Below, piece after piece: positions 1 through 64,000 of a stretch of 64,000 nt of DNA (within the stretch, counting starts at the first letter, position 1; each line of letters starts with the position of its first letter). Under the pieces are notes generated by a model that worked only from the letters and a program-made list of their open reading frames with translations, did not search any database and was not told where the DNA came from. Location: NCBI GenBank assembly GCA_045631485.1, contig JAZQUU010000022.1:11298-75297 (forward strand). Reading direction: 5' to 3'. Both the position numbers and the translations under genes were made by a program. The stretch is from Clostridia bacterium (GTDB taxonomy: Bacteria > Bacillota > Clostridia > UMGS1840).

Positions 1-118
1 TTAAATCGCAGGCTGCAACAATTGCTCCGCATTCTGCAAAACTTTTCACCATTGCTCTGCCCAAGCCGCCTGCGGCACCTGTTACCACAACCACTTTTTT
101 ATCGTAACTGATAATCAT
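1..118 (-). CDS. Short-chain dehydrogenase/reductase, N-terminal fragment (gene runs off the window start)
   Basis: Own translation of the minus strand from ATG at 116-118 gives MIISYDKKVVVVTGAAGGLGRAMVKSFAECGAIVAACDL. It carries the TGxxxGxG Rossmann motif. Absent from the ORF track because it is truncated. Confidence 0.6.
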   Translation of the reverse strand, partial: MIISYDKKVVVVTGAAGGLGRAMVKSFAECGAIVAACDL

Positions 119-259
119 ATATGTACTCCTTTTTTTAATAATAAATATTCTTCTTATATTATAGCAATCGTCAAAATAAATAGATAGTTTATATTCGTCA
201 AAAAATAGGTAATTTTGCGCAAATTATTTTCTTAGACATACGAAAATAACCGATTATTA

Positions 260-288
260 TTGACATTAAAAAAATAATATGCTATTTT
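260..288 (+). promoter_or_regulatory. Candidate sigma-A promoter for the first AraC regulator
   Basis: TTGACA (260-265), 17-nt spacer, then TGcTATTTT extended -10-like element (280-288), about 40 nt upstream of the ATG at 328. Confidence 0.35.
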
Positions 289-327
289 AAATGCAAGCTA
301 TGATGAATTGTAAGGATGTGAAAGTGC

Positions 328-1155
328 ATGCATACCCTCAAAAAAGAAGTGAATTTTTCCCCGTCTTCCGCTTTTGAAATATGGGTGGAACATATTGATA
401 TTCCCTATTTTACCCAGCAGGATGAATTTCCTTTGCATATTCATAACACTCTGGAGATTTACTTTAACCTAAGCGGAAAGGTTTCCTTTATGGTGGAAAA
501 TCACACCTATCCCATTTCAAGAGGGAGCTTAATTATCACAAAACCGTTTGAATATCACCATTGTATCTGCCACGATAACAAAGAACACGAGCATTATTGC
601 ATCCGCATTTCCAATTGCGAAAGCAACGAACTTTTAACACCGTTTTTGCAACGGGAAAAAGGGGAAAATAATCATATCGGATTAAGTGAGGAACAAACCA
701 TATCTTTAAAAAAACATCTGGATATTCTCTTAAATATGGAAAACTGCTCCTCCTTGGATAAATATTATCATTTCATCCGAATTCTGCAGATTATTCAGAA
801 CAACACCACTACTTTGGAATCCGACTATTCCGATAATATGCCACCCAATCTGCGAAAAGTTTTAAATATGATTGCGGAGCAATATGCAACTCATATCACG
901 GTGGCATCCCTGGCAGCCGATGTGTTTGTCAGCGTGGGAACACTGGAGCGGCAATTTAAGAAATACCTAAACATCTCACCCACCGAATATATCAAGAGAA
1001 AACGGTTATCCGAAGCGATGCATTTATTAAACAAAGGGGTTTCGGTTTCTCAGGCGGCATATCAATGCGGCTTCCCCGATGCATCAAACTTTATTAAGGT
1101 TTTTAAGAAAAATTTCGGACAGACACCCTACCAATATATGAAGATAATGAAATAG
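328..1155 (+). CDS. AraC-family transcriptional regulator (cupin-like N-domain plus C-terminal HTH)
   Basis: 275-aa ORF. The C-terminus VASLAADVFVSVGTLERQFKKYLNISPTEYIKRKRLSEAMHLL...GFPDASNFIKVFKKNFGQTPYQY is a typical AraC dual HTH. Paralogous to the ORF at 10891-11724. Confidence 0.85.
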   Translation: MHTLKKEVNFSPSSAFEIWVEHIDIPYFTQQDEFPLHIHNTLEIYFNLSGKVSFMVENHTYPISRGSLIITKPFEYHHCICHDNKEHEHYCIRISNCESNELLTPFLQREKGENNHIGLSEEQTISLKKHLDILLNMENCSSLDKYYHFIRILQIIQNNTTTLESDYSDNMPPNLRKVLNMIAEQYATHITVASLAADVFVSVGTLERQFKKYLNISPTEYIKRKRLSEAMHLLNKGVSVSQAAYQCGFPDASNFIKVFKKNFGQTPYQYMKIMK

Positions 1156-1184
1156 CGGTAAGCATTGCTTACCGCTATTTTTTT
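1154..1184. terminator. Intrinsic terminator, usable from both strands
   Basis: AGCGGTAAGC-att-GCTTACCGCT (10-bp stem) followed by ATTTTTTT. It sits between two convergent genes. Confidence 0.7.
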
Positions 1185-1193
1185 CGTATTTAA

Positions 1194-2129
1194 TTATGCA
1201 AGCATTTGCGAAATTGCCACAATCACGGGCATTGTAATCAACGAGAATAAAGTGGTTAAAGACACCAACTGAACCGATAAAATGGTATCCGCGCCGAATT
1301 TTTCGGAGAACATGGTCGTCATTGCCGCTACGGGAGCACTCAGTGAAATCACCATAGAGGTAAGCATCGCTCCCCTGACACCGCATACATACATCAAACC
1401 AAGTGCCAAAAGCGGGAATAATACCAAACGAACTCCTGCGCAGAGATAACTGTTTTTGTCTTTTAAGGTCTTAACCAGATTGGTTTCTGCCAGATAATAC
1501 CCTACCACAATCATGGGAAGGGGTGTGTTTAAATTGGAAATATGAGTCAGGGTGGCGGTAATAAAGCTGGGAAGCGGACAAGAGGTAACAAATAAAATCA
1601 TCCCCACCACAACCCCGATAATTCCGGGAGAAAACAGAATCTTTTTCACGGTGATTTTGGATTTATCTCCGGTCATCATACAAACACCCAGGCTCCAGGC
1701 AAAGATATTGAACATCACCAAATAAGCCGCACCGAAGAACACACCATCAGGCCCCAATAGAGCCTCCTGCAAAGGAAGTGCAATAAATCCCGCATTGGAA
1801 AAAATTGCCCCAAACTGAAGCACTCGTCTTCTCTGTTCATCCTTATCCCGAATCAGGCAAACCGCCAATAAATACATCACTGCGTGAGCTGCTGCCGCAA
1901 TCAACAAAGCCAAGAGCAGCATTTTTAACATATTGGGATTAAATTCTCTTAAAAAGGATTTGATGATCACGCAAGGTGCCACCACAATAACCACAAGGTC
2001 CGAAATCCGCTTGTTTGCCTCTTTGGTCAACATTTTTCCTTTGTTACACAAAAAGCCGGTTGCAATCAATAAAAAGAGGACTAATACCTGCTCTCCCACT
2101 GTGAGAAAATTCGCTAAAAAACTTGCCAT
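1194..2129 (-). CDS. AEC (auxin efflux carrier) family membrane transporter
   Basis: 311-aa polytopic hydrophobic ORF whose N-terminus and overall layout resemble the AEC/membrane transport protein family. Confidence 0.7.
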   Translation of the reverse strand: MASFLANFLTVGEQVLVLFLLIATGFLCNKGKMLTKEANKRISDLVVIVVAPCVIIKSFLREFNPNMLKMLLLALLIAAAAHAVMYLLAVCLIRDKDEQRRRVLQFGAIFSNAGFIALPLQEALLGPDGVFFGAAYLVMFNIFAWSLGVCMMTGDKSKITVKKILFSPGIIGVVVGMILFVTSCPLPSFITATLTHISNLNTPLPMIVVGYYLAETNLVKTLKDKNSYLCAGVRLVLFPLLALGLMYVCGVRGAMLTSMVISLSAPVAAMTTMFSEKFGADTILSVQLVSLTTLFSLITMPVIVAISQMLA

Positions 2130-2143
2130 TTTTGATTCTCCTG

Positions 2144-3055
2144 TTATTTCACATCATAGGAAACATCAACACGGTAGGTTTCGCCTGCTTTGATGATAAA
2201 CTCGCATCCTTGATTCCTGGCATTCACCGGAGAATCATAGGGAGCACTGCAGGGTTCCAACGCCACATTATACATTTCCTTAAATTTACCGTTATTCATC
2301 CATACGCCCAAATAAGGCATAGCTTTACTATTATAAGACAACATTACGGTTTTGTCAAGAACAGGATTAAAATATCCGCATTGATTTTTCATTTTTTTGC
2401 CACATAAATAATATTTATAGGCATTTGCGTCTTTAGAATATCGGTCGGATGTGAGCATTTTATCAGAAAGCTTCACCCTATCCCAGGGATGACCGAATTC
2501 TTTGTCTTCATCAAACATCACGGTGACTTCATCGCAATCCTCAAAGGTTACAACTTTGCCCCCTTCTTCTGCACGAAACATACAATGAAGCCCGAAAATA
2601 CAAGGAAAATCCGCATCGGTCTGATTGGTGATTTCATAGGAGGTGGTCAGTTCTCCGTTTTCACCGCAGGATACGGTTTTTACGAATCTGTATCCGAATT
2701 TTTTGGAGCTAAAACTCATAACAAGTTTGTTATCGCAAATCTGATAATCGTGCTTTACCCTTAGGGTTTCCCCGTGGCAGGGGTATTCGATATTATTTGC
2801 AAAGCCCGTTTTGCAAGGGTCAATGGTGGGAAACAGATCATCTGCCGCCGAAACCTCTTGCTCCACATAATTGCTAGTTTCACTTTGGGGAAGATAGATG
2901 GGATTTTCATCCTGAGCAAAGAGCTCGTAATTTTTTGGTTTATACACCAAAGAAACCAATTTTGCACCGTGTTCGGGCAGAAAAATCGCACGAAGAGTTT
3001 CGGTTTCCGCACAGATGCCGCTGATATTTTTAAAGGTTGTTTCAAATATATTCAT
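2144..3055 (-). CDS. Aldose 1-epimerase-like (galactose mutarotase superfamily) protein
   Basis: 303-aa soluble ORF with beta-rich composition and an ...ALEPCSAPYDSPVNA... segment resembling mutarotase-fold proteins. Sits in a sugar-gene context. Confidence 0.45.
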   Translation of the reverse strand: MNIFETTFKNISGICAETETLRAIFLPEHGAKLVSLVYKPKNYELFAQDENPIYLPQSETSNYVEQEVSAADDLFPTIDPCKTGFANNIEYPCHGETLRVKHDYQICDNKLVMSFSSKKFGYRFVKTVSCGENGELTTSYEITNQTDADFPCIFGLHCMFRAEEGGKVVTFEDCDEVTVMFDEDKEFGHPWDRVKLSDKMLTSDRYSKDANAYKYYLCGKKMKNQCGYFNPVLDKTVMLSYNSKAMPYLGVWMNNGKFKEMYNVALEPCSAPYDSPVNARNQGCEFIIKAGETYRVDVSYDVK

Positions 3056-3060
3056 TGCAA

Positions 3061-4101
3061 TTACTCACCGCATTCCAACAGAATTTTAATGGCTTCCCCT
3101 TTTTCCAACTGAGAAAAAGCGTCTTCCCATTCTTCCATTTTCATCACTTTTGCCATTTCTTCCACTTGCACCATACCGTTTTCCATCATTCTGAGTGCTA
3201 TTTCCCAACCGTTGTAGCTGGAGCTCATATTAAACTGCACGGTGATGGCTTTTTTCATTGCAATATCCCAGGGGATTGAAATACTGTCTTTCCCGGTCAA
3301 ACCGATAGCACAAACAGTACCCGCTTTTTTGATAACCTTAAGCGCATTCACGATGGCAGGAGTTGCACCGGCAGCTTCCACCACCACATCGGCACCTCTG
3401 CCCCCGGTCATTTCGTTGATGATTGCAACGATGTCTTCTTGTTCCACATTCACAAATTTATCGCAACAGTTGGTCTTTTTGGCATAATCCAGACGGATTC
3501 CCATATCACGGGTGCATCCGCACATCACAATCTGCCCTGCACCTGCCGCTCTTGCCATCTGTGCCGCAATAATGGCGATGGCACCCATCCCCATAATCAC
3601 CACAATATCACCGGGAGTGATACCGCATTTTTCCAATAGCTGATGCGCAACGATAGCACAAGGCTCTGCAACCGCCGCAGACTTTAAGGAAATCTTATCA
3701 GACACTTTATGCAAAAGATTCTCGGGCATACAAAGATACGCCGCAAAGGCACCGTCAATCCCCCATCCGATAGAACGCTTACTGTCGCAAATCTGAATTT
3801 TTCCGTTTCGACACAGGTGACATTTTCCGCAAGCTAAATTGTGAGGTTCCCCCACAACTCTGTCCCCTTTTTGGTAACCGGTAACACCTGCGCCCACTTC
3901 TTCCACAACGCCTGAAAATTCGTGCCCCATAATCACAGGAGGCCAATAAGGAAATTCATCGTGCAGAATATGGATATCTGTTCCGCAGATGCCGGTATAT
4001 GCAACTTTGATTAACACTTCATTTGCTTTGGGGACGGGCTTGTCGCATTCTAAAATTTCCACAAAGCCTTTTCCTTTTTCTTTTTTTACCAATGCTTTCA
4101 T
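3061..4101 (-). CDS. Zn-dependent alcohol/polyol dehydrogenase (MDR family, sorbitol/threonine dehydrogenase-like)
   Basis: Carries GHEFSGVV and CGKCHLCRNG zinc motifs and a GMGAIAIIA Rossmann motif. 346 aa. Confidence 0.85.
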   Translation of the reverse strand: MKALVKKEKGKGFVEILECDKPVPKANEVLIKVAYTGICGTDIHILHDEFPYWPPVIMGHEFSGVVEEVGAGVTGYQKGDRVVGEPHNLACGKCHLCRNGKIQICDSKRSIGWGIDGAFAAYLCMPENLLHKVSDKISLKSAAVAEPCAIVAHQLLEKCGITPGDIVVIMGMGAIAIIAAQMARAAGAGQIVMCGCTRDMGIRLDYAKKTNCCDKFVNVEQEDIVAIINEMTGGRGADVVVEAAGATPAIVNALKVIKKAGTVCAIGLTGKDSISIPWDIAMKKAITVQFNMSSSYNGWEIALRMMENGMVQVEEMAKVMKMEEWEDAFSQLEKGEAIKILLECGE

Positions 4102-4228
4102 AATCGCACCTCATATTTGTAAGAAATTTTGTTGTATATTACCATTTTATCATATCATACCCAAAAATTATAGGTAATTTTATGCAGATAATATGTTGAT
4201 TTCGTCAAATTCTGCCATCAAAGAACAA

Positions 4229-4270
4229 ACAAAAAAGGCAATCACCGTTTTCTTCGGTAATTGCCTTTTT
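4229..4270 (-). terminator. Intrinsic terminator splitting the sugar cluster into two transcription units
   Basis: Minus strand reads AAAAAGGCAATTACCG-aagaaaa-CGGTGATTGCCTTTTTT, directly after the stop of the 4299-5327 gene. Confidence 0.65.
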
Positions 4271-4298
4271 GCATCTTGATAAATCCCTTACTAAAAAA

Positions 4299-5327
4299 TT
4301 AGTCGTTCACATCAATAACCACTTTAAAGGTTTTTTCTTTTCTCTTATCAATCATATCGAGAACCGCAGGAATATCTTCTAATTTAAAACGGTGAGAAAT
4401 CATACCTTTGGTGGTCACCTTGCCTTTGCTCATCAAATCAATCATTTCCATATAGTCGGTGGGAACATACATGGTAGTTCCGAACAGAGAAAGCTCGTGC
4501 TGAACAAAGTCGGGCAGAAGCGGAACGATGTATTCGTTCTGCAGAACCCCGATAATTACGATTCGGGAGCCTCTGTGCGCGATTTTTAAGATATTGTTCA
4601 TTACGATACCTTTTTCGCCCACACAATCATAATAAACGGTGATTTTTTCTGCACCTAAGCGTTTTAACCCTTCGTCCAGGCTTTCTTTGGAGCAGTCAAT
4701 CACGCCGGTTGCGCCAAGGCTCTTAGCAATTTCCAAGCGTTCTGCATCCATATCTGCAATATAAACCGCTTTTGCACCTAATGCAAAGCAGCTCTGCAGA
4801 CAGAACACGCCGATGGGGCCTGCACCCACAATTAACACCACATCATCGGGAGTTAAACTTGCTCTTTTTGCACCGTGATAAGCCACGCAAGCAGGTTCCA
4901 CCAAAGCGGCATCATCAATATTCATTTCATCGGGAATGGCGATTGCCATTTCGGAAGGAATGCAGAAATAGTCACACATTGCGCCGTCTGCTTCTGCACC
5001 GGTGCAACGAAGAGATTCACAGAAATTGTAAATCTTCTTTTCGCACATATCGCATTCTTTACATACCAAATGCGGAATTACGGTAACCCGTTCTCCAATA
5101 CGGCTTTCTGATACCCCTTCGCCCACACTGTCAACCACGCCGGAAATTTCGTGACCGGGAACCAACGGATAAGAAACATAGGGATGCAGTCCTCTGTAAA
5201 TGGTGGGGTCAGAACCGCAGATACCGATTCTTTTTACCTTAAGGCAAACTTCGCCGGGAGCGGGAGTGGGTTTCTCTGCTTCCACCAAGCTCATTTTATA
5301 GGGTGCTTCCAATACGATTTTTCTCAT
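4299..5327 (-). CDS. Zn-dependent alcohol/polyol dehydrogenase (MDR family), second copy
   Basis: Carries GHEISGVV, CKECDMCEKK and GAGPIGVF motifs. 342 aa. Confidence 0.85.
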   Translation of the reverse strand: MRKIVLEAPYKMSLVEAEKPTPAPGEVCLKVKRIGICGSDPTIYRGLHPYVSYPLVPGHEISGVVDSVGEGVSESRIGERVTVIPHLVCKECDMCEKKIYNFCESLRCTGAEADGAMCDYFCIPSEMAIAIPDEMNIDDAALVEPACVAYHGAKRASLTPDDVVLIVGAGPIGVFCLQSCFALGAKAVYIADMDAERLEIAKSLGATGVIDCSKESLDEGLKRLGAEKITVYYDCVGEKGIVMNNILKIAHRGSRIVIIGVLQNEYIVPLLPDFVQHELSLFGTTMYVPTDYMEMIDLMSKGKVTTKGMISHRFKLEDIPAVLDMIDKRKEKTFKVVIDVND

Positions 5328-5329
5328 TT

Positions 5330-6751
5330 TTACGCACCTCTTACTGCTTCAATGCCTAGGAATTTACAGAACATTGCCAACGCATCGGCAACCTTGGGAT
5401 CGTGAATTAAAACGCCGTGATGGATTACGCCAACATCAATCATTTTCTGTTCCCAATCTGCCACATCGTTTACTTTAATCCAAGCATAAGCACCACGGGT
5501 CATAGGACCGATGTCAACTGCTTCGCCGGTACCGTAGAAGATGGAGAATTTGCCGCCGTATTCCACCATACGAGCACAGGTCACGGGGCCGTCTTTCATA
5601 CGAAATTCCATAGCACCGTGGCAAGTGGGGCTCCAAAGACCTAATCTTTCGTTCATCATTAAGTGCTTTTGGCTGTTAGAAGCACACAGTTCACAAGCAG
5701 CGTTACCGCAATGCCAAGCCAACCAAACATTGGGTTCAGTGGGATGTAAGTCAGTCCAGTCAATAAAGTCTGCAGGAGTCTGCCCCAATGCACAACCGTT
5801 TAAGATATGCATAGTGATTGCACCCATGGTATCCACTTCACAACCAACGGAGTAACCCTGAGAGTTCAGACGGGAGAAGGTGGAGCAAGCTGCGATATTG
5901 TATTTATGCTGAAGAGTTTCCCAACAACTGGAAGCGATGATTTTACACTGATTTTCTTCTGCCAAGTGGATTAAAGTCAGCTCAAATCTTGCCTGATTGA
6001 TGATAGCATTGGGGATTTCGTCGGATAACATATCTGCACCGTCACGAATTTCCTGAGCCACTCTTAACACTTCGGGATCATCCATTGCCAGAGAATCCAT
6101 ATATTCATAAGCGGTTGCCAGGTCAACGGGGCAAACGGTCTGGGCGAATTTGTTCATTAAATCTTCTTCACTGTAGAACTGAGATTCAAATTTGGTGGGT
6201 CTTACGCCAACCTGCAGGATTCTTGCACCCACAAAGTTCTGAATGGCATTACAAGCTCTGGTGAAGCTTTCCACTTTTTCGGAGAAGATTGCATCTTCGG
6301 GGTTGCAGGTGATGATATGTTCAAAAGTGAATCCGCGGCGTTTTAATGCGGAGCAGGTCATAAACTGACCGCACCAGGTATCGGTTGCACGGTTACCGAA
6401 TTCGGAATAAGGGCCGCTCTTGGTTGCAAAATGAAGCACGGGCATATCTCTTCTCATTTTGGACATTAATGCACTTACTGCGATTTCCAAGCCGAAGTTC
6501 ATATTACCGATGATGATACCCTGCACATTTTCTTTTAAGAATAATTCTGCAGTTTTTAAGCCTTCTTCCACGGTGCCAACGCATCCGTCTTCGGTTAATT
6601 CTTCTGAAGGAACAACGATTTCCAAGCCGGGAATATTTTTGAATGCTTCTAAGCAACGGGCACGCATTTTGCCTGCCAATTTGCCGGTGTACTGGTTACC
6701 GTCCCAGGATTCCCAGGTAGAGGGTACAAAGCCGATTTTTACTGTTTGCAT
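5330..6751 (-). CDS. L-fucose/L-arabinose isomerase-family sugar isomerase
   Basis: 473-aa ORF. The N-terminal MQTVKIGFVPS... and overall length resemble the FucI/AraA-like isomerase family. Tightly packed in the operon. Confidence 0.6.
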   Translation of the reverse strand: MQTVKIGFVPSTWESWDGNQYTGKLAGKMRARCLEAFKNIPGLEIVVPSEELTEDGCVGTVEEGLKTAELFLKENVQGIIIGNMNFGLEIAVSALMSKMRRDMPVLHFATKSGPYSEFGNRATDTWCGQFMTCSALKRRGFTFEHIITCNPEDAIFSEKVESFTRACNAIQNFVGARILQVGVRPTKFESQFYSEEDLMNKFAQTVCPVDLATAYEYMDSLAMDDPEVLRVAQEIRDGADMLSDEIPNAIINQARFELTLIHLAEENQCKIIASSCWETLQHKYNIAACSTFSRLNSQGYSVGCEVDTMGAITMHILNGCALGQTPADFIDWTDLHPTEPNVWLAWHCGNAACELCASNSQKHLMMNERLGLWSPTCHGAMEFRMKDGPVTCARMVEYGGKFSIFYGTGEAVDIGPMTRGAYAWIKVNDVADWEQKMIDVGVIHHGVLIHDPKVADALAMFCKFLGIEAVRGA

Positions 6752-6766
6752 GATTCTAGTCTCCTT

Positions 6767-8557
6767 TTATTTCAAATTTAATTTTACAATGTTTTTTAAG
6801 CTTTCCACATCCAAGCCCTGCTCTTTATATAGATTATCGGGAGTTGTGGAAGAACCATATTGATAAACCCCTAAGGTTTTTAACTTGCAAGCGGTACCGC
6901 AGAGGATTCTCGCCACTTCCCCGCTGATACCGGTTTTCACGTTGTGGTCTTCATAGGTAATGACCAACCCTGTTTTTGAAGCTTCCAAAATGGCATCCGT
7001 ATCCAAATCACAGGGGGTGGAACAGTTTAGTACGCTCACCCCGATACCATCCTTTTGCAATTCATCTGCAGCCTGCACCGCTCTGTGTGCCATATTGCCG
7101 TAGGTGATGATAGTTGCCTGATTGCCTTTTCTTAACCATTGTCCCTTTTGGTAGGTAAAGGTAAGAGGTTCTCCGTTGGCATCGGTTAAAACAGGCATTT
7201 TGGAACGTCCGCCGATAACCGCTACGGGATACGGAACGCTCATTGCATAGCGCACCGCACCGTCTGCTTCGTTGGCATCTGCGGGAACAATCACTCGAAA
7301 GCCGTGCAGATTGCCGAGTAAACTGATATAATCAATCGCCTGATGGGTTTTTCCGTCTTCACCAACATCCAACCCTGCGTGAGTACAAAACAGTTTGAAC
7401 GGTGCTTTATTGATGTCTGCCATACGATTCTGACTGTATGTTTCTGCAATATTAAACATAGAGAAGTCTGCATGAACGGCTATCATTCCCGATTTTGCAA
7501 CTGCTGCGGAAGCGGTTGCCGCATTATGCTCTGCAATGCCGCATTCAATAAAGCAATCGGGACGAAGTTTTTTGAAGTCCGTGAGCTTCACGGAACCCTC
7601 TAAATCACAGTCAAATGCCGCTATGGGAACATCGGGATTTTCTTTTGCAATATCTGCCAAAGCATTTCCCATTGCAGAACGGATATCGGATGCTCCTTCG
7701 TAGATTCTGCCTTTTTCAACGGGAATCACGGGAATCTCATATTTTTTGATATTTGTTTTTTTAATTTTTTTAATATTTTGTAATTTGGTTAATTCTTCTT
7801 CGCAAACCGAAAATCTTGCCATAGCAGTTTCGGCAAGGTCTTTGGAAATTAAGGTGCCGTGAAAATGCCAGTCATCCTCAATTTCGGGGATCCCTTTTCC
7901 CATTACCGTCTTTGCTAAAATACAAAGAGGTTTTTTGGTATCTGCTCTGAGGGCTTTTTCAAGCTCTTCAAAATTGTGACCGTCAACCGTCACCACATCC
8001 CAACCGGACATTTTGTATTTATCCGAAAGTTGTTGGTCGGTGGTGGCATCCACGGTGCCGCAAGCTTGTTGATTGTTATCATCCACAATGGCAACAAGGT
8101 TGCAAAGACCGTGTTTTAGTGCAAATTCTCTTGCTTCCTGAAGCTGACCTTTCTGTTGTTCGCCGTCGCCCATCACAACAAATACTCTGCCTGCTTCATT
8201 TTTAAGCTTTTTGGCAAGGGCAAATCCGGCACCAACCGAAAGGCCCTGCCCCAAACTTCCGCTGCACCATTCCACACCGTTTACGGCAAGAGACGGATGC
8301 CCTTCATAAGGAGCGTTTCTGCGGAAATTTGCAATCGCATCTTTCACATCAAAGTAATCAAAGTTACCAAGTGCGGCATAAAGTGCCGCCGAGGTGTGAC
8401 CGTGGCTTACAACCAAACGGTCATTCTCATTCATTTCGTTTAATATCGCTATGTAGATATCAATGGAAGACATTGCGCCGCCGATATGACCGCTTCCTGC
8501 CCCCATAATCATTTCCACAATATCTTTGCGACATTTTCGGGAAAGTATGTTAAGCAT
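6767..8557 (-). CDS. Transketolase (fused N- and C-terminal sections of the split type)
   Basis: Carries GSGHIGGAMS and GDGEQQKGQ thiamine-diphosphate motifs, followed by a pyrimidine-binding/C-terminal section (ECGIAEHNAA). 596 aa. Confidence 0.85.
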   Translation of the reverse strand: MLNILSRKCRKDIVEMIMGAGSGHIGGAMSSIDIYIAILNEMNENDRLVVSHGHTSAALYAALGNFDYFDVKDAIANFRRNAPYEGHPSLAVNGVEWCSGSLGQGLSVGAGFALAKKLKNEAGRVFVVMGDGEQQKGQLQEAREFALKHGLCNLVAIVDDNNQQACGTVDATTDQQLSDKYKMSGWDVVTVDGHNFEELEKALRADTKKPLCILAKTVMGKGIPEIEDDWHFHGTLISKDLAETAMARFSVCEEELTKLQNIKKIKKTNIKKYEIPVIPVEKGRIYEGASDIRSAMGNALADIAKENPDVPIAAFDCDLEGSVKLTDFKKLRPDCFIECGIAEHNAATASAAVAKSGMIAVHADFSMFNIAETYSQNRMADINKAPFKLFCTHAGLDVGEDGKTHQAIDYISLLGNLHGFRVIVPADANEADGAVRYAMSVPYPVAVIGGRSKMPVLTDANGEPLTFTYQKGQWLRKGNQATIITYGNMAHRAVQAADELQKDGIGVSVLNCSTPCDLDTDAILEASKTGLVITYEDHNVKTGISGEVARILCGTACKLKTLGVYQYGSSTTPDNLYKEQGLDVESLKNIVKLNLK

Positions 8558-8558
8558 C

Positions 8559-9599
8559 TTACTCCTCCCCGTTATCTAAAATTCGATAAGTGATTTCAAA
8601 AACCTTGCTTTCACCGGGCGCAAGGGTAATCATACTTCCGGTTTCTTTTGCTTTTTGGGTGCCCTGAGGTAATGCGGTGCAGGGTTCCAATCCAAGCACA
8701 TATTCTTTGGTATTTAACATTTTCCATTCATTGAAGTACGGAAGTTGTTCTTTTTTATAAGAAAGCTCAACGCCAAGTCCTAAATCATCGTTTAGCAGTT
8801 TTACGCTGACCTTACCGTCTTTATCAGGATTTAAGTCCACCGAGTAACAACGCTCTGCAATATCCTGCACGGGATTGGTCATTTTGAATGCATCGGAGAG
8901 CTCCAAGATTGCTTCCTCGCTCTGCCCAATCACTTCTTTGGCATCGCATTCCACTTTTGCACCCTCATCCAGTAAGGGATAGCCTAAGTTAATGTGATAT
9001 AACAGCATCATATCCTGCTCTTTTGCACCACGGTTGGTTACAACATCACGAATGGTAAACTCGCTTTTTGCAAATACAGTTTCAATTTCACGGCGGAGAG
9101 TTAAGGATTCTCCGTGAAGAATTCCCTCTTTTACCACGCCGGACACTTTCATTTTGTATTCCCCGTTTTCATAATCCTCAAACAGAGAAACCTGCTCTGC
9201 TGCGGCATTGGAAATTCTGCCGTGAAGACCGTAGGCGCGTTTTCCGATGACGGGATGCTCCACTTCTTCTGGACCGCCCACATTGAGTAAACCGCAAGTG
9301 GTAAGACCGCCTGCAAAAAAGTTATGTAACCAATTCATGCCGTTGCTTTCATAATAAGCGGGAGAAACCACGCCTGTTTTGGACATATAGCTTACGGGAA
9401 CACCACGGTATGAAATCCAGGCAATATCCATTCCTCTGCCGGGAAGCACAGTCAGCTCCAAGCCGGAGCCGGTGCGAATTTCCACCGCTTCCACGCCTTT
9501 GGCTTTGCCTTCCGTAAATTCATATCGGCGAAGACCTGCCACTTGTGACATATCACCGATTTTTTTTGTATCTAAATTTTTATAGTTCCAGTATTTCAT
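8559..9599 (-). CDS. Aldose-epimerase-fold protein (DUF4432-like)
   Basis: 346-aa ORF. The N-terminal region ...AGLRRYEFTEGKAKGVEAVEIRTGSGLELTVLPGRGMDIAW... resembles the DUF4432 family as I recall it. Confidence 0.5.
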   Translation of the reverse strand: MKYWNYKNLDTKKIGDMSQVAGLRRYEFTEGKAKGVEAVEIRTGSGLELTVLPGRGMDIAWISYRGVPVSYMSKTGVVSPAYYESNGMNWLHNFFAGGLTTCGLLNVGGPEEVEHPVIGKRAYGLHGRISNAAAEQVSLFEDYENGEYKMKVSGVVKEGILHGESLTLRREIETVFAKSEFTIRDVVTNRGAKEQDMMLLYHINLGYPLLDEGAKVECDAKEVIGQSEEAILELSDAFKMTNPVQDIAERCYSVDLNPDKDGKVSVKLLNDDLGLGVELSYKKEQLPYFNEWKMLNTKEYVLGLEPCTALPQGTQKAKETGSMITLAPGESKVFEITYRILDNGEE

Positions 9600-10729
9600 A
9601 ATGTTACAACCTTTTTCTCTTTGTGAGATTCCAACGCTGCGGTGAGAAGTTTATGAGAAAGTCTGGTTTCTTCGGGAGTGAAACAACCGAATTCCACCGT
9701 TTCTCCCGAAATTTCTTTCATAAAGGAGCACCACATCTGCAGGATGGAATCGGTGAAACCAAATTCGAAAATTCCGCCAGTAATGGTGGGAAACTGCGGT
9801 TTATATCCCACATTCAGGCGGCACCAAGCCTGTTCTTTGCCAACTGCATTGGTATAACAGAAAGCGTTGGGGTCGTTACTGTTGAATTTACCGGAAGCTT
9901 CCAAGCCATATACTTCAATAAACCATTCATCGGTAGAACCGGGAGACATACGCTTGGTTTCCAAAAACATAGGGAACACATCTCCGTTTTTGTCTTCCGC
10001 TTCGCAAACCAGAGTGGCATTATCCCAGGTTTTGCAGGGAGCCATACCGCCCTTACCGTCGGGACGCTCGGTGCAGATATTGGAAAGCACCGCATACACA
10101 TTTTTGGGTATCCATCCCATACGGAACGGAACGTGCTGAGTGTGAATTCCCAAATCACCCATACATCCGTATTCCCCGTTGATTTCGATGGTACGTTTCC
10201 AGTTGATGGGTTTATTTAAATCCATATCGCTGCTGTGATTAAATCCGGCGTGCACTTCGATGATTTTACCGAATTTACCTTCTTTTACCCAACGAATCAA
10301 TTCCTGACAAGCGGGAAAGAACGGAAATTCACTGGCACATCTTACGATAACATCGGGATTTTCTTCCAGCGCTTTTAAAATTTCTTCGTTTGCCGCTTTG
10401 TCAATCCCGAAAGGTTTTTCTCCCAGGAAGTGCTTCCCTGCTCTGATGATATCGGAATAAACCTGCCCGTGCAGATTGTGAGGAAGTGCACAGTAAATCG
10501 CATCAATATCTTCTTTGTCTAACAGCTCTTTATAATCGGAGGTCACATATTTGATGGAATCAAAATTGTTGGTAAACCATTTGATTGCCGCATCGTTAAA
10601 GTCACAAACGCCCACAATTTCGGGTGCAGGCACATCATCGGTAAGATGGCACCATCTTGCCGCAGCCGATGCAAATTCTTTGCCCATCAGTCCGCAACCG
10701 ATAATGCCGAATCGGATTTTTTTACTCAT
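9596..10729 (-). CDS. Gfo/Idh/MocA-family NAD(P)-dependent oxidoreductase
   Basis: N-terminal IRFGIIGCGLMG Rossmann motif and the EKP motif (GEKPFG). 377 aa. Overlaps the downstream gene by 4 nt. Confidence 0.85.
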   Translation of the reverse strand: MSKKIRFGIIGCGLMGKEFASAAARWCHLTDDVPAPEIVGVCDFNDAAIKWFTNNFDSIKYVTSDYKELLDKEDIDAIYCALPHNLHGQVYSDIIRAGKHFLGEKPFGIDKAANEEILKALEENPDVIVRCASEFPFFPACQELIRWVKEGKFGKIIEVHAGFNHSSDMDLNKPINWKRTIEINGEYGCMGDLGIHTQHVPFRMGWIPKNVYAVLSNICTERPDGKGGMAPCKTWDNATLVCEAEDKNGDVFPMFLETKRMSPGSTDEWFIEVYGLEASGKFNSNDPNAFCYTNAVGKEQAWCRLNVGYKPQFPTITGGIFEFGFTDSILQMWCSFMKEISGETVEFGCFTPEETRLSHKLLTAALESHKEKKVVTL

Positions 10730-10824
10730 AGGTAATCTCCCTTTCTTTTTATGTTTCGTTTCATAACATCAAAATAAATATATCGTCACAATAATATCAT
10801 ATCATATTTTTTTCAATGTTTTGC

Positions 10825-10854
10825 TTGACTATTAGTCAAAAAATATGATATAAT
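10825..10854 (+). promoter_or_regulatory. Candidate sigma-A promoter for the second AraC regulator
   Basis: TTGACT (10825-10830), 18-nt spacer, then TGaTATAAT (extended -10, TATAAT at 10849-10854). Confidence 0.5.
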
Positions 10855-10890
10855 CGTCAAAAAGAAAGAAAATCGAAAGGAAATGCAGGT

Positions 10891-11724
10891 ATGAACAATA
10901 ATTTTGTGATGAAACCTTTGAATCCGTTCTTTGTGAATGTTTCCAAAATGAATGTTACCTCATCCAATGCAGACCGTAAAACCGCACCTCACATTCACGA
11001 ATATTGCGAAATTTATGTAAATCTCACCGGGAACGTTTCCTTTGTGATTGAAAAAAATATTTACTCCGTAAAATCAGGAGATATTATCATTACCAAGCCT
11101 TATGAATATCACCATTGTGTGTATCATGATGACAGCGACCATCTGCATTTTTGGATTATGTTTTCCGTTAACGAAAATCCGGAGCTTTTTCGTTTCTTAA
11201 CCGAGAAAAAATCAGGGCATCGCAATCATATCCGTTTGTCGGAAGAAAAGAAACAAAAATTTGTAACCCATTGTGAAAATCTGACGAAAAACAGTCAGGA
11301 AAACCCTATTTCACAAATGGCAATTTTCTTTAAAATCTTATCCTACATTGAAGAAGGGATGGAAAAATACAAGGTTTCCAACACTAATATCTCTCTGCCG
11401 AAAAGCTTAAAGGATATTTTGGATTATATCAATAAAAACTTTGCTTCCATTCACACCATCAATGAAGTTTCGGAACGGTTTTACATCAGTATTTCCACAT
11501 TGGAGCGTCATTTCAAGCAATATCTGTCTATGACGCCAAAACGGTATCTGGAGGATAAAAAACTGCAAAACGCTTGTCTGCTGCTCAGACAAAACGCTTC
11601 CGTAACAGATGCCTGCTTTGAAAGCGGATTTGATGATTATTCTCATTTTATCACCATTTTTAAACGAAAATTTGATGTGACCCCCTTAAAATACAAAAAA
11701 TCTATTATGAATGAAAAAGGATAA
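10891..11724 (+). CDS. AraC-family transcriptional regulator, paralog of 328-1155
   Basis: 277 aa. Shares the HIH..EIY.NL.G.VSF..E...Y....G..IITKP.EYHHC core and a C-terminal AraC HTH with the first regulator. Confidence 0.85.
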   Translation: MNNNFVMKPLNPFFVNVSKMNVTSSNADRKTAPHIHEYCEIYVNLTGNVSFVIEKNIYSVKSGDIIITKPYEYHHCVYHDDSDHLHFWIMFSVNENPELFRFLTEKKSGHRNHIRLSEEKKQKFVTHCENLTKNSQENPISQMAIFFKILSYIEEGMEKYKVSNTNISLPKSLKDILDYINKNFASIHTINEVSERFYISISTLERHFKQYLSMTPKRYLEDKKLQNACLLLRQNASVTDACFESGFDDYSHFITIFKRKFDVTPLKYKKSIMNEKG

Positions 11725-11759
11725 AAAAAATCTCACGGATGATTCCGTGAGATTTTTTA
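11723..11759. terminator. Bidirectional intrinsic terminator
   Basis: AAAAAAA-ATCTCACGGA-tgat-TCCGTGAGAT-TTTTT between convergent genes. Confidence 0.7.
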
Positions 11760-12356
11760 TTACTCTGTTGCCTCTTTAGACACAGGTTTTTTACGATAAT
11801 GATACAATGCAATGGCATTCATAGAAAATGCGGCAATCTGACCGATTCCTGCCGCATAATTCATCAGGCAGAAATGGTAAGTGCAAAAAGTAAACGTATT
11901 AAACAGATACAAAATGCGGGTTTTCTGTTCGCTTCTTTCGTAAGCGGCAATCATAAAGAAAGCACCACCCACCATCGGCAATAGTGCAACAATGTCATAA
12001 AAACCAACATTTCCTGCAATAATCGCAAGGATAGAATCTTTAATTCCAAGGCCTCCCACAATCAGATACAACGCATAAAAGATGATGCGTTCCACGGGAT
12101 AGGGTTTGGTGTTGGTGCGAACATGCCACAACGAACAACTAAGCATCACAAACGCCACGAAATTGATAGCGATTCCCGAGGTAGCATTGCCTAAAAATAC
12201 CAGATTCAAAACCAATAACGTAACAGATGCCATAGAATTAACAAGCATCTGCCATTTTTCCTTATACAAGGGACCAATCAACATACAGGCGCCCTGCATC
12301 AGACCAAAAATTTGTGCAATGATGTAAGTCCAACTAAGCTGAGTCCAATCTATCAT
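11760..12356 (-). CDS. YgjV-like inner membrane protein (SWEET/PQ-loop-related fold family)
   Basis: 198-aa polytopic ORF with architecture and C-terminal segments reminiscent of E. coli YgjV. Tandem paralog of the next gene. Confidence 0.5.
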   Translation of the reverse strand: MIDWTQLSWTYIIAQIFGLMQGACMLIGPLYKEKWQMLVNSMASVTLLVLNLVFLGNATSGIAINFVAFVMLSCSLWHVRTNTKPYPVERIIFYALYLIVGGLGIKDSILAIIAGNVGFYDIVALLPMVGGAFFMIAAYERSEQKTRILYLFNTFTFCTYHFCLMNYAAGIGQIAAFSMNAIALYHYRKKPVSKEATE

Positions 12357-12388
12357 CGTTTCACCCTCTCACTTTCTGATGTGTGTGA

Positions 12389-12931
12389 TTACTGTTGGGG
12401 TTTCTGTCCTTTTTTCCGATAACGGAACAGTGCATACGCATACATACAAAATGCTGCGAACTGTCCATACATACCGGTAGAACCCACAATCACATCGTAG
12501 GTAAACCAGGTGGAAGTGTTAAATAAGTATAAGATACGGGTTTTCTGCTCATCTCTCTGGAAGGCTGCAACCATAAAGAATACTGCACCGATTACCGGCA
12601 ATAAGTCTTTTAATTCTTTCACGCCCATCATACCTGCTCCAACAAAAGCAACCAGGAAAATCAGTCGTTCCCAAAGAGGCACTTTTACCTCTTTTCTCAC
12701 GTGCCAAAGAGAGCAACACAACTGAACCAAAGCGATAAAATTAACAATCGCTCCCGACAATGCTTTCCCAAGCAGAAAATAATTGGTGATGGCAAAACTT
12801 ACAGAAAACATAGAATTGACAAGCATCTGCCATTTTTTCTTAAAAAGAGGTCCAATCAACATACAACCGGTATGTAACCAACCAAATAAATTTGCAAAAC
12901 TAAATAACATAATCCATTTCCTCAATCTCAA
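12389..12931 (-). CDS. YgjV-like inner membrane protein, tandem paralog
   Basis: 180 aa. Shares CMLIGPL.K.KWQMLVNSM.SV and CSLWHVR blocks with 11760-12356. Confidence 0.5.
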   Translation of the reverse strand: MRLRKWIMLFSFANLFGWLHTGCMLIGPLFKKKWQMLVNSMFSVSFAITNYFLLGKALSGAIVNFIALVQLCCSLWHVRKEVKVPLWERLIFLVAFVGAGMMGVKELKDLLPVIGAVFFMVAAFQRDEQKTRILYLFNTSTWFTYDVIVGSTGMYGQFAAFCMYAYALFRYRKKGQKPQQ

Positions 12932-12958
12932 AAACGGACATCCCCGAAAGGATGCCTC
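12930..12958 (-). terminator. Probable intrinsic terminator after the DUF1846 gene
   Basis: Minus strand reads GGCATCC-tttcgg-GGATGTCC-GTTTTT (stem with one bulge). Confidence 0.4.
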
Positions 12959-12978
12959 GTTTTATGATAAAATCTTCT

Positions 12979-14448
12979 TTATTTGTGATATACTGCTTCG
13001 CTGGTTAAATGGATGCCCAGTTTTTTGAATACGGTTTCATCCACGTGAGACAACAACACGGTGGAATGCGCTTCCGAACCTTTTAATGCGCTGAGCCCAT
13101 CCAACATATCTTTTGCGATGGGGTCATTTGCCGCACATATAGAAAGCGCAATTAAGGTTTCATCGGTATGAAGTCGGGGATTTTTGCTGCCGAAATGTTT
13201 GGTTTTTAAGCCTTGCAGCGGCTCAATAACATCAGGAGAAATCACATGGATTTCCTCTGAAAGCCCTCTGACTGCTTTTAAGGCATTTAACAATGCGGCA
13301 CTGGTTGCACCAAGCAAAGCGGAAGTCTTCCCTGTTACAACCTGACCGTTGGGAAGCTCGATGGAGCAAGCAGGAAGTCCTGTTTCTTCTGCTTTATCCT
13401 TAGCCGCCTGCACAACCTTTCTATCTTCGGGCGTTACTTCGGCCTGCTTCATAATGAGCTGCATTTTATAGAGCACATCGTCATCCACTTTACCATTGAT
13501 TTTATCTTTTAAAACTTGATAGTAACGGCGGATAATTTCATCTTTGGATGCTCTGCAAACCACATCGTCATCAATGATGCATTTGCCTGCCATATTGACT
13601 CCCATATCGGTGGGAGATTTATAAGGGCTTTCCCCTAAGATTTTTTCAAACATGGCATTTAATACGGGGAACACTTCAATATCACGATTGTAATTGACGG
13701 TGGTTTCTCCGTATGCTTCCAGATGGAAGGGGTCAATCATATTGACGTCATTCAAATCCACGGTGGCAGCTTCATACGCTAAGTTCACGTGATGCTTTAA
13801 CGGAAGATTCCACACGGGGAAGGTTTCAAATTTTGCATAACCTGCTTTTACCCCACGTTTGTTTTCGTGATACAACTGAGAAAGGCAGGTTGCCATTTTA
13901 CCGCTTCCGGGCCCTGGTGCAGTTACCACAACAATGGGACGGGTGGTTTCGATATATTCGTTTTTGCCGAATCCCATTTCACTTACAATATATTCCACAT
14001 TGGAGGGATAACCGGGAATGGGATAATGCAAAAATACACGGATTCCCATATTTTCCAACCGCTTTTTGAACATATCCACGGCTTCCTGACCGCTATACTG
14101 GGTAATTACCACACTACCCACCAAAAGATCAAGATTCTGAAATGCTTTAATCAAACGGATGGTATCCAAATCATAAGTGATATTATAATCACTTCTCACT
14201 TTGTTTTTTACAATATCAATTGCACTGATTGCAATAACAATTTCAAGCTTGTCCCGCATATGCAGAAGCATCTTGATTTTACTGTCCGGCTCAAAACCGG
14301 GCAGTACTCTGGAGGCGTGATAATCATCAAACAGTTTGCCGCCAAGCTCTAAATACAGTTTGTCTCCGAATTTTTTCACACGCTCATCAATAAATTTGGA
14401 TTGCATACTGATATACTTGTCGTTATCAAAACCGATTTTTCTGTTCAT
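12979..14448 (-). CDS. DUF1846 (UPF0371) family protein
   Basis: The N-terminus MNRKIGFDNDKYISMQSKFIDERVKKFGDKLYLELGGKLFDDYHASRVLPGF is characteristic of UPF0371. Start moved to the ATG at 14448, which has a GGGAGG SD. The ORF-track start at 14475 has none. Confidence 0.8.
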   Translation of the reverse strand: MNRKIGFDNDKYISMQSKFIDERVKKFGDKLYLELGGKLFDDYHASRVLPGFEPDSKIKMLLHMRDKLEIVIAISAIDIVKNKVRSDYNITYDLDTIRLIKAFQNLDLLVGSVVITQYSGQEAVDMFKKRLENMGIRVFLHYPIPGYPSNVEYIVSEMGFGKNEYIETTRPIVVVTAPGPGSGKMATCLSQLYHENKRGVKAGYAKFETFPVWNLPLKHHVNLAYEAATVDLNDVNMIDPFHLEAYGETTVNYNRDIEVFPVLNAMFEKILGESPYKSPTDMGVNMAGKCIIDDDVVCRASKDEIIRRYYQVLKDKINGKVDDDVLYKMQLIMKQAEVTPEDRKVVQAAKDKAEETGLPACSIELPNGQVVTGKTSALLGATSAALLNALKAVRGLSEEIHVISPDVIEPLQGLKTKHFGSKNPRLHTDETLIALSICAANDPIAKDMLDGLSALKGSEAHSTVLLSHVDETVFKKLGIHLTSEAVYHK

Positions 14449-14498
14449 AGTTTGCCTCCCTTCCGAAGTAACCAATTCTAAAAATTCACAACAGATTT

Positions 14499-14527
14499 AT
14501 TATACTATACTTTTTATATAAATGCAA
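14499..14527 (-). promoter_or_regulatory. Candidate sigma-A promoter for the DUF1846 gene
   Basis: Minus strand reads TTGCAT, 17 nt, TATAAT. Confidence 0.5.
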
Positions 14528-14572
14528 GAGCAAAAACAAAGTTTTTAAAAATTTTTAAGGGCAATTTTCTCC

Positions 14573-14605
14573 ATAAAAAAAGGCAGATAAAAATCTGCCT
14601 TTTTC
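14573..14605. terminator. Bidirectional intrinsic terminator after the antiporter gene
   Basis: AAAAAAA-AGGCAGAT-aaaa-ATCTGCCT-TTTT. Confidence 0.65.
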
Positions 14606-14614
14606 GGATAATTC

Positions 14615-15922
14615 TTACACATTTACCTGTGTTTCTTTTTCTTTTAATTTGTTCTGACGGCGGTTCTTCACTTCGTCGGACATAGGTTTAATGTCACCCG
14701 CACTCTTAAGTGCTTCTTTGGTCATCAAAGGACCAAACAGTTCGTAAATCAGAACCCCGAACAAGGTGATATTTCTGATTAAGTTGCCTGCATTACCAAA
14801 CGCCGCATCTGCAGCTACCATGGTGCACATTCCGAGAGCTACCCCTGCCTGAGGGAATAAGGTGATACCAAGATATTTCTGAATGGTAGGAGAACATTTG
14901 GTTGCTTTGGCACTGAATCGTGCACCAAAATATTTACCCACACAACGAAACACAATATATACCAAGCCAATTACCACAATCGCCCAGTCGGTAAACACAC
15001 TAAGCTCCAGCTCTGCCCCGCTGATTACAAAGAACAACGCAAATAAGGGAGAGGTCCATTTATCTGTTTTTTCCATTAAATCATGAGATAAGGGACAGAT
15101 ATTGCAGAATATGGTACCCATCATCATACATACCAATAAGGGAGAGAAGGAAATATGTAAGGGACCGCAGGGAATCTGAATCATAGACAATGCCACGGTG
15201 GTGAACACAAAAGCAATGGTCATATTCAAACGGTTGGTGTTGGAGTTGAACATTTTTTCAATCTGAGTTAACACCCAACCCATAATAGCTCCCAACGCTA
15301 AAGAGCAAACAATTTCCAAAAGGGGCTGAACGGCAATTGCCAAAAAGTCAATCTGACCAATCATCATACTTTTGGCAATTCCGAAAGAAACCGCAAAGAT
15401 AATCAAAGCAACGGCGTCATCCAATGCAACAATGGGTAGGAGCAGATTGGTAACGGGACCTTTTGCTTTGTACTGACGAACAACCATTAAAGTTGCGGCA
15501 GGTGCGGTTGCAGCAGCGATAGCACCCATGGTAATTGCCTGAGGAACAGTAATTTTCCCCGGCATCATATAGCATAAAGACAACATTACGATATCCACAA
15601 CGATTGTTGCGGTTAACGCTTCAAAAATACCAATCGTAAATGCCTGTTTCCCGATTTTCTGCAAATCCTCTTTACGGAATTCGCTACCGATAGAGAATGC
15701 AATAAATCCAAGGGCAACATTGGAAATTAATCCCAACGCTTCCACGGCTTCGTGACTGGAAAATCCAAATCCCTCAATACCTAACCGACCGATACAATAA
15801 GGACCGATTAAAACCCCTGCAATTAAGTATGCAGTAACAGACGGTAACTTTAGCGGCTTAAACGCTCTGGTCATTAAAAGGCCTGCCAGAAGTGCCACGG
15901 AAACAGATAACAAAATACCCAT
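14615..15922 (-). CDS. Monovalent cation:proton antiporter (CPA2 / Na+/H+ exchanger family)
   Basis: 435-aa polytopic ORF with the typical N-terminal LAGLLMTRAFKPLKLPSVTAYLIAGVLIGP motif of Kef/NapA-type exchangers. Confidence 0.8.
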   Translation of the reverse strand: MGILLSVSVALLAGLLMTRAFKPLKLPSVTAYLIAGVLIGPYCIGRLGIEGFGFSSHEAVEALGLISNVALGFIAFSIGSEFRKEDLQKIGKQAFTIGIFEALTATIVVDIVMLSLCYMMPGKITVPQAITMGAIAAATAPAATLMVVRQYKAKGPVTNLLLPIVALDDAVALIIFAVSFGIAKSMMIGQIDFLAIAVQPLLEIVCSLALGAIMGWVLTQIEKMFNSNTNRLNMTIAFVFTTVALSMIQIPCGPLHISFSPLLVCMMMGTIFCNICPLSHDLMEKTDKWTSPLFALFFVISGAELELSVFTDWAIVVIGLVYIVFRCVGKYFGARFSAKATKCSPTIQKYLGITLFPQAGVALGMCTMVAADAAFGNAGNLIRNITLFGVLIYELFGPLMTKEALKSAGDIKPMSDEVKNRRQNKLKEKETQVNV

Positions 15923-15960
15923 TTTTCATACTTCCTTTCAATTTTTATGAACTCTTATCA

Positions 15961-15990
15961 TTGGAAAAGCGACTTGCATACGCAAGTCGC
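15961..15990 (-). terminator. Intrinsic terminator directly after the tRNA gene
   Basis: Minus strand reads GCGACTTGC-gtat-GCAAGTCGC-TTTTCC, starting 8 nt after the tRNA CCA end. Confidence 0.6.
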
Positions 15991-15998
15991 TCTTTCAC

Positions 15999-16072
15999 TG
16001 GCAGCGGGGGAAGGATTCGGACCCTCACAAACAGAGTCAGAGTCTGTCGTGCTACCCTTACACAATCCCGCT
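15999..16072 (-). tRNA. tRNA with anticodon CUG (Gln by anticodon), encoded CCA, atypical T-loop
   Basis: Minus strand reads AGCGGGATTGTGTAAGGGTAGCACGACAGACTCTGACTCTGTTTGTGAGGGTCCGAATCCTTCCCCCGCTGCCA (74 nt). It folds by hand into a cloverleaf. Acceptor stem: 6 bp plus an A7.C66 mismatch. D stem: GTGT/GCAC with an AAGGGTA loop. Anticodon stem: ACAGA/TCTGT with loop CT-CTG-AC. Variable region: 4 nt. T stem: GAGGG/CCTTC. T-loop: TCCGAAT. Confidence 0.7.
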
Positions 16073-16099
16073 ATATATTCAACTTTCTGAACCTTTGCT

Positions 16100-16128
16100 A
16101 TTATATCACCCTAAAACTCATTTGTCAA
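16100..16128 (-). promoter_or_regulatory. Consensus sigma-A promoter driving the tRNA gene
   Basis: Minus strand reads TTGACA, exactly 17 nt, TATAAT. It lies about 27 nt upstream of the tRNA 5' end. Confidence 0.75.
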
Positions 16129-16178
16129 CCTTTTTTTAAAAATTTTTTATATTTTTTTATTCTGCCTGAAAAATAGCC

Positions 16179-16215
16179 AAAATCCCGTCCCCCAAAAATC
16201 GGAAAACGGGATTTT
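16179..16215 (-). terminator. Possible weak terminator after the MeTr-like gene
   Basis: AAAATCCCGT ... ACGGGATTTT inverted repeat with a 17-nt loop. The U-tract is partly inside the stem, so it is weak. Confidence 0.35.
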
Positions 16216-16224
16216 TTCTCATCA

Positions 16225-17019
16225 TTATTCTTCGCTTGCACGGATTTCGTCAATGTAATCCATACAATACTCATCGTTCCCCAACAACGCATTGATGGCA
16301 CGGTAGCTTTTTCTCATCGTATCGGGAGCAGGATCCATAATAGCACTGTCTAACCCCTGATACATTGCCATGGCAAGAAATGCGGTGTTTAATACCATTC
16401 GTTTGGGTAAACCGAAAGAAATATTGGAAAAACCGCCTGTGGTTTTCACATCGTGATAGGTCTCTTTCAAAAGACGCAAGGTTTCCAAACATACGGCGGC
16501 ATTGTTATCACCCACTGCCAACGCTTCCACCAGAACATCAATGAAAATACGATCCGCACCGATACCGTTTGCTGCAAATTTTTCAATAATTTCCCCTGCA
16601 TAACGGACACGCTCTTCGGCGGTGTGAGGAATTCCTCCTTTGGGGATGGGTAAGCCCACCACCATAATATCGGGACGGCTTTTTAATAAGTCCATCAGTT
16701 CGTCAATCCGCTCCGAAACGGTAACGGAATTTAAAATAATTTTTCTGCCTTCCGCCGCTTCCACCGCTTTATGCACCACACTTACATTGGGGGTATCAAT
16801 CATAATTCCCATTTTGGAATGCCGTTTCACCAAATCAATGGCGTAAAGCATAGCATCCAATTCCCCATCCTGCAACATGGCAGTGTTGATATCAATATAA
16901 GTTGCCCCTGCACTCTCCTGCTTTTTGATGAGTTCAATTAAAGATGCATCATCTTTTTTCTGAAAAAATTCCAGCACGGAGGGAATGGAACTATTTAATT
17001 TTTCGGAAATAATCAACAT
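16225..17019 (-). CDS. Pterin-binding methyltetrahydrofolate methyltransferase (MeTr/AcsE-like, MetH pterin module)
   Basis: 264 aa. MLIISEKLNSS..., DINTAM... and GFSNISFGLPKR..LNTAFLAMAMYQGLDSAIMDP parallel the AcsE/MeTr sequences I recall. Confidence 0.7.
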   Translation of the reverse strand: MLIISEKLNSSIPSVLEFFQKKDDASLIELIKKQESAGATYIDINTAMLQDGELDAMLYAIDLVKRHSKMGIMIDTPNVSVVHKAVEAAEGRKIILNSVTVSERIDELMDLLKSRPDIMVVGLPIPKGGIPHTAEERVRYAGEIIEKFAANGIGADRIFIDVLVEALAVGDNNAAVCLETLRLLKETYHDVKTTGGFSNISFGLPKRMVLNTAFLAMAMYQGLDSAIMDPAPDTMRKSYRAINALLGNDEYCMDYIDEIRASEE

Positions 17020-17021
17020 TT

Positions 17022-18767
17022 TTATAAGCCTTCTTTCAATTCCTTAATTTTTGCAAGTAACGCTGCGGACAACTCCGTTTTACGAAGAGGTGTCATCACA
17101 TAAAAACCGTCTGCCACATCATAAACACGGCGAATCATATCCATACTGTATGAAACAGATGCTTCTATTACCTCATCCGCAGACATTTGTTTTAATTGTT
17201 CGATAAAAGCCAAAGGTATCTCAATTCCCGAAACCTCGTTATTTAAAAACAGTGCATTTTTCCAGCCTGCAATGGGTAAAATTCCCGCCAAAATATAGCA
17301 ATCAAGTTTCTCTTTGGCAAGGCGGTAATTTTCGGCTGCCTGTTTTGAGAAAATCGGTTGGGTGAAAAGCACCTTGGCTCCCGATTTGATTTTGGTTTTG
17401 GCACGGTTAAGCTCCGTGTCAAAATGCAGAGCATTCACATTTAAAGCACCGCAAACCGTGTAAGGATTCTCGGTAAAAACTTCCTGATTCAGATTGGAAA
17501 TCAAGTTAATCAATGTATAAGAATTAAACTGAAAAACGCCGCCGTCGCTACGGGAAATCGGGTCTCCCGTTACCACAAGCACATTATTCACCTGCTCAAT
17601 ATTGGCACCGATCAAAAGCCCTCTCATAGCAATATAATTTTTATCTCGGCAACAAAGGTGCGGCAACACCTCAATTCCCACTTCACGCTTGATTTTTGCA
17701 GCAAGCATCAAACTGTCTGCACGTGTACGAGCCAAAGGAGAATCTGCCACGGTAATCAAATGCGCACCGGATTGTTTCATTGTGCGGGAAGCTTCCATAA
17801 TAAAAGACACATCTGTATCCACGGGCGGGTCAATTTCCACGGCAAGCACCTTTTCCCCGCTTTCCAAAAGCTCCAGAAAACGATTTTTCTGCATCACTTT
17901 TTCGCTCTGCACAGAAACAGATACCGCTTCCGCATCGGGAATTTGTCCTTTTATCACTTCCTCCAGATGAATCGGTGTTGTACCGCAACAACCGCCAAGC
18001 ACACAAACGCCCAAAGATGCGATTGCCAAAAGTTTTTCACTGTAATAGGAAATATTATTGGAATACACCGTTCTTCCGTTCACCGCATGAGGATATCCTG
18101 CATTGGGCATCGCAGAAAATGAGGGGAACTCCGAAAGATTCAGTTGACTGATTAAGCGGTACAGATGAGCAGGCCCGCATTGACAGTTCAATCCAACAAT
18201 ATCCGCATCATACGATGCTTCTTTTAACAGATTTTTATAAAAATATCCTTTTTTGGTGTAACCGTCCTGAGAAACGCTGAACGACACCAAAACGGTTGCC
18301 TCGGGTTCTTTTTGGCGAAGGTATGAAATCACCGAGCCTAACACACCGTAATCCTGCAGCGTTTCAAACAGAAAGTTTTTAGCCCCCAAAGACAGGAACA
18401 CATCCACATTTCTGCGGTACTGCTCCTCACTGTCTTGCGCATCGATATAACCGATATCGCAAAACACTTTCACATCGGTATTCTTAGCGGCATCGCAGGC
18501 AATTCGGTAACCCTCTGCCAGGATTTCTGCAATTTTTTCATCATCTGCCAGAGAAGAATTCGCACCAAAGGTGTTTGTTTTGATGGCATTTACTCCCACA
18601 CGAATATATTCCCCGTGAATCTCGGATACACGCTCGGGATAACCGATATTGGCAAATTCACAAGGTTCGTCGGTTTGATATCGTTCGGAATAATAGGTTC
18701 CGAATGCACCGTCAAAATAAAAGGGTTTCTTCACAATGGCTTCCTTTCGGGAATTAAATTCCTTCAT
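17022..18767 (-). CDS. Bifunctional homocysteine S-methyltransferase / methylenetetrahydrofolate reductase (YitJ-like)
   Basis: 581 aa. The N-terminal Hcy-binding domain carries GLNCQCGP and GGCCGTTP Zn-Cys motifs. The C-terminal half is MetF-like. The start overlaps the ftsK stop by 14 nt. Confidence 0.8.
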   Translation of the reverse strand: MKEFNSRKEAIVKKPFYFDGAFGTYYSERYQTDEPCEFANIGYPERVSEIHGEYIRVGVNAIKTNTFGANSSLADDEKIAEILAEGYRIACDAAKNTDVKVFCDIGYIDAQDSEEQYRRNVDVFLSLGAKNFLFETLQDYGVLGSVISYLRQKEPEATVLVSFSVSQDGYTKKGYFYKNLLKEASYDADIVGLNCQCGPAHLYRLISQLNLSEFPSFSAMPNAGYPHAVNGRTVYSNNISYYSEKLLAIASLGVCVLGGCCGTTPIHLEEVIKGQIPDAEAVSVSVQSEKVMQKNRFLELLESGEKVLAVEIDPPVDTDVSFIMEASRTMKQSGAHLITVADSPLARTRADSLMLAAKIKREVGIEVLPHLCCRDKNYIAMRGLLIGANIEQVNNVLVVTGDPISRSDGGVFQFNSYTLINLISNLNQEVFTENPYTVCGALNVNALHFDTELNRAKTKIKSGAKVLFTQPIFSKQAAENYRLAKEKLDCYILAGILPIAGWKNALFLNNEVSGIEIPLAFIEQLKQMSADEVIEASVSYSMDMIRRVYDVADGFYVMTPLRKTELSAALLAKIKELKEGL

Positions 18768-21111
18768 TTAATTTCATTTCGTAATACTGTTCTTTGGTCA
18801 TCAGAACCTGTCTGGGTTTACTGCCCTCGGAGGGTCCCACAATGCCTCGTTCCTCCATCTGATCCACAATTCGTGCGGCTCTGGAATAACCAAGCTTGAA
18901 CCGACGCTGCAGTTTGGAAACAGAGGCTTCACCGAGTTCCACCACAAATTCAATACATTCAGGCAACATCTGGTCTGCATCGCCACCGTCCGCAGCGGGA
19001 GCGTGAGAATCTTTTGCACCGGCAGTTTCGATATGAGAAATCACATCGTCATCATAAGTAACTTCGGTGTTCTGCTTTAAGAAATCAACAATCTGTTCCA
19101 CTTCTTTATCGGTGATTAACGCACCCTGCACACGAATGGGTTTGGATTCTCCGATGGGAGCATAAAGCATATCCCCTTTTCCCAAAAGCTTTTCCGCACC
19201 GCCCATATCCAGAATGGTTCTGGAGTCAATCTGAGAGGATACCGCAAATGCAATTCTGGAAGGCATATTTGCTTTAATCAGACCGGTGATAACGTCAACA
19301 GAAGGACGCTGAGTTGCAATAATCAAATGCATTCCTGCCGCTCTGGCAAGCTGAGCAAGACGACAGATATATTCTTCCACTTCTTTGGGAGATGCCATCA
19401 TTAAATCGGCAAGCTCGTCCACAATGATAACGATTTTGGGAAGGGGATTTTCTCCGTTTGCCACCTGATGCTCATTATAGCTATCCAAATCACGAACATT
19501 TGCTTTTTCAAATAAGTTATAACGGTTAAGCATTTCCATAACCGCCCAGTTTAAAGCACCTGCCGCTTTTCTGGGGTCGGTTACAACGGGAATCAAAAGA
19601 TGAGGAATGCCGTTATAAACAGATAATTCCACCACTTTGGGGTCAATCATAATCATTTTTACTTCTTCGGGACTTGCTTTATACAAGATTGAAGTAATCA
19701 AGGAGTTAATGCACACACTCTTACCGGAACCGGTAGCCCCTGCAATCAAACAATGGGGCATTTTTGCAATGTCCCCAACCACAGTAGTACCTGCAATATC
19801 TTTCCCAACTGCAAAAGACACTTTGGATTTATGCTCCATAAATTCGGGGGATGCGATTACATCTCTTACAAACACGGGCATAACCTTCTGATTGGCAATT
19901 TCCACGCCGATAACCGTTTTTCCCGGAACGGGAGCAATACGAATACCTTTTGCCGCCATACGAAGAGCAATATCTTCGCTGAGTCCCAGAATTTTGGAGA
20001 TTTTAACTCCCACCTGAGGACGAATTTCATATCGGGTAACGGAAGGCCCTTCCTGAACGCTGACAACCTCTGCTTCCACGCCGAATTCCCGCAATGTGGT
20101 CACCAAACGGATTGCGTTTTCATTTAATTCTTCTTTGGATAACCCGGTGGGACGATTCACGCCCTTGTTTAAGAAATCTAAGGAAGGATAAATATATTCT
20201 TTCACTTCCTGCTCTTTTGCTTCGTTTAATTCCTGAGCAACCGATTCAATTTCCTGATTGCTGAGAGCCGGTTTTTTGTCGGCTTCCGCCTGCTTCGCAG
20301 GCTCCGGAGTGATTTCGGGAGCTTTCATCTGATCCTCAGGGGATGCAAATTTTTCGATAATCACATCTGCAGTTTCGGGCATTTCCATCTTGATGGGAAC
20401 ATCCAAAGTGATTTTTTCAATCTCTTTTTGAATCACGTCTGTGGAACGAACGGTATCCGCTTTTACGCCGGGCACACGGAACACTTTAGAGGTTTTTTCC
20501 TGACGAAAGTTTTTGCTGATCCAGGTGAAAATTTTGGTAAAAGCAACTGCAACAATCTCGTTGAACATGATAAACAAGCAGAAAAGCATTGCCAAAACAA
20601 CAAAGATATATGCTCCCACATTTCCCAAAATACTGCGGAAAAGAGAACCCAGATAAGTGCCGAACAGACCGCCGTTTAACCCGGTCTGTGCACCGGTAAC
20701 AATTTCTCCCCAATTGCTTAAGGAGAGGCCGGATACGCTAAGATTGCAAAGCACGTGGATTCCCATAGAAATAACGGGCATCAACACAAATGCGGTGATA
20801 ATTTTGCCGAATCCTTCTCCCGTTTTCAAGTGAATACATCCCAACACCACAATATACACGGTGATGAGCGGAATATAGTAAGCACCTTCGCCGAACAATG
20901 CGCAAAGGAGCCATTTGAACACATAACCGAGACCGCCTGCAACCGTGGTATATACGCTTAAGAACATATATATGAGAATTGCAACTGCACATAAAAGTTT
21001 AATCACAAAAGATACCTGGGGGTCCAGTTTTATTTTTTTAGACTTCTTATTCGGTGCAATCCGTGATACACGTTTTGCAGATTTTGATGTCTTTTTTTTC
21101 TTGATTGCCAT
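18754..21111 (-). CDS. ftsK: DNA translocase FtsK/SpoIIIE
   Basis: N-terminal TM segments, Walker A AGATGSGKS, and a C-terminal gamma wHTH (LQRRFKLGYSRAARIVDQME). Start placed at MAIKKKK (21111), which follows a GAAAGGA SD and clears the upstream uppP stop. Confidence 0.9.
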   Translation of the reverse strand: MAIKKKKTSKSAKRVSRIAPNKKSKKIKLDPQVSFVIKLLCAVAILIYMFLSVYTTVAGGLGYVFKWLLCALFGEGAYYIPLITVYIVVLGCIHLKTGEGFGKIITAFVLMPVISMGIHVLCNLSVSGLSLSNWGEIVTGAQTGLNGGLFGTYLGSLFRSILGNVGAYIFVVLAMLFCLFIMFNEIVAVAFTKIFTWISKNFRQEKTSKVFRVPGVKADTVRSTDVIQKEIEKITLDVPIKMEMPETADVIIEKFASPEDQMKAPEITPEPAKQAEADKKPALSNQEIESVAQELNEAKEQEVKEYIYPSLDFLNKGVNRPTGLSKEELNENAIRLVTTLREFGVEAEVVSVQEGPSVTRYEIRPQVGVKISKILGLSEDIALRMAAKGIRIAPVPGKTVIGVEIANQKVMPVFVRDVIASPEFMEHKSKVSFAVGKDIAGTTVVGDIAKMPHCLIAGATGSGKSVCINSLITSILYKASPEEVKMIMIDPKVVELSVYNGIPHLLIPVVTDPRKAAGALNWAVMEMLNRYNLFEKANVRDLDSYNEHQVANGENPLPKIVIIVDELADLMMASPKEVEEYICRLAQLARAAGMHLIIATQRPSVDVITGLIKANMPSRIAFAVSSQIDSRTILDMGGAEKLLGKGDMLYAPIGESKPIRVQGALITDKEVEQIVDFLKQNTEVTYDDDVISHIETAGAKDSHAPAADGGDADQMLPECIEFVVELGEASVSKLQRRFKLGYSRAARIVDQMEERGIVGPSEGSKPRQVLMTKEQYYEMKLNEGI

Positions 21112-21128
21112 AAGAAATATAATCCTTT

Positions 21129-22055
21129 CTATCCTCTCAGTTGAATCATCAGAATGATAATGCTCAGTAAAAAGCAGTAAATACCAAATCGTTTGCAATA
21201 GTTTCTGCGAACGGCCTTACGCATCAGGGAAATGGACACAACACCGCTGATAAACGCCGCCAACATTCCCAAAAGATACGGGAACCAGTTCATCATAATA
21301 CCATCCTGCAACACGGTAACCGTTTGCAGAATAATCTTTACTATCAACACGGGAATCGCGGATAAAAACGCATATTTCACCGCAAAATCTTTGCGGAAGT
21401 CTGCGAACAATCCCCCCAGTATTGTTAGGGCACATCGGGAAACACCGGGAATAATTGATGCCAACTGAAATGCACCGACAATGGCGCCTTTTTTCATGTC
21501 CTCAAAAGGCTTGCTGTCATCTTTGGGCGGAAGCATCGCCACTCGTTTTCTTCCCAAAGGCATCTCTTCTCCCGATTCGGTTTGTTCCGAATTTAAAACC
21601 TTCTTTTTGGTGCCGACCATATCAATCAGAATATCGGCAATCCCAGTGAGCAGCAAGGTGAATGCAATTACGGAAAGTCTGGAAAGATAGGTTTCCAGAA
21701 GCCCCATCAAAAACACCGCAGGAATCAAAAATGCGGTAGTTACCGCCAACATATAAAGAAGACGACGGTAAGAACGTTCGGTATGTATGGAAAACTGTTT
21801 GTGAAAGATTTCTTTCACGCAACATACCAGTTCCTGCCATAAGCGTTTGATATCCGACAAAAACACAAACAAGATGGCAAACAAGGTGCCTAAGCGAAGC
21901 AGAATATCAAAGGTCAGAGTGGGAGAAAAAAGCTCCACTCCGAATACAGTCTGATTAAAATTCTGTATCATTGCATGGTGACCGCCACCCGAAATGGGCA
22001 AAAACTCGGTGGCACCCTGCACAATACCGAAAAACAGGGCTACTAAAAGCTCCAT
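21129..22055 (-). CDS. uppP: Undecaprenyl-diphosphate phosphatase
   Basis: ATEFLPISGGGH and PGVSRCA motifs in a polytopic 308-aa ORF. It carries a charged loop (TKKKVLNSEQTESGEEMPLGRKR...) that seems longer than I recall for this family. Confidence 0.85.
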   Translation of the reverse strand: MELLVALFFGIVQGATEFLPISGGGHHAMIQNFNQTVFGVELFSPTLTFDILLRLGTLFAILFVFLSDIKRLWQELVCCVKEIFHKQFSIHTERSYRRLLYMLAVTTAFLIPAVFLMGLLETYLSRLSVIAFTLLLTGIADILIDMVGTKKKVLNSEQTESGEEMPLGRKRVAMLPPKDDSKPFEDMKKGAIVGAFQLASIIPGVSRCALTILGGLFADFRKDFAVKYAFLSAIPVLIVKIILQTVTVLQDGIMMNWFPYLLGMLAAFISGVVSISLMRKAVRRNYCKRFGIYCFLLSIIILMIQLRG

Positions 22056-22070
22056 GAATCTTTCTCCTTT

Positions 22071-22805
22071 TTATTTCACCTGATAGCGTGCTTTCATCTC
22101 ATTGCGTTTGCCGCAGCTCATACTACCTTCCGGGCAGGCACCGTTCACACATTTGGGACCCGCATGAGCAAAAATCACGGGAGCCACTTCCCGCACTTTC
22201 CATAAGATTGCATCCGCTAACGCCTGAATTTCCCATTGTGCACGGTTGCAGCAACGATGTTGGAAAAAGTTTAGCAAACTTCTTGCATTAAAGGTCATAA
22301 TCAGTTTGGTTTCGCAAGCGTTGGGAAGCACAAAACGGGCATCCTCAATAGCTTTTTTTCTGGCGGATTTTTCATCCATAGTCAAAACGTGCTTTTGATA
22401 TAACACATCGGTTAATTTTTCATAAGCTTCACCGATTTGCGCCATAGTTTGTAAATAAAGCGCGTGTGCATCGGGATTTTCAGAAATTTCGGGAGGAGTG
22501 ACAAATTCAAAATCTGCTTCCTCCACATAGCGCTGGGATTTTACGCTGTATGACGCCATTCTGTGACGGGTCAGTTGTGCCAGTAATGCACGGCTTACCC
22601 CCTCCACCGCAAAAGTGAAGGTAATATGCTCCAACGGGCTTTCGTGCCCCAAGGAGGTTAAATGCTCTAAAAATTTGGTGGTTTTTTCTTCGTCCAATTT
22701 ATCTAAAATGTTTTCGGCACCGCTGTTGGAATAACACATTTTGGCAGCAGCAGCCACCACTTTTTCGGGATTGGGAGTATGCGAAATTAAAATAACTTTT
22801 AACAT
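22071..22805 (-). CDS. thyX: FAD-dependent thymidylate synthase
   Basis: ThyX signature RHRMASYSVKSQRY. 244 aa. Confidence 0.9.
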   Translation of the reverse strand: MLKVILISHTPNPEKVVAAAAKMCYSNSGAENILDKLDEEKTTKFLEHLTSLGHESPLEHITFTFAVEGVSRALLAQLTRHRMASYSVKSQRYVEEADFEFVTPPEISENPDAHALYLQTMAQIGEAYEKLTDVLYQKHVLTMDEKSARKKAIEDARFVLPNACETKLIMTFNARSLLNFFQHRCCNRAQWEIQALADAILWKVREVAPVIFAHAGPKCVNGACPEGSMSCGKRNEMKARYQVK

Positions 22806-22821
22806 ACGAATTACGCTCCTT

Positions 22822-23547
22822 TTATTTCTTTCGTCTATGCTTCTCTAAAATAATCTGCCATAAGAATCTGGGAAGTGCCAGCATTCTTACAAAACGGCTT
22901 GGTTGCTTACACAAACGGTAAAACCATTCCAGATGCAATTTGATAAAGATATCGGGGGCACGTTTTACCACGCCTGCAAACACGTCCATACTGCCGCCGA
23001 TTCCCAAAAATGCAGTACCTTGGAATAAATGCTTGTTATCATAAATCCATTGTTCCTGCTTTTGGGCACCCAAACAAACAAACACCACCTGAGGCTTTGC
23101 CTGCGCAATTTTTTCACCGACGGGTTCTTTAAAATATCCGTTTTGAGTTCCCGCAATCTTGATTCCGGGATACTTTTTCAGAAGATTTTCCTTGGCTAAT
23201 GCACAAACCTCTTCTTTGGAACCAAACAGATAAAAGCTGATTCCCGCTTTACTGCCTTCTTCTAAAAGCTTGCAAGCAATATCATATCCTGCGGCACGTT
23301 CCTTGATGGGGGTTCCAAGCATTTTGGCACCTTTCACAACGCCAATGCCGTCTGCGGTTAAAATATCGGCAGAGTTTAAAAGGTTCATTAACGCTTCTTC
23401 TTTGCGAAATTGTTCTATAATTTCGGAGTTCGGTGTATAAACCACCGTATTTTCCCCCTGCTGAATACGGGAAATAATAGCGGAAACGATTTCCGACACG
23501 GTAGCATTGGAGATTTTTGCGCCAAGCACATCCACTTTTTCAAACAC
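22822..23547 (-). CDS. WecB/TagA/CpsF-family glycosyltransferase
   Basis: 241 aa. Length and motifs (ADGIGVV, GAQKQE.W) are typical of TagA-like ManNAc transferases. Confidence 0.7.
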   Translation of the reverse strand: MFEKVDVLGAKISNATVSEIVSAIISRIQQGENTVVYTPNSEIIEQFRKEEALMNLLNSADILTADGIGVVKGAKMLGTPIKERAAGYDIACKLLEEGSKAGISFYLFGSKEEVCALAKENLLKKYPGIKIAGTQNGYFKEPVGEKIAQAKPQVVFVCLGAQKQEQWIYDNKHLFQGTAFLGIGGSMDVFAGVVKRAPDIFIKLHLEWFYRLCKQPSRFVRMLALPRFLWQIILEKHRRKK

Positions 23548-23676
23548 GATACACCCTCCTCGTTTTTTTTTACATAATATAGTAATATATATTATAACAT
23601 TATATCAACGAAAAAGCAACCTTTATTTCTATTTTTTGCAAAAAGTTCAGGTTTTGGCAAATTGCGTCCAAATCCC

Positions 23677-23705
23677 TTGACTTTTCGCTTGTTTCATCTC
23701 ATAAT
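23677..23705 (+). promoter_or_regulatory. Candidate sigma-A promoter for the amidase/holin-like pair
   Basis: TTGACT, 17 nt, CATAAT. Confidence 0.45.
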
Positions 23706-23764
23706 GGCGTGGGACAAAAAAGGTCGCTCGTTTTCATAACAATCAAAAAAACGAGGTGTTTTTT

Positions 23765-24454
23765 ATGAAAATATGTATTGATGCAGGTCACAACGATTCC
23801 GGATGGGATACAGGCGCATCGGCAAACAATTTAAGAGAACAGGATGTGAACCATAAAATTGCCACTCACCTGAAAAATCAATTGGAGCGCTACGGCATCC
23901 GAGTGGTAATGACCAGAGAAAAACAAACACAAAACTTAGGCACTTCTCTAAACGGCAGTTTGAAAAAACGTGCCGAAATTTCCAACCGTGAACAATGCGA
24001 TTATTTCGTGTCTGTTCATTGCAATGCAGGTGGCGGAACGGGATGTGAAGTGTTGGTTTTAAAAAAAGGAGCTCAGGCAGAAAAGTTGGCAACTGCCGTG
24101 CTTTCGGAACTGACAAAGAAACTTCCCCTCCGTTCCCGCGGTGTGAAAGAGGCAAATCTCTTGGTCTTACGGGAAACCGATTGCCCCGCAATCCTGGTGG
24201 AAACAGCTTTTTTGGATCATCCGTCCGAAGCTTTGCTTTTACGCTCAAAGCAGGAAGAATTCGCATCGGCGATTGCCGCAGGGATTTTGCAGTTTTTAAA
24301 CATCACACCCACAGATGAAATATCCGCAATCAAACAAAAGCTTTCCGCAAAGTGGAAGCTTTCCGACGCCGAGGCGGTATTTTCGTTACTGGACCAACAT
24401 CCCTATCGCAAAGGCCTGTATGAAAAACTGTTAAAAAGCTATGAAAAGGAGTAA
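23765..24454 (+). CDS. N-acetylmuramoyl-L-alanine amidase (Amidase_3 type), no signal peptide
   Basis: Carries IDAGHN, VSVHCNAG and ETAFLD zinc/catalytic motifs. Start placed at the ATG at 23765, 6 nt after a GAGGTG SD. The ORF-track start at 23756 is a GTG inside that SD. Confidence 0.85.
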   Translation: MKICIDAGHNDSGWDTGASANNLREQDVNHKIATHLKNQLERYGIRVVMTREKQTQNLGTSLNGSLKKRAEISNREQCDYFVSVHCNAGGGTGCEVLVLKKGAQAEKLATAVLSELTKKLPLRSRGVKEANLLVLRETDCPAILVETAFLDHPSEALLLRSKQEEFASAIAAGILQFLNITPTDEISAIKQKLSAKWKLSDAEAVFSLLDQHPYRKGLYEKLLKSYEKE

Positions 24455-24457
24455 AGA

Positions 24458-24676
24458 ATGGACTTACAGACACTATTGGAACTTGTGATGGGACAGGGCG
24501 TGTTTGCCGCATTGTTTATCTGGTTGTTTTTCACCTATCAAAAGGAATCAAAAGAACGTGAAGAACGCCTGATGTCTATTGTGGATTCTCAAGCAGAGAA
24601 GCTGGAGAAAATTTCTTTGACCCTGGAAAAAATTTCCGAAGATATCAAATCTGTTACCAAAGAACAAGTTTCCTAA
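24458..24676 (+). CDS. BhlA/UviB-family holin-like peptide
   Basis: 72 aa with one N-terminal TM segment (GQGVFAALFIWLFFTY) followed by a charged coiled tail (KESKEREERL...). Closely parallels UviB/BhlA as I recall them. Confidence 0.7.
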   Translation: MDLQTLLELVMGQGVFAALFIWLFFTYQKESKEREERLMSIVDSQAEKLEKISLTLEKISEDIKSVTKEQVS

Positions 24677-24680
24677 CCGT

Positions 24681-24717
24681 AAAAAGGCGTACCGCAAAAT
24701 CGGCGGTGCGCCTTTTT
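24681..24717 (+). terminator. Intrinsic terminator after the holin-like gene
   Basis: GGCGTACCGC-aaaatcg-GCGGTGCGCC-TTTTT. Confidence 0.7.
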
Positions 24718-24723
24718 CATGTA

Positions 24724-24751
24724 TTGACTTTTTTGAGATATATGGTATAAT
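24724..24751 (+). promoter_or_regulatory. Candidate sigma-A promoter for mnmE
   Basis: TTGACT, 16 nt, TGgTATAAT (extended -10). Confidence 0.55.
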
Positions 24752-24787
24752 AAACTAACGAAATCAAGAAAACAAAGGAGTTTTCAG

Positions 24788-26134
24788 ATGTTTTACGATA
24801 CTATTGCAGCTCCTGCAACCAAAAATATACAAAGTGCCGTGTCCGTGATTCGCTTAAGCGGTGAAGAAGCCGTGAAAATCGGAGATGCTCTGTTTGGCAA
24901 TAAACTTTCAAAAGCTGCCGACAGAAGCTTGGTGTACGGCAAAATCCGTGATAAAGACGGCAACATTTTGGATGATTGTCTGGCGGTGAAAATGCTTGCT
25001 CCCAAGTCTTACACGGGAGAAGACACCGTGGAATTTTATTGCCACGGCGGAAAAACCGTGACCGAATGTGTAATGCGGGAATTACTGAAAAACGGTGCCC
25101 GTCTTGCCGAAAAGGGAGAGTTCACTAAGCGTGCCTTTTTAAACGGAAAAATGGACTTAACTCAGGCAGAAGCGGTAATCGATGCCATCGGTGCCGAAAC
25201 CAAATCTGCCCTCTTAATGGCGCAGGAAAACCTAGACGGGAAGCTCCGCCATAAAATTGACGGTTTAAGAAGCCGTATTATGACGGAAATTATGCATATT
25301 CTGGCAGGAAATGATTTCCCCGATGAAACGGGCGGTAATCATAACGACGTGATTTTATCCCGTCTGGAAGCAATTTTAGGTGACATTTCTTCCCTGCTTA
25401 CAAGCTACGATAAAGGAAAAATTTTAAAAGACGGGTTCACCGCCGCTATCTGCGGAAAGCCCAATGTTGGAAAATCATCCTTATTAAACGCCATTTTAGA
25501 AGAAGACCGTGCCATCGTGACCGATATTGCAGGAACTACTCGTGACGTTATCACCGAACGGATTGACATCGGCGGTTATATGATGAATCTTGCGGACACC
25601 GCAGGTCTTCGCGAAAGCTCCGATATTGTGGAGCAGGCGGGAATTTTAAAATCCTATCAGTATATTGAGCAGGTGGATTATATTCTCTATCTTGTGGATG
25701 CAAGCAAGGAATTGGATACCGAAGAAACGGAATATATCAAAAATCTGCCCTCTCATACGGTGGTAATTTACAACAAAACCGATTTAAAAGCCCCCAATGT
25801 CCCCGAAGATTTCGGCAAAAAAGTGTATTGCATCAGTGCCAAAAACAACGAGGGAGTATCCGAACTGCTGGACGGAATCAAAGAGGATATCGAAGCAAGA
25901 TTAGAGCAATCCGAATCGGAAGAAACCTTATTTTCCGAACGCCATTATCAGGCACTTTTGATGGCAGAGGAAAGCTTGCAACGAGCAATTTCCACTTTGA
26001 AAATGGATTTGGAACCCGACATTTGCTCCATCGACCTGGAAGATGCCGCAGCTTATTTGGGAGAAATCACAGGAACCACCGTAAACGATGAGGTTATCGA
26101 CAACATCTTTAAAAATTTCTGTATCGGAAAATAG
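24788..26134 (+). CDS. mnmE: tRNA modification GTPase MnmE
   Basis: G1 motif GKPNVGKSSLLN, a DTAG motif and the C-terminal CIGK tetrapeptide. 448 aa. Confidence 0.92.
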   Translation: MFYDTIAAPATKNIQSAVSVIRLSGEEAVKIGDALFGNKLSKAADRSLVYGKIRDKDGNILDDCLAVKMLAPKSYTGEDTVEFYCHGGKTVTECVMRELLKNGARLAEKGEFTKRAFLNGKMDLTQAEAVIDAIGAETKSALLMAQENLDGKLRHKIDGLRSRIMTEIMHILAGNDFPDETGGNHNDVILSRLEAILGDISSLLTSYDKGKILKDGFTAAICGKPNVGKSSLLNAILEEDRAIVTDIAGTTRDVITERIDIGGYMMNLADTAGLRESSDIVEQAGILKSYQYIEQVDYILYLVDASKELDTEETEYIKNLPSHTVVIYNKTDLKAPNVPEDFGKKVYCISAKNNEGVSELLDGIKEDIEARLEQSESEETLFSERHYQALLMAEESLQRAISTLKMDLEPDICSIDLEDAAAYLGEITGTTVNDEVIDNIFKNFCIGK

Positions 26135-26160
26135 TTTTTTGATACAAAAATCATAAAAAA

Positions 26161-26191
26161 TACATATCACCGAAGTTGTCCTTCATATCAT
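26161..26191 (+). promoter_or_regulatory. Possible sigma-E-like promoter for spmAB, embedded in the terminator hairpin
   Basis: tACATATC (-35-like) and CATATCAT (-10-like). The CATA-to-CATA distance is 21 nt. Confidence 0.3.
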
Positions 26192-26219
26192 AAACGGAAA
26201 GGAACTTCGGTGATTTTTT
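26166..26219 (+). terminator. mnmE intrinsic terminator abutting the spmA start codon
   Basis: ATCACCGAAGTT (26166-26177), 25-nt loop, AACTTCGGTGAT (26203-26214), TTTTT, then the ATG at 26220. Confidence 0.6.
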
Positions 26220-26801
26220 ATGGGATATGTGATTTCGTTTTTTTGGATATGGGGAATTATATTTCTGGCAATCAACCAAAATTTGGGAGAATTGGCTAAC
26301 ATCATTACCAATGCCGCCGAAAGCTGCGGCACATTTGTGATAAAGCTATTGTTTTTAACCGCCTTTTTCTCGGGAATGATAAAAATTGCAGAAGAAATCG
26401 GATTGACAAAATTGTTATCGAAGATGTTGTCCCCCGTTCTGAAAAAATTGTTTCAAACAAACAACCAAAAGGCCTTGCAAAAAATGTCTGTGAATATTTC
26501 GGCAAATATGCTTGGCATCGGAAATGCGGCAACCCCATCCGGTCTTTTGGCGATGGAGGAGCTTGATAAAGAAGCCAAAGGCGGTGTTCCCTCTCCAGAT
26601 ATGTGCCGCTTTATTCTGTTTAACACCTGTTCGGTGCAACTGATTCCCACCACGGTAATCGGTCTTCGGGCAATGGCAGGGTCAAAATCACCCTCCTCGG
26701 TGGTGATACCCGTTCTGATAACGGGATTTTTGGGATTGGCTTGTGCCTTACTGTTATGCAAATTGGCTCTGTCTGTTAAGAAACGGAGGGAGCAAAGATG
26801 A
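26220..26801 (+). CDS. spmA: Spore maturation protein A (nucleoside-recognition domain)
   Basis: 193-aa membrane ORF with ...GMIKIAEEIGL... and NISANMLGIGNAATP motifs typical of SpmA. Overlaps spmB by 4 nt. Confidence 0.8.
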   Translation: MGYVISFFWIWGIIFLAINQNLGELANIITNAAESCGTFVIKLLFLTAFFSGMIKIAEEIGLTKLLSKMLSPVLKKLFQTNNQKALQKMSVNISANMLGIGNAATPSGLLAMEELDKEAKGGVPSPDMCRFILFNTCSVQLIPTTVIGLRAMAGSKSPSSVVIPVLITGFLGLACALLLCKLALSVKKRREQR

Positions 26802-27328
26802 TTTCTGCATTATCAAACGGTGCACTCCCTTTATTTTTTCTTACCTTGTTTGTCGTCGCTTTGCTAAGAAAAAAGGACTCCCTTTCCGCATTCACAATGG
26901 GTGCCAAAGAGGGATTTTCCGCAATTGCCAAAATCACACCCAACATTCTTGCGATTATGGTGTCTATCGCCGTTTTCAGAGAATCGGGAGCCTTAGATTT
27001 CTGTTTAACATTACTTTCTCCGCTCTTTCGCGCCTTTAAAATCCCGGAAGGAATCGGTGAGCTGATTCTGGTGCGTCCCATTTCGGGAAGCGGTGCTATG
27101 GTGCTCTTATCCGATATTTTTAAAAAATTCGGAGCAGACAGTTATGAGGGGCTTTTGGCATCGGTGATTTGTGCATCCACAGAAACCACGATTTATACCG
27201 TCACCGTTTACTTTGCCGTAACCCGTGTGAAACAAACAAAACTCCCCTTACTGCTTGGATTATGTGCAGATATTTTGGTCATTTTTCTTGCTATGCTGAC
27301 GGTCAATCTGTTTCTCTGCCCTGCTTGA
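26798..27328 (+). CDS. spmB: Spore maturation protein B
   Basis: 176-aa membrane ORF with the RPISGSGA motif, paired with spmA. Confidence 0.8.
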   Translation: MISALSNGALPLFFLTLFVVALLRKKDSLSAFTMGAKEGFSAIAKITPNILAIMVSIAVFRESGALDFCLTLLSPLFRAFKIPEGIGELILVRPISGSGAMVLLSDIFKKFGADSYEGLLASVICASTETTIYTVTVYFAVTRVKQTKLPLLLGLCADILVIFLAMLTVNLFLCPA

Positions 27329-27393
27329 CATTTTTTAAAAAATATGCTATGATAAAATAAAGTAACACCAAAGGAAACGGAGCGTTTATCGCT

Positions 27394-28098
27394 ATGAAAA
27401 AAATTGCATTGGTAACCGGTGCCGGCCGCGGAATCGGAAAAGAAATTGCAAAAAAACTGCAGGAAGACGGTTATTTTGTGATTGCCAACAGTAAGAATAC
27501 CGAAATAGAAAATACAAAAACACAAGAGGGATATCGGGCAGATGTGTCTGATTCCTCTCAAGTGTCTGAGATGATAGAAACCATTATCAAAAAACACGGC
27601 AAAATTGATGTGTTGGTCAACAATGCAGGCATTGCTCAACAAAAATTATTTACCGATATTTCGGAATCCGATTGGGACACCATGATGGATACCAATTTAA
27701 AAAGTATGTTTTTGGTGACCAAAGCGGTGTTGCCTTATATGATTCACGAAAAAAGCGGTGCAATCTTAAATATTTCTTCTATTTGGGGAATGGTGGGTGC
27801 TTCCTGCGAGGTGCATTATTCTGCCGCAAAAGCAGGGGTGATTGGCTTTACCAAGGCTCTTGCCAAGGAAGTGGCGCCAAGCAACATCCGTGTAAACTGT
27901 GTGGCACCCGGCATTATCAAAACCGATATGTTAAATGATTTCAGTGAAGAAGATTTAGCAGATCTCTCAGAAGAAACGCCTCTCGGAAAATTGGGAACTC
28001 CCCGTGATATTGCCGAGGCAGTCAGCTTCTTGGTATCGGAAAAAGCAAGCTTTATCACAGGTCAGATATTAAGCTCCAACGGAGGGTTTGTGATATGA
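27394..28098 (+). CDS. SDR-family oxidoreductase (3-oxoacyl-ACP reductase-like)
   Basis: TGAGRGIG, NNAG and YSAAK motifs. 234 aa. Confidence 0.8.
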   Translation: MKKIALVTGAGRGIGKEIAKKLQEDGYFVIANSKNTEIENTKTQEGYRADVSDSSQVSEMIETIIKKHGKIDVLVNNAGIAQQKLFTDISESDWDTMMDTNLKSMFLVTKAVLPYMIHEKSGAILNISSIWGMVGASCEVHYSAAKAGVIGFTKALAKEVAPSNIRVNCVAPGIIKTDMLNDFSEEDLADLSEETPLGKLGTPRDIAEAVSFLVSEKASFITGQILSSNGGFVI

Positions 28099-28535
28099 TG
28101 CTTTTGGATTTTAAGCCTGAGCACGAAGCCGAATTTTATGGGATGTGCCTTGATTTTTTCTCCTCTCCTGCGGTCTGTCACCAAATTAAAGAAGAGGATA
28201 TGAAAACCACCTTTGACCTTGCCGTAAAAGGTTCTCCCTATCTTCGGGGGCTTGTGATGACCGATAAAGATAACATTTTGGGATATGTGCTTCTATCCTT
28301 TACCTATTCCAACGAGGTGGGCGGAATGGTAGTCTGGATTGAAGAACTTTATGTGAAAGAAGCATATCGAAATCAGGGCTTTGGAAAGCAAGCACTTGAT
28401 TGGATTATCAAAGAATACAAAGAAACCACAAAGCGATTCCGTCTGGAGGTAACCGAAGAAAACAAAGGTGCAAAAAAACTCTATCGCAGTTTTGGGTTTG
28501 ACATTCTCCCCTACCAACAAATGACTTTGGAATAA
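28095..28535 (+). CDS. GNAT-family N-acetyltransferase
   Basis: RNQGFGKQAL acetyl-CoA-binding motif. 146 aa. 4-nt overlap with the SDR gene. Confidence 0.75.
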   Translation: MMLLDFKPEHEAEFYGMCLDFFSSPAVCHQIKEEDMKTTFDLAVKGSPYLRGLVMTDKDNILGYVLLSFTYSNEVGGMVVWIEELYVKEAYRNQGFGKQALDWIIKEYKETTKRFRLEVTEENKGAKKLYRSFGFDILPYQQMTLE

Positions 28536-28555
28536 ATGTTTCTGAAAACAAAAAA

Positions 28556-28596
28556 AAACAAAAAACCGTAAGAGAAAAACTCTTACGGTTTTTTTC
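28556..28596. terminator. Bidirectional intrinsic terminator
   Basis: AAAAA-AACCGTAAGAG-aaaaa-CTCTTACGGTT-TTTTT between convergent genes. Confidence 0.75.
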
Positions 28597-28606
28597 TGTT
28601 TTGGAA

Positions 28607-28777
28607 TTAGTCTTCCACAGGAGCACCTACGGGGCAAACACCTGCGCAAGTACCGCAATCGATGCAAGCATCTGCATCAATTTCATATTTGCTGTCACCT
28701 GCGGTAATACAGCTTACCGGGCATTCAGCTTCACATGCACCACAGCTGATGCATTCATCAGTAATTTTAAAAGCCAT
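28607..28777 (-). CDS. 2x[4Fe-4S] ferredoxin
   Basis: MAFKITDECISCGACEAECP...CIDCGTCAGVCP, i.e. two CxxCxxCxxxCP motifs. Start placed at MAFKI. Confidence 0.9.
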   Translation of the reverse strand: MAFKITDECISCGACEAECPVSCITAGDSKYEIDADACIDCGTCAGVCPVGAPVED

Positions 28778-28872
28778 TGGAAAACACCTCCTCATATTGT
28801 TGGTTATATCTTACTACATTTTTTTTGAAATTTCAATAGTTTTTTTGATTTTTTTGTATTTTTTTATTTTTC

Positions 28873-29619
28873 TCACAAATTTATATCTAATCCAATCGGG
28901 CAATGGTCGCTTCCCAAAATATCGGCGTAAATCACGCTATCGGAAACACTTGGCATAATCCCCTCGGAAACAATAAAATAATCAATTCTCCAACCCACAT
29001 TTTTGGCTCTGGCAGAGAATCGGTAAGACCACCAGGTATAGGCATCTGCAGTATCGGGATAAAGAGTACGGAAGGTATCGGAAAAGCCGGACGCTAAAAG
29101 CTCGGTCATTTTACCTCGTTCTTCATCGGAAAAGCCTGCATTCTGACGGTTGGTTTTGGGATTTTTTAAGTCAATTTCTTCGTGTGCCACATTTAAGTCA
29201 CCGCATAAAATTACGGGTTTTGGCAAGCTTTTTAAGTATGCTCTGAAATCGTCTTCAAATTCCATACGGTAATCCAAACGCTTTAATTCCTGCTGAGCGT
29301 TTGGTGTGTAACAGTTTACCAAATAAAAATCGGGAAATTCCAAAGTGATTACTCTGCCCTCATCGTTATGCTTATCGCCAATACCGTAGGCAACACTCAA
29401 AGGCTTCTCTTTGGTAAACACTGCAGTTCCGCTATATCCTTTTTTCTCGGCACTATGCCAATACTGATGGTAGCCATCTAAATTTAATTCTGCTTGTCCT
29501 TCCTGCATTTTGGTTTCCTGAATGCAGAAAATATCTGCATTTTCCCGAGAAAAGAAATCCAAAAAACCTTTGGTTAGACAAGCTCGAAGTCCGTTTACAT
29601 TCCAGGAAATGAGTTTCAT
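28873..29619 (-). CDS. xth: Exodeoxyribonuclease III
   Basis: [13 protein letters not shown]..., QETK and the C-terminal SDHCP motif. 248 aa. Confidence 0.9.
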
Positions 29620-29826
29620 ATTTTTGCTCCTCCTTTTTTGATATGTTTAGTATAGCATATCCTTTTACTTTTGTATAGAGGAATTTTTATAATGTCACAC
29701 AAAAGAAAAAGAACGGCTTTTTTCTAAAAAAGCCATTCTTTTCCCCAAAGATGTTGCATTCTGCCGTAAACACAGAATGCGGTAGTAAAAAAAGGATGAA
29801 AAAAGTATGAATGGTTGATAAATTAC

Positions 29827-29988
29827 TTATTTCTTCGCAAAGGATTTACAGTCGGTACACTGGTCCATAGCAGGATTTAATTCGTGGGTACCGATGGTAA
29901 CACAGTCTAAAGAACAGTAGTTTTCGGAATTGCAATGATGTTTACACTGCTGCACGGTGCATTTGATAGCATGGTTTGCCTGATTCAT
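29827..29988 (-). CDS. DUF1540-family small cysteine-rich protein (53 aa; below the ORF-track cutoff)
   Basis: Own translation gives MNQANHAIKCTVQQCKHHCNSENYCSLDCVTIGTHELNPAMDQCTDCKSFAKK. A GGAGG SD lies 9 nt upstream. The C.V..C.HH......C......I pattern is typical of DUF1540. Confidence 0.7.
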   Translation of the reverse strand: MNQANHAIKCTVQQCKHHCNSENYCSLDCVTIGTHELNPAMDQCTDCKSFAKK

Positions 29989-30111
29989 ACAAAAAAGCCT
30001 CCTTGTTTTTTATTGGTTTTTTTAGTTCATTTGAAAAGGAATCGTCTTTTCACTTTTACTATGGGCTTTTCTTCGTCAAAATATACACTGAGCAATTAAA
30101 TTTTTTAAAAA

Positions 30112-30372
30112 TTAAAAAAATAATAAAAATGCCACAACCGCTATCAAAAGCTGATTATCCGTGTCTTCCGAAAGAAGCAATAACAGCAGTCCGATTAAAA
30201 GCAAGTCATCGGTTTCCAAATTTTTAAAAAAATTTGGGGCTTTCTTCTCCGTTATTTTTTTTGGCGACATCTCGCATTCTCGTTCCCCGGACGGCTCCGC
30301 TATGCCGGAGGGAAACTTTGGCATTGCACTTTCTTTGGTGGTATAAACCCGTTTGGGAATTGACTGATACAT
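30112..30372 (-). CDS. Hypothetical small protein with a Leu-rich hydrophobic C-terminus
   Basis: 86-aa ORF with an AGGAGA SD 8 nt upstream. The C-terminus reads DDLLLIGLLLLLLSEDTDNQLLIAVVAFLLFF. Third gene of a three-gene minus-strand unit. Confidence 0.55.
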   Translation of the reverse strand: MYQSIPKRVYTTKESAMPKFPSGIAEPSGERECEMSPKKITEKKAPNFFKNLETDDLLLIGLLLLLLSEDTDNQLLIAVVAFLLFF

Positions 30373-30404
30373 CCCGCATTTCTCCTATTCCTATGTATCC
30401 TTTA

Positions 30405-30758
30405 TCACTTGATTTTTTTCATATCCGAAAACACATGAAGCGCCTGCAATGCCCGTAGCATCGTGTCCACCTTGGGTTGACGGGATGCACGCAAATACGG
30501 TTTTAAAGCCGATAAAAGCGCCGCTTCTTTGGTGTTTTGTGCCTGACGGAATTTTCCCATCATATCGGTAAAACGGCTCATCATTGCAGCGGTATTGATA
30601 AAGTCATCCGTGTCGTTGGCGGAGGGAGAAACGGGCAACGGTACCGACGGATTTTTGGTATCAGAACTTTTGGAATCGGTGGGATTCGGATTGTTTTCAC
30701 TATCCCCCAACAAATTCTGAAGCATTCCCATCACAAGATTTTTATCAAATTCTGCCAT
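30405..30758 (-). CDS. Hypothetical protein (disordered N-half, helical C-half)
   Basis: 117-aa ORF packed between two other small ORFs on the same strand. I recognise no family. Confidence 0.5.
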   Translation of the reverse strand: MAEFDKNLVMGMLQNLLGDSENNPNPTDSKSSDTKNPSVPLPVSPSANDTDDFINTAAMMSRFTDMMGKFRQAQNTKEAALLSALKPYLRASRQPKVDTMLRALQALHVFSDMKKIK

Positions 30759-30780
30759 ATCCTTTTTTCACATCCTCTTT

Positions 30781-31020
30781 TTATTTCATACGGTCAATCA
30801 TATTGAGAAAATCCTTGTTTTGAGATTGAAACAAAGATTTCAGCAACTGATTTTTATCCTGATTGGAAAGAGAGCGGAGCATATCGGCAATATCCTTTTG
30901 GTCCATACGGGAAAACGCCTGCTGAACCGTTGGATTTTCGGATAACGCTTTTGCTCTTTCCATTGCAGATTTCACTTTTTTGGGGTCCATTCCTCGAAAA
31001 AGTTCTTCCCAGCCTGCCAT
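30781..31020 (-). CDS. Hypothetical small helical protein
   Basis: 79-aa ORF with an AGGAGG SD 10 nt upstream. Confidence 0.55.
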   Translation of the reverse strand: MAGWEELFRGMDPKKVKSAMERAKALSENPTVQQAFSRMDQKDIADMLRSLSNQDKNQLLKSLFQSQNKDFLNMIDRMK

Positions 31021-31099
31021 AAAATAAGTTCCTCCTTTTAAAAAAGGAGCGGCATATTTTATGCTTGTTTTGGTTATTTTGATTATTTTTCATTATTAC

Positions 31100-31128
31100 A
31101 GTATATGCCGCATCCTCGTTTGATATGT
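31100..31128 (-). promoter_or_regulatory. Sigma-E-like promoter upstream of the three small genes
   Basis: Minus strand reads aACATATCa, 13 nt, CATATACT. The CATA-to-CATA distance is 20 nt. Confidence 0.4.
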
Positions 31129-31298
31129 TTTTAATAGAATAATAATAAGAAAACTAAGAGAAAGAATAATAATGAGCTGTCGCCTTTCATCATGTCGCCC
31201 CCTTTCATTTACAAGATATGCCAAATCTATGATTTGGTTATAAAAAGAAAGGCACAAGGAAAGAATAAAGGCAACAAGAAAAAAAGGAGACGGAAGAT

Positions 31299-31454
31299 AT
31301 GTTTGCAAACAAAAACGAACAAGGCAATCGAAAAACAAAAAATCAAAATAACGAAAATTTTTTCTGGAATTTGTTTTTACAAACCGGCAGAATTGACGCC
31401 TATCTTCTGTTAAAAGAGGAAGAATCGGAAGAAAATAACAAACCAAAAACATAA
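31299..31454 (+). CDS. yqzL: YqzL-family small protein (51 aa; below the ORF-track cutoff)
   Basis: Own translation gives MFANKNEQGNRKTKNQNNENFFWNLFLQTGRIDAYLLLKEEESEENNKPKT. The W...F..TG.IDAYLL motif is the YqzL hallmark. An AGGAGA SD lies upstream and a terminator follows. Confidence 0.7.
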   Translation: MFANKNEQGNRKTKNQNNENFFWNLFLQTGRIDAYLLLKEEESEENNKPKT

Positions 31455-31488
31455 AAAAACTGTTGCTTTCGCAACAGTTTTCTTTTTT
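31453..31488. terminator. Bidirectional intrinsic terminator
   Basis: AAAAAA-ACTGTTGC-tttc-GCAACAGT-TTTCTTTTTT. Confidence 0.75.
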
Positions 31489-31493
31489 GATGA

Positions 31494-32063
31494 TTATTTA
31501 ATAGGGTTTCCTTCCCCGTCAAAAAGCGGGAGGGGTTCCAAGTAAATATAGTCGGGGTTTCCGATGGCGTCACCTTCTGCTAAAACTGCCATTTTTCCCA
31601 CGATATTGCCGCCTGCCAAGGTGACAAGTTTTTCCAAAGCACGAAGAGATTCGCCGGTGCTGATTACATCATCCACAATTAAAACCCGTTTCCCGCGAAG
31701 CATTTCGGTTTCTCTTTCCCCAATGCAAAGGGTTTGAGTTTTGGCGGTGGTGATGGAATCCACATTGGTGGTAATCAAGTTTTTCATATAAAGCTTGGGG
31801 CCTTTTCTGGCAACCACATAGTGATTAACGCCTTCCTGACGCGCCATTTCGCAAATTAAGGGAATTCCTTTTGCTTCCGCAGTAACAAGCACATCGTGCT
31901 CGGGTGCTTTCTTTAGGAGCTCACGGGCACAGTTTTCGGTCAATTCCACATCGCCGAACATAATAAAGGCACCGATATTTAAGTTTTCTCCAATGGGGCA
32001 TAGAATCAAGTCTCTTGTGCAACCCGCTATGGTCATTTGATAAGCTGTTTTCATGGGTATCAA
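31494..32063 (-). CDS. Phosphoribosyltransferase-family protein (purine PRT-like)
   Basis: PRPP-binding motif VLIVDDVISTGES. 189 aa. The true start may be the MKTAYQ Met. Confidence 0.65.
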   Translation of the reverse strand: MIPMKTAYQMTIAGCTRDLILCPIGENLNIGAFIMFGDVELTENCARELLKKAPEHDVLVTAEAKGIPLICEMARQEGVNHYVVARKGPKLYMKNLITTNVDSITTAKTQTLCIGERETEMLRGKRVLIVDDVISTGESLRALEKLVTLAGGNIVGKMAVLAEGDAIGNPDYIYLEPLPLFDGEGNPIK

Positions 32064-32138
32064 CTCCTTTTCTTTATTATACTAAAACGAGTTTAATTTT
32101 TCAATATTTTTTAGAATTTTTTAGAAATTTTCGAAAAA

Positions 32139-32690
32139 TCATTCTTCTTTATCAAAAAAATCGGTTTCGGTTATCACATAATCGACGGGAACATCCCACA
32201 CGCCGGGATAAACCGTTTCCACAAAAAGTTCCCCGTAGCACAATCCCACAGTGGTGCCGTAAAAATCTTCTAAATAACGGTCGTAATATCCTGCTCCGTA
32301 ACCCATACGAAAATTTAAGCGGTCATATCCCAAGGCAGGCACAACAATTAAATCAATCAGTTCCTTGGGGAAAGGTTTTTCTAAGGCAGGCTCCATAATG
32401 CCAAAAGAAGATTTGATAAAATCCTCTTCTCCCTCTGCCAAAACCGCAATCATTTCGCTAGCAGAAACACACTTGGGAAACACGCACACTTTTCCTGCTT
32501 GTTTGCAGGCTTCCCAAAGAGCGTTGGTTTCCACTTCTCCTTTGGCGCTGCGGTAGAGCATCACCACCTCGGCATTTAAAAACGCCTCTGTTTCCAAGAA
32601 CCGATTGACAATCTGTTGGGATTTGATTTCTTTTTCGCATAAAAGATTTCGTTTTTCACGAAGCTCTTTTCGTAATACCTCTTTACTCAT
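32139..32690 (-). CDS. 5-formyltetrahydrofolate cyclo-ligase
   Basis: 183 aa. The N-terminal LRKELREKR.. and the GYGAGYYDRYL motif are typical of the family. Confidence 0.8.
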   Translation of the reverse strand: MSKEVLRKELREKRNLLCEKEIKSQQIVNRFLETEAFLNAEVVMLYRSAKGEVETNALWEACKQAGKVCVFPKCVSASEMIAVLAEGEEDFIKSSFGIMEPALEKPFPKELIDLIVVPALGYDRLNFRMGYGAGYYDRYLEDFYGTTVGLCYGELFVETVYPGVWDVPVDYVITETDFFDKEE

Positions 32691-32704
32691 AACATCCGCT
32701 CCTA

Positions 32705-32735
32705 CAAAAAAAGACGGGAAAACCCGTCTTTTTTC
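32705..32735 (-). terminator. Intrinsic terminator directly after the SCIFF gene
   Basis: Minus strand reads AAAAA-AGACGGG-tttt-CCCGTCT-TTTTTTT. Confidence 0.7.
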
Positions 32736-32750
32736 ATGGTTGTAACAAAA

Positions 32751-32891
32751 TTATTTCTGTTCACATTTCTGGTTTGCAACGGTGCAAGAAGTTTTGCAAG
32801 CAGACTGGCAAGAAGTCTGGCATTCGCCGCAACCTTTTTTTGCTAAGTTTTCAGCTAAGTTTTTGGTGGTTAAGGTTTTAATCTGTTTCAT
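32751..32891 (-). CDS. scfA: SCIFF (six cysteines in forty-five residues) ranthipeptide precursor, 46 aa (below the ORF-track cutoff)
   Basis: Own translation gives MKQIKTLTTKNLAENLAKKGCGECQTSCQSACKTSCTVANQKCEQK. The GCGECQTSCQSACKTSCTV core matches the SCIFF consensus I recall almost exactly. It has six Cys. Confidence 0.85.
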   Translation of the reverse strand: MKQIKTLTTKNLAENLAKKGCGECQTSCQSACKTSCTVANQKCEQK

Positions 32892-32908
32892 AATGGTTAA
32901 TTCCTTTC

Positions 32909-33301
32909 TTATCTTCTGCGTTTTGTTTTCTTATTAATTCCGAAGATTCCGCCAATCATCGACAAAATCAAAAGAATCAAACTGTTTAACAGGCGGAGAG
33001 GCTTTCCTGCAATGAGTTCAACCACAAGATATCCCACAACGAAGAGCACTCCTGCCCAAAATCCCTTGACAATCCCTTTCTGTTTGGCACGCTTTGCTCC
33101 GCGATACCCTGCAAAAAAGGCTGCAAGATATGTAAGAATTCCGACTACCCAGGGAATCCACGCCGTGGGTAGGGAGAAGATATGAAATATCAGCGCAAAA
33201 ACCGCCACTGTACTGATTAAAAACAACCAACTTGTAATGGCTGCACCGATCACCCGTTTACCCACGGAAGAAACACCTTCTCTTTCGGAATTGTTCATCA
33301 A
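32909..33301 (-). CDS. Small integral membrane protein of the family usually found between yajC and SCIFF in Clostridia
   Basis: 130-aa ORF with four predicted TM segments. The position between yajC and scfA matches the conserved neighbourhood I recall. Confidence 0.6.
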   Translation of the reverse strand: MMNNSEREGVSSVGKRVIGAAITSWLFLISTVAVFALIFHIFSLPTAWIPWVVGILTYLAAFFAGYRGAKRAKQKGIVKGFWAGVLFVVGYLVVELIAGKPLRLLNSLILLILSMIGGIFGINKKTKRRR

Positions 33302-33331
33302 TTATCACTCCTTATATGATATCGTTATCAC

Positions 33332-33360
33332 ATTGTATGAGTGAACTGATGAAACTATGC
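33332..33360 (-). promoter_or_regulatory. Sigma-E-like promoter upstream of the membrane protein / SCIFF pair
   Basis: Minus strand reads GCATAGTT, 14 nt counted after CATAGT, then CATACAAT (a perfect recalled -10). It overlaps the yajC stop. Confidence 0.4.
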
Positions 33361-33642
33361 TTTTTCTTTCACTTTCACTTCTTTGATTGCCCATTTGTGC
33401 ACACAAAGAGTAGATTTGCTTTCAGCGTCACCTTTACCGGTTTCTAAAACAACGGTGGTGTCTTTTAACTGAACGATTTTACCTTCAATACCGCCGATGG
33501 TGATGATTTCGTCACCTTTTTCCATAGCAGCGATCATTTCGTTAAATTTTTTCTTTCTTTTCTTCTCCGGTAACATGATCATAACATAGAATAAAACAAT
33601 CATCAGAACCAGAGGAAGTAATCCCATTAACTGAGCAGGCAT
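33355..33642 (-). CDS. yajC: Preprotein translocase subunit YajC
   Basis: 95 aa with a single N-terminal TM segment followed by ...PEKKRKKKF.EM...L.KGD.I.T.GGI.G.I. Confidence 0.85.
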   Translation of the reverse strand: MPAQLMGLLPLVLMIVLFYVMIMLPEKKRKKKFNEMIAAMEKGDEIITIGGIEGKIVQLKDTTVVLETGKGDAESKSTLCVHKWAIKEVKVKEKA

Positions 33643-33760
33643 TTAATTCACCTTCTTTCAAAGTTTCGCTTTATTTTCGCATTCCATTATACACTATTCT
33701 CCTAAGATTTTCAAGTGTTTTTGGGAAATAATTTTATTTTAGGCAAATTTCTTTCTCAAA

Positions 33761-35155
33761 TTAGTCTGCTTTATGCCATTTAACCCCTTCGCGGGTATCT
33801 TCAATCACAATTCCCATCGCAAGAAGCTCTGCACGGATTTCGTCTGCACGGGCGAAATTTTTTTCCTTTTTGGCAGCGGTTCTTTCCGCAATCTTTTCTT
33901 CAATCAAAGCCACATCCACATCGGAGGACTCTTCTTCTCTTGCAATATTTAACACGCCGGTTAATTCACTAAGAACTGCTTTTGCAGCTTCCACATAGCC
34001 TTTGGTGGCATTTTCTTTGGTGTTGGTGTTGATTTCACGAACCAGTTCAAAAATGATACCGATAGCTTCTGCGGTATTTAAATCGTCATCCATAGCGGTG
34101 ATGAATTTTTCACGATAAGAATTTAGGGTTTCCTGTTCTGCATCCAAAATTGCACCGTCCGCCACTTTATCGGACAGGAAATCCAGATTGTTCAAGCAAG
34201 TAACAATTCTTCCCAAGCCTGTTTTTGCCTGCTCCAACAGTTCGTCGGAGAAGTTGATGGGGCTTCTGTAATGAGCGGAAAGCATAAAGAAACGAAGCAC
34301 ATCATAGGGGAATTTTTCCGCCAAATCACGCACGGTGAAGAAATTACCCAAAGATTTTGACATTTTTCGGTTATCAATATTGATATAGCCGTTATGCATC
34401 CAATAGTTTGCAAAAGGTGCACCGTTTGCCGCTTCGGACTGCGCAATTTCGTTTTCGTGATGGGGGAAGGATAAATCCTTACCACCGCAATGAATATCGA
34501 TGGTTTCACCCAAATATTCATTTACCATGGCACTACATTCAATATGCCAACCGGGACGACCTTCTCCCCAGGGAGATTCCCAAGCGGGTTCCCCCTCTTT
34601 TTTTGCTTTCCAGATAGCAAAATCCATAGGGTCTTTTTTATCTTCATTCACATTGATTCTGGCACCTGCTTCCAGATCTTCCAAGGGTTGATGGGAAAGT
34701 TTACCGTAATCTTTGAACTTTTTGGTTTCAAAATAAACGTCACCGTTTGCTTCGTAGGCATAACCTTTTTCAATTAAGGTTTCGCACATTTTGATAATCT
34801 GCGGGATAACATCGGTTGCTCTGGGATGAACATCCGCTTCTTTTACTCCAAGACCTTTGGCATCGGTGTAGTATTCTTTGATAAAGCGGTCTGCCAATTC
34901 TCTTACGGTGATCCCCTCTTCATTGGCACGCTTAATCATTTTATCGTCAATATCGGTAAAATTCTGCACGAATTTAACGTCATAACCACGATATTCAAAA
35001 TATCTTCTTAAGGTATCAAAAATGATAAACGGACGGGCATTTCCCAAATGGAAATAGTTATACACGGTAGGTCCGCAAGCATAAATTTTTACTTTATTTT
35101 CTTCTAAAGGCTTAAATTCCTCTTTTTGCATGGTTAAGGTATTAAAAATTTTCAT
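33761..35155 (-). CDS. cysS: Cysteine--tRNA ligase
   Basis: HIGH-type motif HLGNARP and KMSKS are both present. 464 aa. Confidence 0.93.
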
Positions 35156-35157
35156 AG

Positions 35158-37218
35158 TTATTCTCCTTTCAAAGAATCAGGTTCTTTGCTCTCTGCTTCC
35201 AGTTTTTCAATACGGGCAAGCATTCTGCAAAGTTCCTGAGATAACGGGTCAGGAATATGGGTCTGGTCTGTTTGCCAATCCGCGCCCGAAACTTTCACAT
35301 TATTCCGAATGACAACTCGTGCAGGCACACCCACACAAGTGCTGTTTTCGGGGACCTCACGAAGAACCACGGCATTTGCCGCAATCTTGGAGTTATCTCC
35401 CACACTGAAGGGGCCAAGCACCTTGGCACCACTGCCAATCATCACATTTTTCCCGATGGTGGGATGACGTTTCCCGGTATCCTTACCGGTACCGCCTAAG
35501 GTAACATTCTGATAGATGGTGCAACCGTCACCAACTTCTGCGGTTTCCCCGATGACCACACCCATACCGTGGTCAATCATCACGCCTCTTCCGATTTTGG
35601 CGCCAGGGTGAATTTCAATCCCGGTGAACATTCTCACAACCTGAGATAACACACGGGCGGTGAAATAACGTTTGTTACAATATAATCTGTGTGCTGCCCG
35701 ATGCCAGAACAAAGCGTGAATACCGGGAGACAACAGAAATACTTCTAATTTACTTTTTGCGGCAGGGTCTTTTTCCATCACCGCATTGATATCCTCCATA
35801 AGGCGTGCAAACACATTATGAAAAGCTTGATAAGTGCGGCATAAGCCTATGGATGCAACGGGCATCAACAATGCAATTGCTCCATAGGAATAGCGTTCCT
35901 GGGTTTCTGCCAAAAGATGCATTGCTGCAACTCCCAACACAAAAATACAAAGAAACATTCCTGCATTGTTTTCTTTTTGATGCCGTAATCTGACTGCTCC
36001 CACTAATAGACCGAGCATAAAAATCAGATGAAATGCATTGGAGAGATTTCCAAACTGAAATACCGAATCCCAAAATGCAAAGTCACCGCTTTGCCGTAAG
36101 GCTACGGCAGGTTGCATCTGAGTTCCCCAGGTGATACCGAATTTTAACAATCCGAGTTTCAGGTTGGAACCAAATCCGTTTTGCCGATATCTTAAGATCC
36201 CTTCTTCCAATAAACGAGAATGCACCTCGTCGGAAGAAATATCCGCATCATACATCAATTCTCTTGCATAAGAATCATCTTGGGGATTCCATTGCCCGTT
36301 TGCCTCGGCATTGGAACCGATATATAAATTATAGCCAACGGGGATATCAGCAATCTTCTGTTCACTAAGCGACTGCATTCCGAAATATAACCCGAATTTA
36401 CAACCGCTGTAACAAACAATTGCCAACAACAAAGACAAAAATCTTTTTTTGGGACTTACATAAATCACACCGAAAAGCACAAATGCCAACAAAATCAACA
36501 TTCCGTACGGACGGATACAATTGGAAATTGCCGCTAAAGCACCAAACAAAATGCCCGGTGTAACACTACCCTTTTCTTTAAAACAAATTGCAAGATACAA
36601 AAGAACGCTTAAGAAGAATGTGAATACAATTTCGGTTGCCAAAAACTCGGAATAAAAAATAAACGAGGGTGCAATCGCATATAAAAATGCGGTGAAATTG
36701 GCAATTTTGCGGGAATACAACCGTTTTGCACCAAGATAAAGCATCACGGCAGTTGCCGTTTCCAACAACACATTTCCAATCTGCATTACAACAATGTTGG
36801 AGCCAAATATCCGATAACAACCGCTTAGCACACCGGAAAATCCGATGATATGCGGAAAAGAGGAAATGTATGCATCGTTGATGGAGTTTCCCTCTGCCAA
36901 TAAAAGTGCCGTATCGTGATAAATTTTATAATCGGAAAACGGTTCCAATTGCATCAGACAAACCGCCAATAAACGGAGTCCGAAGCACAAAGCAAGTGCG
37001 ATGGGAAGAGCGGATTTTTTCTCACTAAAATGCTTGTGATATGAGTATCCCAAACAAAAGAATCCCACCGTATAAAAGAAAGGCAACCAGAAAGAACCGC
37101 CGTAAAAGGTGTTGCTGCCAACAAAGAAACCAACAAAAGCCGAAAGAAATGTCATCACGGCAAACAATACAAAAACATAATGAAAAAATGAGGTGGATTT
37201 TTGTTGAAAACGGTTCAT
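35158..37218 (-). CDS. Fusion protein: GT-C/ArnT-PMT-like polytopic membrane domain (about 460 aa) plus a C-terminal serine O-acetyltransferase (CysE) domain
   Basis: Single uninterrupted 686-aa ORF. The C-terminal about 220 aa ([38 protein letters not shown]...[11 protein letters not shown]...[17 protein letters not shown]) are a full-length short-type CysE. The N-terminal part has at least 10 hydrophobic segments with GT-C-like features. Confidence 0.75.
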
Positions 37219-37256
37219 ATAAAAGCCCTCCTTTCCGAAAACTTCTTATCTTATTT

Positions 37257-37285
37257 ATTGTATATGAAAATGCAAGAAATGTCAA
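37257..37285 (-). promoter_or_regulatory. Candidate sigma-A promoter for the fusion gene and cysS
   Basis: Minus strand reads TTGACA, 17 nt, TACAAT. The leader to the ATG is only about 35 nt. Confidence 0.55.
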
Positions 37286-37293
37286 TCTTTTTC

Positions 37294-39342
37294 TTATAAT
37301 TGACCTGCATAATGATGACGGGAAAACATACGATTCACAGAATCCAAAATCCGTTTGTTGCAAGGAAGAAGAAAATCGGGGTCCTCTTTCAACAAAACTT
37401 CCGCCGCCGTTTTGGCAATCCGAACGGTTTCCATCGTATAGCTTAAACGACTTAATATGGTAGAAGGAAGTCCGTGTTGACGGGTTCCAAAGAACTCTCC
37501 GGGACCTCGGTTTTTTAAATCAAACTCACTAATTTGGAACCCATCGGTGGTTTTTTCCATAATTTCCAATCGTTTTTTTGCCTTTTCATCGGAAAGATTT
37601 AAAAAGCAGTAGGATTGTTTATCACTTCGGCCTACCCGTCCCCGAAGCTGATGGAGACTTGCCAGACCGAACCGTTCGGCATTTTCAATCACCATCACGG
37701 TGGCATTGGGCACATTGACCCCCACCTCCACCACGGTGGTGGAAACCAACACATGAATGTCTCTTTGCAAAAATGCATTCATGACCGCATCTTTTTCTTC
37801 TGCTTTCATTCTGCCGTGTAAAATGCCTACCCGATAGTCCTTAAGGTAAGTATTTTGCAACTCCTCCTGCAGACGAATGGCATCTTCTAATTCCATGGTT
37901 TCGCTTTCTTCAATGAGCGGACAAACCACAAACGCCTGATTGCCTTTTGCCAGTTCTTTTTTTACAAATCCATACACCTTGTCCCGTTGATGCTCCCCTG
38001 CGATTTTCGTCACAACAGGAGTTCTGCCACGGGGCAATTCATCAATCACGGAAACATCCAAATCTCCGTAAATAATCAGTGCCAGTGTTCTGGGAATAGG
38101 TGTTGCCGTCATTACGAGACAATGGGGATTTTCCCCTTTTTCCGTCAACACAGAACGAGCTTTTACGCCAAAACGATGTTGTTCATCGGTAATGACCAGA
38201 CCTAATTTGTGAAACTGCACTTTCTCATACAGCAAGGCGTGTGTTCCGATTGCAAGAGAAACTTCTCCGTTTGCAAGTCCCGAAATCACAGCGTCCTTTT
38301 CTTTTTTCTTCATAGATGCAACCAAAAGCTTTACCGAAAGTCCGAATTCCTCCAGATAGGGCTTTAGTCCCTCGTAATGCTGACGGGCAAGAATTTCGGT
38401 GGGTGCCATTAAAACTGCCTGATAGCCGCTTTTGGCACAAATAAGCATTGCCATGGCAGCAACCATGGTTTTGCCACTTCCCACATCGCCCTGTACCAAA
38501 CGGTTCATCTGATAACCTGCCTTAAAATCGGCGCAAATTTCCCGGGTGACACGCTTTTGGGCGTCGGTTAACGCAAACGGTAATTTTTGGGCAAATTCTT
38601 CTGCAATTTTATAGTTGGTCAACTTGGGACCTGCAGCTCTTTTCTGCCGCAGTTTGATTTTACCAAGACCCAACATCAGATAAAACAATTCTTCAAAAGC
38701 AAGACGCTTTTTTGCTGCCGAAAGCTCATCTTCCCCTTTGGGAAAATGAATATTTTCCAGGGCATACAACAGTTCGCAAAGATGGTATTCTTTTCGAATT
38801 TCCATAGGAAGAGTTTCCGTAAGATGTGCTTTAGCAAGTTTTAAGCATTCATAAGCAACTTTTTGCACAAGGCCCTGAGTAAGTCCTTTGGTAAGAGCGT
38901 ATCTGGGAATATAATTTTCCGAAAAATTGCCAGAAGGTGCATCTTTTTGCACCGCAGGATTGGTCATTTCCACATAACCGATTCTTCTGCTCACTTTTCC
39001 CGATAAGGTAACGGTTTTGCCGATAGTCAGTTTGTTAACCAAATATTTTTGATTAAAAAAGGTAACTTTCAACTCCCCTGTGTTGTCCTCACAAAGAAGA
39101 GAAATGAGGGTCAAATTCTGACGGATCCGTCTGCTTGAAACATCCAAAATCCGCACGGTAACCGTGGCAAGCTCATCTTCTTTTAGCTCCCGCACCGTTT
39201 TCACATTGGTTCGGTTTTCATAATTTTTGGGGAAATAATAGAGCATATCGGCAACCGAAAAAATGCCAAGCTTTTGAAAATACACAAGCCTGGCATCGGA
39301 AACTCCTGATATATTAGAAATAGGCGTGGAAAACAGGTTCAT
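37294..39342 (-). CDS. recG: ATP-dependent DNA helicase RecG
   Basis: GDVGSGKT, DEQHRFG and QLRGRVGR motifs. The start is either MNLFSTP (39342) or the ATG at 39369. Confidence 0.92.
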   Translation of the reverse strand: MNLFSTPISNISGVSDARLVYFQKLGIFSVADMLYYFPKNYENRTNVKTVRELKEDELATVTVRILDVSSRRIRQNLTLISLLCEDNTGELKVTFFNQKYLVNKLTIGKTVTLSGKVSRRIGYVEMTNPAVQKDAPSGNFSENYIPRYALTKGLTQGLVQKVAYECLKLAKAHLTETLPMEIRKEYHLCELLYALENIHFPKGEDELSAAKKRLAFEELFYLMLGLGKIKLRQKRAAGPKLTNYKIAEEFAQKLPFALTDAQKRVTREICADFKAGYQMNRLVQGDVGSGKTMVAAMAMLICAKSGYQAVLMAPTEILARQHYEGLKPYLEEFGLSVKLLVASMKKKEKDAVISGLANGEVSLAIGTHALLYEKVQFHKLGLVITDEQHRFGVKARSVLTEKGENPHCLVMTATPIPRTLALIIYGDLDVSVIDELPRGRTPVVTKIAGEHQRDKVYGFVKKELAKGNQAFVVCPLIEESETMELEDAIRLQEELQNTYLKDYRVGILHGRMKAEEKDAVMNAFLQRDIHVLVSTTVVEVGVNVPNATVMVIENAERFGLASLHQLRGRVGRSDKQSYCFLNLSDEKAKKRLEIMEKTTDGFQISEFDLKNRGPGEFFGTRQHGLPSTILSRLSYTMETVRIAKTAAEVLLKEDPDFLLPCNKRILDSVNRMFSRHHYAGQL

Positions 39343-39433
39343 ATTGTCCTCTTTTTCAAAAATTTCCAACCTTCAAAGTTTTCGGTTTATTTTAATCTTT
39401 TCGGTTTTAAGATTGATTTGAGACTGCTTTTGA

Positions 39434-41029
39434 TTATTCCAGAGAAATGAAATAATAATATACAGGCTGGTCACCGCGGTAGAAAGAAAAGTCAATATCT
39501 TTATACTTTTTGGTTAAAGTTTTTTCTAAAGCTTCCAATTCTTCACCGTTGATATCGGCACCCGCATACACAGTTACCATAGAAATCGTGTCATCACACA
39601 GTTTTTCGATAACCGAAGCACAAACCTTATTGGGTTCTTTGCCTTTGGTTAAAATAGAACTTCCGCTTAATGCCATGATTTCGCCTTCTTTGATTTCAAT
39701 GTTATCAAACACAGAATCTCTTACGGCATAAGTAATCTGAGCAGATTTTAAAGAAGCAATCACATCTTTCATCTGCGCCAGATTGTCCTCAGGTGACTGA
39801 GACTCATCAAAACCAACCATACAGGGCAAAACATCAGACATATTGGTGGTGGGAATTACCACCATCTGACCTTCATATAATTCTGCTGCCTGTTCTGCTG
39901 CCAGAATGATATTTTTATTATTGGGGAACACATAAACCACATCTGCATTGGTGCGGTTTGCTGCGTTTAAAATATCATCGGAAGAAGGATTCATAGACTG
40001 TCCGCCGGAAACGATATGTTCAATGCCAAGCTCTTTATAGATATTGGCAAAGCCTTCCCCTGCTGCCACTGCAACAAATGCAAAAGGCTGACGTTCCTTG
40101 GGAATATTATCCTGAATCTTTTCGTTCTGATATTTCATATTATCGATTTTAATATCGATTAAACTACCGATTTTTAATGCTTCGGAAATTACAATACCGG
40201 GGTCATTGGTGTGAATATGCACCTTAATAATATCTTCCATTGCAACCACAACGATAGAATCGCCCAAGCCCTCATAACGCTGAGTTAACTGGTTTTTCTT
40301 GCGTTCGGGATTCTGGATGATAAATTCGGTACAGTACTGGAAGTTCACATTTTCGTGATTATCGGAGAACACTTCAGAGGTTTTTTCCACCTGGGTTACC
40401 GATTCTTCCGGCATAACTTCGGTTTTATAGTAGTTTGCCATACCTTCGATGATATAGCAGATACCTTTACCGCCGGAATCCACAACGCCTGCCTGTTTTA
40501 ATTTGGGCAGCATCTCGGGGGTCTGTGCCAACGCATCATAGGAAGCACGAACCGCTTCGGTGAATAACATATCCAGGTCGGTAATCTCATTTTCAATTTT
40601 TTCCAGATGTTCTGCCGTCATACGGATAACAGTCAGAATGGTACCTTCGGTAGGCTTCATAATTGCTTCGTAAGCAGTTTTGGAACCCAAACGGAAAGCA
40701 TTTACCATATCGGCAACATCCAGTTCGGTTTTTCCTTTCGCGGCTTTCGCCATCCCTCTTAAAATCTGAGAAAGGATAACCCCGGAGTTCCCTCTTGCAC
40801 CACGCAGTGCAGACATAGAAACACCGTCTAACACATTTCCTGCAGAATCAGTACGGCTATGCGCCGCAGATGCTGCGGAAGTGAAAGTCATAGACATATT
40901 GGTTCCGGTATCACCGTCAGGCACCGGGAACACATTTAAAGCATTCAGCTCTTCTTTGTTGTTACATAAATGGATTTTTGCTGCCATCAGCATATCAGCA
41001 AGCAGCACTCCACCGATTTTTTTATTCAT
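39434..41029 (-). CDS. DAK2-domain protein (YloV-like)
   Basis: N-terminal Dak2 motifs (DGDTGTNM) plus a DegV-like C-terminal half. Conserved Asp23 / DAK2 / recG gene order as in Bacillus. Confidence 0.8.
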   Translation of the reverse strand: MNKKIGGVLLADMLMAAKIHLCNNKEELNALNVFPVPDGDTGTNMSMTFTSAASAAHSRTDSAGNVLDGVSMSALRGARGNSGVILSQILRGMAKAAKGKTELDVADMVNAFRLGSKTAYEAIMKPTEGTILTVIRMTAEHLEKIENEITDLDMLFTEAVRASYDALAQTPEMLPKLKQAGVVDSGGKGICYIIEGMANYYKTEVMPEESVTQVEKTSEVFSDNHENVNFQYCTEFIIQNPERKKNQLTQRYEGLGDSIVVVAMEDIIKVHIHTNDPGIVISEALKIGSLIDIKIDNMKYQNEKIQDNIPKERQPFAFVAVAAGEGFANIYKELGIEHIVSGGQSMNPSSDDILNAANRTNADVVYVFPNNKNIILAAEQAAELYEGQMVVIPTTNMSDVLPCMVGFDESQSPEDNLAQMKDVIASLKSAQITYAVRDSVFDNIEIKEGEIMALSGSSILTKGKEPNKVCASVIEKLCDDTISMVTVYAGADINGEELEALEKTLTKKYKDIDFSFYRGDQPVYYYFISLE

Positions 41030-41066
41030 GTAATGTTTTCTCCCTTTTTCAAAGTTGATGCTGCGG

Positions 41067-41423
41067 TTATTTGTTTACCACAATATCGTCCACGCAAACG
41101 GTAACATCCTTAATTTTTGCACCGGTCATTTGTTCCACGGCATAGGTGATATCCTGCTTCACATTTTCAGCCAACACTTTGATGTTCACTCCGTATGTCA
41201 CCTTAATGTGAATTTCAATGCTCACGGTGTTATCACGGCAAATCACTTTGATTCCTTTTCGTAAGCTTTCACCGCCAAACATCCGTTTTAACACTTCTGC
41301 TTTGCTTTTTTCACACATGCCAACCACACCGTAACAATGAGTTGCAACATGACCTGCAATTTCTTCAATAGCTTTTTCGGTTACGGTAATTTCGCCAACA
41401 TCGCTTAATTTTTTTAACGGCAT
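41067..41423 (-). CDS. Asp23/Gls24-family envelope stress protein (YloU-like)
   Basis: 118 aa. The motif EEIAGHVATHCYGVVGM is typical of Asp23. Confidence 0.8.
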   Translation of the reverse strand: MPLKKLSDVGEITVTEKAIEEIAGHVATHCYGVVGMCEKSKAEVLKRMFGGESLRKGIKVICRDNTVSIEIHIKVTYGVNIKVLAENVKQDITYAVEQMTGAKIKDVTVCVDDIVVNK

Positions 41424-41489
41424 AATCGTACCATCCTTTCATGATTGTTCTATCAAACAAACCAAATTCGGTTTCTGTCATTTTCAAAT

Positions 41490-42233
41490 TTATAATACTT
41501 TATTTAAGAAGGATTTTGTTCTTTCGTGAACGGGATGATTGAAAATCTCATCGGGAGTGCCCTCTTCTAAGATAACTCCTTCGTCCATAAAGATTACCCT
41601 GTCGGCAACCTCACGGGCAAAGCCCATTTCGTGAGTTACCACAAGCATGGTCATTCCCTCTTTTGCCAGGTTTTTCATAACGTCCAGCACTTCGCCGACC
41701 ATTTCGGGGTCCAATGCGGAAGTGGGTTCGTCAAACAGCATCACATCAGGCTCCATACAAAGAGCACGAACAATTGCAACACGCTGTTTCTGACCGCCCG
41801 AAAGCTGATTGGGATAAGCCTGCGCTCTGTCTTCCAAGCCAACCACACGCAAAAGCTCCATTGCTTTTTCTTCTGCCTGAGCTTTGGTTGCTTTTTTCAA
41901 CTGAATGGGAGCCAGGGTCATATTTTTTAAAATCGTCATATTGGGAAACAGATTAAAATGCTGGAATACCATACCAACCTTTCTTCTGTGAAGATTGATA
42001 TTGGTTTTTTTATCGGTAATATCCACACCGTCTAGGAAAATCTGACCTTCGGTGGGAACTTCCAATAAGTTCAAGGAACGAAGAAATGTGGATTTTCCGC
42101 ATCCGGAAGGACCGATAATTACGATTACTTCCCCTTTTTTTACGTCTAAATCGACGCCGTTTAATGCTTTGATTTTGCCGCGGTTATAATGCTTTTTAAG
42201 TCCGCGGACCGAAATAATGGAATTAGCGCTCAT
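41490..42233 (-). CDS. Amino-acid ABC transporter ATP-binding protein
   Basis: Walker [10 protein letters not shown], signature LSGGQKQR and Walker [12 protein letters not shown]. 247 aa. Confidence 0.9.
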
Positions 42234-42951
42234 TCTTTCTCAGTCTCCTTTCCAGAATGCCTACCAGCCAGGTAAAGAACATTACCAATGCAAGATAAAT
42301 CACCGCAGCACCGATTAAAGGCATGAAATCCTGATAGGTTACACCACGGATGATGTTGGCTCCACGGGTTAAGTCGGTCACACCCACATAACCTGCGATG
42401 GAAGTTTCCTTTAAAAGAACAATAAATTCATTTGCCAGAGAGGGCAAAATATTTTTGAATGCCTGAGGAAGAATGATAAACCACATAGTCTGCAGATAAT
42501 TAAGTCCCAAGGAGCGACCTGCTTCATTCTGCCCTGCATCAATACTCATAATACCGCCGCGCACAATTTCTGCAACGTATGCACCGGAGTTGATACCAAA
42601 TGCAATCACACCGCAAAGCATTTTGTCACGGGAGTTTGCCATAATGATAAAAAAGATGATCAGAATCTGAACCATAACAGGAGTTCCGCGAATCACAGTC
42701 AGATAAATTTTAGAAATTGCATTTCCAAGCCAGAGCAAAACTTTTGCAACCGGATTTTTGATTTCCTGATACTGTTTATCATAAGTGGTTCTGATGGCTG
42801 CCACAATCACACCCAGAACAACCCCTAAAAGCAATGCCCAAAAGGTTAAAACCAGTGTGTTCTGCACGCCTTCCCAAATATATTTCCAACGGTTATCCAC
42901 AATAAAAGCTGTTGTGAATTCCTTTTGGATTCCGTTAAACCATTCCGTCAT
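42223..42951 (-). CDS. Amino-acid ABC transporter permease (HisM/GlnP type)
   Basis: 242-aa polytopic ORF with an EAA-like loop ([13 protein letters not shown]). Overlaps the ATPase gene. Confidence 0.85.
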
Positions 42952-42983
42952 TTGTTCAAATTCCTTTCCGATGAAACAGTAAT

Positions 42984-43017
42984 TGTCAATCGGAGAAACC
43001 GGGTTCTCCGATTGACA
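42984..43017 (-). other. Perfect 14-bp intercistronic stem-loop between the binding-protein and permease genes
   Basis: TGTCAATCGGAGAA-accggg-TTCTCCGATTGACA. No clean U-tract follows on the coding strand. Confidence 0.6.
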
Positions 43018-43074
43018 GATTGACTACTGTATGTATCCTGTTGCCCGAAGCCGGGTTACAGTGTGCCGAATTGA

Positions 43075-43833
43075 TTATTCAGCAGGGATGTATTTTTCGA
43101 TGATGGTTTTTACAGTGCCGTCTGCGATTAATTCTGCTAAAGCAGAGTCGATCTGTTCGGTCAGTTCTGCATTGTCTTTAGAAACTGCAGCTGCATATTC
43201 TTCGGTGATGTACTCGGTGTCTAAGATTTTTAAGCCGGGGTTGTTTGCAACGAATACTTTTGCGGGTTCGTTATCGATAACAACACAATCAACTTTGCCG
43301 GTGGTTAAAGCCATAACAGCGTCTGCACCTTTGTTGAAACGTTCTACTTTACCTAAACCTGCATCTTCGATATCCCAGGTACAGTACAGGTCACCGGTGG
43401 TAGCCAGCTGAACACCGATGGTGGTGTTTGCGCCTTCAGCAAATAAATCGTCTGCAGTGGTGATGGGAGAATCTTCGTTTACGATGATTACCTGAACACC
43501 GGTAGCATAGCTCTGGGTGAAGTTAACCTGTTCTTTTCTTTCTTCGGTAACGGTAAGACCTGCCATAACAAAGTCATATTTACCGGAAGAAACGCCGGGA
43601 ATTAAGGAATCGAAATCAACGTTTTCGATTACCAGTTCTCTGCCCAGTTTATCTGCGATTGCCTGAGCGATTTCAGCGTCGATACCAACGATTTTGCCGT
43701 CCTGCATGAATTCATAGGGAGGGAATTCTGCATTGGTAGCCATTACCAAAGGATCGTTTTTGGATGCACCGCATCCGGTGAACAGGGTCAGAAGCATTGC
43801 TGCAACTAACACAAAGAGTAATGTTTTTTTCAT
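43075..43833 (-). CDS. Amino-acid ABC transporter substrate-binding lipoprotein
   Basis: Signal peptide MKKTLLFVLVAAMLLTLFTGC with a lipobox, and the family-3 SBP layout. Start placed at MKKT. Confidence 0.85.
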   Translation of the reverse strand: MKKTLLFVLVAAMLLTLFTGCGASKNDPLVMATNAEFPPYEFMQDGKIVGIDAEIAQAIADKLGRELVIENVDFDSLIPGVSSGKYDFVMAGLTVTEERKEQVNFTQSYATGVQVIIVNEDSPITTADDLFAEGANTTIGVQLATTGDLYCTWDIEDAGLGKVERFNKGADAVMALTTGKVDCVVIDNEPAKVFVANNPGLKILDTEYITEEYAAAVSKDNAELTEQIDSALAELIADGTVKTIIEKYIPAE

Positions 43834-44005
43834 AGTGTTTTCCTCCTCGCACAATTGTGCTTTGAATGTTTTTTATAAATTTTCTATAATATTATACTAT
43901 AACAAGTGAATTTTTTCAATAGATTTTAAAAAATTTATTCCGATTTTTGCATTTTTATTACAAATTGCCAAAGAAATTCCCGGGCAAATTCAAAAAACAA
44001 GCATT

Positions 44006-44902
44006 CTACAACACGATTTTCACGGAAGATGCGTATTCCGAAGGTGTCATTTTGGCGATTTTTTTAAACTGCTTGGAAAAATAATGAATACTGTCATACG
44101 CCAGGATATTGGCAATCTGGGTGAAATTGTAGTTATCTTCACGAATCAGCATTTTGGCACGCTCAATTTTTAAGTAATTAAAATACTGCATAACCCCCAT
44201 CCCCGTCTTTTCCTTAAAGAGCATTTTAAGGCCCGTACTGTTGGTTTTGGAGTACTTTAACACATCGGGAAAGCTTAGCGTGTTGCCGATATTTTCGTTT
44301 AAAAACTCAATCACATCCTCCACAATATCGTTATCCATACGCTCTTTTAAAACAGACAGAGATGCCTTGGGCGTGTAGGAAATGGAGTTATTGCGGTATA
44401 AAGACAAAAGGAACTGGGTAAGCCCCAAAAGAATCATCTGCTCTGCTCCGAAGGACGCTTCGCTTTTCCGCTTTAATCCGTTGGTCAAGGGGTCGTTTAA
44501 CGGAGTGCAGAAGGCCTTGGTTGCTTCTTTGATGATGGAGGAAAGCAGATTTTTTTCTTCCTTGGTCACATGAAAAACTTTGTTTTGAAAAAAGCTCATT
44601 GCCTTGGATTTGCACTCAAAAGAAACAATGGCAATATTGGGAGCTATCACGCCGTTGGAATACACATTATGAAATTCTCCCGGCTTATGAAACAACACAT
44701 CTCCCTGCTGCAAACGATGAGTGGTATCTTCCGCAATCGCGTTGATTTCCCCCTTGTCCACATAAATAAATTCCCAGAAATCGTGTTTTTCTCCCGTGAA
44801 TCTGAAGTCCTTGGCATATTCAAAATAGTGAATCGTGACAACGTTTTTAATCACAAATTCTTCTTTTAAGCGAAGAGGTGCATAAGATTTTTCACTCAGC
44901 AA
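44006..44902 (-). CDS. AraC-family transcriptional regulator (cupin N-domain)
   Basis: 298 aa with a C-terminal AraC HTH (...FTQIANILAYDSIHYFSKQFKKIAKMTPSEY). The start overlaps the maf stop by 7 nt. Confidence 0.8.
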   Translation of the reverse strand: MLSEKSYAPLRLKEEFVIKNVVTIHYFEYAKDFRFTGEKHDFWEFIYVDKGEINAIAEDTTHRLQQGDVLFHKPGEFHNVYSNGVIAPNIAIVSFECKSKAMSFFQNKVFHVTKEEKNLLSSIIKEATKAFCTPLNDPLTNGLKRKSEASFGAEQMILLGLTQFLLSLYRNNSISYTPKASLSVLKERMDNDIVEDVIEFLNENIGNTLSFPDVLKYSKTNSTGLKMLFKEKTGMGVMQYFNYLKIERAKMLIREDNYNFTQIANILAYDSIHYFSKQFKKIAKMTPSEYASSVKIVL

Positions 44903-45498
44903 TCGGATTCCCCCTTGTTAAGATACGCTTTTACATCTTCTATGATGGCATACACGGGAAGCCCCACCACATTATCAAAATCGCCCTCGATTTTTTCAAC
45001 AAACTTGGTGGCGATTCCCTGGATGGCGTAGCTTCCGGCTTTATCATAGGGTTCGTTGGTTTTCAGATACTCATTCAATTCTTCTTCCGAAATGGGATAA
45101 AAATACACCTTGGTTTCGCAAACTGTTTTTTTGTATGTTACGGTTTCTCCGTCAACATAAGCCAAGGTAACACCCGTAAATACACTATGTGCCTTGCCGC
45201 TTAACTTGGTAAGCATCCGCTTTGCATCGGCTTCGTCTTCCGGTTTCCCGAAAATCTCATTGTCCAATGCAACCACGGTGTCTGCCGCAATAATCAAAAC
45301 AGAATCCCCCAAAAACGATTCTGCAGCACTTTGGGCTTTGCGATATGACAATTCTTCCACAAGCTCATAAGGAGTCATCGGCTCACAAACGGTTTCATCC
45401 GCATCCGTCACAAACACCGAAAACAAAATTCCGTGTGCGGCCAAGAGTTCCTTTCGTCTGGGTGACTGAGAGGCTAAAATAATATTTGGCTGATTCAT
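44896..45498 (-). CDS. maf: Maf-like nucleoside triphosphate pyrophosphatase
   Basis: IILASQSPRRKELL and KAGSYAIQG motifs. Start placed at MNQPN (45498). Confidence 0.85.
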   Translation of the reverse strand: MNQPNIILASQSPRRKELLAAHGILFSVFVTDADETVCEPMTPYELVEELSYRKAQSAAESFLGDSVLIIAADTVVALDNEIFGKPEDEADAKRMLTKLSGKAHSVFTGVTLAYVDGETVTYKKTVCETKVYFYPISEEELNEYLKTNEPYDKAGSYAIQGIATKFVEKIEGDFDNVVGLPVYAIIEDVKAYLNKGESDC

Positions 45499-45594
45499 AT
45501 AAAAAAACCTCCATATTACTAATCTGCAAAAAGTATAACACAGTTTGCAAAAAAAGTCAACCAAATATACCAACTAAAACAATCAGACAGGGTT

Positions 45595-45624
45595 GTCATA
45601 CTTTGGGACATCCCCGCATATCGT
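45595..45624 (+). promoter_or_regulatory. Sigma-E-like promoter of the spoIIIA operon
   Basis: GTCATACT, 14 nt, CATATCGT. Matches the recalled consensus GkCATATT-14-CATACAnT at most positions. Lies about 25 nt upstream of the SD-supported start. Confidence 0.45.
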
Positions 45625-45649
45625 GATAAAAAACGAGGTGAACCAACCG

Positions 45650-46531
45650 ATGCAACAAGCAATGTCTCAAAACAAAGCAGAGCTTCACAAGCTTCTTCCG
45701 CCTCATCTTATGCAGTATTTCACTTCCGAAACAGAGGAAATCCGATTCAGAAGAAACTGTCCTGTTATTTTTCTGGAGTATGCACGGGAAATTATCACGC
45801 CCTATCAATTCGACTCCCATCAAATGGAAGACTTGGTTGACCGCCTGACAGAAGGTTCCCTTACCTCCTGCTTTGAATCTGTCAACAACGGCTACCTCAC
45901 CATAAAAGGCGGACATCGTGCAGGTCTTTCGGGAACTGCCGTATATGAAGGAAATCAGTTGACATACATGAGAGATATTTCTTCTGTCAACTTAAGAATT
46001 GCAAAGGAAATAAACGGGGTGGCAGACACCTTATTTCAAAGGGTGGGGCTGCTTGACCCGTTGCCCGGAATTTTAATCATTTCCCCTCCGGGGCACGGAA
46101 AAACAACCCTTCTGCGGGATTTTATCCGTCAACTTTCAGAAAAACGAACAGGTCTTCGGATTTGCGTGATAGACGAACGGAGCGAGATTGCCGCAACCTA
46201 CCGGGGAGAAATGCAAAATCATTTGGGAATCCGTTGCGATATTTTAAACCGATACCAAAAACCTGACGGAATCCGTTCGGCAATCAGAAGTCTTTCTCCC
46301 AATGTAATTGCCGTGGACGAAATCGGAACTAAAGAAGATGAAACCAATCTGCTCTACGCCTGCCGCGCAGGGGTTTCCGTGATTGCAACCATACACGGCG
46401 ATTGCACGGGACAATTTCGAAAAAACATCAGGAAGCTCACAAAGGAACAAGTATTTTCTTATGAAGTGTATGTATCAAAAAACGGCTCCCACGACCGTAT
46501 CGCACAAATCAAAAAGGTAAACGGTGAATGA
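45650..46531 (+). CDS. spoIIIAA: Stage III sporulation protein AA (ATPase)
   Basis: Walker A SPPGHGKTT, Walker B-like VIAVDEIG, and first position in the eight-gene operon. Start placed at the ATG 9 nt after a GAGGTG SD. Confidence 0.88.
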   Translation: MQQAMSQNKAELHKLLPPHLMQYFTSETEEIRFRRNCPVIFLEYAREIITPYQFDSHQMEDLVDRLTEGSLTSCFESVNNGYLTIKGGHRAGLSGTAVYEGNQLTYMRDISSVNLRIAKEINGVADTLFQRVGLLDPLPGILIISPPGHGKTTLLRDFIRQLSEKRTGLRICVIDERSEIAATYRGEMQNHLGIRCDILNRYQKPDGIRSAIRSLSPNVIAVDEIGTKEDETNLLYACRAGVSVIATIHGDCTGQFRKNIRKLTKEQVFSYEVYVSKNGSHDRIAQIKKVNGE

Positions 46532-47027
46532 TATGACAAAACTGTATGGCCTGATATTGCTGGCATCAGGCGCTTCTCTTCTGGTTGGACATCTTACCGA
46601 ACGAAAAAAACACCGGATACAATGTCTGCAGGAAATGATTGGATTTTTAAGCGGTGTGACCTACGGAATTACCGAGTGGAAGCAAACACTTGAAAAAGCA
46701 ATTCTGCAAGAAAAACACCCCGGTGTCTTCCCCGCTCTGTTTCAAAAAAAGTTTTCGGAATTAAACAAAGCACTTCCCCTGCGGGACGCTCTGTGCCAAG
46801 CCCTGGAAGAACTCCCTCTTCTAACCCCTGTAAAGGAGGCTTTATCCCGCTATTTCACGGTAGTGGGTAAAGATACAAAAAAAACAACCGAAGAACACTA
46901 CTATCACACCAAACGCCAACTGGAAGAATCCTTAATCCTGCTTCAAAACGAGCTTCCCAAAACAAAAAAACTGATTGCCGTAAGTGTGTATGCCACTTGT
47001 GCTATGGCAGCAGTTTTACTACTGTGA
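46524..47027 (+). CDS. spoIIIAB: Stage III sporulation protein AB
   Basis: 167 aa with N- and C-terminal TM segments. Operon position and size fit. Confidence 0.8.
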   Translation: MNDMTKLYGLILLASGASLLVGHLTERKKHRIQCLQEMIGFLSGVTYGITEWKQTLEKAILQEKHPGVFPALFQKKFSELNKALPLRDALCQALEELPLLTPVKEALSRYFTVVGKDTKKTTEEHYYHTKRQLEESLILLQNELPKTKKLIAVSVYATCAMAAVLLL

Positions 47028-47038
47028 GAGGATATCAA

Positions 47039-47233
47039 ATGAATGTTGAACTGATTTTTAAAATTGCGGCAATCGGAATCATTGTTGCCATCTTAAACCA
47101 ACTGTTGTCCAAATCGGGACGGGATGAACAAGCAACTATGGTCACCCTGGCAGGTTTGGTAGTGGTATTGATTGTGATTGTGCAGGAAATTGCCTACTTA
47201 TTTGAAACGATCAAAAGTTTATTCGGATTTTAA
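47039..47233 (+). CDS. spoIIIAC: Stage III sporulation protein AC
   Basis: 64 aa: MNVELIFKIAAIGIIVAILNQLLSKSGRDEQATMVTLAGLVVVL..., a typical AC sequence. Confidence 0.88.
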   Translation: MNVELIFKIAAIGIIVAILNQLLSKSGRDEQATMVTLAGLVVVLIVIVQEIAYLFETIKSLFGF

Positions 47234-47244
47234 AGGAGAACAAA

Positions 47245-47634
47245 ATGGATACGGTTGCCAAATTAACGGGAATTGCTTTTGCGGGTGCTGTTTCGGCGGT
47301 GTTTTTACGGGAAAAATCACCTCAGTTTTCCATGATGATTACTCTGGTAACAGCAATTGTGATATTTTCTCTGATTTTCGGGGAACTGACAAGCATCATA
47401 AAAACGCTGACCGACTACATGGATGCAGCCGGATTGGAATCGGATTCTGTTGCCACAATCCTTCGGATTTTAGGAATCGGAATCGGTGCCGAATATTTTT
47501 GCAATGTGATTGCGGATGCAGGAGAAAATGCCATTGCAAAGAAAATGGAATTTGCCGCCAAGGTGTTGATTCTGATGCTTCTTCTCCCCTTAATCGGAAA
47601 GGTTGTGGATACGGTATGGTCCCTGTTTGGATAA
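47245..47634 (+). CDS. spoIIIAD: Stage III sporulation protein AD
   Basis: 129-aa membrane protein with a typical AD sequence (KLTGIAFAGAV...ILRILGIGIGAEY). Confidence 0.88.
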   Translation: MDTVAKLTGIAFAGAVSAVFLREKSPQFSMMITLVTAIVIFSLIFGELTSIIKTLTDYMDAAGLESDSVATILRILGIGIGAEYFCNVIADAGENAIAKKMEFAAKVLILMLLLPLIGKVVDTVWSLFG

Positions 47635-48629
47635 AAAAAATGATTGTAACGGGACTTGCTTGTCTGCTTTTTGCAGGTTGTCCCCCGAATGTTCAGGCGG
47701 AAGCAACGCAGGAAATCGGCTTTTCTTTCGAATCAATTATAACTACCATTGCAGACTCCCTTTGGGAAGAATTTGTTCTGTTAAAGGAAAGCATTGCTCC
47801 CATCCTGATTTTTATGATACTCATCGGAATCAAAAACTGTATGGAGTTCCCCATCAGCTTAAACCGAACGGTGCACCTTGGTGTTTTTTGTGCCCTGGCA
47901 CTTTGTTCGGGAGAATTGTTTCGGGAACTGGCAAGTGTGGCAGAAGAATGTATCCGTAACCTTTCGGAATTTGTGTACCTGACCATCCCAACCCTGACGG
48001 CACTGATTGCCAACGGCGGAAGAGTGCTGAGCGCCGCCAAATCCACCTATTTTATTCTCGGATTTATGAGCCTGCTGGTATATCTGATTCAAAACATCTT
48101 TTTTCCCGGAATCCTGATTTATTTTATGTGTGCAATTTTGTCTCCGCTATTAGAGAAAGACTATTTTAGTGCCTTAAAAAAGTCGATTCTGTGGGCAGTA
48201 AAAACTGCACTTCCCATCATCATAGGCATCTTTATGATGGTGTTTACCTTGCTTACCACCGTGACAAAAGCGTCGGATTCTTTCACCTTGCAATCTGCCA
48301 AAATGGCGTTGGGAACCTGTATTCCGTTTTTAGGGGGAACCTTAAGCGATTCCGGTGAATATCTGATTGAAGCAATCAGTCAAATTAAAGCAAAAGCAGG
48401 TCTTACCGGCGCCATCGGCATTTCCTATCTGTTGTTGTCTCCTCTGGTAAAATTAACGGCAGGACTTCTGACATTTCAGGGATTATCGGTCTGCTCCGGA
48501 TTTCTTTCCGACCAAAAGACAACTCATTTTCTGGAAGACACCGCCACCGGCTTAGGGATGCTTACCGGAGTGGTGGCAACTGTTTCGGTCATTGCAATTC
48601 TCGGCATTATGATTTTAATGGGAATTTAG
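47616..48629 (+). CDS. spoIIIAE: Stage III sporulation protein AE
   Basis: Signal-like N-terminus (MIVTGLACLLFAGC) followed by a polytopic domain. The start is the ATG at 47616 or 47640. The ORF-track extension back to 47178 is out-of-frame overlap with AC/AD. Confidence 0.85.
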   Translation: MVPVWIKKMIVTGLACLLFAGCPPNVQAEATQEIGFSFESIITTIADSLWEEFVLLKESIAPILIFMILIGIKNCMEFPISLNRTVHLGVFCALALCSGELFRELASVAEECIRNLSEFVYLTIPTLTALIANGGRVLSAAKSTYFILGFMSLLVYLIQNIFFPGILIYFMCAILSPLLEKDYFSALKKSILWAVKTALPIIIGIFMMVFTLLTTVTKASDSFTLQSAKMALGTCIPFLGGTLSDSGEYLIEAISQIKAKAGLTGAIGISYLLLSPLVKLTAGLLTFQGLSVCSGFLSDQKTTHFLEDTATGLGMLTGVVATVSVIAILGIMILMGI

Positions 48630-48640
48630 GAGGAGGCAAT

Positions 48641-49081
48641 ATGATGGCAGAATGGATTGATCATTTGAAACAGGTAGTGATAATTGTATTGGTCTGTGAA
48701 TTTTTAAAAGAACTGTTATCCACCTCTTCTTTTCGAAAATATGTGCAATTTGCCGTCAGTTTGTTTCTGTTTTTCTTCTTATTTTCTTCTCTGTTCCGCC
48801 TGGATTTTTCGTTTTCGTTACCTGATATTTCCATCGCAGAAAACGAGTCGGAAAACCTTTTGGTTCCCGAATATGAAGCCCGCATTTCCGAAAGAATTCA
48901 TCAGGAATTATCCCAAAATAACCTATCTGTGCAAAATGTGACGGTAAAACTCAGTGACCAATACGAAATTAAATCAGTCACCATATTTTCCAAAGATGAT
49001 CCCGAAAAAATTAAAGCTACATTGAAAGGAGATTTTTCGTGTGAAGTGGTTCCTCCCGATGAAGAAATTTTGGACAGATAG
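48641..49081 (+). CDS. spoIIIAF: Stage III sporulation protein AF
   Basis: 146 aa with two N-terminal TM segments. Operon position fits. Confidence 0.75.
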   Translation: MMAEWIDHLKQVVIIVLVCEFLKELLSTSSFRKYVQFAVSLFLFFFLFSSLFRLDFSFSLPDISIAENESENLLVPEYEARISERIHQELSQNNLSVQNVTVKLSDQYEIKSVTIFSKDDPEKIKATLKGDFSCEVVPPDEEILDR

Positions 49082-49571
49082 TCCCAAAAAGCAAAAACTA
49101 AAACTCATCGTGATGCTTTTGATTCTCGGATTCGTGCTGCTTATGTTTCCAACCTCCGAAAAGAAAGCATCAAATCCGCCCAAGCAGAATATGATAAATG
49201 AACAGAGCATACCCCAAAGAGAGCTGGAATCTCTGCTGACAGACCTGACAGGAAACAAAGTAAAAGTTTTAATTGCCTATGCCGATTCGGGAAAGGTGGA
49301 TATCGTCAGAGAAGAAAGTATCACCACAGACACCACATTGGAAAAAACCGAGCAGAAAAAAGATGAAAAGCCCGTATTGGATGCCAACAAAAATATTCAG
49401 ATTCAAAATCAACTAAAGCCCCGTATCAAAGGCGTTTGCATCTTTTATTTCGGACCTTATCAAAAGGAAACCGAAGAGATGCTCTATCGTGCGGCAAAAG
49501 GAGCTCTGGGGGCAGATTTACACACCGTGGAGGTGATTTTTAAACCCAACCAAACCAATCCAAAACCATAA
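49041..49571 (+). CDS. spoIIIAG: Stage III sporulation protein AG
   Basis: 176 aa with an N-terminal TM segment and a ring-building-motif-like C-domain (IKGVCIFYFG...AAKGALGADLHTVEV). Confidence 0.8.
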   Translation: MKWFLPMKKFWTDSPKKQKLKLIVMLLILGFVLLMFPTSEKKASNPPKQNMINEQSIPQRELESLLTDLTGNKVKVLIAYADSGKVDIVREESITTDTTLEKTEQKKDEKPVLDANKNIQIQNQLKPRIKGVCIFYFGPYQKETEEMLYRAAKGALGADLHTVEVIFKPNQTNPKP

Positions 49572-49589
49572 TAAGAAAGGAAAATAAGC

Positions 49590-50096
49590 ATGATTTTATT
49601 ACACAAACGAAAAATTGCAGCGGTGGTTTGTACCGCACTTTTGGCAACTGCAGGGGTTGTAAACTATATCAACCACACCGAGCCGCAGGCAGTTTCCCTC
49701 TCCATTCCTCCTGCAAGCGAAAGCTACGAAGAAGAAACCTCCTACGGAGAGGCAAAATATGTTTCCACGGATTTATCGATGGAAAAAGAGAGAAGCGAGG
49801 CTGTTTCCCTCTTGCAAACAGTATCCGAGGACCAAAATGCTTCCCCCGAAAAAAAGGCAGAAGCGCAGGACGAAATTATCCGTATTGCCAAGGATATGGA
49901 AAAAGAAACTCTTGCAGAACGGATTTTAACCGAAAAAGGATTCCAAAATGTGCACGTGTTTTTAAGTTCTCCCGACGCCACCGTCAGTGTGCAATCTGAT
50001 GGATTATCTCAGCAGGAAATCGCACAGATTCGGGATACTATGAAAAACGAAGCGGATATTGAGCCGAAAAATTTAAAAATCATTGAAACAAAGTAA
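49590..50096 (+). CDS. spoIIIAH: Stage III sporulation protein AH
   Basis: 168 aa with an N-terminal TM segment and a charged, YscJ/FliF-like C-domain. Last canonical gene of the operon. Confidence 0.75.
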   Translation: MILLHKRKIAAVVCTALLATAGVVNYINHTEPQAVSLSIPPASESYEEETSYGEAKYVSTDLSMEKERSEAVSLLQTVSEDQNASPEKKAEAQDEIIRIAKDMEKETLAERILTEKGFQNVHVFLSSPDATVSVQSDGLSQQEIAQIRDTMKNEADIEPKNLKIIETK

Positions 50097-50192
50097 ATAA
50101 AAACCGGAAAAAAATCTGACCTTGCCAAACGCCTGTGATGTTTGCTATTCTTTGGTTGAGTAGTGTCAACAAAGAAAATTTGAGGTGATAAA

Positions 50193-50444
50193 ATGACTCT
50201 TACCAAAGAAGAAAAAGAAAAATACGAGGGCTACAACCGTGCCTATAATCTTTACAGTCCCAATCATACAGACTCCAACAACCAATTTCTGAAGGAAAAA
50301 CAAAAGGCAGAGGAAGCTAAAAAGAAACGTCAGCAAAAGCTTCTGGAAAGATTAGGAAAAATGAAACAATCTGCCGTAAAACGCGGTATGTACGGTCAGA
50401 AACCCTATCAGGCAAAAGTAACCGAGGAAACATCCAATGGTTGA
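50193..50444 (+). CDS. Hypothetical 83-aa Lys/Glu-rich protein, translationally coupled to the portal-like gene
   Basis: GAGGTG SD 5 nt upstream. Its stop (TGA at 50442-50444) overlaps the next ATG in ATGGTTGA. Confidence 0.55.
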   Translation: MTLTKEEKEKYEGYNRAYNLYSPNHTDSNNQFLKEKQKAEEAKKKRQQKLLERLGKMKQSAVKRGMYGQKPYQAKVTEETSNG

Positions 50445-52302
50445 GAATCTTGCTCTGTTTGTATGTCATGAATTTAACGACAGAAAAGAAAAGCGAAGTC
50501 CGTTGGAATTAAAATGGAATTTAAACATCAATTTCGTAAACGGAAATCAGTATTGCGATGTGGATTACAACGGCAGAAAAATTTATTCCGTGGAAAAACT
50601 GTATGACTATCAGGAACGAGCAGTTTACAATAACATTGCTCCCATTATGGAAACAAGAGTGGCTAAGCTTTCGGGAGTGGTTCCCCAAATCGGAGCCGCT
50701 ACGGACAGTTCCGATTTAAATGATATTGCCAATGCCAAAATCTCCACGGCGGTGTTAAATACGGTTTCCAAACAATTAAACTTTCCCGAAAAGATTGCCG
50801 GTGCCGTTGCCATTTCCGAAATGCTCGGCACCGCATTCTACAAAACAGTATGGCAAAAGGACCAGGGAGATTTTTTGTATCTTAACAACAGTGAACCTAT
50901 CAAGGCAGGCGAGGTTGACACCGTGGTGGTAAGTCCCTACGAAATTTATCCGGAAAGTCTTTATGTTGAGCATATCAATGAACAACGAAGCATTATTCAC
51001 GCGCATCCTTATCACATTGATGAAATCAAAGAACAATGGGGACAAGAATTAAAAGGACACCCCGTGAATTTATTTTCTATGACCAACGTGACCAATGTAA
51101 CGGGTGGACTTGGATGGACAGGCAGCTTAGAAAGCGTGGGACAAGAAGTGAAAGACGGCTACGATATTGTGTTGGAATACTATGAAAAGCCAACCAAAAA
51201 GTATCCCGACGGCAGACTTCTGATTGTGGCATACTATAATCAGGAGTTGCTCTACGAAGGTCCTCTTCCCTACTTAAATGCCAAATATCACACCAGGGGG
51301 TACCCTTTTGTAAAGCAAGTTTCCGTATCACGACCGGGTTGTTTTTTCGGGTCAAGTATCATTGAGCGTTTGATTCCGATTCAAAGAGATTATAACGCCA
51401 TTCAGAACCGTATTAACGAATATTTAAACCGTGCCGCCCTGGGAATCCCCGTGATTGAAGATGGCAGCGTGGATGTGGACAGTCTGGAATACTACGGAAT
51501 GCCTCCGGGAATGCCCATTGTGTACCTACGAGGCAGTGAGCCGCCCCGATTTATGGACACGCCCGCCCTGCCGTACAGTTTTTTATCCAAGCAGGATCGA
51601 CTGGAAGAAGCCTTTGTTTCCATTTCGGGCATTTCAGAACTGTCCCGATATTCTTCCGCTCCGTCCAATGTGACATCGGGAACCGCACTTTCCATTTTGT
51701 CCCAACAAGATGACAACCGTCTTGCTGTCAGTGCGGAAAACATCCGAAATGCCGTGCTGGAAGTGGCAAAACAATGGCTGCGATTGTATCGTCAGTTTGC
51801 ATTATTTGAAAGAATGCTTCATTTAGGCGGTGATGATACCGATAACGCCCTGATTCGTTGGTGTAACACCAATCTGCTCCCCGAACAGTTGGAGTTAACC
51901 ACTCAAAATGAAATCGAAAATTCACTGATGGTCAAACGGGAACTAATCCGCGAGCTCTACACAATGGGACTGTTTACCGACCCGAAAACAGGAAAAATCA
52001 CCCCGTCGGCAAAATCCAAAATTTTATCTATGCTGAAAATGGGAGACTGGGAAAATAAGATGGAAACCGAAACACTTCACGCAACCAGAGCCGCTCGTGA
52101 AAACTTAAAAATGAGAGAAAAACTCGTCTGCCCCGTCAGAGCAAGAGACGAACACGAACTCCATATTGAGGAACACACCAAATATCTGATGACCTCTGAA
52201 TTTGAAGAGTTGGAATCCAAAGATCCCGATCTTACAAAGATTTGGGAAGAGCATCTTTTAAAGCACGAAGAATATCTTATAAAAAACACGGAAAAATTAT
52301 GA
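50437..52302 (+). CDS. Phage portal-like protein (621 aa), orphan
   Basis: GAGGA SD 8 nt upstream. N-terminal W.LN..F..GNQY motif. Central GSSIIERLIPIQRDYNAIQNRINEY. Also SNVTSGTALSILSQQDDNRLAVSAENIRNA. These segments parallel the wing/stem/clip motifs of the portal proteins I recall. Confidence 0.6.
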   Translation: MVENLALFVCHEFNDRKEKRSPLELKWNLNINFVNGNQYCDVDYNGRKIYSVEKLYDYQERAVYNNIAPIMETRVAKLSGVVPQIGAATDSSDLNDIANAKISTAVLNTVSKQLNFPEKIAGAVAISEMLGTAFYKTVWQKDQGDFLYLNNSEPIKAGEVDTVVVSPYEIYPESLYVEHINEQRSIIHAHPYHIDEIKEQWGQELKGHPVNLFSMTNVTNVTGGLGWTGSLESVGQEVKDGYDIVLEYYEKPTKKYPDGRLLIVAYYNQELLYEGPLPYLNAKYHTRGYPFVKQVSVSRPGCFFGSSIIERLIPIQRDYNAIQNRINEYLNRAALGIPVIEDGSVDVDSLEYYGMPPGMPIVYLRGSEPPRFMDTPALPYSFLSKQDRLEEAFVSISGISELSRYSSAPSNVTSGTALSILSQQDDNRLAVSAENIRNAVLEVAKQWLRLYRQFALFERMLHLGGDDTDNALIRWCNTNLLPEQLELTTQNEIENSLMVKRELIRELYTMGLFTDPKTGKITPSAKSKILSMLKMGDWENKMETETLHATRAARENLKMREKLVCPVRARDEHELHIEEHTKYLMTSEFEELESKDPDLTKIWEEHLLKHEEYLIKNTEKL

Positions 52303-52304
52303 TA

Positions 52305-52344
52305 AAAAGTATATTTTTTAAGAATTCGGAATATACTTTTTATT
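52305..52344 (+). terminator. Weak AT-rich intrinsic terminator after the portal-like gene
   Basis: AAAAGTATATT, 14-nt loop, AATATACTTTT, then TATT. Confidence 0.4.
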
Positions 52345-52374
52345 AGAAATCACCATAAGAAAGGCGGCATTACT

Positions 52375-52602
52375 ATGGAAAACTTACTGAAAAAAATTGC
52401 AGCATTATTTCAAAAGCCGGAGGAAAATCCCTCCTATGATGCACTGATGGAGGCAAAGCAGGAGGTTGCGATTGCCTGGAATAAATTCAACGAGGTAACC
52501 CGTGATGAATATATTGATATTGCCATTATGAATTTAAACCTGGCAAAAAAACGGTTGGATGTTGCCATCAAAGAATCCAAAGAAGCCGCCTCTGTTTCCT
52601 AA
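52375..52602 (+). CDS. DUF2508 (YaaL-like) small protein
   Basis: 75 aa. The pattern ...AKQEVAIAWNKFNEVTRDEYIDIAIMNLNLAKKRLDVAIKESK resembles the DUF2508 consensus as I recall it. Confidence 0.55.
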   Translation: MENLLKKIAALFQKPEENPSYDALMEAKQEVAIAWNKFNEVTRDEYIDIAIMNLNLAKKRLDVAIKESKEAASVS

Positions 52603-52640
52603 GCTATTTCTATCTGATTGTTTTTAAATCCTCTCTTAAG

Positions 52641-52679
52641 AAAAAAGGAACTGCATCCCGATGGAGCAGTTCCTTTTTT
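52641..52679. terminator. Bidirectional intrinsic terminator
   Basis: AAAAAA-GGAACTGC-11-nt loop-GCAGTTCC-TTTTTT between convergent genes. Confidence 0.75.
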
Positions 52680-52689
52680 CTTATGCATC

Positions 52690-53346
52690 TTATAATTCGC
52701 TTTTTAATCCGCAATCATACGGAATGGAACGAAGGAATTCTTCTTCGTTTAAATCGTAGGGAATTTCTATGTAGAACACATAGGTAAACATCCCGTTTTT
52801 CTTTACGATGTTGGTATCGAACAACACAATTTTGTTCTGTGAAAAGCGTTCCTTAATGATGTCTGCATTTTCAATGTTTTTCACAGTAAGAATCTTGCTT
52901 TTCGGTTTGGAAGTGAATCTTCCGCGAAAATGAAGAATGGTTTGTGCCAGAAGAATCAGCAATGTGCCTGAAACACCAACCGCATACATTCCGCAACCGA
53001 TTGCCATACCGATGCCTGCAGTTGCCCAGATACCCGCAGCCGTGGTAAGACCACTGATCATCTGATGCTTCACAAACACCATACCGGCACCCAAGAAACC
53101 AATTCCGCTGACAATCTGCGCCGCAATACGGGCAGGGTCACGGGTGGTAACGCCTTCGATATTCATAAAGCCGTAAATGGAAACCAGCATCATCAAACAG
53201 GATGCTATTGCCACAATACAGTGGGTCCGAAGACCCGCTTCCTTGGCACGGTTGGTTCTCTCAATACCAATCACCACACCGCACACGCCTGCAATAATCA
53301 ACCGCAGAAGATACATCGCACTCTGGCTTAGAAACATCTGTTCCAT
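52690..53346 (-). CDS. mgtC: MgtC/SapB-family membrane protein
   Basis: 218 aa. N-terminal polytopic MgtC domain (GIERTNRAKEAGLRTH) plus a soluble ACT-like C-domain. Confidence 0.8.
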   Translation of the reverse strand: MEQMFLSQSAMYLLRLIIAGVCGVVIGIERTNRAKEAGLRTHCIVAIASCLMMLVSIYGFMNIEGVTTRDPARIAAQIVSGIGFLGAGMVFVKHQMISGLTTAAGIWATAGIGMAIGCGMYAVGVSGTLLILLAQTILHFRGRFTSKPKSKILTVKNIENADIIKERFSQNKIVLFDTNIVKKNGMFTYVFYIEIPYDLNEEEFLRSIPYDCGLKSEL

Positions 53347-53356
53347 AGTTCTCCTC

Positions 53357-53432
53357 CTTTCATCAGTAATAAAGCTGCATAAAAAGGAAAATAGTTCCGT
53401 TTTATGCTAAAAATATGCTCAACTGATGAAAG
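53357..53432 (-). promoter_or_regulatory. Structured 76-nt pncB-mgtC intergenic RNA (nested helices abutting the mgtC SD)
   Basis: The outer 11-bp helix CUUUCAUCAGU/ACUGAUGAAAG starts right after the pncB stop and ends at the AAAGGAGGAG SD. The inner hairpin is GCAUAAAA-c-GGAA-cuauu-UUCC-u-UUUUAUGC. Confidence 0.5.
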
Positions 53433-54881
53433 TTATGCGTTGTGATGCTGGAGCATGTTTTCCCGAATCTGCCATAAATCGGGAGATAAATCCACATAAT
53501 AAGTGTGGGGATTTTCAAATCGGGTCACTTCATCCCAAAGAGTTTCTACCTCTTGTTTACAGTAGTCCTTCAACTCTTTTAATGTGGGAGAAGTGTAAAC
53601 CTGTTTCCCATTTTCAAAAATGGGTATCAATAATTTTCTTGCGGTAAAATTGGTGACGGTTTTTCTCTTCCAGGTGTACTGGGGGTCAAACAATTCATAT
53701 TCGGTTACGCCGTCAAACGTTTCGTCGTGCTTGGTGATAACATCTGCAATCGCCTTTCCCGTTTCGTTGGAATATAAGCGATACAAACTCTTAAAGCCGG
53801 GAATGGTGATTTTCGCAACATTTTCCGATAATTTGATTTTGGGAATTTCTTCCCCGTCACGAAATACGGAGACCAGTTTATACACGCCGCCGAATACGGG
53901 CTCGGATTTGGAGGTAATCAATCGTTCCCCAACTCCGAAGATATCCACCTTGGCTCCCTGATTTAGCATATCACGGATAATATGTTCATCCAAAGAATTG
54001 GATGCCACAATTTTCACATCGGGATACCCTGCATCATCCAGCATTTTTCTTGCTTTTTTGGATAAATAGGTGATATCACCGCTATCAATACGAATACCTT
54101 TCGGGCGGAATCCTCTGGGAACCACCTCGGTATCAAAGGCTTTAATCGCATTGGGAATCCCTGATTTCAACACATTATAGGTATCCACCAAAAGTGTGCA
54201 ATCGGCAGGATAACATCTTGCATAGGTCCGAAAAGCTTCCAATTCGGAATCAAACATCTGCACCCAGCTATGCGCCATGGTGCCGAGTGCAGGAATATCA
54301 AAAAGCTGATCGGTCACCGTGCAGGCGGTTCCTGCACATCCGCCGATATAGGCAGCTCTTGCTCCGTAAATAGCACCGTCATACCCCTGGGCACGGCGGG
54401 AACCGAATTCCATCACGGCTCTGCCCTCGGATGCCTGCACAATTCTGCTTGCCTTGGTGGCAATCAGAGACTGATGGTTCACGGTTAATAAGAGCATGGT
54501 TTCCATCAGTTGTGCTTCAATTACGGGACCTCGTACAGTTACCACGGGTTCCATGGGGAAAATGGGGGTTCCTTCGGGAATCGCCCACACAGAACAAGAG
54601 AAAGAAAAGTTTAAAAGATATTCTAAAAACTCTTCCGAAAAAATGTCTTTTTTACGAAGATATTCCACATCTTCTTCGGAAAAATGCAGATTGTTGATAT
54701 ACTCAATCATCTGCTCTAAACCTGCCATAATGGCATAACCGCCGTCGTTTGGAATTTTTCTGAAAAACAAATCAAAAGCAACCTCGGTATCCTTCATGCC
54801 GTTTTTAAAATAACCGTTTGACATGGTAAATTCATAAAAGTCTGTCAGCATAGACAAATTGATGTTGGGATTAAATTTCAT
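53433..54881 (-). CDS. pncB: Nicotinate phosphoribosyltransferase
   Basis: N-terminal LTDFYEFTMSNGYF motif. 482 aa, typical family length. Confidence 0.88.
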   Translation of the reverse strand: MKFNPNINLSMLTDFYEFTMSNGYFKNGMKDTEVAFDLFFRKIPNDGGYAIMAGLEQMIEYINNLHFSEEDVEYLRKKDIFSEEFLEYLLNFSFSCSVWAIPEGTPIFPMEPVVTVRGPVIEAQLMETMLLLTVNHQSLIATKASRIVQASEGRAVMEFGSRRAQGYDGAIYGARAAYIGGCAGTACTVTDQLFDIPALGTMAHSWVQMFDSELEAFRTYARCYPADCTLLVDTYNVLKSGIPNAIKAFDTEVVPRGFRPKGIRIDSGDITYLSKKARKMLDDAGYPDVKIVASNSLDEHIIRDMLNQGAKVDIFGVGERLITSKSEPVFGGVYKLVSVFRDGEEIPKIKLSENVAKITIPGFKSLYRLYSNETGKAIADVITKHDETFDGVTEYELFDPQYTWKRKTVTNFTARKLLIPIFENGKQVYTSPTLKELKDYCKQEVETLWDEVTRFENPHTYYVDLSPDLWQIRENMLQHHNA

Positions 54882-54896
54882 AGAAAAAACACCTTC

Positions 54897-56174
54897 TTAT
54901 TCTTCCATCGGTTCATTTGCATCTAAAAATTCGGGAACATCGGGTAATATTTTTTTGGTTTCTTCCTCGGATAAAGAAGAAACACTGTTTAATTTACGTT
55001 GGATGGCACGGGTTCTAACTCCCACTAATTTTTCCAGTTCTCCGTGTGCCTGATCTAAGCGTTGTTGTGCAGATTTTATCACATTGGAGAATTTCTCAAA
55101 TTCGGATTTCACGGCACCAAGCACATTCCACACTTCACCGGAACGTTTCTGAATAGCAAGAGTTTTAAAGCCCATCTGCAAACTCTGAAGGAATGCGCAA
55201 ATGGTGGTGGGACCTGCAATATTCACCTTATAATCACGCTGCAAAACTTCCACCATACCGTGACGTACCACCTCGGCATAAAGACCTTCCACAGGCAAAA
55301 ACATAATGGCAAAATCGGTGGTTTCCGGTGGTGATATGTATTTTTCGCTGATGTCTTTGGCAAACTGTTTGATGCGGCGGTCCAGAGCGGTTTTTGCCGA
55401 TTCAATCTGTGCCACATCGCCACTGTCGTAGGCGTCGGTAAGCTGGGTATAAGCGTCCACGGGGAATTTTGCATCAATGGGCAAATAAAGAGGTTCATTC
55501 CCGTCTCCGGGTAAACGGATGGCAAATTCCACCACATTGGCACTTCCCTTTTTCACCGCCACATTTTGGTCATACTGGTCGGGCGAGAACATCTGCTCTA
55601 AAATAGCACCCAACTGAATTTCCCCTAAAATACCACGGGTTTTCACATTGGAAAGCACCTTTTTCAAATCACCCACCCCGGAGGCAAGGGTTTTCATTTC
55701 GCCTAAGCCTTTATACACTTCTTCCAACCGCTCGGATACCAATTGGAAGGATTTTCCGATACGGTCTTCCAAAGTCTTTTGCAATTTTTCGTCCACGGTT
55801 TCCCGCATTTTTTCCAGTTTTTTATTGTTATCTTCCTGCATACGGGTCAGTTTGTTTTCCACCGTTTCCCGAATCTGCTCCAGTTTTTTCTCATTATTTT
55901 GAGAAAACTGATTGAGCCGTTCCTCGGAAGATTTCAGTCGCTCGGACACATCCTTCTGAAAGGATTCAAAACGGTTATTCAAATCCTTGATGCGGGCGTC
56001 CTGATGCTCTGCACCTTGCTTTTGGGATTCTGAGAGCATATCAGACATATTTTTTAACTGATTGGTCAACTCCATACGCAGAGCAGAAAAATCATTCTGA
56101 TTATTTTTGGATACCAAAAGCACAATCAAAAGCACTAAGATTACCAAAGATAATGCCAATAAAACATATTCCAT
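54897..56174 (-). CDS. rmuC: DNA recombination protein RmuC
   Basis: N-terminal TM segment, a long coiled-coil region, and a C-terminal RmuC nuclease-like domain (FAIMFLPVEGLYAE). Confidence 0.85.
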   Translation of the reverse strand: MEYVLLALSLVILVLLIVLLVSKNNQNDFSALRMELTNQLKNMSDMLSESQKQGAEHQDARIKDLNNRFESFQKDVSERLKSSEERLNQFSQNNEKKLEQIRETVENKLTRMQEDNNKKLEKMRETVDEKLQKTLEDRIGKSFQLVSERLEEVYKGLGEMKTLASGVGDLKKVLSNVKTRGILGEIQLGAILEQMFSPDQYDQNVAVKKGSANVVEFAIRLPGDGNEPLYLPIDAKFPVDAYTQLTDAYDSGDVAQIESAKTALDRRIKQFAKDISEKYISPPETTDFAIMFLPVEGLYAEVVRHGMVEVLQRDYKVNIAGPTTICAFLQSLQMGFKTLAIQKRSGEVWNVLGAVKSEFEKFSNVIKSAQQRLDQAHGELEKLVGVRTRAIQRKLNSVSSLSEEETKKILPDVPEFLDANEPMEE

Positions 56175-56197
56175 AAATCGCCTCTCCTTTCAAGGTT

Positions 56198-57295
56198 TTA
56201 GCGGTATTCTCTCTTGATGGAAGAATCAATAAACAAGGGATTGCAATCCGCTTTTACAATATCGCCGATATGAAGACTGCCATCATTTCTCACAATGGCG
56301 CAATACATTCCCACACGGCCTAAAATTTCATATTTTCCCTGATACAAATACTGTTTCTTTCCGATACTTTTAAAATCGGTAAACATATAACGAAGCACAT
56401 CAATCAAACGATAGGCATCGTTTTGCTTGGTGGTGAAAAATCCGTCCTTATAACCGATGCCGATAACGGCAGTATTCATATTCTCTTTTGCTTTGTAGGT
56501 ATTGCCGTATGCAACATTATCTCCTTTTTGTAAGGAGTTTTCGTCCAATACCCGCACTTCAAGATATGCAATCCGATGAAGTTTGACGGGTGATTTCATC
56601 GGTAGGCGTCCCAAAAAGGCGGAACTGATACGAACTGCATTACGTTTTTTGTTGGGATACAATAAGGCACCGCAGGAATTGGCACTATGAATCACAAGTT
56701 TTCCAAACAACTCGGGATTTTTTGCTTTCACTTGTTCTAAAATCTTATCAAAGCGTTCATCCTGAGTTTTTGTAAGGTTATATTTTGGTTCAAAGGAACA
56801 GGAATAGTGAGTAAAAATCCCCGTAATATTCACGCTTTTCCCTTGTTGCTCGAATGCGGATAAAATATCTTTTTCATTTCGATAAGAGAAGCCGAATCTG
56901 CCAAAGCCGGTATCGACCTTGATATGAACGTTGGGAGCAATTTCAATTTCTTTGGAAACTTTTTGGATAAGCTCCAGATGAGACAATGCTCCAACGGTTA
57001 AAGTCACACCTTTTTGAAGCAATTCTTTTACGATTTCGGGGTCATTTTCGGGCGTTAATAATAACACGGTGGCATCAAAAAAGCGTTCATCGCTTTTTAA
57101 ATTAATGGCTTCTTTGGATTCCGACACCGCAAAATGAGTAATCCCCTGCTCTCTTAAAAAGTTGGCGTAAGGAATGAGGGAAAGACCGTAGCCATCCCCT
57201 TTCACCACCGCAAAGATGGTGTTATCTTTGCAAAATGCTTTGATATTTTGAACATTTTCCGCTAATTTTGCGGTTTCAATCACCATTTTTTTCAT
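56198..57295 (-). CDS. Alanine racemase-family PLP enzyme (divergent)
   Basis: 365 aa. AVVKGDGYG aligns with the canonical VVKANAYGHG PLP-lysine motif. IGIGYKDGF aligns with GYADGY. Confidence 0.65.
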   Translation of the reverse strand: MKKMVIETAKLAENVQNIKAFCKDNTIFAVVKGDGYGLSLIPYANFLREQGITHFAVSESKEAINLKSDERFFDATVLLLTPENDPEIVKELLQKGVTLTVGALSHLELIQKVSKEIEIAPNVHIKVDTGFGRFGFSYRNEKDILSAFEQQGKSVNITGIFTHYSCSFEPKYNLTKTQDERFDKILEQVKAKNPELFGKLVIHSANSCGALLYPNKKRNAVRISSAFLGRLPMKSPVKLHRIAYLEVRVLDENSLQKGDNVAYGNTYKAKENMNTAVIGIGYKDGFFTTKQNDAYRLIDVLRYMFTDFKSIGKKQYLYQGKYEILGRVGMYCAIVRNDGSLHIGDIVKADCNPLFIDSSIKREYR

Positions 57296-57303
57296 TTTCT
57301 TTA

Positions 57304-59145
57304 CTAACCCCTATTATGACACACACTATTGCATTGGTAACGGTTGGCACCGCAACCTGCACACTTGTCCTGACAGTTGGGCGTGGTGATGGCTTCCTTG
57401 GCGGTAAGAAGTTCCCGTTTAAAGAATTCCTTAGTCACACCGCAGAAGGTCACATCCCAGGGTAACACCTCGTCTAAAGAGCGTTCCCGTTCACTGTAAA
57501 ACTTCATATCCACACCGGCATTTTCAAAGGCTTTCTGCCAGGTTTCATAGGAGAAATATTCGTTCCAGCCGTCCAGTTTACAACCAAGCTTGTGAGCTTC
57601 CAAAATCACTTTCCCCAAACGGCGATCCCCACGGGCAAACACCGCTTCCAACACGGAAGTTTCCGCATCGTGCCAGTTTAAACGGATATTTTTGGAACGC
57701 AAATTTTCCTTAAGCAAATTCTGCTTATGCAAAATGGTTTCAAAAGAATCCTGAGGTGCCCATTGGAAGGGGGTGTGAGGCTTTGGAACAAAGGTGGAAA
57801 CCGACACGGTAATTCCAAATCGTTTGCCTCGTTTTTCCTTGGGAACGCTATAATAAATGGATTCAATTTTTTTCACCAACTCACAGATGCCCAAAACATC
57901 CTCGTCCGTTTCAAAGGGAAGCCCGATCATGAAATAGAGCTTCACGGTGGACCATCCGTTTTCATAGGCAAACTGCATGGTGTTTAAAATGGTTTCTTCG
58001 GAAATATTTTTATTAATAATGTCTCTCATTCTCTGAGTTCCCGCTTCGGGAGCAAAGGTGAGAGAACTTTTTCTCACTTCAGATAAGCTTTCCAACGCTT
58101 CTTCGTGGAAATTGTCGATACGAAGAGACGGCAAAGCTAAGTTAATCATATTTTCCTTGGTAAAGGTATTGAGTTTCCCTTTTAAGTCTTTTAACTGCAG
58201 ATAATCACTGGTGGATAAGGAAGAAAGCGAAATTTCTTCATATCCGGTGTTGCAAAAAGATAACTGCGCAATCTCAGACAGTTTATCTGCATCTTTTTCC
58301 CGTTTGGGGCGATAAATATACCCTGCCTGACAGAATCGGCAACCTCTCATACATCCGCGCATTACTTCCAGAGTGATTCTGTCATGCACCGCTTCCACAA
58401 AGGGAACCACCAATTTGGTGGGAAAAATCGCATCGGACAGATTTTCTATCACCGTTTTTTCCACGGTTTTGGAAACGGATGCCACGGTGCCGTCTTCGTG
58501 GTAAGTAACCTCCACCAAAGAAGGCACATACACCCCTTGAAGATTGGATAATTCTTTTAAAATATCTGCTTTTTTCGTGCCCTTTTTCTTGCCGTTTAAC
58601 ACAATGTCGGACACTTTTACAATCACGTCTTCCCCTTCGCCAATCATAAAGAAATCGATAAAATCGGCAAGTGGTTCGGGATTATATGCACAAGGTCCTC
58701 CTGCACAAACCAAGGGATAGGTATCGTCACGCTCAATAGCCAAAAGCGGAATCTGAGCTAAAGATAACATGGATAAAATGGAAGAATAAGAAAGCTCATA
58801 CTGCAAGGTAAATCCGATAATATCGTGGTCTTTTAAGGGCATTTTGCTTTCTAAGGAATATAGCGGAATCCCTTTTTCTCTAAGCTTGTCTTCCATATCC
58901 TGCGCCACCATAAAGGAACGCTCCGCCCAGATATCGTCCCGACGGTTTAAGATATCATATAAAATTTTGATGCCCAAATGAGACATTCCGATTTCATACA
59001 AATCGGGAAAACAGAAGGTAAAATGCAAATCGGTTTTATCCCAATCCTTTACCACACTGTTAAATTCTCCCCCTGCATAGCGGGCAGGTTTTTCCACCTC
59101 GCATAAGATTTCGTCCAGACGATTCTGTAAGTTTTCAGTTGCCAT
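57304..59145 (-). CDS. B12-binding-like-domain radical SAM protein (large housekeeping Firmicute family, not SPASM type)
   Basis: CMRGCRFCQAG is a CxxxCxxC motif. 613 aa with a Cys-rich C-terminus (CQDKCAGCGAN). Confidence 0.75.
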   Translation of the reverse strand: MATENLQNRLDEILCEVEKPARYAGGEFNSVVKDWDKTDLHFTFCFPDLYEIGMSHLGIKILYDILNRRDDIWAERSFMVAQDMEDKLREKGIPLYSLESKMPLKDHDIIGFTLQYELSYSSILSMLSLAQIPLLAIERDDTYPLVCAGGPCAYNPEPLADFIDFFMIGEGEDVIVKVSDIVLNGKKKGTKKADILKELSNLQGVYVPSLVEVTYHEDGTVASVSKTVEKTVIENLSDAIFPTKLVVPFVEAVHDRITLEVMRGCMRGCRFCQAGYIYRPKREKDADKLSEIAQLSFCNTGYEEISLSSLSTSDYLQLKDLKGKLNTFTKENMINLALPSLRIDNFHEEALESLSEVRKSSLTFAPEAGTQRMRDIINKNISEETILNTMQFAYENGWSTVKLYFMIGLPFETDEDVLGICELVKKIESIYYSVPKEKRGKRFGITVSVSTFVPKPHTPFQWAPQDSFETILHKQNLLKENLRSKNIRLNWHDAETSVLEAVFARGDRRLGKVILEAHKLGCKLDGWNEYFSYETWQKAFENAGVDMKFYSERERSLDEVLPWDVTFCGVTKEFFKRELLTAKEAITTPNCQDKCAGCGANRYQCNSVCHNRG

Positions 59146-60476
59146 TACGGTTCTCCTCGTAAGATTTGGTTTTCTTGGATAAATTCTTTCATTTTGCTAA
59201 GAGCGATATTGGCGATTTTCTCGTATCGCTCCTGCTTGGATTTGATTCGTTCGTTTAATTTCGGCAGAATTCCGAAATTCATATTCATCGGTTGAAAATT
59301 TTCAATCGTTTCATCGGTAATATAAGATAATAATGAACCAAGTGCCGTTTCTTTCGGAAACACAACAGGTTCTTTTTCATTCAAATACAAGAACGCATTG
59401 ATTCCTGCCAAAAAGCCGGATGCCATGGATTCCACATAGCCTTCAACACCGGTCATCTGCCCTGCAAAAAACAGGTTCGGATGTTTTTTTAGCTGATTGG
59501 TGGGTAACAGATTTTTGGGAGCATTGATATAGGTATTGCGATGCATCACGCCGTAGCGCAAAAAATCGGCGTTTTTAAGTCCCGGAATCATAGAGAACAC
59601 TCTCTTTTGCTCGGGAAAGGTCAGATTGGTTTGAAAGCCTACCAGATTATACATGGTATCTTCTGCATTTTCCTGACGAAGCTGAACCACCGCATGATAT
59701 TCTTTTCCCGTTTTGGGGTCAGGAAGTCCCACCGGTTTCATTGGACCAAACAGAAGGGTTTTCTCCCCTCGTTTCGCCATCACCTCAATGGGCATACATC
59801 CTTCAAACACCTTAATTTTCTTTTCTTCTTCCAAATGAAGCGGTGCTAATTTGGCATTTACCAACTCCTGATAAAAAGCATCATACTGCTCTTTGGTGAA
59901 GGGGCAGTTGATATAATCATCGGTTCCCTTGCCGTATCGTGCCATTTTGTAGCAAACAGACATATCAATACTGTCTTTCGCCACAACGGGCGCCGCCGCA
60001 TCAAAAAAGTATAAGCTTTCTTCTCCCAAAAGATTAGCGATTTCTTTTGCCAACGGTTCCGAGGTTAAAGGCCCCGTTGCCAGGATGCAAACGCCATCGG
60101 GAATTTTGGTAATTTCTTCGGAAATCACCAAAATATTGGGATGATTTTTAATCACATCGGTAATATATCGGGAAAATTTGTCACGGTCCACTGCTAGGGC
60201 ATCTCCTGCGGGAACACGGGATAATTCCGCACTTTTCATACAGAGAGAACCAAGCATACGAAGCTCCTCTTTTAAGAGTCCGCAGGCATTGGAAATTCGG
60301 TTTCCTTTTAATGAATTGGAGCAAACAAGTTCCGCCAAATCATCGCTGTGATGAGCAGGCGATTTTTTAAGAGGCTTCATTTCATAAAGCTTCACTTTTC
60401 CGCCTAAGTTTGCGATGGCATAAGCCGCTTCCACACCTGCTAAGCCACCGCCCACAATATGAATGGTCTGATTCAT
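59145..60476 (-). CDS. trmFO: Methylenetetrahydrofolate--tRNA-(uracil-5-)-methyltransferase TrmFO
   Basis: N-terminal IVGGGLAGVEAA FAD motif and the conserved position after topA. 443 aa. Confidence 0.9.
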   Translation of the reverse strand: MNQTIHIVGGGLAGVEAAYAIANLGGKVKLYEMKPLKKSPAHHSDDLAELVCSNSLKGNRISNACGLLKEELRMLGSLCMKSAELSRVPAGDALAVDRDKFSRYITDVIKNHPNILVISEEITKIPDGVCILATGPLTSEPLAKEIANLLGEESLYFFDAAAPVVAKDSIDMSVCYKMARYGKGTDDYINCPFTKEQYDAFYQELVNAKLAPLHLEEEKKIKVFEGCMPIEVMAKRGEKTLLFGPMKPVGLPDPKTGKEYHAVVQLRQENAEDTMYNLVGFQTNLTFPEQKRVFSMIPGLKNADFLRYGVMHRNTYINAPKNLLPTNQLKKHPNLFFAGQMTGVEGYVESMASGFLAGINAFLYLNEKEPVVFPKETALGSLLSYITDETIENFQPMNMNFGILPKLNERIKSKQERYEKIANIALSKMKEFIQENQILRGEP

Positions 60477-60479
60477 AAT

Positions 60480-62675
60480 TTATTCCTTTTCAGATTTTTT
60501 CTGAGTGGTTTTTTTGGTTGTTTTTGTTGTTTTTGTCGTTTTAGTTGCTTTGGTTGTTGTTTTTTTCGCAGCTTTGGTTGTTTTTTCGCTTTTCGCTTTC
60601 GGCTTGGGTGCACTCAGTTCACAAGCTTCGTTGGAACAGTACTCTTTTCCGCCTCTCTGATATCTTTTCACAATCATATAGCTGCCGCATTTTTCACAAG
60701 TTTTTCCGGTGGGTTTATCCCATGATGCAAAATCACATTCGGGATATTTTTCGCAACCATAGAAGATTTTTCCCGTACGGGATTTTCTTTCCAAAAGCTT
60801 GTTACCGCATTTGGGACAAGCAATATTTTCAATTTCCTTGATTAAAGGCTTGGTGGTTTTGCAATCGGGATAGTTGGGACAAGCTAAGAATTTGCCGAAT
60901 TTACCGCTTTTAATTACCATATTGGCACCGCATTTATCACAAAGCACATCGGTCACCTCAGGAGTTTTTTCCACGGTTTCGTCTGCTTCGGAAAGCTCTT
61001 TCTGGAAATCCTTATAGAAAGCGCCCAACACGTCTTTCCAGTATTTACCGGATTCAATGCCGTCCAATTCTTCTTCCATAGTAGCGGTGAATTTTTCATC
61101 CACGATATTGGCAAAGCTTTTCTTCATAACATCCGTTACCAAAGCACCTAAAGAAGTGGGTTTTAATGCTTTCCCTTCTTTTTCAATGTACTCACGGCTT
61201 AACACGGTGAAGATGGTGGGAGCATAGGTAGAGGGACGGCCGATGCCCTTTTCTTCCAATGCTTTAATCAGGCTTGCTTCGGTATAACGGGCAGGAGGAG
61301 TGGTGAAATTCTGTTTATCCTTTAATTTGGATAAGGTTAAGGGGTCACCGTCTGCCACGGGCGGGATTTTCACTTTGTCGTCTTCTTCCTCATCGGGAGA
61401 CAGATAGAATTTCATACAACCGTCAAAGGTCATATTCTGTGCAGAAGAACGGAAATTATATACCGCACTTTCGCCGTTTGCTTCCACTTCCACGGTAATC
61501 ACATCAAACAATGCGGGTTTTAACTGAGAAGATAAGAAACGGTTCCAGATGAGTTTATAAAGCTTATACTGATCATTGGTTAAGGAACCTTTAATCATAT
61601 CGGGTTCCAAATCAATGTAGGTAGGACGGATTGCTTCGTGAGCATCCTGAGTGTTGGCACCTTTTTTCTTATACACATTGGGTTTATCGGGATAATATTC
61701 TTTTCCGATATTGGCAATGGTGTATTCTTTTGCAGCGGCAATTGCATCCTGAGAAACTCTCAAACTGTCGGTTCTCATATAGGTGATTAAACCGAGTAGT
61801 CCTTTTCCTGCCACTTCCACCCCTTCGTATAAGGTCTGTGCCACAGACATGGTTTTACGGGAAGTGAAGTTTAATTTACGGGATGCATCCTGCTGAAGGG
61901 TACTGGTGCTGTACGGCGGAAATGCCTGCCGTTTTTTCACGGTTTTCTTCACGCTTTTTACGATAATATCGGCAGATTTTAATTCATTTGCAACCAAAGC
62001 TGCCACATCGGCATTTTTGATTTCAAACTTTTTGCCGTTTTTGCCATACAAACGGGATAACAGTTTTTTCTTATCTTTGGTTAAAAATTCGGCATCCAAG
62101 GTCCAATATTCTTCGGGCACAAATTTGTTGATTTCGTCCTCACGATCACAAATCATACGAACGGTAACAGACTGAACACGGCCTGCAGACAGTCCTTTTC
62201 TGATTTTTTTCCAGAGGAAGGGACTTAATTTGTAGCCCACAATTCTGTCCAACACACGACGAGCCTGCTGAGCATCCACCAAATCCAAATCAATGGCACG
62301 AGGAGATTTCATCGCTTCGGTAACCGCAGTTTTGGTGATTTCGTTGAAGGTTACACGGCAAGGTTCTTTTTCGTCGATATTGAGTAAATTGGCAATATGC
62401 CAACTGATAGCTTCCCCTTCACGGTCAGGGTCAGTTGCGAGATAAACGTGATTGGCTTCTTTTGCAAGCTGACTGAGCTTTTTCACCAAATCTTTACGTT
62501 CGGGCATAATCTGATATTTGGGAGTAAAATTGTTTTCAATATCTACCCCCATAGTTTTCTTGGGCAAATCTCTTAAATGCCCCATAGAGGCAATTACCTC
62601 ATATTCACCGCCAAGGTATTTTTCAATGGTTTTTGCCTTGGCAGGGGATTCTACAATGATTAAATTCTGTGCCAT
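60480..62675 (-). CDS. topA: DNA topoisomerase I
   Basis: N-terminal Toprim LIIVESPAKAKTI, three C4 zinc ribbons, then a Lys/Thr-rich tail. 731 aa. Confidence 0.93.
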   Translation of the reverse strand: MAQNLIIVESPAKAKTIEKYLGGEYEVIASMGHLRDLPKKTMGVDIENNFTPKYQIMPERKDLVKKLSQLAKEANHVYLATDPDREGEAISWHIANLLNIDEKEPCRVTFNEITKTAVTEAMKSPRAIDLDLVDAQQARRVLDRIVGYKLSPFLWKKIRKGLSAGRVQSVTVRMICDREDEINKFVPEEYWTLDAEFLTKDKKKLLSRLYGKNGKKFEIKNADVAALVANELKSADIIVKSVKKTVKKRQAFPPYSTSTLQQDASRKLNFTSRKTMSVAQTLYEGVEVAGKGLLGLITYMRTDSLRVSQDAIAAAKEYTIANIGKEYYPDKPNVYKKKGANTQDAHEAIRPTYIDLEPDMIKGSLTNDQYKLYKLIWNRFLSSQLKPALFDVITVEVEANGESAVYNFRSSAQNMTFDGCMKFYLSPDEEEDDKVKIPPVADGDPLTLSKLKDKQNFTTPPARYTEASLIKALEEKGIGRPSTYAPTIFTVLSREYIEKEGKALKPTSLGALVTDVMKKSFANIVDEKFTATMEEELDGIESGKYWKDVLGAFYKDFQKELSEADETVEKTPEVTDVLCDKCGANMVIKSGKFGKFLACPNYPDCKTTKPLIKEIENIACPKCGNKLLERKSRTGKIFYGCEKYPECDFASWDKPTGKTCEKCGSYMIVKRYQRGGKEYCSNEACELSAPKPKAKSEKTTKAAKKTTTKATKTTKTTKTTKKTTQKKSEKE

Positions 62676-62696
62676 TGGACGATTTCTCCTTTTTTT

Positions 62697-63842
62697 CTAA
62701 AGCTTTAATGCATAAGAATTGCCGGGTACCATATAGACAATATCGTTAAGCATCAGTAAGGTCAGAATGCCGTTCACCTTTCCTGCGGGCATACCGGTTC
62801 TTCTGACAATTTCATCAATATATTTCGGTTTGTCGGATAATTCCGCCACAACCTGCTTTTGTTCATCGGTAAGATTTTTTAAAGATTCTAAGTATTTTTC
62901 GTGGGGAACGGTGTGCTTTTTCGCTTCCTCATACAAATACTCGGGGAAACGGTCAACATAACGCTCCACTATATCGGAAGGACAGGTTGCCATCAACGCA
63001 AATTCTTTTAACAACTGATTGGTTCCCCTGCTGTTTTCCACATAAATATTGTTGGGAACCGCGAACACATCTTTTCCCTGATTGTTGGCATGGTCTGCCG
63101 TAATCAGAGAGCCGCTGTCCAAATCCCCTTCCACCACCAATGTTCCCATGGTGATGGCACTGATAATACGATTTCTTTGCGGAAAGCAATATTTGGTTGC
63201 TTTTGTTCCGGGAGGATATTCGCTCAGTACCGCTCCGTAATCCACAATATATTCATACAGTTCGGTATTCGCCTTGGGATAAATGATATCCACACCCGTC
63301 CCCAATACCGCAACCGTAGGCTTTCCTGCTTTTAAGGCTCCCAGATGCGCCTGGGCATCACAACCGTCTGCCATACCACTGACCACCAGAAGTCCGCTTT
63401 GTGCCAATGCTTTTGCAAAATCAAAGGCGGTTCTTCTGCCGTATTCGGTTAAATCACGGGTTCCCACAATGGCAAAAGCAGGGATTTTATCATAATCAAA
63501 ATGCTTCCCTTTTTCATAGAGCACCATAGGTGGTGCATAAATAACCGAAAGGCAATCGGGATAATTTTCATCTCCGAAGCAATACACCGAAATCCGCTTT
63601 TCTTTGCAGGTTTCTATCACAGAGTAGGCATACTCCAGATTTTTATTATGAAGCATTGATTTCTGCTTTTGATTTAAAAAAGTGATTTTTTCAATTTCCT
63701 CTGAGGTCAAATCAAATACCGCTTTTACAGAACCAAAGTGAGTGACCAACTGTTTGGTACATTGGTTGCCGTAGCCAAGCATCTGATTGAGCCAGATGGC
63801 GTAAGGTGCATTTTCTGATATTGTAATCATTGTTAAAAGCAC
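62697..63842 (-). CDS. dprA: DNA processing protein DprA
   Basis: SGMADGCDAQAHLGAL motif, a Rossmann-like core and a C-terminal wHTH. Conserved dprA-topA-trmFO order. Confidence 0.88.
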   Translation of the reverse strand: MLLTMITISENAPYAIWLNQMLGYGNQCTKQLVTHFGSVKAVFDLTSEEIEKITFLNQKQKSMLHNKNLEYAYSVIETCKEKRISVYCFGDENYPDCLSVIYAPPMVLYEKGKHFDYDKIPAFAIVGTRDLTEYGRRTAFDFAKALAQSGLLVVSGMADGCDAQAHLGALKAGKPTVAVLGTGVDIIYPKANTELYEYIVDYGAVLSEYPPGTKATKYCFPQRNRIISAITMGTLVVEGDLDSGSLITADHANNQGKDVFAVPNNIYVENSRGTNQLLKEFALMATCPSDIVERYVDRFPEYLYEEAKKHTVPHEKYLESLKNLTDEQKQVVAELSDKPKYIDEIVRRTGMPAGKVNGILTLLMLNDIVYMVPGNSYALKL

Positions 63843-63845
63843 TCC

Positions 63846-64000
63846 TTATTGTTCAGACTTGTCAACGAAAATTTCCGGGCTCTCACAAGCAGATTCCGAT
63901 AAATCGGCAGGTTTTCTTTGAAAATACACAAGCATCACAATGCCTGCCAGCGCCGTTACCAATCCCAACACCTGAGAGATACGAAATGCCCCCAGATACA
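63846..64000 (-). CDS. C-terminal fragment of a membrane protein (EamA/DMT-like tail); gene starts beyond the window end
   Basis: Own translation gives ...YLGAFRISQVLGLVTALAGIVMLVYFQRKPADLSESACESPEIFVDKSEQ, with the stop at 63846-63848. Confidence 0.4.
   Translation of the reverse strand, partial: YLGAFRISQVLGLVTALAGIVMLVYFQRKPADLSESACESPEIFVDKSEQ

Follow-up and report, generated by a model that had tools for sequence, protein, structure and literature searches.

A 621-aa open reading frame downstream of spoIIIAH, in a 64,000-nucleotide stretch of DNA from a Clostridia bacterium (the window), encodes a full-length podovirus-type portal protein, with a likeness well above chance. The gene is very probably an orphan, domesticated gene and not a decayed prophage remnant; for exaptation and expression architecture taken together, our confidence is only somewhat better than even. 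As the portal is intact and under strong selection with no other phage genes found in the window, the bacterium appears to use it. The locus contains the following features, in order:

45596-45624, + strand: sigmaE-type promoter of the spoIIIA operon, TCATACT-14-CATATCGT, read from the sequence and serving as an internal reference
45650-50096, + strand: spoIIIAA-AH operon, with a Pfam SpoIIIAH match in the window
50122-50151, + strand: candidate extended -10 sigmaA-type promoter for p83 and the portal, TTGCCA-18-TGcTATTCT, from a consensus scan and the footprint in alignment A1
50158-50164, + strand: GAGTAGT motif, 6-7 nt after the -10 element, in invariant columns of alignment A1
50193-50444, + strand: p83, a Lys/Glu-rich ORFan translationally coupled to the portal, from the ORF, its overlap and the family alignment
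50437-52302, + strand: orphan podovirus-type portal, 621 aa, from Pfam, PHROG, AlphaFold2, Foldseek, conservation and monophyly
52309-52337, + strand: putative native sigmaE-type promoter of the DUF2508 gene, GTATATT-14-AATATACT, invariant in alignment A2
52375-52602, + strand: p75, a divergent DUF2508/YaaL-family protein, from profile homology, spoIIIAH-adjacent homologs and AlphaFold2
52621-52640, + strand: conserved block TTTTTAAATCCTCTCTTAAG in the p75 3'UTR, invariant in alignment A2
52640-52680, no strand assigned: bidirectional intrinsic terminator AAAAAAGGAACTGC...GCAGTTCCTTTTTT, common to the p75 and mgtC transcripts, from alignment A2

An earlier note on this DNA had read the 621-aa ORF as portal-like, and profile and structure searches bear this out. 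The ORF matches the Pfam families P22_portal (PF16510, 50.3 bits; cutoff 26.1) and SU10_portal (PF23899, 32.2 bits; cutoff 30), and PHROG 156 'portal protein' covers residues 24-471 with E = 3.4e-26; the portal profile in turn matched the GP4 portal 8jov (E = 5e-6). Foldseek analysis of the AlphaFold2 model (pLDDT 78, pTM 0.72) against the PDB returned tailed-phage portals as all of the 50 best matches, with E values down to 7.5e-15 and TM scores of about 0.5-0.6. Wing, stem helices, clip and crown make up a portal fold across the full length of the protein, in the same order as in the P22/SU10-type podovirus portals of SU10 (7z44), Pan3 (9vyf), Pa223 (9nwm), N4 (9lbz) and GP4 (8jov). A mapping based on the DSSP pattern and canonical portal topology places the stem and clip at about residues 308-397 and the long wing helix at about 415-454, ahead of a C-terminal helical crown. 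The orphan portal keeps 117 of 143 phage-conserved positions, with no large deletions or indels, and its best-conserved part is the clip, residues 301-400 (the stem/clip region) being 93-98% conserved. In phage portals, the stem and clip region makes subunit-subunit and partner-protein contacts, and the clip is the docking site for the terminase and adaptor. Because the whole architecture, most family-invariant residues and this region are retained, the protein most likely continues to form a soluble, cytoplasmic ring. Some phage portals depend on a scaffolding protein for correct assembly.

P22/SU10-type portals adjoin head-morphogenesis genes, whereas the orphan portal has no terminase, scaffold, capsid or adaptor gene nearby. 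A capsid gene lies beside the portal in all 74 phage-type relatives, 70 of which carry both TerL and MCP and four MCP only; by comparison, neither TerL nor MCP was found in the flanks of the 13 orphan loci (about 260 kb in total). On this comparison, the orphan condition is particular to the clade of the window's portal. Within the window, tblastn with all ORFs from three phage-type loci matched the portal alone, and among the large ORFs of the 1-41 kb region, about two thirds of which were scanned against Pfam, only housekeeping families turned up; 41-64 kb was covered by Pfam calls on syntenic loci. These scans leave the portal as the sole phage gene, as the earlier note had claimed for the window, and no integrase or phage debris was found near it.

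A sole phage gene is also what a deletion scar leaves behind, so the gene could be a neutral prophage remnant that has yet to decay. The portal ORFs are intact in every locus (614-624 aa) though synonymous sites are saturated, which argues against this. Portal dN is 0.06-0.18, and the dN/dS comparison across orthologs that the earlier note had proposed gives about 0.04-0.10, values that are approximate because dS is saturated (above 1) in every comparison and that indicate strong purifying selection. The rate resembles that of the housekeeping neighbours and is 3-4 times slower than that of SpoIIIAA and SpoIIIAE; the portal is also better conserved than the SpoIIIA proteins, with 75-91% identity to the window's protein, versus 51-70% for SpoIIIAA, 29-58% for AB and 44-64% for AE. 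Codon usage is indistinguishable from that of the neighbours (GC3 0.455, cosine 0.946), in agreement with the by-eye impression of the earlier note, and the gene is fully ameliorated to host composition. We looked for pseudogenization, relaxed selection, foreign composition and integrase or phage genes as marks of decay and found none of them. Unlike P22/SU10-type phage portals, the orphan portal is encoded by an ameliorated gene of the chromosome that passes vertically and is constrained at the level of housekeeping genes. With intact constrained orthologs, host-like composition and a promoter, ribosome-binding site and overlap that are all conserved (see below), the neutral remnant is effectively refuted and could be entertained only as a highly improbable reading.

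At least 13 loci, which represent about a dozen species-level lineages of uncultured herbivore-gut Clostridia, have an intact portal ortholog (64-91% identity) at the same site, and the order spoIIIAH, p83, portal, DUF2508 gene, which the earlier note had singled out for comparison, was found in this clade. The orphan portals form a monophyletic group of 23 tips that contains no phage sequence; the phage-type cluster L014 (45% identity) is sister to it, and all orphan loci have one insertion site and one 8-nt overlap in common. A metagenome scan returned, among the matches listed, phage-type portal relatives only and no members of the orphan clade. The spoIIIA-linked portal unit has outlasted rearrangements of its downstream flank in L009, L013 and L101; in L101, the upstream flank is rearranged as well. 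In the portal-less relatives L100 and L102, spoIIIAH is followed directly by a DUF2508-family gene, and the ancestral state is on this comparison spoIIIAH followed by a small DUF2508/YaaL-family gene. An insert of roughly 2.2 kb, consisting of promoter, p83 and portal, entered once between the two. Since the portal-less relatives have spoIIIAH next to DUF2508, a single, vertically inherited insertion explains why the portal lies beside spoIIIA. A crude SpoIIIA tree places L100 together with L101, which bears the portal, in 191 of 200 bootstraps; the L100 lineage may therefore have lost the insert, which hints that the insert can be lost and would be dispensable.

The sister cluster L014 bears on a further explanation, that the portal belongs to a split phage-like particle (a gene transfer agent or killer particle) whose other head, tail and packaging genes are located in other parts of the genome, so that constraint on the whole particle would conserve the portal as well. 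L014, which has no terminase and directly adjoins host genes on its upstream side, opens with a promoter, followed by a small ORF and then the portal; behind these come a major head protein, an internal virion protein, a tail-fiber-like protein, an endolysin and a holin. Given this order, a single break just 3' of the portal would yield the orphan arrangement. Three more loci have no terminase, and the cluster in Maliibacterium is short, at about 11 kb. RcGTA-type domesticated particles typically evolve slowly and vertically under purifying selection, as the portal does. RcGTA-type gene transfer agents and PBSX-like defective prophages are likewise host-retained phage structural genes with vertical inheritance under purifying selection, but they keep whole head and tail sets, whereas the orphan locus has, as far as the available sequence goes, one structural gene and one ORFan. 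The 64-kb window and the flanks of about 260 kb at 13 orphan loci contain no capsid or terminase homolog, and the domesticated particles known to us hold the portal inside the head gene cluster. On balance we regard a split particle as unlikely.

The gene that now follows the portal was assigned by transitive profile homology. The guess of the earlier note that the 75-aa ORF belongs to DUF2508/YaaL proved right, though solely by this route: the p75 of the window has no match to PF10704 at E <= 1, and just one of 23 clade members touches that family (E = 0.0026). The p75 profile reaches P0157 (E = 2.9e-10) and P0160, both of which score above the Pfam DUF2508 cutoff; the relatives above the PF10704 cutoff that are profile-linked to p75 are P0157, P0160, P0161, P0166, P0171 and the L102 ortholog (25.2 bits; cutoff 22.5). 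AlphaFold2 predicts an all-alpha protein with helices at residues 2-13 and 21-74 (pLDDT 83), and dN/dS is 0.01-0.11, dS being saturated here too. A phage origin for p75 was considered and rejected, as it has no phage counterpart, and the protein is best read as the native, ancestral neighbor of spoIIIAH. In Bacillus subtilis, AlphaFold-Multimer predicts that YaaL binds the oligomerization interface of Mbl (PMC13321084), and by that prediction it would be a small protein that modulates an assembling one. Like YaaL/DUF2508 proteins, p75 is small, all-helical and, by profile homology, of the same family; unlike B. subtilis YaaL, it is a divergent paralog that falls below the Pfam cutoff, lies behind spoIIIAH and is preceded by a sigmaE-type promoter.

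The p83 and portal ORFs are arranged as the earlier note had described, overlapping and each preceded by a Shine-Dalgarno sequence: an invariant GAGGTGA lies upstream of p83, and GAGGAA lies 8 nt before the portal ATG. The 8-nt overlap, ATGGTTGA, is kept in every ortholog. p83 itself is fast-evolving (dN 0.21-0.56), with a conserved C-terminal core, LL..L...KkSAiKRGMynQ, in the family alignment and a 43-aa internal-deletion variant in L013. Searches of Pfam, PHROG, NCBIfam and PADLOC gave no homologs of p83, and none was found when all phage loci, with the terminase C-termini, were translated in six frames. Many related phages also have a small ORF that overlaps the portal start. These pre-portal ORFs fall into three unrelated families (a Zn-ribbon protein, a helical protein of roughly 100 aa and a small membrane protein), and p83 is unrelated to all three; a derivation of p83 from them was rejected after hhalign and hmmsearch revealed no similarity.

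Transcription of the pair could come from two sources. In contrast to the view of the earlier note that the gap after spoIIIAH holds no convincing sigmaA promoter, TTGCCA-18-TGcTATTCT fits the conserved pattern TTGnnA, 17-18 nt, TGnTAnnnT, and by eye none of sigmaE, K, F, G or H fits this site. The element is kept in all 13 orphan loci that cover the gap, is visible in L013 and L101 too, and is absent from the portal-less L100 and L102, which points to a promoter that belongs to the inserted segment. The GAGTAGT motif behind it, which has the variants GGGTAGTG and GGGCAGTG in L101 and L013, is probably the transcription-start region. The second source would be the spoIIIA operon, for which Pfam families Spore_III_AA, AB, AC, AD, AE and AH were called on syntenic loci and the true spoIIIAA start was read from the sequence as the ATG at 45650, not the TTG at 45593. 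The motif [TG]hATAnn-14-[CA]ATAnnnT lies upstream of spoIIIA in 11 of 13 related loci covering the region, and the spoIIIA promoter here agrees with the mother-cell promoter consensus of C. difficile, a consensus from another species (PMC3789822). As the earlier note had observed, no terminator-like site is present on the + strand of the spoIIIAH-p83 gap; the first + strand terminator after spoIIIAA is the strong, conserved one common to p75 and mgtC, at which a T-run follows hairpins of -12 to -18 kcal/mol in the loci compared. SigmaE-dependent read-through from spoIIIA into p83 and the portal is plausible, even likely, because no terminator precedes the end of p75.

Further conserved elements surround the DUF2508 gene. 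Its sigmaE-type promoter was found in all 15 orphan loci examined, and the same promoter type, G[T/A]ATAww-14-AATATAmT, occurs directly after spoIIIAH in the portal-less L100. The inverted repeat after the portal stop has two invariant arms at a fixed 14-nt spacing; as a terminator or hairpin it was rejected, because the C-to-A change that breaks the stem in L007 and L008 is uncompensated, and it appears to be conserved as sequence, being best read as this sigmaE-type promoter. The TTTTTAAATCCTCTCTTAAG block resembles an anti-Shine-Dalgarno sequence and is invariant even in L009, which has no downstream mgtC. Pairing of this block with the p75 ribosome-binding site was rejected, as the MFE partners were inconsistent and the duplexes weak (-4 to -7 kcal/mol). 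Rfam found nothing at the locus, its sole match being a tRNA far away.

The dedicated sigmaA-type promoter argues for a role beyond sporulation, and constitutive expression would suit an anti-phage function, in which the portal look-alike and p83 enter or nucleate podophage procapsids, or soak up terminase or adaptor, to give dead-end particles. Potential targets exist: gut and anaerobic-digester metagenomes, like Clostridia prophages, are rich in related podovirus-type portals (36-45% identity). An identity of at most 45% to known phage portals nevertheless makes co-assembly doubtful. The conservation of the clip, where terminase and adaptor dock in phages, is consistent with such interference, as is the possible loss of the insert in one lineage, which is expected of an accessory gene. 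Defense genes usually turn over fast and carry arms-race signatures, whereas the portal sits at a single fixed locus with vertical inheritance and slow evolution under purifying selection. PADLOC had no match for the portal or p75 and only a sub-threshold one for p83 (E = 0.014), and no defense island lies nearby. An anti-phage role is therefore a doubtful reading.

The earlier note had raised a domesticated portal, co-expressed with the SpoIIIA-SpoIIQ machine, as a new component; in the strong form of this idea, the portal ring would be a structural part of the channel, stacked with its intermembrane rings. SpoIIIAG and SpoIIIAH-SpoIIQ build large homo-oligomeric rings in the intermembrane space, so that they and a portal would be large ring proteins encoded at the same locus; the portal lies on the same strand as spoIIIAH, adjacent to it with no terminator between, and its linkage to spoIIIA is kept through flank rearrangements. 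SpoIIIAG and SpoIIIAH-SpoIIQ are, however, membrane-anchored and intermembrane, whereas the portal is soluble, cytoplasmic and unrelated in fold. It has no signal peptide or membrane segment: maximum Kyte-Doolittle values (19-residue window) are 1.13 for the portal, -0.52 for p83 and 0.77 for p75, compared to 2.02 for SpoIIIAH and 2.46 for SpoIIIAG. A protein without a hydrophobic segment cannot join these rings in the intermembrane space, and a direct structural place in the SpoIIIAG/AH-SpoIIQ stack is excluded on the predicted hydropathy. Moreover, the channel is universal among endospore formers, whereas the portal is confined to one small clade, has its own sigmaA-type promoter and owes its position to a single insertion. 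A portal ring stacked with the SpoIIIAG/SpoIIIAH rings as a channel part is accordingly very unlikely, and with the empty site in L100 and L102 the conserved synteny loses its force as a functional tie to the machine. The only link to the channel that is left would be docking on its cytoplasmic face, for example near the SpoIIIAA ATPase. Of the domestication that the earlier note had put forward, the orphan, intact and constrained gene stands; the structural part in the SpoIIIA-SpoIIQ channel does not, the protein being soluble and its position inherited.

The ancestor of the clade captured the portal gene, p83 and their promoter into the short spoIIIAH-DUF2508 spacer; no other phage gene is left at the locus, and the portal was then kept as a resident gene under strong purifying selection. 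Its product would form a soluble cytoplasmic ring, and p83, made in fixed proportion to the portal through the 8-nt overlap, would be the obvious candidate partner. Expression would come from the sigmaA-type promoter in growth and from read-through of the sigmaE-dependent spoIIIA promoter, which would also bring the ring into the mother cell at the engulfment stage. A host function in the cytoplasm of the sporulating mother cell is our leading guess, tentatively held, as the link to sporulation rests mainly on position, which one insertion already explains; interference with phage assembly and membership in a split particle come next. The more specific version, in which the ring is a cytoplasmic mother-cell component docked near the SpoIIIAA ATPase or nucleating another assembly, is distinctly unlikely. 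Docking at SpoIIIAA would proceed much as portals dock packaging ATPases, with p83 and possibly the DUF2508 protein as adaptors.

Hosts are well known to have captured capsid and tail modules from phages, with encapsulins, tailocins, type VI secretion and gene transfer agents as examples, but we know of no lone portal protein kept as a cellular gene. A full-text literature search found no paper describing one, and searches for portals in connection with sporulation or spoIIIA, for orphan or domesticated portals and for DUF2508 returned nothing relevant. The skin element interrupts sigK and works via a recombinase that excises it. It is phage-derived DNA that has become part of the mother-cell programme (PMC5025042). 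Skin and the portal insert are both prophage-derived sequences fixed within a Firmicutes mother-cell sporulation locus; unlike skin, the orphan portal locus retains a virion structural protein, lacks a recombinase and interrupts no gene.

The locus provides a clean natural experiment, with a known empty site, a single insertion, about a dozen constrained species-level lineages and a possible secondary loss. It also brings to notice a DUF2508/YaaL subfamily that adjoins spoIIIA and has a mother-cell-type promoter. Should the protein be a piece of a split particle or an assembly decoy, it would represent a new layout for either system. If the portal still forms a ring, a phage-derived cytoplasmic assembly approaching a megadalton would be encoded at a sporulation locus, and if that ring does serve the mother-cell programme, no earlier case of a portal fold put to cellular use would precede it.

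The 621-aa ORF behind the spoIIIA operon encodes a portal protein and is flanked by two small ORFs, p83 (Lys/Glu-rich) and p75 (DUF2508/YaaL family), in the following arrangement, with promoters and terminator predicted from sequence:

45596-45624, + strand: sigmaE-type promoter of the spoIIIA operon, TCATACT-14-CATATCGT, motif conserved across related loci
45650-50096, + strand: spoIIIAA-AH, followed by a 96-nt gap
50122-50151, + strand: extended -10 sigmaA-type promoter in that gap (A-tract, TTGnnA, 17-18 nt, TGnTAnnnT)
50158-50164, + strand: invariant GAGTAGT, 6-7 nt past the -10 (GGGTAGTG and GGGCAGTG in deep lineages)
50193-50444, + strand: p83, 83 aa
50437-52302, + strand: portal gene, 621 aa, its start overlapping p83 by 8 nt (ATGGTTGA), followed by a 72-nt gap
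52309-52337, + strand: p75 promoter, G[T/A]ATAww-14-AATATAmT
52375-52602, + strand: p75, 75 aa, then mgtC, convergent
52640-52680, no strand assigned: conserved bidirectional terminator, which ends the unit

Mechanical ORF calls make spoIIIAA overlong (45593-45650); its true start is the ATG at 45650, behind GAGGTGA, and the apparent 5′ extension contains the sigmaE-type promoter. spoIIIAE is also overlong in these calls (47178-47620), with 483 aa versus approximately 323-361 aa in relatives.

The portal likeness read from the sequence in the earlier note was borne out by profile searches and predicted structure. The protein exceeded the Pfam cutoffs for both P22_portal (50.3 bits; cutoff 26.1) and SU10_portal (32.2 bits; cutoff 30), matched PHROG 156 "portal protein" over residues 24-471 (E = 3.4e-26), and a PDB entry matched by a family profile is the portal of phage GP4. 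An AlphaFold2 model (pLDDT 78, pTM 0.72; 65-sequence alignment) was compared using Foldseek, and the best 50 matches were all tailed-phage portals (lowest E 7.5e-15), nearly all of them podoviral (SU10, Pan3, Pa223, N4, GP4, T7 and P22). The sequence blocks that had suggested a portal probably map to the stem helix (residues 308-335) and the long wing helix (residues 415-454), judging from the DSSP pattern and canonical portal topology. The orphan proteins, whose genes stand beside spoIIIA without other phage genes, keep 117 of the 143 positions conserved in at least 85% of phage relatives and lack large indels; conservation reaches 93-98% in the stem and clip (residues 301-400). The C-terminal crown carries two HxxxH motifs (His 576, 580, 606 and 610; window approximately 52162-52266), invariant in 65/65 aligned phage and orphan portals, which may form a metal site.

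In the regions scanned, no other phage gene accompanies the portal, in line with the earlier note. When the ORFs of three phage-type loci were compared with the window, the portal was the sole match, and the ORFs scanned in the 1-41 kb region, a scan that left out approximately ten ORFs recognized by eye, were all housekeeping with no phage genes. Pfam calls on syntenic contigs assigned AraC, Maf, spoIIIA, MgtC, NAPRTase, RmuC, Alr, a radical-SAM enzyme, a GidA-family (TrmFO-like) protein and TopA to 41-64 kb. Among 87 loci with adequate flanks, terminase and major capsid genes were missing from all 13 of the orphan clade, versus 70 of 74 phage-type loci with both, four with a capsid gene only and none without both. 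That the orphan portal is a component of a split phage-like particle is an unlikely reading of these loci. Sporulation- or chromosome-handling-linked genes also occur elsewhere in the window, namely an FtsK/SpoIIIE translocase, a CwlD-like Amidase_3 protein and two adjoining nucleoside-recognition "Gate" proteins resembling SpmA and SpmB (18754-21198, 23756-24454 and 26220-27328).

A search of 5.8 billion proteins returned 18 clusters at 66-91% identity to the portal; below an identity gap, the next relatives, numbering in the hundreds, were phage or prophage proteins with approximately 45-38% identity, and no viral contig more than 45% identical to the orphan portal was found. In nine species-representative "Clostridia bacterium" MAGs from deer, buffalo and other hosts, and in further contigs, the gene has the same neighbors. 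Examples of carrier MAGs are GCA_045638525.1 and the assemblies containing contigs JAGAKI010000020, JAFUIN010000001, JAGBEY010000002 and JAFYVF010000035. The order spoIIIAH, small overlapping ORF, portal, DUF2508 gene is kept even in three deep lineages (L013, L099 and L101; portal 66-67% identical), the outer flanks of which differ. Identity to the window's proteins was 75-91% for the portal, 51-70% for SpoIIIAA, 29-58% for SpoIIIAB, 44-64% for SpoIIIAE, 46-66% for SpoIIIAG, 73-87% for Alr and 90-96% for NAPRTase. Portal dN was 0.06-0.18, matching the rates of RmuC, MgtC and Alr and 3-4 times lower than for SpoIIIAA and SpoIIIAE, with dN/dS of approximately 0.04-0.10 (Nei-Gojobori), a ratio that is approximate because dS is saturated. 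The portal gene is host-like in GC, GC3 and codon usage, in agreement with the unremarkable codon usage noted earlier by eye. Neighbor-joining of 138 portals placed the 23 orphan sequences in a monophyletic group that contains no phage sequence. The portal is thus conserved, with low dN/dS and host-like composition, and we reject a decayed prophage remnant; a neutral remnant is scarcely credible. A domesticated portal is strongly supported. In the literature searched, no lone portal retained as a cellular gene is described.

The sister of the orphan clade was L014/P0019, at 45% identity. L014 is a module of phage type comprising, in order, a promoter, a Zn-ribbon small ORF, the portal, a major head protein, an internal virion protein, a tail-fibre-like protein, an endolysin and a holin. 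Because an ORF of 57-106 aa overlaps the portal start by 4-11 nt in many related phages, the coupling layout is native to phages. p83 itself is unrelated to the phage small ORFs upstream of portals or to anything else searched. In L013 (2386-2517), its homolog is shortened by an internal deletion to 43 aa, retaining just MATYKERMENL at the N-terminus and, at the C-terminus, the conserved SAIKRGvYNQ core, whereas L101, a sister contig, has a full form of 92 aa; only the C-terminal 30 or so residues therefore seem to be needed. In some phage-type relatives (L014 3540-13385, L043, L137, L177 and L002 7830-18660), structural and lysis genes form a compact cluster in which host genes directly precede the portal and a terminase was not detected. 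Host genes bound the Maliibacterium cluster, which spans approximately 11 kb in all. Such clusters may themselves be degenerate or domesticated elements.

The p75 HMMER profile found 20 relatives in all among 1.84 billion representatives, the remote ones exceeding the Pfam DUF2508 (YaaL) cutoff. In two portal-less relatives found through SpoIIIAH, L100 and L102, the gene that immediately follows spoIIIAH encodes a p75 homolog (82 aa and 43-52% identical to p75, depending on alignment method, in L100; 74 aa and 25.2 bits for DUF2508, cutoff 22.5, in L102). In L100, GTATAAT-14-AATATAAT begins 7 nt past the spoIIIAH stop, and the same motif precedes p75 in every orphan locus. These homologs and the shared motif point to an ancestral order of spoIIIAH, sigmaE-type promoter and DUF2508 gene, into which a segment of approximately 2.2 kb (promoter, p83 and portal) was inserted downstream of the spoIIIAH stop and ahead of the sigmaE-type promoter. 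The placement of this DUF2508/YaaL subfamily (L100 6508-6830, with a sigmaE-type promoter; L102 6628-6900) suggests that YaaL paralogs behind spoIIIAH may have an undescribed mother-cell role.

A crude neighbor-joining tree of concatenated SpoIIIA proteins grouped L100 with portal-bearing L101 in 191/200 bootstraps (SpoIIIA identity 51%, versus 42% to the window group), and portal-bearing taxa were monophyletic without L100 in just 9/200. Together with a single portal origin, this grouping suggests secondary, possibly clean, loss of the 2.2-kb insert in L100. DUF2508 distances are ambiguous and long-branch effects are possible. Alternatively, L100 may have diverged just before the capture, with no loss.

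The spoIIIA promoter fits the mother-cell consensus, with ATA at -35 and a CATATAAT-like -10 (PMC3789822). We likewise saw no terminator after spoIIIAH, but the earlier note was wrong in finding no convincing sigmaA promoter in the gap: the extended -10 promoter is conserved in 13/13 orphan loci, and neither L100 nor L102 has it. GAGTAGT possibly marks the start of transcription or an operator, and the p83 ribosome-binding site, GAGGTGA, lies behind it. With its own promoter and no terminator upstream, the portal gene should be transcribed both from that promoter and on spoIIIA read-through transcripts in the mother cell. The p75 promoter has the architecture of the spoIIIAA promoter (in L101, the spoIIIAA -10 also begins with A) and, on sequence alone, is read as sigmaE-type, although a forespore sigma is possible too. 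A block resembling an anti-Shine-Dalgarno sequence, TTTTTAAATCCTCTCTTAAG (52621-52640), lies in the p75 3′UTR just before the terminator; it is invariant throughout the main clade (also in L009, where no mgtC lies downstream) and absent from the deep lineages and L100. Pairing of this block with the p75 ribosome-binding site was not supported.

Unlike SpoIIIAG and SpoIIIAH, neither p83, the portal nor p75 has a hydrophobic segment, which excludes them from the intermembrane ring stack; a direct component of the SpoIIIA-SpoIIQ channel is highly improbable. The observation in the earlier note stands apart from the missed promoter, as does its reading of a domesticated portal; its tie to the SpoIIIA-SpoIIQ machine gains no support from the synteny argument. 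PADLOC gave no match for the three proteins, and interference with phage assembly seems a rather doubtful role. B. subtilis YaaL is described as a two-helix protein predicted to bind Mbl near the oligomerisation interface (PMC13321084); p75 is predicted to be all-helical and, by analogy, could modulate an assembling protein, although p75 was at the locus before the portal. Co-expression of the portal with spoIIIA is plausible from the predicted signals. Of the possible roles, the one we rank highest, though still less likely than not, is that the domesticated portal forms a soluble ring with a host role in the sporulating mother cell.
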